Part shown: piece after piece, positions 1-43,816 of the stretch
Position numbering within the stretch: position 1 is the first letter of the stretch
Layout of the letters: each line of letters opens with the position of its first letter
DNA from: Macrostomum lignano
Lineage: Eukaryota
Assembly (NCBI GenBank): GCA_002269645.1
Contig: NIVC01004504.1
Span: forward strand, 1 to 43,816
Reading direction: 5' to 3'
Length of the DNA stretch: 43,816 nucleotides
Translations under genes and position numbers: made by a program
Notes under the pieces: generated by a model
What the model was told of the DNA's origin: nothing
Databases searched by the model: none
What the model saw: only the letters and a program-made list of their open reading frames with translations

Positions 1-2
1 CA

Positions 3-986
3 GCAGTCAGAATCGACTCTGGCGTGTTTCATCTTTGTGCCCCGATTCCCCTGTCTGACTGGCCATTGTCGGAGCTCAGTTTGATCAGCACGGACAGGCG
101 GTCTGGTGCTCGAGTGTTCCTCACCCAGCCAGGAGAAATTCCCTCAGACTTTGTGAAGTCATTCTCTTTGGATGCAGCCAAGTATCACACCGTTTTAATT
201 GGGATGACGCAGCACGTGTACAAAGAAGGCCAGTTTGACGACTGTCTGAGCGAATCTGCAGATGTTCAGTTTGTGAATTTTTACGATCAAACGCCCCAGC
301 AATTATTCGTACAGCTATTCGTATTGCTACTACTATGAGTACCATAGGCAGTACCAGTCGATAATAAACTCGTCTGGTTTGCAGTCACCTCTGCCATGGC
401 CGTTGAGAGGAAAGCCCTTCGCTTATAACTTTTCCGTTGTATCAATTGCTGACCTGATGAGACTTGAATCAAATGCTTCGATAGTACAGCGGGTTAATAG
501 ATTGAGGTGGAAGCACAAAAATTTTGCAAGACAAAGCGTCCATGCAGCCTGATGGACTACAGCATCAGCATCTCCAGTGCCGATTGGCCTACACAAAGCT
601 CGGCTGAATCGTTTCTTCAAACTTCGGTGAAGCTGGCTCAGCTAAATGCTCAAGCTAAAAATCAGAGCGTCCCGGCTCTCGACTACCTATTGAACAACTA
701 TTCAACAAGCGACTTTGCCTCCTACGTTGGCAGTAATCTGTTGAAAGTGCACTTTAAACCGGAGCGCGTATTCTGCGACAGAGTGACATTCTCCAAAGAT
801 TACAGGCTTTCCGACTTCATCTCGGACGTTGGCGGCATAATGGGCGTGTATCTGGGCATGTCCCTGCTGACCCTGTGCGAGCTGCTGGAACTTGTGCACG
901 ATGTCGCTTTCGGACGGAAAAGTCGGGTGACCAGTCTGCAAAACAATGACGATCTGTCAGCGGAAGTTAAGGCGACGGGTACTTGA
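3..986 (+). CDS. DEG/ENaC (amiloride-sensitive sodium channel family) subunit, 3' part, with two apparent 1-nt frameshifts (pseudogene or sequence error)
   Basis: 501-986 encodes FCKTKRPC...DYSISISSADWP...NLLKVHF...SDFISDVGGIMGVYLGMSLLTLCELLEL, i.e. the pre-TM2/TM2 signature with a GxS filter (GMS). Upstream frame 3 has GARVFLTQPGEIP. The middle part (NYSYSYSYCYYYEYHRQ...PWPLRGK) lies in frame 1 after an extra C in the C4 run at 294-297 and must shift back near 500. The 5' end lies outside the window. Confidence 0.85.
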
Positions 987-2824
987 TACTGGAAACTGAA
1001 TCACCAATCAAAAACTGTTGGTCTTTTATTTTCTAAGCCTTATTTTACCATATCTGAGTTACTTTGTAATACGCTCACGTCTATAGCCAACACCTTTGAT
1101 CAGTCAGTGTAGCAAGCTTTTTTAACAGGCCACACACAGCACGGTCATCTTCATTGACAGTGATTGATTGGTTATCAAATATTATTTTTAATGTTTTCCA
1201 TAGCAGTACTTAAGAAGAAGAAATCTGATGTTTTCTTTTGTTGTTGCAGAAAATTTGGATGGTATTTTTTCATTTTAATTCTCTTTGTCGAAACAGCTAT
1301 TTGATTTTATTCTCATGTCTCTGCAATTTTTCTGTAAGGAAGCAAAAATCTGCTGGACTCGATCTTTTTAACATCTAATTTTCACAGTATCACGATTAAT
1401 ATTAACCTTTTATCATTTCAAGTTGTATCGACCCATGGCAATTTCTTTTGAAATATACTCCTTTTTTCTGTCGATAACGAAGAGCTAAACATTCGGTCTT
1501 CAGATAATCTAACGTTATATCGATTGCTCAAGATTGCGTAAGGCCGTCCAAGCATAGTCTCAGGCAGCTGTTCCTTTATTTAGCTTCTATTTATCTGTAG
1601 ATTTCATAGAGGCGCAACGTCTTTGTCAGAAGACGTTACCAAAGAAACGTCGATTCAATGCAAATTCCATCACAGACAGTACCTAGACGGCCTTTAAAAT
1701 GCTCAGTCTTGAGAGTTTATTTCTAGCCTTACGACTTCTTTAATGATTCTGGTGTTTAATATCTAGCGGAATCTGATGGATACTATTGAAAATAGACTAC
1801 TTAACTTGATTTTTTTAAACAGTCCTTGTTCGATGGCCTCATAACAAAAACATGTACCAGTACCCGCAAATTAGATTCAAAAATATTTTCTTTGTTTAGT
1901 TCTAGGTTTCTGTTAAGAATTTTAGGAACAGAACAGAACAGAACTTTAGGTTTCTGTTAAACTCATGCCATCTAAATGTAGCAGGAGAAGCAGTTAATAT
2001 CTTATAACTATAAACAACGTCGCGAATTTTACCAACCAAAAAGAGAACACGACGCCATTCGAGCTCACTGCAAACGACGGTTCAACCCAAGTCAGCATAT
2101 GCAGGGGAGATTCAGAAGTTAGCGGTGGCTTCGTTTGCTTGCATCGGAGGCTCATTCTGCAATGCATTCAGCTTGTCTCGGCGTTACGGGCAGCGGCATC
2201 GTTTAATTCGTGCAGCCTAGTGGAGATAACTGGCCACGAATCGGGTATTGAGACCGATAGGTGAAAAAAGTGCGGGGTTTAGTGTAATTGAATCAAAGGA
2301 GTAACTAGTTTCTAATGATCCATGTCGGATAATTGAAGATTCTAGGTACGTTTAGGAACTAGATTGAGTACAATGGCTGAGTGAAGTTAATGGGTTATGG
2401 GATTTCGGCCATTGGGTGGCTGACCTTTGTATGTGAATTATGAAAACGACCTGGGTAGAAAAATTCCCGGATGAATTCATAAAGCAAATATCGTAAATTG
2501 GCGTTGCAGGTATAGTTATGTTGATTAATGGACTATATTGCAATACATAGCCGTTTCGTGTTTACACAGTTCTCTAGTCTCTCCATTAATTATCCGAAAA
2601 TTAGAGATGAGCACTTTGATGACAGCCAAATTAGATAGTGTATGCTCTGGGCCATTGCTTGCCGTGACAACAAAGCAGATAAAAAAGAATCCGTTGAAAG
2701 AAAATGCTCCCTGCAAATCCAATGCAACTGGTCCTTGCGAAAACAAATACAGACGTCATGCAGCAGCTTATCGACCACTACGCACGTTATGCCAAGAGTC
2801 GTTAGCGACAAGCCAGTCTATGTC

Positions 2825-3752
2825 CGAATCATGTGGCTATTGATCTACCTGAGTACGTTGGCCCTTTTCATGAAAGGCTTGGCAACAGGGTGTTTGAGTC
2901 TATCTGACGCCACCCGGTAAGTACCCAACTCATTTTGTGACGTCATTCTCGCTTTACACTGGACAGCACCACGCCGTTGAGATTCGAATGCGCGGCAAAG
3001 TTACCAACCAGGCTAGTTTGACTGTCTGAGTGAACTCCAGAAGTGCAGTTTTTGAACCCGTATGATCATAATCCATACAATTATACGTAGAGTTATTCAT
3101 ATTGTTACTACTACGAGTATCACTGTGAGTTTCTGAAGCTATTCAACTTCTCGGGACAACTGAGTCCATTTCCGTGGCCGCTGAGAGGCAAGAACTTTAT
3201 ATTGAATACTTCCATCATAGATTGGATTGGATATTTGATAGTAAAAGTACAATGTGAAAAATGTCTTCAATATATAAAACACTAACTGATCACTGCAATT
3301 CGAAGTGACCTTGTAAAACCCTCGACTACACAGCGTGTGTCTCCAGCGTTGATTGGCCCACCGAGAGCTCGATGACTTCCTTCATCAATGACGTCATTCC
3401 AGCTGTTAAAGTGCAAGCTCGGACAAAGGGTCAAGTGGCGCCTGTAATAGATTTTTTGTTTGCTGAAAATAAATCAACTGTAACCTCCTATGTGAGCAAA
3501 AACCTGCTGAAAGTTCACCTGAAACCAGCTTGTACGCTTTGTTTTGGTGCGTCGTTCTCGAGGGACTACGGACTATCATATTTTCTGTCGGATATTGGCG
3601 GCATCATGGGAATCTAGTTGGGCATGTCGTTGATGACAGTGTGCGAACTGTTCGAACAGATATTTGATCTGCTCTATTTCAATAAGCGGACGATTTCTAC
3701 GACACCTTCTGTGCCTGATTTTTCATCTGAGCGGAATTCTTCCGCAGGCTGA
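2825..3752 (+). pseudogene. DEG/ENaC paralog, pseudogene
   Basis: Aligns by eye to the first copy (GNRVF..PPGKYPTHFVTSFSL, YSYCYYYEYH, PWPLRGK at 3172-3192, VSSVDWP, NLLKVHL, FLSDIGGIMGI*LGMSLMTVCELFE). In-frame stops at 3088 (TAG), 3306 (TGA) and 3615 (TAG) plus indels. Natural stop 3750-3752, AATAAA at 3784-3789. More degraded N-terminal sequence may extend to ~2000. Confidence 0.85.
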
Positions 3753-4093
3753 CACTTTTAAAGTTCTTATTAAAGATTTTTTAAATAAAATTCTTCGTTA
3801 CACTGCATAAAAATATACTAATAAAATAATAGGGATCCAAAGAAGATAACTATTTACCTGCTTAAAGCTATTAACATCATACAAATCTTTCTGCTTTGAA
3901 GTTAAACAAACTGTCCAGATGACAAAAAAACACATTTGGCTTGGATGGTAAGTTAGTAGGATCAATCAAGTAATATTGGGACAATGCAAAAGTCACTCTT
4001 TTATGCTACTGAATTCTAAAGCTAGTAAGCGCCTTCATAGATGACGATTTATTGAACAAATAAGATCGTTTTTAATGTTTCATTGTCGTTTGG

Positions 4094-4315
4094 AAAGGGG
4101 ATGTCAACTTAAGCACCAGAATGGAGCCCGAAGTTCAGCTCCGGACCAAACCGACTGCAATCGATAACTTGTCGGCCCGGACGACCAGGTCAGGGCCTGG
4201 GATGGGATGTCTCGGCGATTCTAGTCGTCTGGGCCGACAAGTTATCGATTGCAGTCTGTTTGGTCCGGAGCTGAACTTCAGGTTCCATTCTGGTGCTTAA
4301 GTTGACATCCCCTTT
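4094..4315. mobile_element. Foldback / MITE-like element with 92-bp terminal inverted repeats
   Basis: 4094-4185 is the reverse complement of 4224-4315 with 4 mismatches; 38-bp spacer; GGGG...CCCC near the termini; no coding capacity. No convincing target-site duplication seen. Confidence 0.7.
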
Positions 4316-5936
4316 ATTTTTTGTTCTGTTGTAAAAAATATCTCACAGAGAAAATACATCGGGTGATATATACCCCTCAGGAACACTGGAGACATACTTT
4401 AATAAGCCAGTCCTAAAAATCGGGTACAATTTCGAAAAAAAACAACTTGGCAAGATAAACAAAAACCTAGACAGAATTTTTCATGATTTCGGAATCACAT
4501 AATCGATTTTGACAATTTTGGTCTTGTTGTAAAGCAGAATAAATTATTGTACTAAAGACTAGCTGGGCACGTTTGATAAAGAGTCTTCCTGACAAAGAGT
4601 TGTCTGATCGTGTACCTTTCACTCTAACCCCCTAATTTACTCTTGGCGCCTACTTTTCTGATCATATTTTTGCTTTGAACTTTTATAAATCTGTTTTTGC
4701 ACTTATTGATTCCGCGGTATAGCACTGCTAATCTTAATCTCAACATTGGCACATTTTCTTGACACCTAAATCTGACACCATATGGGAAGTGTGTTAATCC
4801 CAGCACGCGTTCGGGGTTCCACTTGGTAATAAAACATTTCCCCACAGAAACCTTACAGAGCTGATCTTTTCTATAAATAGAACTCCAGCACAATCAATGT
4901 GCGTGCTTCCCGTAGTGCTGACGTTAATGCGGGGACTTAACTGTTTAGCTTGGCGTCACAATAACATGAAAGATTTTTTATTTATTGCTGACTAAGGACA
5001 TTTCAGTAGACCAACTAACGTACTATATTAAAGCAAATTTAATACAAGGTTTGTCTAGTAAATTGCTCAAAAGTAAATATATTTTTCCATGTTTCCGAAA
5101 GATATTTTAGGTTTTTTTTGAATAACTAAATGCTAGTTAGCTTCTAAGTTTACTACACCATTACTAGCACCCAGACAATATATTATTGAGTTGTCTTAGC
5201 TGCAAGTAACACTATTGCCAATGAATTTGCATGCAGCTAGCAGTCTGATTTCAGAAAAGCCTGGCACAACGCTGACCACTGTGCTCGGATATGAAAGGTG
5301 CGGGGAAGCCTTTTGAATTTAAGTCAATAATAACTCAGCAGTGAGTGCAAGTTGCTGGGGGGGGAATGATTTTGAGACTGAAATATTCTCTCACCGCCAA
5401 CAGCAGACTTTTACGGCCCCTGCCCAGCCAGAGAAAGGAGGCGAGTTGCCAAGGGGCGCTGAGTGTGCGCAGAGTTCAACCCCCAAGCCTCTTCCCCTAA
5501 TCTGGCCAGTTGACCGAACCTTCCGATTAAGAGCCGATGCGATTTCGGTTTATTCTCAGTCTGGCAGTCCTTCAACGCCTCCCCCCCCCCGCGGCCAGGG
5601 ACAACTCTTAGCACAGAGTGCACTCCCAGGACCCCGTCGCTCTCTGCCGATTTGCTTCCCTGTTCTCTTAGGATTTGCTAGCAAAAAAACGATTCTACCC
5701 ACCCTCCACCACTGCATTGTGAGCGCTCGAAACCAGAGCGTATCCAGTTGTTAAGTAAAAAATCGGAGAAAGCGAGTGCAGAAAAAGAATTTTGTTGGCT
5801 GCTCCAATAAAAACTGCACAGCGATTTCACCCAGAAAGGACGGGATTCCGTAAGTATAGTTTGACCGCGTTTCATAGCTTGCTGCAAAGGGTTGAGATTA
5901 AAAACCGCCAGTGGAGCCCATTTGGACGGCCCAGAA

Positions 5937-6755
5937 ATGGGTGTAATTATGAAGCAGCTGTGGATTAGCAGCGACAGCAGAAAGCTCGTGTCCCACAAGC
6001 TGCAGAGACGCCTAGTGATCATCTCTGTAATCCTCGGCGTCTCAGTTTTCATCTTGTTCCTCGGCGGCTTGATGTGGGCTCTGATTGCCGCGAATCGTGA
6101 TCCGTCTGTAAATATTTCCTCTCTGAAGTACATCTCGTATGCGTTCTTCGGCATCGGCGGCGTCGGCATAATCGCATTCTGCTTCATGTGGCTCGTGTTT
6201 GTTCGCGACGCAAAATTTGAGATACACCAGCAAGAGTTGCGACATGCGCCGAATTTGTTTCGCTTCCCGCCTCCGGACGTAGAGGAAGAGACGCGTTCGG
6301 ATTTCGCTGTGACGGGTCAGGAGGAGAGCACCCAGATGACTGACCTGCATGGCAGTAGACCGGACGTGGTTGTGGCAGTCGCTGTGGAAGTGGACGCAGC
6401 TCGCGAGCGACCAGGCGTGGTGTCTTCCGATGGAACGCGTCATCCGAGCGAGTCGTCCTTGACAACAGGCGTATACGACCCAGCCAGTCCGTCTGGCGGC
6501 CTGTCCTCGACGTCATCGGAGCGACCCTTGACGGCGGTGCTACCTAGTCGGTACAATCGAGCCGGCCGACTGCCCAGCGATATGCCTCGGCCCAGAGCGG
6601 TAAGCAATTCGGATTCAATCAATGGAGCGGCGCTGCCTGCAAGTTCTGGCTCCGCGCTATCGCCAGCGGTGGTTATTCTGGAGCCGTCAGCACTGAGATA
6701 CTCGCGGCCCAGCTCTGTCACGACAAGCAGTAGCAAAGAACGTTTTATTGTCTGA
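5937..6755 (+). CDS. Intronless two-transmembrane protein with Ser/Pro-rich C-terminal tail, function unknown
   Basis: ATG at 5937, 272 aa, GC-rich island in AT-rich flanks. Two hydrophobic helices (LVIISVILGVSVFILFLGGLMWALIA; YISYAFFGIGGVGIIAFCFMWLVFV) separated by a short loop with an N-I-S sequon, followed by a low-complexity tail. Confidence 0.75.
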   Translation: MGVIMKQLWISSDSRKLVSHKLQRRLVIISVILGVSVFILFLGGLMWALIAANRDPSVNISSLKYISYAFFGIGGVGIIAFCFMWLVFVRDAKFEIHQQELRHAPNLFRFPPPDVEEETRSDFAVTGQEESTQMTDLHGSRPDVVVAVAVEVDAARERPGVVSSDGTRHPSESSLTTGVYDPASPSGGLSSTSSERPLTAVLPSRYNRAGRLPSDMPRPRAVSNSDSINGAALPASSGSALSPAVVILEPSALRYSRPSSVTTSSSKERFIV

Positions 6756-9080
6756 TGACTTTTTTAGGATAAATACTTCCAATTGAAATTCATTTTCTAT
6801 GTCGATGCATAGAAGAAAAGATCCCTATTATTTTCTGAACGTCTGACCAAAGGTTAAATTTCAATATAGCCTCTTGGACTTACGTCAGGTTAGGGATCTC
6901 TTTATAGCTGGAACGAAAAAAGTCTAAGTTCTTACCATCGTGCAAAAGTCCATCAGATACAGAGCAAGTATATCAATCTTGCTGGTTGCTGAATTTAAAA
7001 AAAATATGAACTGCTGGGTTGGGTTTGATTGGTCGTTGATACAGAATTTTAATGTCATATTGTACTTGACTATGATGATTATAATATAATATATAATCAT
7101 CATAGGTCTGCAGACTATTTTTCTACCGTGTGCACACTGCCAATCTTCTTTGTTAAACTCATTTTATACTTTTCGTTTCACATCTTTTCATGTTTTATTC
7201 ACCTCCTGCGCCTTAAAAACCGAAACTCTTTCATTGTCCGAAGTGATTCAAGCATTCGTTTTCGCCCTGACTAACTTACTGGTAGCTAGCTACGTATAAT
7301 TTTATAATTTATACCCTCGAAAAAACAACTAAACCCATTTTAGACAGTTCTTTCGACAATGCTTAACACTGAAAGGACAAAAGGACGATGTTCTGAAAAA
7401 AATTTACTCGTCAAACAATTCTACAAAAAATGTGTCCAAAGTTATTAAAAGTTAAAATTTAAACTAATTTTCTGTTTAAAATAGCAGTAGAGTTTACCAA
7501 GATTGTCGAAAAAAAGACAAAATGTTATAAATTAATGCGATTCTGCGATTCATGCTTATGTAGTGTCAAATTTGAAAAATCCGTTGTGAGAAATATTCTA
7601 ATCAAGGCTGCAATTTATGTTTTATTTGTAATTGTACTACGAGTAAACCTTTCGGCATTGCTTTTGTTTAAAAAATCGACTATGTAAGTTAATTTCAAAC
7701 GATTTACGATTGGTGTTGAGTTCTAGTTCGTAAATACGCTCCTAGTTTGATGCGTAAAACAACTGGCGTGCACTTCCGATAGCTACTGCACTTCTTAAGG
7801 AAACTCATAACAATTGCTTCCATCCATTGTTTCTTAAGGTATCGCGACTTGTAGACCATTGGAATATATGTTCTATTGCTGCAATAACTCTTTTTATATC
7901 CAGTGCATCTAGCGTACATATACAATTGTACAAATTGCTCACAGCTTTCTGTAGGGAGTCAAAAGTCGTAGAAAGCATTGCGTTTAAATGAAACATATTT
8001 CTTAATTAAAATTCTCGCAATATGTTTAGTGAATAATGCAAAAGAAAGTTATACTAGAGGTGAATCATTCATCTAAATAGTATATAAATTTGTTTGTGAG
8101 CTCAGTTTTTTCTGTTCTGTTGGAGTACAAATACTGAAAACAAGCTATATATTGCCAGACAGTTAGCATGGGAGTTACCCTGGACGGCTTAGTTATTAGG
8201 GCTTAAAGCTACTCTGAGGAAATGCAATAGCGCCAAGTGCTGCATATAGTCCCGGCCGGGTGAGCTAGTTTAAACTGACTTTGAGACAGTACTCCAGGGT
8301 TTAGGATTTGCTAAACAAACATTACTGTGTGGCTAGACATTTTTTCTCATATGAGGGAAGAGGAACTACGAGTATATATAGCTAGCTATAGTGAAATCAA
8401 TGGCATTACCATATAGAAGCCATTGCAATAATTTCGTTAATGGGAAATTACTAATCAAGCCTATAAAAAAATCGATCATTATTTGATTGACTGACGTTCG
8501 ATTTGTGAGAATAGTTAAGTAAGCTGGTGGATTTTCTGTCTTACATGTACATGCAGTTGCAACGGTTAGTGGATAGTATAAGTACATTCTTTATTCGAAT
8601 ATGCCAACGTTTATCCGTAAGGGCGTGTCCTAGAGGTAGAACTACAAGTACAAAATTGTTGTACAGCTTGAATAGAAAAGCACACACACAGTTTGGACCC
8701 TGGAACGGCTACAGAGAGAAAGCATTGTTCTATATAGTATTGATACGAACTGGCACACTTAGTATTGACTCAGCCAGAGCTTCTGCGTTAGATATAGCGC
8801 AATGGGAAAATAGACAGCTGGTCAATACAGTCACCTTTTTAGCTACTGTAGACAGTAAGGAAATTTCCCTCAGCCAGAAAGCATGAGTTATGAGTTTTTA
8901 GAATGCATAAGACTGACAAACAGAGCTACTGAAAGTGGCGAAGAAAGGACACAATGAACTTCATTCAATCTGAGTATTGCTCAAGCTTAAGTTGTTTAGT
9001 GTCAACACATTTAAAATTTAGTCTTATGGCTACTGTGGTAGGTACGAGTGGATTCAGTACGATGGAATATGGACACTCAT

Positions 9081-10668
9081 TTGAGGGAATGAGTTGAGGG
9101 AATGAGTTGAGGGAATGATTGGAAGAATCAAGATGGAGTGGGAAGAATCAGGATGGAGTGGGAAGAATCAGGATGGGATGGAAAGAATCAGGATGGGTGG
9201 GAAGAATCAGGATGGGGTGGGAAGAGTCAGGATGGGATGGGAAGAGTCAGGATGGGATGGGAAGAATCAGGATGGGATGGAAAGAGTCAGGATGGGATGG
9301 GAAGAATCAGGATGGAGTGGGAAGAGTCAGGATGGGTCGGGAAGAGTCAGGATGGGATGGGAAGAGTCAGGATGGGGTGGTAAGAGTCAGGATGGGATGA
9401 GAAGAATCAGGATGGGATGGGAAGAATCAGGATGGGATGGGAAGAATCAGGATGGGATGGGAAGAATCAGGATGGGGTGGGAAGAGTCAGGATGGGATGG
9501 GAAGAGTCAGGATGGGATGGGAAGAGTCAGGATGGGATGAGAAGAATCAGGATGGGATGGGAAGAGTCAGGATGGGATGGGAAGAATCAGGATGGGATGG
9601 GAAGAATCAGGATGGGGTGGGAAGAGTCAGGATGGGATGGGAAGAATCAGGATGGGATGGGAAGAGTCAGGATGGGGTGGGAAGAATCAGGATGGGATGG
9701 GAAGAATCAGGATGGGGTGGTAAGAGTCAGGATGGGATGGGAAGAATCAGGATGGGGTGGGAAGAGTCAGGATGGGATGGGAAGAATCAGGATGGGATGG
9801 GAAGAATCAGGATGGGATGGGAAGAGTCAGGATGGGATGAGAAGAATCAGGATGGGATGGGAAGAATCAGGATGGGATGGGAAGAATCAGGATGGGATGG
9901 GAAGAGTCAGGATGGGGTGGTAAGAGTCAGGATGGGATGAGAAGAATCAGGATGGGATGGGAAGAGTCAGGATGGGGTGGTAAGAGTCAGGATGGGATGG
10001 GAAGAATCAGGATGGGATGAGAAGAGTCAGGATGGGGTGGGAAGAGAAGAGTCAGGATGGGGTGGGAAGAGTCAGGATGGGATGGGAAGAGTCAGGATGG
10101 GATGAGAAGAATCAGGATGGGATGGGAAGAGTCAGGATGGGGTGGGAAGAGTCAGGATGGGATGGGAAGAATCAGGATGGGATGAGAAGAGTCAGGATGG
10201 GGTGAGAAGAGAAGAGTCAGGATGGGGTGAGAAGAGTCAGGATGGGGTGGGAAGAATCAGGATGGGATGGGAAGAGTCAGGATGGGGTGGTAAGAGTCAG
10301 GATGGGGTGGGAAGAATCAGGATGGGATGGGAAGAATCAGGATGGGATGGGAAGAGTCAGGATGGGGTGGTAAGAGTCAGGATGGGGTGGTAAGAGTCAG
10401 GATGGGGTGGTAAGAGTCAGGATGGGTTGGGAAGAGTCAGGATGGGATGGGAAGAGTCAGGATGGGGTGGTAAGAGTCAGGATGAGATGGGAAGAATCAG
10501 GATGGGATGGGAAGAATCAGGATGGGGTGGGAAGAGTCAGGATGGGGTGGTAAGAGTCAGGATGGGATGGGAAGACTCAGGATGGGATGGGAAGAAGCAG
10601 GATGGGGTGGGAAGAGTCAGGATGGGGTGGGAAGAATCAGGATGGGGTGGGAAGAATCAGGATGGGGT
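9081..10668 (+). repeat. G-rich 20-bp minisatellite (GGAAGA[A/G]TCAGGATGGG[A/G]TG)n, preceded by three copies of a 13-bp unit
   Basis: 20-bp periodicity visible over ~1.55 kb from 9120; TTGAGGGAATGAG units at 9081, 9094 and 9107. Confidence 0.97.
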
Positions 10669-11555
10669 AGGATCCAATATGTATATATATAGCCATATTT
10701 ATATATAGGTAAATCTAATATTCCAATGTACGTGTCCATATTCCAAAGTACTCAATCTACTAATACCTGCCACAATAGCGATAGAACTAAATTTTAAATG
10801 TTTAAATATGTATATTCAATATATTCATGCTTTCTGTATATACATATATATTATGCTTTGTGGCCATGAGTACTTTTGAATGCTTAATTTCCAAGTGCCA
10901 GCAGATCTAAATGCATACCTATGGTACTCAAACGAAATCAACCAATAACGTTGAAGTATGAAAGCAACTAAAAGAAGGACCACTGGTGAATTGCATTGCT
11001 TTTTTGTAAAACATGTTGCACGCACACGATCATATTGGGCATCAAAGTTACTGTGGTAGACTTTCTGAGTAAATCGTTTATTAACTACCATTTTATGCAC
11101 AGAAAATCCGGGATGTTTTTACACAGAGTTCAATTTTTGAGAGACAACTGCGCGCGCATGTGCCAGCTGAGTGCCAGCCGAAACAGAAAAAAAACCTGTC
11201 TAATATTGTAGCTGATTGAAGCAGAAACGCGGTAGTTTAGGGACTGTACAGAAGCAATACCATAATTCATAATTTAGAACGATTCATTAGTCTGGTTCGC
11301 GTGTGACATGTAAGCACAATATGCTATTATCAGGCTTTAGTCCGACTGGGACTGGATAGTAACCAACTCGAAGTGATAAAATGGATAATCGTTAAGGTTA
11401 AGCGTGTACAGTGGAACATAAATCAATAGTTGTTCATTATTGCCGATAACTTCCTGTAACGATTCAATCTAACAAAGACATTCCGTATAGTTTGAAGCCA
11501 TCATAATTTCATTGCAAGAAAATAAACTGTTTGCTTTCCGCTACAGGCTGCTTTT

Positions 11556-20116
<8,561 letters not shown>

Positions 20117-21223
20117 TCAGTTACCGGCCAAACAAACCGTGTAGAGAATATGGTCGGGTTACAATTAGGCTTATTACTAAGCTGGGTTAGTCTGCCGGGT
20201 GAGCAGGGAACTACGTGCCGAAATGGCCTCGACGAAAGACGAAACCAACCAAGTCCCTGCGTGTAGGGCAAGCAGATTCTGCCGCAGTAAGTCTAGGATT
20301 GCGAGTGAATGCTCCTAACAGAGTTCTAGTTTTCCGCCCCCCCCCCGTCTTTTATGTCATCCAAGTCCTTCTGTTCGTTCTTGTTTGCGAGCTAGAAAGA
20401 GCTGATGCCGGGTGAGAGAGGGGACAGGTGGCGGGGAGGTTCGGGCCCATCGTTCGCTCCCTCTTCTCCGGTGTCTAACAGTGGAAGAGGTTGAGAGACA
20501 GGGATGGACAGACAGACAGCCATCGGGCAGTGCTAAATTGCAGTGCCGAGAACAGGCTGAGAGGCACTAGGATGGAGATTATATGCAAAGGCACGCCGAT
20601 CCGCTTCCGAACTGCCTATTAAGGCAGCTCTTCAGTCTCAAATTTTCCAACTTGTTTTGTTCCACAGTTGCCAGCCTTCCAGGACGCGTTCTGTCGTCTC
20701 AAGCCGACTCTTTATTTATCTGTACCTGCTCTGCGCTGCTTACATCACTCTGACGGCGAGGAGAAAGAAAAAAGGAGCAGATGACAGATGGAAGGCGACG
20801 CTAAATAAGCTAAGGTGAAGAAAACAGATTGCAAATCCTGACCCCTGAGCAGACATAGCCGCGAGCGGTGACGGCTGTGGGAGAGGAAAGGAAGCCGAGG
20901 TGAAATAGGACACTGAGAGAGCTGCGTTCCCTCGGAAGGCATATGGCTTTTCGTTGGGGGCAGATGCCGGCAGCACTGGATGTGATATAATCAGCGCTGC
21001 ACGGTCCGTGCCAGCGCTATGAGGCGCATGGCTCAAGCCAGCCTCGCAATCCCCGAGATAATACTGATCAGCTCAAAGCTCACTCACGTACTATCCCCCA
21101 CTTCCACACTATCTATCATTACAGCATTGACCAGGGATTTGCAACTCGAATATCTGAAATCAATGTGCAGAATATTCTTATCAATAAATCAATCAATAAG
21201 TCATTCAATCAATCAGTCGAGGA

Positions 21224-22397
<1,174 letters not shown>

Positions 22398-22937
22398 ATA
22401 TAAATAGCTTGCCATGCCTTTCTTTAAAGACTTTCTTCTTTATTCTCGTAATTTTTTTTCTGGAAAATCTATCTATCAAAAAATTGCAGACCTCGATAAA
22501 AAGAAAAGCATCGAGATCTAGAAAAGAGGGGATAGAGACAGACGGCAGACAGGTAAAAGCTCTCACATCTGCAGAAGTCCAATAGGGTGTGGCTATGAGT
22601 ACCGCGGGGGGAATAGGAAGTCTCTGGATTCAGTCTGGTTTAGTCTTGGCTTCCGTTGCTTTGGGACTGGGGCGTTACCTTTCTATTGATTTCGTTTCTC
22701 TTCATATTTTTGGTGCAACGCTCACTGATGTCTGTGATTACATAGGAAATGCGCAGGTAATTCAAGAATTCATATTATTTACTTCGAGTTTTTAAAAGCC
22801 TTTAATATAATAATGTTAGATTCAGCTATTCGTATCTATAGAGAGGTTCAGAGAGATAAATTGGGGAAATTAGACGAAGATAGACATTGAAGAAGAGAGT
22901 GTGGAGAAAAGAGGGCTAGAAAGATAGAGGACGAGCA

Positions 22938-25009
22938 AGAGAGAGAGTGAGGAAGAGAGATTGAGGAAGAGAGAGGGTGAGGAAGATGAGAGGGTGAGGA
23001 AGAGAGAGGGTGAGGAAGAGAGAGGGTGAGGAAGAGAGAGGGTGAGGAAGAGAGAGGGTGAGGAAGAGAGAGGGTGAGGAAGAGAGAGGGTGAGGAAGAG
23101 AGAGGGTGAGGAAGAGAGAGGGTTAGGAAGAGAGAGGGCGAGGAAGAGAGAGGGTGAGGAAGAGAGAGGGTGAGGAATAGAGAGGGTTAGGAAGAGAGAG
23201 GGCGAGGAAGAGAGAGGGTGAGGAAGAGAGAGGGTGAGGAAGAGAGAGGGTTAGGAAGAGAGAGGGCGAGGAAGAGAGAGGGCGAGGAAGAGAGAGGGTG
23301 AGGAAGATAGAGGGTGAGGAAGAGAGAGAGTGAGGAAGAGAGATTGAGGAAGAGAGAGGGTGAGGAATAGAGAGGGTTAGGAAGAGAGAGGGCGAGGAAG
23401 AGAGAGGGCGAGGAAGAGAGAGGGTGAGGAATAGAGAGGGTTAGGAAGAGAGAGGGTGAGGAAGAGAGAGAGTGAGGAAGAGAGAGGGTGAGGAATAGAG
23501 AGGGTTAGGAAGAGAGAGGGTGAGGAAGAGAGAGAGTGAGGAAGAGAGAGGGTGAGGAATAGAGAGGGTGAGGAAGAGAGAGAGTGAGGAAGAGAGATTG
23601 AGGAAGAGAGAGGGTGAGGAATAGAGAGGGTGAGGAATAGAGAGGGTTAGGAAGAGAGAGGGTGAGGAAGAGAGAGAGTGAGGAAGAGAGAGGGTGAGGA
23701 AGAGAGAGGGTGAGGAAGAGAGAGGGTGAGGAAGAGAGAGGGTGAGGAAGAGAGAGGGTGAGGAAGAGAGAGGGTGAGGAAGAGAGAGAGTGAGGAAGAG
23801 AGAGGGTGAGGAAGAGAGAGGGTGAGGAAGAGAGAGGGTGAGGAAGAGAGAGGGTGAGGAATAGAGAGGGTGAGGAAGAGAGAGGGTGAGGAAGAGAGAG
23901 AGGGTGAGGAAGAGAGAGAGTGAGGAAGAGAGAGAGTGAGAAAGAGAGAGGGTGAGGAAGAGAGAGGGTGAGGAAGAGAGAGGGTGAGGAAGAGAGAGGG
24001 TGAGGAAGAGAGAGGGTGAGGAATAGAGAGGGTGAGGAAGAGAGAGGGTGAGGAAGAGAGAGAGGGTGAGGAAGAGAGAGAGTGAGGAATAGAGAGGGTG
24101 AGGAAGAGAGAGGGTGAGGAATAGAGAGGGTGAGGAAGAGAGAGGGTGAGGAATAGAGAGGGTTAGGAAGAGAGAGGGCGAGGAAGAGAGAGGGCGAGGA
24201 AGAGAGAGGGTGAGGAATAGAGAGGGTTAGGAAGAGAGAGGGTGAGGAAGAGAGAGAGTGAGGAAGAGAGAGGGTGAGGAATAGAGAGGGTGAGGAAGAG
24301 AGAGAGTGAGGAAGAGAGATTGAGGAAAAGAGAGGGCGAGGAAGGGAGAGGGTGAGGAATAGAGAGGGTTAGGAAGAGAGAGGGTGAGGAAGAGAGAGAG
24401 TGAGGAAGAGAGAGGGTGAGGAAGAGAGAGGGTGAGGAAGAGAGAGGGTGAGGAAGAGAGAGGGTGAGGAAGAGAGAGGGTGAGGAAGAGAGAGGGTGAG
24501 GAAGAGAGAGAGTGAGGAAGAGAGAGGGTGAGGAAGAGAGAGGGTGAGGAAGAGAGAGGGTGAGGAAGAGAGAGAGTGAGGAAGAGAGAGGGTGAGGAAG
24601 AGAGAGGGTGAGGAAGAGAGAGGGTGAGGAAGAGAGAGGGTGAGGAATAGAGAGGGTTAGGAAGAGAGAGGGTGAGGAAGAGAGAGAGGGTGAGGAAGAG
24701 AGAGAGTGAGGAAGAGAGAGAGTGAGGAAGAGAGAGGGTGAGGAAGAGAGAGGGTGAGGAAGAGAGAGGGTGAGGAAGAGAGAGGGTGAGGAAGAGAGAG
24801 GGTGAGGAAGAGAGAGGGTGAGGAATAGAGAGGGTGAGGAAGAGAGAGGGTGAGGAAGAGAGAGAGGGTGAGGAAGAGAGAGAGTGAGGAATAGAGAGGG
24901 TGAGGAAGAGAGAGGGTGAGGAAGAGAGAGGGTGAGGAAGAGAGAGGGTGAGGAAGAGAGAGGGTGAGGAAGAGAGAGGGTGAGGAAGAGAGAAGGTGAG
25001 GAAGAGAGA
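22938..25009 (+). repeat. Polypurine 16-bp minisatellite (GAGGGTGAGGAAGAGA)n, ~2.07 kb
   Basis: T positions at 22995, 23011 and 23027 give period 16; variants GGGTTAGG, GGGCGAGG, GGAATAGA and extra GA. Confidence 0.97.
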
Positions 25010-28000
25010 TTAAAAATGAAGTTTGATGATGCTGGGATTATCAGATATAATCAGATTTAGAAGAGAGGGAATACGAATAGGGCATAGAATTACTGACATA
25101 ATCAATACATACGGAGAGAAAAATAATTAACAGGAAGGGTGCAGAGAGAAGGATAATGGGTCTTAAATTTCCAATTCAAGCAAATTGCAGCACACAGTCT
25201 GCACAGACAGACAACAGCATAACGGATCAAAGTTAATGTTGCATGAGAATAAGCGGCTTCTGATATTCTTTACACTCCATTAGGATTGATGAGGGGTGGG
25301 TTGTAGAGGCGATATATGTGCGTCTCTACCTGTTCCGACTGTAGCTGCATTGGTTGAGAAGCCCGTATGCGCTCAAAGGCAGCTTCAAAGCAAAATTCTA
25401 TATTGAAGAACTGCCGTATTTCGATCGATGCAAGAGTCAATCGATGAGCCACTAGGAGCAGAGAGATATCCCACGTGCAGTTTCTATTTCTCGTCTCTGC
25501 TCGGGGAATCTGCAGAGAGCAGTCAGTATGTAGCAAATAGCTCACAAGGCTCCCCTGGGGGTGGATGATTAGGGTCTACGAATTACGATTGTTGCGGTCG
25601 AATGTGAGCTGAGGGACATTATAGCAGAGTCAGAAGATTGTTAAGGAGAGCAGAAAGAGCTTGCGAGCTAAGTAAGGTATAAAATCAAATTTATTGTATC
25701 AGATATCCACTGCTATAACTAGTGCTATAAGCTAGCCATCCGGGCCCTCTCCGGGGATTTAAGTAATATAAAAAATTAATAAATATATGATACACATAAA
25801 ACAGATCAGTAAAAGATATTTTTTTACTACTTTAAATTGGGTTTTATTGTAGCATTGCAGAGAGATAACTTCTGTCAAAATATCCGTTTTGGAAGTATAT
25901 AGATTTGGAGTAGACTAGCTTTTTACACTTTCGCCTAATAAACTTGTGACTCAAGTCTCGAACATAATTTGCAAGCTTAGCCTTCTTCTACTTTAGTTGT
26001 CAATGCAACTCAAACCAACGAAAATCCCGCCGTTGGCTTGTGTTGTAAATCAACAACCTCCTAGCTGATTATTTATCCTACAGTTTATAATCCGTCCCAT
26101 CCACCCACTCACCGAGTGTGATCGTGCGTCTCTCTTTAAGGCCCAAGCATACGGCTGTTTCTGTGCTCTCTTCTCCTCCGCCCCTCTCTCTCTCTCACTC
26201 AGCTTCAATTAAGCGATCGGCAGCCCGTGAATTGTGCGCGCGATTGTGTGAAGAGTGCACAGATTGCCTGCCTTAGCCTCAAGCTTCTTGCCCGGGCCGA
26301 TCGGCCTGAAGCACCTATAATACGGCAGTCACGCTAGCTAGGGTACTGAATCTCCCTGCAAGGTTGCTTCGTGTCTCTTCCGATTGCTTCCAAGTCTTCT
26401 TTCATATAGCCAAGCTCTCTATACTGGCGCACGTAAGCACCAGCTGCTCTGCACCTCTCCAGGCTCTCCCTCGTCAGCCGTCCCCTCCTCTTTTTCTCTC
26501 TTTGCCTTCCCGTTGTTATTCATACAGTTATAGTTTGCTTTTTCTGCACGCGGATGATTGCTCAATTGAGAGTTGGCGTTCAGCCGAAAGGCATATATTC
26601 CGTTCTATTTCTCAAATATCCGCTTAGATACTACACAATCCGGTGCTTTGCGTTCTGTATCCATTTTTTCTCATAATATGATTCACTTGTTCTGCCTAAA
26701 GCCGTGGATGTTTAGATGTTTCTTAACCAGATCAAATCACGTGATCTGACGTTGTTTTGTCCTTTTCCTTCCTACGTTTGTTTCATCAGCCTTTTTGAAA
26801 ATTGCTTTTTGCCCGGCTGTCAGTGCCAGGAGTTTTGAAATGGATTTGGGATGGTCATTGACGGAGAGTGGATCTACGAGTAGAAGACTAATCTTTAACA
26901 GATACAAGCCGTGCAACACTCCCGACGTCTACCGACGTACCCGACTAGCTCAACATCAGTGATGGAAAATTAATGTCTTTAAATTAGACCGGCGGATAAC
27001 GTCATACGTTTAGTTTAACGTTGGTGTAATTTAAAATTACCCATTTACCCATAGACGTCGGCCAACCACTGTACTGACAAGTTGTAATGAAGTGATGGCA
27101 TACAAGGCCCAGAAACGAGTTGATTGATTAACTGATTACTTCAAATAGTACACAAACCAGATAGAATCTGACTCAATTTTCATAAACCTGCCACAGGCGT
27201 AAACAGAATGATTTTTTGGAAATTTATTCATTTCGGAAATCATAATAAAATGGTAATTTCTTGTTAGATCTACCGGCTGTAATCTATTGATCTGACACTA
27301 AATCAATTAAAGAAATTGCCTATTGTTTTAAATATTAAAATATACTGCATTATTCGCAGATGCAAGATCCCCAGTTTGTTATAAAAAAAACCATAACAAA
27401 CTAAGAAAACTAGCTTTGAAATTTTTTATGAGAGCAAGCACAAACCCGGGACCGCTTACCGATGAGTAGAAAGGTAACCCTTCTGCAAGAAGACATGCTT
27501 CTATCAAGTTTAAGGCAAAGAGTTCGTGCAGTGGCAATGGCTGAGGTAGCTCAAAGGCGGTGGAGTGTTGCTGGCCATGGGCTAAATATGTGCAAAACTT
27601 GTGGGCTCACAGAGAACATCAATTCGAGCATGAGCTCCTTCACCTCTCACCTCAGTGCATTCGAATCATACTCGTATTTGCACAGCAGCTCTCTGCTCTG
27701 CTCAGGTCTTTTTTAATTTTCCTCTACCCCAAACATTTTTACTCTTCCATACGAAGCACATTTGCTCAAAGTAGTACTTGTGTAGCCGTACAATACAACT
27801 TTGTACGAGTGAACGCTTGCACGCGTTTGAACTTACCGCAGCCCATTCTAGTTAGAAAGGTTGCAATAGCATTTTTCAGACAGCCATCTGGCAGCGCGTT
27901 CATTAATAAAGCTCGATGCACACTTGTCTGACTGCAACAGAGAGACAAAACTCGACCAGATCGAGTGTTGAGAGTGTCGTAACCAATCGGTTTTTTGAAA

Positions 28001-29928
28001 AAGCGAGAATTCCACTGCAGCCGTAGTATATCGGTTCCCGGTTCGAGGCGTTCATAGAAATACACAGACCTCCTTTAAATCTACCATTGGGCGAGGGAGG
28101 CTGCGGTTGGCTGACAGAGCTGTGGGGATCAGCTTTGCCATAGGACAGGCCATGGGTACTGGCAAATCCAGCTGCATAGGCCAACAGGCTATCAGTAATA
28201 CAACGCCGAGAAGTTTTACGTTCGTTCGCACTTATAGTTAAGCACAAAAGGTGTGTCTAGGACATTGTTTTTCATACTATATTGTACTTGAACCAAATGT
28301 AATAATAGGATATAGGACAAATTTTATGTATGATCGTAAATCCATGATAAACAGGAATAAGGATTTATTACTACGATTACAAAATACGAGTATATGAAAT
28401 TAGATTATTTCGAGTTAGCTTGAAATCGTTTTATATAAAGTGATATCGTTAAAGCCATCGCGATTCAACGGAAGTTATAATTTATTATGGACCTCAGAAG
28501 CAGTCAAATAGTAATTTCCTATTTGAAAGAAAGCATAAATTTATCAACAGTCGCTTCATACTGGATGCGAGTATATAGTTAATGAATTTGGAAGCACTTT
28601 TGGTTTGAGAAGGAGAATAGCGTCTAGAAATGCAATACAGTGGCTTCGTGTGTTGCTCATTACTTTACTTGGGGTAAAGGAAGAAAGAAGCAAGGGTTAT
28701 TGAAACCTGAGCCCCCTATGAAGTGGCAAGTTTGCAGGCTTTCATAGCAATTCTTTAGCAGTCTGTGTTTCATCGCACCCAACAACTAAGCTTTGATTTT
28801 GTCCCCTGTTGCTTTGTCGTTGATTTCTTATAACCCTCTATTAGATGCATTGACCAAGAGAACTGCAATGGTTTAATTATAGCATTGAATTTAATTAAGA
28901 TGTTTCTGAACTGAATTCATATAATCATTAGGTTTATTAACGTTATGCTTAATACTGTCTAACAATTGGGTTTAAAATGGACTGTCAATCATTCGTAGTA
29001 GCACTGTCAATCACTGACCGCACGACCTAGTTAGGAACATGTAAACGCAACAGTGACTCACCTTAATTATGCAAGCCTTGCGTCAGAATATCGATAATAA
29101 TGAAGAAGTTCGTGACATCTTTGCGATACCGTGAAAGATATCTGAAATGAATCAAGCGATATGCGCATTCAATGTAGAAAACAGATAAGAAGACATAATT
29201 GCTTTCCTTCCTCCAATAACCTACTTGCAGTCAGACGGCCTTTGATATGCTAATAAGCCAAAAAGTACAACCTAATATGCCAAGAAGCTAGATAAAAACA
29301 ACGGTGAAAACGTAAAAACTAACAAATCATGGCATCCATGGAATTCATTTTCATCCATGGGATTTTTCCCAATTAGTTTGTTTATGGTGAAACCTACGAA
29401 AAATGTACATTCCTTACCTTCCTTATACTTCAGTTGTTTGTGTGCGTGTGTGACGTCTCTTGAAGTTTTACGAAACACAAACTGAACATCACGGATATCT
29501 TTGAGACCTATAACAAGATGCATGCATTAAGGTTTCCTTGAAAAAAGGAGTCAAAAGGACATCAAGCTCTTTTAAGCATCTTAAAGCCCCGCAGCCGCTA
29601 TATTTAAACAAAAAATAATCTACAAGTTGTACATAAGTTGCAGAATAATCTACCGCAAAAATACGCGACACTACAAACGGCATGCTATTCTGTACGTTTA
29701 CTTGAAAATAAGCCTTTCATTTCTCATTAACTTTAGTTCTTAAATTCGATAAAGCAGTATAAATATTAAAAGGGAAAGTTCACACCTCTTGTTGAAGGTA
29801 TCACTTCCAGTAACCAAAAAACACAAAAACTTTGACACTTCTAACTGACTTCGAAAGACAAGTAGGCCGTAACTAATAACACCTAGGCTAGATACGCTCG
29901 TGACGTACATGCAATAACTTTGACATTT

Positions 29929-31053
29929 TCAAGACAACGGAAATCCCTGCACGTCAACCAGCTCCTGGGCGAATTCCAGCTGTTGCAGCAGAGCTTCCAC
30001 ATCCTGACACGCAGACAGAGAAGCAGCCGCCTTCTCTAGCAGCGCCATCCAGTACAGCTGGTACTCATTCTCCTTGGAAGAGCACTTGTGCAGTAGGTCG
30101 GCCGACAGGGCGCCGGGTCTCAGTCCGACCGCCGCCATCGCCTGCTTGGACCGTTTGCCCGACGAGTACAGCCGCTTGCTGAGGTCGATTCGTCGAACCG
30201 AGTCAGTCAGCCGACGCAGGTGACGAATAACGGCGAGTTTTTGCATGGCCAGGGCCGGCTCCTCAGTCTGCTGCAGGTCGCGCATTCGTTGGCTGAGACT
30301 TTTGAAACAATTGACCATCACGAACTGCTTGCTGACCTCCCACTGCTTGGCCAAGCCTTTGCCAGCAGCTGTTTCGGCTTTGGCGGCGGTGAAGGCGCCG
30401 GCTCCGCCGGTCAGAATGGCTTCGGCAGTATCCTCCTGGGACTGGGACGCCGACTTGCTGCTGCCCTGCAAACCCTGCTGAATGGCTGCATCAATGTGAG
30501 GCTGCTGGTGCTGGCTGTGGCCCTTCCGGCGCCGAGACCTGCAGGCCAGGGCAGCGGTGGATGTCGCCGGCTGCTGGTGATGCGCGCTCTTGGCACAGAA
30601 CATCAGCATCTGGTCGATGAGTGACGAGTGCGGAGCCAGAGAAGTTGAATTGGCGTCGCCTAAACCAGTCTGAGCGTCTTCTTCGTCAGACACCGAGAAG
30701 GTATTCGTGTTGACGTCCTCGTTGGTGTCCTTAATGATATTACCGTCGGCCGATTGCAGGGGGTTCTTTTCGGCGGTGTGTTCAATGACGTCTCCGCCGG
30801 CCACTGCGCCGCCCTGATGGCGTCGTCGATGAGACGAGGAGCCGTGCCGCTGGGCCCGGCAGGCGTCGCGCTGATGATGCTGATGGTGGTGATGATGATG
30901 ATGCTTCGAGTGATGCACCGACGATCTTCTCGTAGCGTTGTCGCCAATGGAGTTGGAGCAGGATTGCTCGGGCTGCTGCTGATGGTGCTTTTGATGCCGA
31001 TGCTGGCGCGAGCGACCAGGCTGCACCTGCTGCGAATCAATTGATCTGATCAT
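29929..31053 (-). CDS. Intronless His/Gln-rich protein with a predicted helical C-terminal region, function unknown
   Basis: ATG at 31053, 374 aa, TGA at 29931-29929; GC-rich island with sharp AT-rich flanks. Contains HHSKHHHHHHQHHQ and Q tracts; the C-terminal ~140 aa are ordinary complexity (WEVSKQFVMVNCFKSL...LLQQLEFAQELVDV). Confidence 0.78.
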   Translation of the reverse strand: MIRSIDSQQVQPGRSRQHRHQKHHQQQPEQSCSNSIGDNATRRSSVHHSKHHHHHHHQHHQRDACRAQRHGSSSHRRRHQGGAVAGGDVIEHTAEKNPLQSADGNIIKDTNEDVNTNTFSVSDEEDAQTGLGDANSTSLAPHSSLIDQMLMFCAKSAHHQQPATSTAALACRSRRRKGHSQHQQPHIDAAIQQGLQGSSKSASQSQEDTAEAILTGGAGAFTAAKAETAAGKGLAKQWEVSKQFVMVNCFKSLSQRMRDLQQTEEPALAMQKLAVIRHLRRLTDSVRRIDLSKRLYSSGKRSKQAMAAVGLRPGALSADLLHKCSSKENEYQLYWMALLEKAAASLSACQDVEALLQQLEFAQELVDVQGFPLS

Positions 31054-31559
31054 TTTCAAAGTCTTCAGTTTTTACTGATTTGAAAAGCGCTGCAGCGGAG
31101 CAGGCAATTTATATAAGAGATCGTTTTATTTAGTGCACATTCATGCTAGCTTGAAATACGATTTTTTGCCATAGAGTGCTGCATCGACATGTAAATTTAA
31201 TAAATGAAATTACGCCCTTGACCTGCTGCAAGGGAGCACTAATTCTTGTACGAGCTAAGTTGATGTTTGTCTTTGTTATGCTGTTAGGTACATGTACGTA
31301 CATCAACATGCATGTACTGGTAAAATAGGCCCACAGCTGATTGCATAAGTTGCTACTGACGCTTCGTTGAGTGTTGACGGACTGCTTGATTAGCACATAC
31401 ATCATGATATATGTACGTGTTTTTTAAGACCCTCGTGACTCGTACTTTATAATTGCATATTTGCATTGAATTTTTGTTTCATTACCTGATACATGCACAT
31501 TGCACATTATATATACATGTAAATAAACTGCAGTCACTGCCTGCCTTCTTTGGGAGGCA

Positions 31560-32580
31560 GTCCTAAAGAAGGGGGCCTCTACCAGCGACCATCCGTGCCG
31601 TTATCGCGGCCTGCAAGACCTGCCAATGCGCCAGTGTTGATCGTCTTCGTGGACTTCCGTAACGCGTTTGAATCGGTGCCCAGGCTTGCAGTCGCGTGGT
31701 TGCTGTCCTACTACGGCGTTCCCCCTGCACTGCAGTGATGGACCTGTACACTGACTCCAGACGAGCGATGGCCCCACCGAGGAGTTCGGCACAACCTCCG
31801 GCGTCCTGCGCGGGGCGACACGCTGGCTCCCCGGCCTGCTTTTCAGTCGTGGACTATGTGCAGCGCCGCTCTCTTTAAGAAGACGACTGCAGCTACCTGC
31901 TGGTCCCACAACAAAGCTCCCGCGACATCCTGCTGTTCCGCTGCCTGCTCTAGTATATGACGATGACATTGCGCTCCTCTGTCGCGATCCAGCTGCATGC
32001 TCACCAACGCGCTCTTTCAAGGCTCTGTGAGGAGGGCGCACGGGTGGGGCTGGTGGTCAACGAGCGCAAGGCAGAGCTGTGGTGCACACGTGAGCACTGA
32101 CACCGCCCGGCACTTTAGCTGCCCAACGGAGACGCCATGCCATGTCCGAGGACTTCCGGTACCTCGGGTCGCTAGCAACGAGTCCGGAATCGATCGTCTC
32201 CGACAGAAGGAATCAGGCGTGGCGCGGGGTGCACCTGCTCAGGAACGTCCTGCGAGGGACGGCCTGAAGGTACGCCTCTTCCGCGCGGCCGTCGAGCCGA
32301 TCCTCTTGTACGGCATGGAAGCGGGGGTCCCTGCTGCGCTACGCCCTGGGCGCGTGCACTATCCCGAGAAGTTGCCGCGTCCAGAGACCTGATGGCCCGC
32401 GCGCCGGCGTTCCAGACCTGAGCGTTATCCTGCCCCGGCGCCGCCAGATGCTGCTGGGCCACTGCCTAGACGGAGTCACGGCCGCGGCGACCAAGTCCCG
32501 TTGGCGCTGGTCCTCCTGCCCAGCCGACGGAGCGGAAGCGCCATGCATGGCCAAGGGCAGGCGCTGCTGGGTCTGCTCAA
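31560..32580 (+). mobile_element. Degenerate non-LTR retrotransposon (RTE-like) reverse transcriptase fragment
   Basis: Frameshifted RT motifs in canonical order: STSDH, VFVDFRNAFESVPR, LLSYYGVP, FGTTSGVL..GDTLAP, YDDDIALL (31956-31976, YADD position), GLVVNERKAE, DFRYLGS, KVRLFRAAVEPILLYGMEA (RTE-type C-terminal motif). No endonuclease; multiple indels. Confidence 0.85.
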
Positions 32581-33281
32581 AATCCACTCAACCCTGTAAG
32601 ATATCGAAAATGACCTGCAAATAATCGAAATTTCTAAAAATAAGCCAAATATAGTACAAATATTTTATCCCGTAGGTACTTAAAACATGAAATCTTCACA
32701 GAAAAATTTTCATTGTAGAAGTCAGCAGTTATCCTCGCGCGCGGGAAATGAATTGCTTCTTTTCGTAAGCATTTATATAGTAGCTATAAATAGTTCCGCC
32801 CCCCCCCAAGTCTCGATTCAGTGCATCAGTCGTTAAAGAAGTGTTTTTATAACTAGTGATTGTTTTTAAAAAGAAATTCATTACATATTTGCAATTAAAA
32901 TGATTAAAATCCGGAGGCGCCATTCTAATTAATTAATTACAGAGCACCAGGCGCTAATGCAGCCCCTTAAGAGTTGATGAATTCAGTTGGTCTACAGTAG
33001 ATTTCTTGCAAACAAACCTTTGAAAGCTGCTTCTACGGTAGGTTAAGCTAAATTTATAATCCATACAAGGACGCTGCACAGGTAAATTGTGCCAACCTTC
33101 TAATTTAGCTATCCATGACCGTGGCGTATCATGATAAAACTTATTAAATCGAAAACAAAATCTTATTCAACTATATTTATCACATTTAACATGGTTTCTT
33201 TCATTATTTATAGAAACTATGGAAACATATCGCAGTATATTTGGCACATGAAGTGCTTTAGTTAAAATTTCCCTTAAAATC

Positions 33282-33386
33282 TTGAAGTTAAAGTTTGAAG
33301 AAAATCGGTTCAGCCGTTTTTGCTAAAATCGATCACATACCTAGATAGATACCTACCTACCGACAGACCATTTTTAGTATATAGGA
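33282..33386 (-). mobile_element. Possible 5' fragment of a non-autonomous Helitron-like element, flanked by a 14-bp direct repeat
   Basis: Minus strand reads A|TCCTATATACTAAAAATGGTCTGTC...AAAACGGCTGAACCGATTTTCTTCAAACTT. This resembles, from recollection only, the 5' end of microsatellite-bearing invertebrate Helitrons. TTTCCCTTAAAATC occurs at 33268-33281 and 33387-33400. Confidence 0.35.
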
Positions 33387-34772
33387 TTTCCCTTAAAATC
33401 AATTAATACGAGTAAAATGTACTTAACGGTGAATAAAATACACAGTTTATCAACAAAACCCACCGTATTAGGTGTTAACTATTAAACAAAGGGTTACAGC
33501 GCGTGTACGTTTTTAGTTCGACAGAGCAAAATATAGTAACATTTTTCATATCGTATTTTAAGAATCTTTGTTAGCAGTAGTGAGTAGCGAAAAGCAAAGC
33601 ATCTTTTTAAGCAAAGAGGCAAATTTTTAAATTAGAAAAAATTGTTTGATTATGTTTATTACATAGTTGGGTGCTTCTATAATTACTCTAAGGGCCCTAA
33701 AGTCGTATTCGAGGCGTGCTAGAAGAGTCTAAGAAAGAAAGACCATCTGTAAGAGTTTAAGTTAGAGCTGTAATATTTAGCAATTATAAAAACTCTATTT
33801 AGTCTACTTTAGTCAGTAGAAAGTTAAGCGCTAACACAACGACTTTTGGACGACTTTTTTTGTGATTCTTACCAGTGAGCTGCTCAATTTCATACTCAAC
33901 TGACAATGTTAATGTTATCTCTAAACTGTACTAGCCATCTACAATAAAAAATTGCTAATTTTTTGGAGGAGGGTGGATATATTCAGTCTTCTCATTGGTT
34001 CAAAAACTACTCATTAAAAATCTAAGTTTAAAATTCGGTCTTAATATTTTGCATTCACTCTACTGTTTTTGTATTCAAATTCTTAGTCATATTATGTATT
34101 TTTCAGATCCTTTTGTACACCATTTATTGTGAATGTGTTTTTCAATTTAATTTGACCTAATTCTAACTCATTAATTTCAATTGGTAATGGTAGTCACTTA
34201 TTGAAAAAATGTTCCATTTTTTGGGGCGAGTGTCGCGACTTTCCTAGTCATTTCTTTAGTTCACCTTCACTTGTCTCTGTTTACTCTGTTTTCGCTCTCT
34301 CTGTCTGCTCAATCTTGTTATTCTTATCTCTCTCTCCCTTGCTGCCTTCTGATTGGCTCCCCATTCTCGCCTTTATCTTCAGTCGCGCACTTCACCCCTC
34401 TCCTTATTATCTGGAGTCAACCCCCCTCTAAATTAGTCATATAAATACACTTGTTTGGGCCCTGCGCCCACTTACTGGCTGGCTTATCTTAGATTCAATT
34501 TAACTCTAATTTAGTGCTAGCTTTTTTAGTCTTAGTCATTTTCTCTACAGCAATGTCTCTTTAGCGGGCACCTAGGAACCTAGGAGTTGGGCAACCCCAT
34601 TCTCCCACGGAACTGCTGATAGTTGCAGGTTTATTAGCAAAACTGATTTCACTTACGGTGAGAGCACAAAAACCGGGAAGGTGTTTTATAAAAAATCTAA
34701 ATTCCAAACAGAAACTACACGATGTAATTAAAAAAACACTAACAGCTGGTGTCAAATCAATCAATCAATCAA

Positions 34773-35210
34773 TCAACAGGGATTAAGCTCAAATTCGCGC
34801 AATATTTTCAAGCCTTCCAAACAGCCGAAACGTTTCAGCGTTTCGGCCAGCTGCGACACTGTGAGGCCCCGATCTCGAATCAAGTTTAGCAGGCCTTGGT
34901 GCAACAAGTCGGCAGGATTTGTGTACTGGCGCTGCAGCAACTCCAAGTTGACAGCTGAGATGCCCAGATTCTCCAAAACCGGCCGATATTTGCTGCTCAA
35001 ATCTTGAGAATTGCACAAACGTCGGGCCAGACCGGTTGTTGCAACAATTTCAGCATAGGAACGTTGCAACAATTCCACAATGTCACTCTGGTGCCCCGCT
35101 GTCACATGCTGGGACACTCTGACGGAACCGCTGCCACCGGTGGGGCGGTAAAATGACACCATTTCACCTCCAACAGTTCCAATGCTCACGGTGAAGGCTC
35201 CACTTCTTCG
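34773..35210 (-). other. Terminal exon encoding a death-domain-like module
   Basis: LARRLCNSQDLSSKYRPVLENLGISAVNLELLQRQYTNPADLLHQGLLNLIRDRGLTVSQLAETLKRFGCLEGLKIL fits the death-domain pattern (xxLxxxLG+....I/L; T+xxLxxxLxxxG). The usual Trp residues are replaced by Tyr/Leu. Confidence 0.7.
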
Positions 35211-38200
35211 CTGAGGGGTGTGTGTGTGTGTGTGTGTGTGCGGTCAGTGACAATTTGACCATCAGTGCCAATTCGACTATTAGCGACAATTAGACTGTCA
35301 GTGACAAAGTGAATACCAGTAAGAAATTGACTATCAATGACAATTAGACTCTGTCAGTGACAATTAGACTCTGTTAGTGACAATTTGGCTGACAGGGACA
35401 ATTTGACCATCAGTGCCAATTCGACTATTAGCGACAATTAGACTGTCAGTGACATAGTGAATACCAGTAAGAAATTGAATATCAGTGACAATTAGACACT
35501 GTCAGTGACAATTTGACTAACAGTGACAATTTGACTATCAGTGACAATAGGATTGTCAGTGACAATTTAACTGACAGGGACAATTTGACTATTAGGGACA
35601 AATTAAATATCAGTGACAAATTTAATATCAGTGACAATTAGACACTGTCAGTGACAATTTGACTATCAGCGACAATTAGATTGTCAGTGACAATTTAACT
35701 GACAGGGACAATTTGACTATCAGTGACAAATTGAATATCAGTGACAGTTTGACTATCAGTGACAATTAGACTTTGTCAGTGTCAATTTGACAATTAGTGA
35801 CAATTTGACTATCAGTGACAATTTGACCATCAGTGACAATTTGACCATCAGTGACAATTTGACTATCAGTGACAATTTGAATCAGTGACAATATAACAGT
35901 AAAAGCTTACCGATGATTGGCTGGATGAAACAGACTGGTCAACATTACCAGAGAGCTTTTCAGCCTCAGACACAGGTCGACCCTCAAACTGCATGGAAAC
36001 AAGAAAGCATCGCAAGAATCATAGTATATCTTTGCACAAAAATGATTCATAATTCAGCAACTTACGTCTGGTTGATTAGACTGATCCATCGCATTGTCCA
36101 GCTGAAATTTAAACATTTGTAGGACTGGACGTGTTTAAGCTTTCGATGTATATCAGCTTTAGTAAATAGACTTTGTAATAATTTTATGGATATTTAACAC
36201 CTGTAGGATTGGGTGGGATTTTAACACCTGTGGGGATCGGATGGGATTTTAACACCTATGGGGATCGGATGGAATTTTAAAACCTGTGAAATCGGATGGG
36301 ATTTTAACACCCTGTGGGGATCGGATGGGATTTTAACACATGTGAAATCGGATGGGATTTTAACACCTGTGGCCTGTGGGGATTGGATGGGATTTTAACA
36401 CCTGCGGGGATCGGATGGGATTTTAACACCTGTGGGGATCGGATGGGATTTCTGATACCATCACTGAGCCAACAACCCAAACAAACCTCCAGAACACTGA
36501 GCTCCTCTTCAACCGGACCAAGTGACACAGTCCTCGCTCGGACCTCAGCCGACGGAATGGTGTCAGCCGGTGGCAGCTCGCCCAGCTCATTCAGCACTCG
36601 GTTTCTCTCCCGCTCCATCTGGGTCAGGCTGCACCTTCTCCACAGGGCGCTGATTTCGCTGAAAGTTGCCCGTTGCTCCGGCACCTGACAGGCCATTTTC
36701 TCCACAACAAGCTTAGTAATTTTTTGCAACTGTTCAAGATCTGCATCCCAGTTTCTCACAGGAATCTTATTAAAGAAACTATCGTCAACTAAGAGTTGAA
36801 AATCTCGAATGTGCTGTCCGATGCGTACTCTGCCTTTGAATGCTTCGATACGGTCCCCAATGACCTGACGAACGGACAGCTGACCGAATGCTTCGACTAC
36901 GAACACAGCGTAGAGATACCTGTCGCCGAATATGTCCGGCTGTCTCAGTGGATCGTCGTAAGTTTCTGGCAAGCGACGTTCGACTCCACGCAGTCGCTCA
37001 AATGCTAACGTGTTCTGCGTGGCGATTGACTCCACTGTGCGTTTGGACAGGCCGAAATCCGCGATCTGGCGTGGTTGGGAGAGCGGCGCCTGTCTGTGCT
37101 GTCATTAGCATCTGACATTCTAGTCTGTGCTGTCGTTAGCATCTGACATTCTGGTCTGTGCTGTCGTTAGCATCTGACATTCTAGTCTGTGCTGTCGTTA
37201 GCATCTGACATTCTGGTCTGTGCTGTCGTTAGCATCTGACATTCTAGTCTGTGCTGTCATTAGCATCTGACATTCTAGTCTGTGCTGTCGTTAGCATCTG
37301 ACATTCTAGTCTGTGCTGTCATTAGCATCTGACATTCTAGTCTCTGATGTCATTAGCATCTGACATTCTAGTCTCTGATGTCATTAGCATCTGACATTCT
37401 AGTCTGTGCTGTCGTTAGCATCTGACATTCTGGTCTGTGCTGTCGTTAGCATCTGACATTCTAGTCTGTGCTGTCATTAGCATCTGACATTCTAGTCTGT
37501 GCTGTCGTTAGCATCTGACATTCTAGTCTGTACTGTCATTAGCATCTGACATTCTAGTCTGTGCTGTCGTTAGCATCTGACATTCTAGTCTGTGCTGTCA
37601 TTAACATCTGACATTCTAGTCTCTGATGTCATTAGCATCTGACATTCCAGTCTGTGCTGTCATTAACATCTGACATTCTAGTCTCTGATGTCATTAGCAT
37701 CTGACATTCTAGTCTGTGCTGTCATTAACATCTGACATTCTAGTCTCTGATGTCATTAGCATCTGACATTCCAGTCTGTGCTGTCATTAACATCTGACAT
37801 TCTAGTCTCTGATGTCATTAGCATCTGACATTCTAGTCTGTGCTGTCATTAACATCTGACATTCTAGTCTCTGATGTCATTAGCATCTGACATTCTAGTA
37901 GTCTGTGCTGTCATTAGCATCTGACATTCTAGTCTGTGCTGTCGTTAGCATTTGACATTCTAGTCTGTGCTGTCATTAACATCTGACATTCTAGTCTGTG
38001 CTGTCATTAGCATCTGACATTCTAGTCTGTGCTGTCATTAGCATCTGACATTCTAGTCTGTGCTGTCATTAGCATTTGACATTCTAGTCTCTGCTGTCAT
38101 TAGCATCTGACATTCTAGTCTGTGCTGTCATTAGCATCTGACATTCTAGTCTGTGCTGTCATTAGCATTTGACATTCTAGTCTGTGCTGTCATTAGCATC

Positions 38201-38566
38201 TGACATTCTAGTCTGTGCTGTCATTAGCATCTGACATTCTAGTCTGTGCTGTCATTAGCATCTGACTCATAAACAAATAACGCTACTATTAGTAGGCAAA
38301 AACTAAATAAATAAAAAACTAAGTATTAAGTCAAGTTTCAACCAGACCTTGGCATTCAGCTGGTCATCAATCAGGACGTTGTCAACGGCCAAGTCTCGAT
38401 GAAGAATTCCGCCACCGTCCCCGTTCTGCAGGAATTCGAACCCGTCAGACACCTGCAGCATCCAAGATGTCACAAGCCAGGGGTGGCGGGTCCTGCCGCC
38501 GCCCATCTGCTGCTGGTGTTAGGAGAGTTTGGGTGGTACATGCACTCAATGTGATAGTCGATAGCC

Positions 38567-38627
<61 letters not shown>

Positions 38628-38628
38628 T

Positions 38629-38695
<67 letters not shown>

Positions 38696-41600
38696 CTAAG
38701 ACACTAAGACAGACAGACACTAAGACAGACAGACACTAAGACAGAGAGGCATAAAGACAGGCAGACACTAAGACAGACAGACACTAAGACAGAGAGGCAT
38801 AAAGACAGGCAGACACTAAGACAGACAGACACTAAGACAGACAGGCTCTAAGACAGACAGACACTAAGACAGACAGACACTAAGACAGACAGACACTAAG
38901 ACAGACAGACACTAAGACAGACAGACACTAAGACAGACAGGCTCTAAGACAGACAGACACTAAGACAGACAGACACTAAGACAGACAGACACTAAGACAG
39001 ACAGACACTAAGACAGACAGACACTACATGTATGACAGACAGACAGACAGACAGACACTAAGACAGACAGACACTAAGACAGACAGACAGACAGACACTA
39101 AGACAGGCAGACACTAAGACAGACAGACACTAAGACAGACAGACACTAAGACAGACAGACACTAAGACAGACAGACACTAAGACAGACAGACACTAAGAC
39201 AGACAGACACTAAGATAGACAGACACTAAGACAGACAGACACTAAGACAGACAGACACTAAGACAGACAGACACTAAGACAGACAGACACTAAGACAGAC
39301 AGACACTAAGACAGACAGACACTAAGACAGACAGACACTAAGACAGACAGACACTATATTCTCAATCAAAAGCAACGCAGACAGTTTCAAGCACATACCA
39401 TGGTGGACAGCCGCTTGGAGAACACCCTCAGACTGCCGTGCTTGCAGTACTCCATGGCGTACCCGACCAGTTTTAACACTTCGTGACAGTAGATGTACAG
39501 AATTTTAATGAAAGCGCCGCGCTTCTTGCCCAGGTCGTGCATGTACTTGATCTCGTGCACCAGGTGCTTCACTACCCTGAATTTGAATAAACGGTAAGTA
39601 CATGCGATACATGTGTAGAAATCAGTACTGAATTAGTCTTCAGTTCTAGAAATTAACTATTCTCAAAACTTTTCTCCCTGCTGTCTTCATTACTTTACGT
39701 GAGAACCTGTCTCTCTGCTCTTCCCCATTCCTTGAGAATCTGTCTCTCTGCTCTTCCCCATTCCTTGAGAACCTGCCTCTCTGCTCTTCCCATTCCTTGA
39801 GAATCTGTCTCTCTGTTCTTCCCAGTCCTTGAGAATCTGTCTCTCTGCTCTTCCCCAGTCCTTGAGAATCTGTCTCTCTGCTCTTCTCCATTCCTTGAGA
39901 ATCTGTCTCTCTGCTCTTCCCCAGTCCTTGAGAATCTGCCTCTCTGCTCTTCCCCAGTCCTTGAGAATCTGCCTCTCTGCTCTTCCCAGTCCTTGAGAAT
40001 CTGTCTCTCTGCTCTTCCCCATTCCTTGAGAATCTGTCTCTCTGTTCTTCCCCAGTCCTTGAGAATCTGTCTCTCTGCTCTTCCCCAGTCCTTGAGAATC
40101 TGTCTCTCTGCTCTTCCCCATTCCTTGAGAATCTGTCTCTCTGCTCTTCCCAGTCCTTGAGAATCTGTCTCTCTGCTCTTCCCCAGTCCTTGAGAATCTG
40201 TCTCTCTGCTCTTCCCCATTCCTTGAGAATCTGTCTCTCTGCTCTTCCCCAGTCCTTGAGAATCTGTCTCTCTGCTCTTCCCCATTCCTTGAGAATCTGT
40301 CTCTCTGCTCTTCCCCACTCCTTGAGAATCTGTCTCTCTGCTCTTCCCCATTCCTTGAGAATCTGTCTCTCTGTTCTTCCCCAGTCCTTGAGAATCTGTC
40401 TCTCTGCTCTTCCCCACTCCTTGAGAATCTGTCTCTCTGCTCTTCCCCACTCCTTGAGAATTTGTCTCTCTGCTCTTCCCCATTCCTTGAGAATCTGTCT
40501 CTCTGCTCTTCCCCACTCCTTGAGAATCTGTCTCTCTGCTCTTCCCACTCCTTGAGAATCTGTCTCTCTGCTCTTCCCATTCCTTGAGAATCTGTCTCTC
40601 TGCTCTTCCCCAGTCCTTGAGAATCTGTCTCTCTGCTCTTCCCCAGTCCTTGAGAATCTGTCTCTCTGCTCTTCCCCAGTCCTTGAGAATCTGTCTCTCT
40701 GCTCTTCCCCATTCCTTGAGAATCTGTCTCTCTGCTCTTCTCCATTCCTTGAGAATCTGTCTCTCTGCTCTTCCCCATTCCTTGAGAACATGTCTCTCTG
40801 CTCTTTCCCTAGAATGCAATGCCTACATTTCAAGCTGAACTCCATAAACTAGTCGGCCTTATCAATTTACCAGTCCTTCTTGCTCATATCCTGCTGTTCA
40901 TCCAGTTTAAATATTTTCAGAGCCATAGGCGCGTCATTTGGCGCGCTTTTCAAGTTGCACCGATGACAAACAGCAAAAGAGCCTTTGCCTGAAAAATGAA
41001 TACGGGGCATAGAAAACACCCGGTAACCGAAATATGATTTAATAAATGAATATGATTAATACTGGAGCTCGATAATAACAACTTACCAATTAAACTTTCT
41101 TCGGGAAATTCTACTTCAGTGTTCCACAAAACTTCTGGCGCTTTCAAATCTGGAGCAATCTGTAAAACAACATCATGGTTAATTTAGAAGAAGAGTACAC
41201 CATGACTCGACAATTGATCAGCCAAAAAATGAACTCACAGATTCATTGAGCTCTTGTCGAACAAGCCTCAAAACTTCCTGACGCGCCCTCTCCATCTTGT
41301 CAGGGCTGCAGGCGCGCCAAATGTCTTTAACTTCACTAAATGAAGCCTCTGTTCCGGGATGTGATGCGACATTATCTGTACCACTTGCAAGATTGCCTGT
41401 TTGAGCCTGTTTAGGTCTCCATCAGACGAGGCCACTCCAACGAAACAATTAGAATTTAATAATTGTTGAAAATAATCCACATGTTTGCCCGACCGCAATA
41501 GGTCAGTAAACTGTTGGACATTGTCACTTATCTGCTCACGGATTGACAGCTCAGTGAAGGCTTCTACAACCAGCAGTCCGTACAGATACCTGTCGCTAAA

Positions 41601-43487
41601 CTGGTCAGGCTGTCGGATCGGATCTGAGACAGTCTCCGGCAGCTGCTTATCAATGCCTCGCTTTTGCTCAAAGTCCAAAGTTTGTGGCGATAAATTTGCT
41701 TCCGTGAGTTTCTTTGAGAGGCCGAAATCCGCGATCTGGGATTAGTCAGATAAATCAGTTCTGCTATAAATTACAGATTACATGTGTTTTACATTACTGA
41801 AGGATACATGGATGCAGATCAAACCAACTCAGTGACACACATGCGGATGCAGATCAAACCAACTCAGTGACACACATGCGGATGCAGATCAAACCAACTC
41901 AGTGACACACATGCGGATGCAGATCAAACCAACTCAGTGACACATGCAGATGCAGATCAAACCAACTCAGTGACACATGCAGATGCAGATCAAACCAACT
42001 CAGTGACACACATGCAGATGCAGATCGAACCAACTCAGTGACACACATGCAGATGCAGATCAAACCAACTCATTCAATCCGGACACACAGGAATGCAGAC
42101 AACGCACAATAACGTGTGAGTATGTTAATAGGTGTTAAGATGGATTATAAGCGAAAAAGTGTCAAAGCGAACACACCTTGATATCGAGCTGGTCATTGAT
42201 TAGCACACTATCCACAGACAGATCTCTATGTATAATCGCTCCTTTTGGTCGAGTTTGCAAATAGTGGAAAGCATCTGCAATCTGGAGCATCCAGCTGGTT
42301 TTCAACCACGGATGATACAGACTATCTAGATTGCTCTGGAAATAAATGAAAAGAATGAATTATTGAAATCAATCAGCATTCAGCAATGAATAGAAAAATA
42401 CTTCTATTTCAACTTATAGTTACCAATTTTGACAGATGCAAACTAAAGGACCGAATACTGCCCAGCCGACAGTATTCCATAGTAAAGCCGGAAAGTTTAG
42501 TATCCCGACTGTACAAATGGTAAACGCTAATAAACTGTTCGCGTTCCTGACGCAGATCGTTTAGCAGCGCGATCTCTTTACTAAGTGGTTGACCAGCCTG
42601 GAGAAGAGAAATAAAAATGTTGACAACAATAATTTATATTGGAAGCTAAACTTTCCAATGGAAGACATTTTATGCAGGTCTTAACGAGGATATGTATTTT
42701 CTTTAGTTTTTTTTGTCAAAAGGGTTATGTTATTTGTAAGATCAAAATACAGGGAGTGTCATAGGCCCCAAGGGCTGGATTCCAAGTGCAGTCGCATTAA
42801 TTTCGGTGCACCTTTATTTAACGATAAATAAAGTCAGGACGCTATACACTCGTGCGTGTGCCTGTGTGTATGACTGCGTACGTATCGGGGAGTCGATGGA
42901 ATGGGCAGTAACCAGTAATGCCTTTTGACGGTTGTGTGACAATGTCGCTTAAAGTGCGCCATGATATAGCAAAAATAATTGCTATATCATACCCCAAGTT
43001 CCGTTTTCATTAACTATTTGTTTAGATAATTTTTAAAGAGAAATATTGAAGCAAACAAATATTAAAAACTTTCAGAAACAACTAAATAAAACTCACCACT
43101 GCGTTCGACTGGCGTCGTTAAATTCGAATAACTTGACGGCTAACGTTTTCATTGTAGGATCATTTTTGAGCCAGCATCGATGCACGCTTGCAATGCTGCC
43201 TTTGCCTAACAGATAGGATTAAAACAGATAAAAAATAGTTTGTTTTAATTAGCACGTGGATTAGCAATCTATTATTTTATGCAGGTACACAACTGATATT
43301 TCGGTCTTTAATAGTAGATTGCAGTGAAAAATTCTTAGACCATTTCACTTTTGTCCTAGCTTTAGAAAAAAATGACAAAGAAGTTCATTAAAAGTTCACA
43401 CAAAGTACGCATAAAAAAGTTCTTACCTATCAACGAATTGCTGGGATATATAACGTCATTTTGCGAAGTGTTCTTTAATTTTGCCAT
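34773..43487 (-). CDS. Tandem kinase - kinase - death domain protein (TKL/RIPK-like), 12 exons, ~874 aa if two 1-nt deletions are repaired
   Basis: Exons (minus): 43487-43427 (ATG in CCGCCGATGG), 43205-43097, 42597-42424 (1 nt short), 42335-42177, 41735-41239 (1 nt short), 41159-41087, 40988-40871, 39576-39399, 38506-38348, 37065-36487, 35988-35911, 35210-34773. All junctions GT-AG. Two full sets of kinase motifs followed by a death-domain-like C-terminus. Confidence 0.85.
35219..35890 (+). repeat. (GT)n followed by a degenerate ~18-21-bp repeat (TCAGTGACAATTTGACTA), intronic
   Basis: Recurrent CAGTGACAATT core filling intron 35211-35910. Confidence 0.9.
36190..36452 (+). repeat. ~28-bp minisatellite (GGGATTTTAACACCTGTGGGGATCGGAT)n, intronic
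   Basis: About 9 degenerate copies in intron 35989-36486. Confidence 0.9.
37090..38266 (+). repeat. 31-bp minisatellite (TCTGTGCTGTCATTAGCATCTGACATTCTAG)n, intronic
   Basis: Period 31 (37093/37124); fills intron 37066-38347. Confidence 0.97.
38566..39355 (+). repeat. (AGAC)n grading into a 16-bp unit (AGACAGACAGACACTA)n, intronic
   Basis: Direct periodicity in intron 38507-39398. Confidence 0.97.
39700..40808 (+). repeat. 33/32-bp pyrimidine-rich minisatellite (CCTTGAGAATCTGTCTCTCTGCTCTTCCCCATT)n, intronic
   Basis: Direct periodicity in intron 39577-40870; source of the 11-aa-repeat ORFs. Confidence 0.97.
41239..43487 (-). other. Kinase unit 1 (probable pseudokinase) of the tandem kinase gene
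   Basis: IG|KGSIASV, LAVK, KEI, MEYCRLGS, SWMLQIADAFHYL, HRDLSVDSVL (Asn replaced by Ser), IADFG, QLPET, DRYLYG, PEQR. Frameshifts near 42577-42579 and 41343-41345. Confidence 0.85.
41809..42073 (+). repeat. 35/33-bp minisatellite (GATGCAGATCAAACCAACTCAGTGACACACATGCG)n, intronic
   Basis: About 7.5 copies starting at 41811, 41846, 41881 etc. in intron 41736-42176. Confidence 0.95.
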
Positions 43488-43816
43488 CGGCGGTAAAAGT
43501 TTTGTTATACATAAAAGGGAAAAGCACAATTAACGAAATTACGAGCTCGTAGTATTGCCGACTAGGAATCACACAGCTAAGGCCATTTTCTAATTTTAGA
43601 TCATAAACTGATCACATTTCGGAGGATTTAAAGCCAATAATAAAGGGAAAAACAAGTTATGTCCTAACAGCCTCTAGCACTAGGAAAGATTCGGAACTTT
43701 TTCAGAGTTTTTAACAACAGCTGAACATATCTGCAATTCTAGAACATATGTACAAACAAATAATCATGCAAATAAAGATAGTATTTAAAAATATTAGTAA
43801 TGTATATTACTAATAA

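Follow-up and report, generated by a model that had tools for sequence, protein, structure and literature searches.

A tandem-kinase gene with a probable C-terminal death domain in the flatworm Macrostomum lignano

Proteins that combine a kinase with a death domain, such as RIPK1, IRAK/Pelle and DAPK1, are central switches in innate immunity and regulated cell death, and plant immune receptors include a growing number of tandem-kinase proteins. Neither the plant tandem kinase proteins nor the JAKs are known to carry a death domain. An animal protein uniting tandem kinases with a death domain would be an independent evolutionary experiment. Macrostomum lignano is a transgenesis-capable regeneration model (PMC5730564). 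A tandem-kinase death-domain protein would be notable in this animal, whose phylum is reported to have lost FADD and CRADD (PMC11463336), and it could indicate an unrecognised flatworm death-domain pathway.

The window analysed here is the entire contig NIVC01004504.1 (43,816 bp) of the M. lignano Mlig_3_7 assembly. A first-pass annotation, made from the letters of the window, had proposed a hidden 12-exon gene for a tandem kinase with a death domain. Its exons, splice sites, phases, 79-nt intron and ends (ATG 43487, stop 34773) were all found in the sequence. The gene is not hidden, being annotated already as PAA47285.1 (P0032; CDS 41295-34773, 572 aa) on this contig and as proteins of 894-915 aa on sister contigs, and the RNA-based model has 13 coding exons (five for each kinase unit, two small linker exons and the last exon) instead of 12. 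With a probability of about 0.7 for gene structure and domain content together, this is one expressed M. lignano gene with 13 coding exons, whose product of ~887 aa comprises two paralogous kinase domains, a linker of ~75 aa and, at the C-terminus, a helical module, most probably a death domain.

Models of the identical locus or of near-identical copies exist in GenBank as PAA47243.1/PAA65386.1 (894 aa), PAA85129.1 (915 aa) and PAA51010.1 (672 aa), and in UniProt as A0A1I8GF15 and A0A1I8JDI5. They are named just 'hypothetical protein' or 'Protein kinase domain-containing protein', and their precomputed domain lists hold kinase families only, with the Death domain absent. The transcript clusters of the gene are Mlig009930 and Mlig005512, ids that are absent from the main text of the papers and from the supplementary files examined. 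The Mlig_3_7 annotation was built from RNA-seq assemblies, with genes divided wherever trans-splicing or poly(A) addition had been mapped by experiment (PMC5730564); RNA support for the gene model is second-hand, through this annotation. Three sister copies (L001, L002 and L003) have an uninterrupted 886-codon ORF and splice sites that are all identical; a fourth, L004, has a 1-nt indel of its own in unit 2. The copies show purifying selection, with pN/pS of 0.16-0.31 in unit 1 and 0.08-0.14 in unit 2. Neither further members of the kinase family nor tRNAs were found elsewhere within the window. The features of the gene are as follows.

43487 to 34773, minus strand: gene, from ATG 43487 to the stop codon at 34775-34773
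43510 to 43512, minus strand: acceptor position preceding the unit 1 ATG by 22 nt; the window reads TTTATG
43427 to 43487, minus strand: unit 1 exon 1, 61 nt; ATG at 43485-43487; MAKLKNTSQNDVIYPSNSLI-G; donor GTAAGA, phase 1
43097 to 43205, minus strand: unit 1 exon 2, 109 nt; G-loop GKGSIASV and the VAIK-type Lys (LAVK)
42424 to 42597, minus strand: unit 1 exon 3, 174 nt here and 175 nt in sisters; alpha-C Glu (LVKEIALL) and hinge (MEYCRLGS)
42177 to 42335, minus strand: unit 1 exon 4, 159 nt; catalytic loop IIHRDLSVDS, with Ser at the usual Asn position
41239 to 41735, minus strand: unit 1 exon 5, 497 nt here and 498 nt in sisters; IADFG, LPE, DRYLYG and PEQRASFSEV
41160 to 41238, minus strand: intron joining unit 1 to unit 2, 79 nt; GTGAGT donor, TTTTACAG acceptor, phase 0 on both sides
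41087 to 41159, minus strand: unit 2 exon 1, 73 nt; homologue of the first exon of unit 1, in-frame ATG absent
40871 to 40988, minus strand: unit 2 exon 2, 118 nt; G-loop GKGSFAVC and the Lys in MALK
39399 to 39576, minus strand: unit 2 exon 3, 178 nt; alpha-C Glu (LVHEIKYM) and hinge
38348 to 38509, minus strand: unit 2 exon 4, 162 nt as annotated on this contig (STMQMGGG); catalytic loop ILHRDLAVDN
36487 to 37065, minus strand: unit 2 exon 5, 579 nt; IADFG and the C-lobe to PEQRATFSEI, plus a tail
36066 to 36101, minus strand: linker exon L1, 36 nt; LDNAMDQSNQPD, phase 0/0
35911 to 35988, minus strand: linker exon L2, 78 nt; FEGRPVSEAEKLSGNVDQSVSSSQSS, phase 0/0
34773 to 35210, minus strand: last coding exon, 145 codons plus TGA; zero substitutions among sister copies
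34794 to 35012, minus strand: death-domain-like helical module, as delimited by the match to Pfam PF00531
34630 to 34635, minus strand: AATAAA signal ~140 nt downstream of the stop codon

The two kinase units share an exon structure. Each has five exons, with introns at matching positions and phases. The first intron falls at IG|KG in phase 1 and the second within a Trp codon in phase 2; the third, ahead of the HRD exon, and the fourth, at K|IADFG, are both in phase 0. The Trp codon is split after tg in both, before GTGAGT at the end of unit 1 exon 2 and before GTAAAT at the end of unit 2 exon 2. The units are 47% identical over 321 aa (BLASTP E 6e-106), and the proposed internal duplication is supported. 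The further claim that both HRD exons are 159 nt long is right for unit 1. In unit 2 three tandem CAG acceptors lie at 38507-38515, and the exon measures 159 nt only from the last of them (start 38506); the RNA-based models use 162 or 165 nt, the latter from 38512. The RNA-based models contain L1 as well as L2; L1 is present in P0001, P0032 and P0034 and missing from the UniProt models P0002 and P0003. Unit 1 exon 1 is identical in four sister loci, and at the acceptor position upstream of it L001, L003 and L004 read TTTCAG, where gene models start or cis-splice.

Both units are protein kinases in Pfam (E 1e-19 to 1e-23), scoring 80.9/81.5 bits (unit 1) and 75.4/70.7 bits (unit 2) against PF00069/PF07714, for which the cut-offs are 31.7/23.1; the kinase match of the full protein has E 9e-44. 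Alignment to MAP3K2, CTR1 and EGFR confirmed the positions of the catalytic residues. All four key residues are present in unit 1 (LAVK, KEIALL, HRD, DFG) and in unit 2 (MALK, HEIKYM, HRD, DFG). The catalytic-loop Asn is present in unit 2 (HRDLAVDN) and replaced by Ser in unit 1 (HRDLSVDS) in all copies. If a pseudokinase is a kinase domain that has lost at least one of the VAIK Lys, the HRD Asp and the DFG Asp, neither unit is one. The built-in regulatory pseudokinase that had been suggested is unsupported, since the VAIK Lys, alpha-C Glu, HRD Asp and DFG Asp are kept in both units and the Asn of the catalytic loop is the sole loss, in unit 1 alone. Judged by their residues, both kinase domains look active.

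The closest PDB relatives are a mixture of EGFR, PLK4, FGFR, SOBIR1, Mer, RIPK1/2, JAK2 and MAP3K2 (E 1e-8 to 1e-20), with MAP3K2, CTR1 and JAK2 as the top matches of unit 1. The matches to RIPK1 and RIPK2 (E 1e-8 to 1e-12) rank below or level with those to EGFR, PLK4, FGFR, DDR2, SOBIR1 and Mer. By this ranking the kinases do not appear specifically RIPK- or IRAK-like; in sequence terms they are a Macrostomum-only family of TK/TKL-like type.

The C-terminal module is a probable death domain. Death is the first Pfam match of the 110-aa module, with 18.3 bits, E 0.0025 and coverage of profile positions 9-84 of 86; the 183-aa tail scores 16.5 bits (E 0.0097), and both values lie below the gathering score of 22.6. 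AF2 single-sequence models contain 6-7 helices at a pLDDT of 56 (145-aa exon) or 61 (trimmed to 110 aa). When these low-confidence models were compared with the PDB by Foldseek, ~30 of 46 matches were death domains, from more than 10 different proteins and with TM 0.45-0.59; the probability reached 0.91 and every E was >= 0.6, so that no match is individually significant. The death domains retrieved include those of Fas/FADD, TNFR1, PIDD/RAIDD, DR3, MALT1, ankyrin, MyD88/IRAK, Pelle/Tube and TRADD. The death-domain claim is favoured by the top Pfam match and the predominance of death domains in Foldseek, and is weakened by the score below the gathering threshold and by the low-confidence models.

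Alternatively, the module could be a lineage-specific domain or a small helical bundle of another kind, which would leave a tandem kinase with an orphan tail. The unrelated profile DprA_WH matches nearly as well as Death (E 0.006), a search of the PDB with the tail sequence returned noise only and no death domain, and when 1.84 billion representatives were searched exhaustively by HMMER for relatives of the last exon, the sole matches were the gene's own cluster and P0035. The last is a 3,881-aa coiled-coil repeat protein in which 11 repeats match 34 residues by chance, and we rejected it as a homologue. These results, the sub-threshold Pfam score, the low-confidence structure models and the Foldseek E values all above 0.5 speak for an orphan tail. 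Against this, Death is the top profile and is covered almost from end to end, and with two separate models the matches are mostly to death domains and not to CARD, DED, PYD or winged helices, at TM-scores up to 0.5-0.6 and with six or seven helices of the right lengths. By eye, YRPVLENLGIS...NPADLLHQGLLNLIRDRG.LTVSQLAETLKRFG fits the usual death-domain pattern (W..LAR.LG / ..L..W....G / AT...L..AL), which also speaks for a death domain. We regard an orphan tail as unlikely, though it retains an appreciable share of the probability. On the sequence matches and the predicted fold, the module is probably a death domain, and a divergent one of this kind would escape standard domain annotation.

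Whether the two units belong to one gene turns on the 79-nt intron. The link across 41160-41238 through a GTGAGT donor, as originally proposed, is borne out by the sequence and by RNA-seq-guided models alike: in GenBank, the models for this contig and for four of its sisters each join 41239 to 41159 and so describe a single gene of kinase, kinase and death-domain-like module. The intron is removed in the models P0001, P0002, P0032, P0033 and P0034, and the independent UniProt models P0002 and P0003 carry an identical junction between the units. A single polypeptide across both kinase units is given by the intact ORF in L001, L002 and L003 and by the RNA-based models that join them.

Another arrangement would be an operon-like pair, in which the unit 1 mRNA ends in or just after the 79 nt (…NESVSSFFG*) and unit 2 with the module is made from an mRNA trans-spliced at 41159, with the spliced leader providing its start codon. 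In M. lignano the last three bases of the spliced leader are ATG, trans-splice acceptors follow the motif [T/C]TNCAG, and the most common spacing within operons is ~100 bp (PMC8629364). At this locus the acceptor is TTACAG, the leader ATG joined to ATT GCT would stay in frame, unit 2 exon 1 starts at the exact position of the unit 1 ATG (ATT GCT at the place of ATG GCA), and retention of the intron ends unit 1 7 codons on (SVSSFFG*). However, trans-splicing is predominant only where an upstream cis donor is absent (PMC8629364), and this acceptor is preceded, 79 nt away, by a strong GTGAGT donor in frame. A pipeline that cuts at mapped trans-splice sites kept the units joined on five contigs, the donor and acceptor are kept in all copies, and the 79-nt intron contains neither AATAAA nor ATTAAA as a poly(A) signal. 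An operon-like pair is accordingly improbable as the main arrangement; separate unit 1 and unit 2 proteins could occur as a minor isoform.

The single reading frame claimed for the gene is not obtained on NIVC01004504.1, where two 1-nt deletions interrupt unit 1.

42577 to 42579, minus strand: frameshift site 1, an A-run; AAA here, AAAA in L001, L002 and L004
41346 to 41347, minus strand: frameshift site 2, a G-run; GG here, GGG in L001, L002 and L004

With the paralogous acceptor 42597, the A-run deletion brings in an in-frame stop at 42563-42561. The G-run deletion leads to a stop at 41270-41268, upstream of the donor of the 79-nt intron, even with acceptor 42580, and because of this frameshift and stop the GenBank CDS on this contig begins at ATG 41295 (MERARQ...). 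In the corrected frame unit 1 exon 5 has no stop codon and runs through ...QELNES into the GTGAGT donor. Two ways of mending the frame by splicing were considered and set aside. Acceptor 42580 (Cys, not Trp) restores the frame at site 1 but drops six conserved residues and is used by 0 models. A small corrective intron in unit 1 is ruled out by gapless homology to unit 2 through both sites and by the additional base in the sisters.

Real frameshifts would mean that unit 1 is pseudogenised here and that the locus makes only the 572-aa protein of one kinase and the death-domain-like module. It fits such a decay that unit 1 has two frameshifts and unit 2 of this contig zero, that the GenBank CDS starts at 41295, that the acceptor upstream of the unit 1 ATG is also altered in the window, and that pN/pS is somewhat higher in unit 1 than in unit 2. 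The comparison with L004 argues the other way. Over 10,795 columns the window and L004 differ by 4 mismatches and 20 indels, of which 18 are single-base homopolymer length changes, and this ratio of 5:1 of indels to substitutions occurs in an assembly that is PacBio-derived and redundant (PMC5730564). In the exons the indels are the sole differences: the window has two and L004 has one, which falls in unit 2. L004 otherwise matches every exon base and is without both deletions; homology to unit 2 also continues unbroken beyond both sites. Since a near-identical sister contig has neither deletion, the two are homopolymer errors of the long-read assembly and not biology, and the copy on NIVC01004504.1 is truncated in annotation only because of them. 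Pseudogenisation of unit 1 is thus very unlikely.

That the joined model is a chimeric transcript mis-assembled from reads of near-identical tandem or duplicated kinase genes is scarcely credible. In its favour, the genome is highly redundant, three paralogous units adjoin one another, the UniProt models P0002 and P0003 are patchy, with exons skipped and unit 0 merged, and the P0034 model begins out of frame in an exon of unit 0. Against it, the units are only 42-48% identical in protein and far too diverged for read cross-mapping, canonical, conserved and in-frame splice sites lie 79 nt apart on the same strand and contig, and unit 2 lacks its own start codon.

One gene with two fused kinase units is the preferred reading. 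Just upstream, off NIVC01004504.1, lies a third paralogous kinase unit (unit 0), a separate gene with its own tail, a double stop codon and an ATTAAA poly(A) signal, none of which unit 1 has. Its catalytic motif is HLD (non-RD), with the Asp kept. The three units form a tandem array derived from one ancestral five-exon kinase gene; the tandem-kinase gene makes up the downstream portion of this array, with units 1 and 2 fused. The fusion probably began when a donor site arose just before the unit 1 stop codon. The new donor would have made the 5' acceptor of unit 2, exactly at the former start codon, an ordinary intron acceptor. This would be a clean example of gene fusion within a tandem array, possibly by way of an operon-type acceptor.

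We propose, tentatively, a mechanism for the protein in which death-domain assembly leads to kinase trans-phosphorylation; as a whole it is possible, at odds well short of even. Through homotypic contacts, the death-domain-like module would assemble with copies of itself or with a different death-domain protein. Assembly would bring the kinases close together and so favour trans-phosphorylation, as in the complexes of RIPK1 and IRAK/Pelle. Unit 2, with the full catalytic set, would be the main catalyst, and unit 1, now lacking the Mg-binding Asn, would be a weaker partner or a regulatory one. More speculative, and a long shot as a whole, is that free-living flatworms have here their own RIPK1-like hub of death or immune signalling, with two competent kinases, a short beta-hairpin at the place of the RHIM and a very divergent death domain, made by turning an operon-type trans-splice acceptor into an intron acceptor; its first kinase might serve the second as sensor or decoy, in the manner of the tandem-kinase immune receptors of plants.

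The kinase-kinase-death architecture had been called unrecognised in animals, and this agrees with our comparisons: there is none among detectable homologues, and no protein with tandem or two kinase domains plus a death domain was found in the literature searched. The M. lignano paralogues P0004 and P0005 (in UniProt 'Protein kinase domain-containing protein') share the lineage-specific kinase family at 43% identity and the motifs WMLQ, KIADFGL, QPD...DRYLYG and PE.RA.F. They differ in combining the family kinase with ankyrin repeats and an unrelated second kinase, and they are without a death-domain-like tail.

RIPK1 is alike in the order of its domains, with an N-terminal kinase, an intermediate linker and a C-terminal death domain, and the RIPK1/RIPK2 kinase domains count among the better sequence matches in the PDB. 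It differs in having one kinase domain where there are two here, and the death domain here is highly divergent. Kinase similarity to RIPK1 is no greater than that to FGFR, PLK4 and Mer, and orthology is unsupported. The linker-plus-tail segment has no Pfam match to a RHIM at E up to 1; a low-confidence model predicts a VSIG-containing beta-hairpin at the place of RIPK1's RHIM.

IRAK/Pelle proteins likewise join a TKL-type kinase to a death domain that assembles signalling oligomers, and plant RLK/Pelle kinases are among the best non-flatworm matches, at only ~22-23% identity. Their death domain is N-terminal and their kinase single, whereas the death-domain-like module here is C-terminal and only 20 residues precede the unit 1 G-loop. 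The plant tandem-kinase proteins (WTK1/Yr15, RPG1) and the JH2-JH1 pair of JAKs have no specific sequence relationship to the tandem kinase described here. They resemble it in carrying two kinase-fold domains on one polypeptide, by duplication or fusion. In them one of the two domains is usually a pseudokinase, whereas both units of the M. lignano protein keep the Lys, the Glu, the HRD Asp and the DFG Asp.

The minus-strand gene considered here encodes two paralogous five-exon kinase units (units 1 and 2) followed by a death-domain-like tail. When its conceptually spliced product was used as the query, a protein database search returned M. lignano proteins at 99% identity. One of these, the 572-residue GenBank model PAA47285.1 (P0032; BOX15_Mlig009930g5), has its CDS at window positions 41295-34773 on the minus strand of NIVC01004504.1, a contig of this free-living flatworm (assembly GCA_002269645.1, Mlig_3_7) that the window covers in full, so the gene that the first-pass annotation called hidden was already public at this locus. 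The proposed ends of the gene are supported by minus-strand reading and exon assembly (ATG at 43487, stop at 34775-34773). Unrecorded in the domain lists and literature searched are the death-domain-like tail and the architecture that results from it.

The exons had been described as joining into one reading frame, but they give no single open frame in the window contig. When the exon is started at 42597, at the acceptor equivalent to the one in unit 2, the frame stops at 42563-42561, and a second stop in the unit 1 frame (41270-41268) precedes the donor of the 79-nt intron that follows. Homology to unit 2 runs on through both frameshift points, in shifted frame. At each point the sister contigs, which carry near-identical copies of the gene, have one base more: AAAA against AAA at 42577-42579 and GGG against GG at 41346-41347. 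NIVC01003518.1 (L004) is the same haplotype as the window, with no substitutions across all 13 exons and 4 mismatches versus 20 indels in 10,795 aligned columns. Eighteen of the 20 indels are one-base homopolymer length differences, occurring in either contig. A homopolymer error of L004's own lies in unit 2 and cuts short the protein annotated there (P0033). The assembly, known to be highly redundant, was produced by Canu from PacBio reads and then polished with Pilon (PMC5730564). Judged by sequence comparison, the two unit 1 frameshifts are consensus errors of the assembly, and because of them the GenBank CDS on the window contig begins only at MERARQ (41295). Contigs L001, L002 and L003 carry an uninterrupted ORF of 886 codons with identical splice sites.

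After conceptual repair of the frame, units 1 and 2 share 47% identity across 321 residues (E 6e-106), which upholds the proposed internal duplication, and Pfam calls a protein kinase in each. Introns lie at matching sites in the two five-exon sets: phase 1 between IG and KG, phase 2 in a Trp codon, phase 0 before the HRD exon (which codes the catalytic loop) and phase 0 between K and IADFG. The two HRD exons had both been given as 159 nt; this holds for unit 1, while that of unit 2 is 162 or 165 nt in the annotated models. Three tandem CAG acceptors (38507-38515), a NAGNAG-type site, stand ahead of the unit 2 HRD exon, and public models carry 0, 1 or 2 Gln there (STM-MGGG, STMQMGGG, STMQQMGGG). 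The count of 12 exons rises to 13 coding exons in the RNA-based models, through two small linker exons:

36066-36101, minus strand, small linker exon
35911-35988, minus strand, small linker exon

The units are joined, as proposed, by a 79-nt phase 0 intron at 41160-41238 (GTGAGT...TTTTACAG). Transcript data underlie the Mlig_3_7 annotation, which is no ab initio prediction: it draws on RNA-seq assemblies (StringTie/TACO) and a mapped de novo transcriptome, and its TBONE pipeline cuts assemblies at spliced-leader and poly(A) sites mapped by experiment, before ORFs are called by TransDecoder (PMC5730564). The evidence that one gene spans both units can be summarised as (i) models on all five contigs place units 1 and 2 in one gene with the 79-nt intron spliced out, giving RNA support via the annotation; (ii) the junction peptide, QELNES joined to IAP(D/E)(L/V)KAPEV, is found in the RNA-based GenBank models P0001, P0032, P0033 and P0034, and the same junction in P0002, an independent UniProt model from an older assembly; (iii) the first exon of unit 2 has no in-frame ATG and the 79-nt intron no poly(A) signal; (iv) the donor and acceptor of this intron are kept in every copy compared. 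A serious rival is alternative trans-splicing at 41159, which would separate the unit 1 and unit 2 products. ATG forms the end of the M. lignano spliced leader; the acceptors that it joins follow the motif [T/C]TNCAG, and the commonest spacing within operons is near 100 bp (PMC8629364). The unit 2 acceptor is TTACAG, a leader at 41159 would give an in-frame ATG followed by ATT GCT, and a retained 79-nt intron would stop unit 1 seven codons on. However, TBONE made no cut at the unit 2 acceptor, and 79 nt upstream of it there is a strong donor for cis-splicing; trans-splicing is thus possible as a minor isoform rather than the main product.

The single fused gene has a neighbour of the same kind. 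A third paralogue, again a kinase unit of five exons (unit 0), occurs in L001, L003 and L004. It precedes the unit 1 ATG by about 0.9 kb and falls past the high-coordinate end of the window:

L001, 6208-9294, unit 0
L004, 6211-9303, unit 0
L003, 9509-12345, unit 0

Unit 0 is 42% identical to unit 2 and has the same exon pattern as units 1 and 2, down to the Trp codon split by an intron and an HxD exon of 159 nt; its catalytic loop is HLD (non-RD). The annotation makes it a gene of its own, 341 or 383 residues long, but the UniProt models P0002 and P0003 have it merged in. Unit 0 possesses a tail of 75 residues, a double stop and an ATTAAA signal that are its own. In the sister contigs the unit 1 mRNA starts at an acceptor, TTTCAG, that stands 22 nt before the ATG, and the gene models begin there too. 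Given these features, the two genes, unit 0 and the fused one, resemble a pair within an operon. In L003 the 5' acceptor of unit 1 is also reached, out of frame, by a cis splice that leaves an exon of unit 0. The acceptor (window 43510-43512; about 9996-9998 in L001) reads TTTCAG in L001, L003 and L004, TTTATG in the window and GCATG in L002; the difference may be a real allele or an assembly error. The first exon of unit 2 opens with ATT GCT (41157-41159) at the exact place of the unit 1 ATG GCA (43485-43487). We infer an ancestral tandem array of three genes whose downstream members used 5' acceptors; a new donor just before the unit 1 stop would then have captured the unit 2 acceptor and fused the two units.

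Comparison of the copies gives pN/pS values of 0.16-0.31 in unit 1 and 0.08-0.14 in unit 2 (synonymous above replacement change, on small numbers), which fit purifying selection on both units. The last exon (34773-35210 and its sister loci) shows no differences in 435 nt among three distinct haplotypes; about 3% of the synonymous sites in the kinase exons vary, and some three synonymous differences would be expected in the last exon. This identity could be fortuitous, or could reflect gene conversion or constraint at the nucleotide level.

Minisatellites take up most of six introns of the gene, a different one in each, and array lengths vary among sister contigs. The 33-mer array yields long spurious ORFs in all three frames. 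The large satellite arrays of the window account for the extreme GC and AT skews of its composition.

Tandem arrays in the window
35244-35892, minisatellite, 18-mer x36
36188-36451, minisatellite, 28-mer x9
37092-38266, minisatellite, 31-mer x38
38567-39356, minisatellite, 16-mer x50
39700-40809, minisatellite, 33-mer x34
41811-42072, minisatellite, 35-mer x8
9117-10666, satellite, 20-mer x77
12015-13180, satellite, 32-mer x36
15989-16583, satellite, 41-mer family
21224-22401, satellite, (ATCT)x295
22910-25009, satellite, 16-mer x131

About 3.7 kb downstream of the kinase gene lies a GC-rich single-exon ORF (29929-31059, minus strand, 376 aa; annotated gene 374 aa) with His and Gln runs, a counterpart in sister contigs and no Pfam domain.

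Both kinase units possess a GxGxxA G-loop, the VAIK-type Lys (LAVK or MALK), the alpha-C Glu, the HRD and DFG Asp, the PE motif, the subdomain IX Asp (DRYLYG) and a TK/TKL-style PE.RA.F.E motif. The sole catalytic irregularity is found in unit 1, where Ser replaces the Asn of the catalytic loop (HRDLSVDS versus HRDLAVDN in unit 2). A built-in pseudokinase had been suggested; under the usual three-motif definition neither unit qualifies, the Lys, HRD Asp and DFG Asp all being kept. Beyond five M. lignano proteins the closest database matches share 22-24% identity and include kinases of plants (RLK/Pelle) and oomycetes (TKL) as well as proteins of Tritrichomonas. Whether run with one sequence or with a four-member profile, PDB searches gave a mixed top list (EGFR, PLK4, FGFR, DDR2, SOBIR1, Mer, RIPK1/2, JAK2, MAP3K2, CTR1). 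On these low-identity matches and the mixed list, the family is classed by sequence as isolated, TK/TKL-like and unclassified, and not as RIPK or IRAK. Two paralogues at other M. lignano loci, P0004 and P0005, combine this kinase type with ankyrin repeats and with a further kinase that is unrelated to it. Separately, an M. lignano caspase with a kinase-like pro-domain has been reported (PMC11463336).

The tail probably has a death-domain fold, at odds of about three in four. Pfam Death is its top match (profile positions 9-84 of 86), with E 0.0097 for a 183-residue segment and E 0.0025 for the 110-residue module, whose 18.3 bits lie under the cut-off of 22.6; DprA_WH scores nearly as high on the module. 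Single-sequence AlphaFold2 predicts six to seven helices at low confidence (pLDDT 56-61). Foldseek matches to the PDB are mainly death domains, from more than 10 proteins (Fas/FADD, TNFR1, PIDD/RAIDD, DR3, MALT1, ankyrins, p84, MyD88/IRAK4/IRAK2, Pelle/Tube and TRADD), at TM 0.45-0.59, probability up to 0.91 and no E below 0.5; none is a CARD, DED or PYD. Sequence searches found no relatives in the PDB or among 1.84 billion protein representatives. The first-pass death-domain call is favoured by the top profile and the fold matches and weakened by the Pfam score and low-confidence models. Between kinase 2 and the module, AFTVSIGTVGGEMVSFY (35148-35198) is predicted, at low confidence, to form a beta-hairpin. 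RIPK1 carries a RHIM, with core I/V-Q-I/V-G, between kinase and death domain. The hairpin stands at the place of the RHIM but reads V-S-I-G, and Pfam RHIM did not match the linker-plus-tail segment; a RHIM-like element is a lead only.

We propose, by analogy with RIPK1 and IRAK/Pelle, that the C-terminal module would drive homotypic assembly, gathering the kinase domains for trans-phosphorylation and downstream signalling, with unit 2 as the fully equipped catalyst and unit 1 in a weaker or regulatory role. Candidate death-domain partners exist in principle: death domains are predicted in the TNF receptors of Platyhelminthes, and TNF ligands occur in M. lignano (PMC7519573), while FADD and CRADD were not found in Platyhelminthes (PMC11463336). 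The literature searched gave no expression or phenotype data for the transcript identifiers.

The protein is a lineage-restricted orphan, the main caveat being the sub-threshold evidence for its death domain. The first reading knew no such combined architecture from animals, and neither precomputed domain lists nor the literature searched mention it; the kinase-kinase-death-domain order is unrecorded because the tail is. The order of kinase then death domain resembles RIPK1, the logic of kinase plus death domain is that of IRAK/Pelle, and the tandem-kinase layout recalls plant TKPs and JAKs, but the tests applied place the protein in none of these families.
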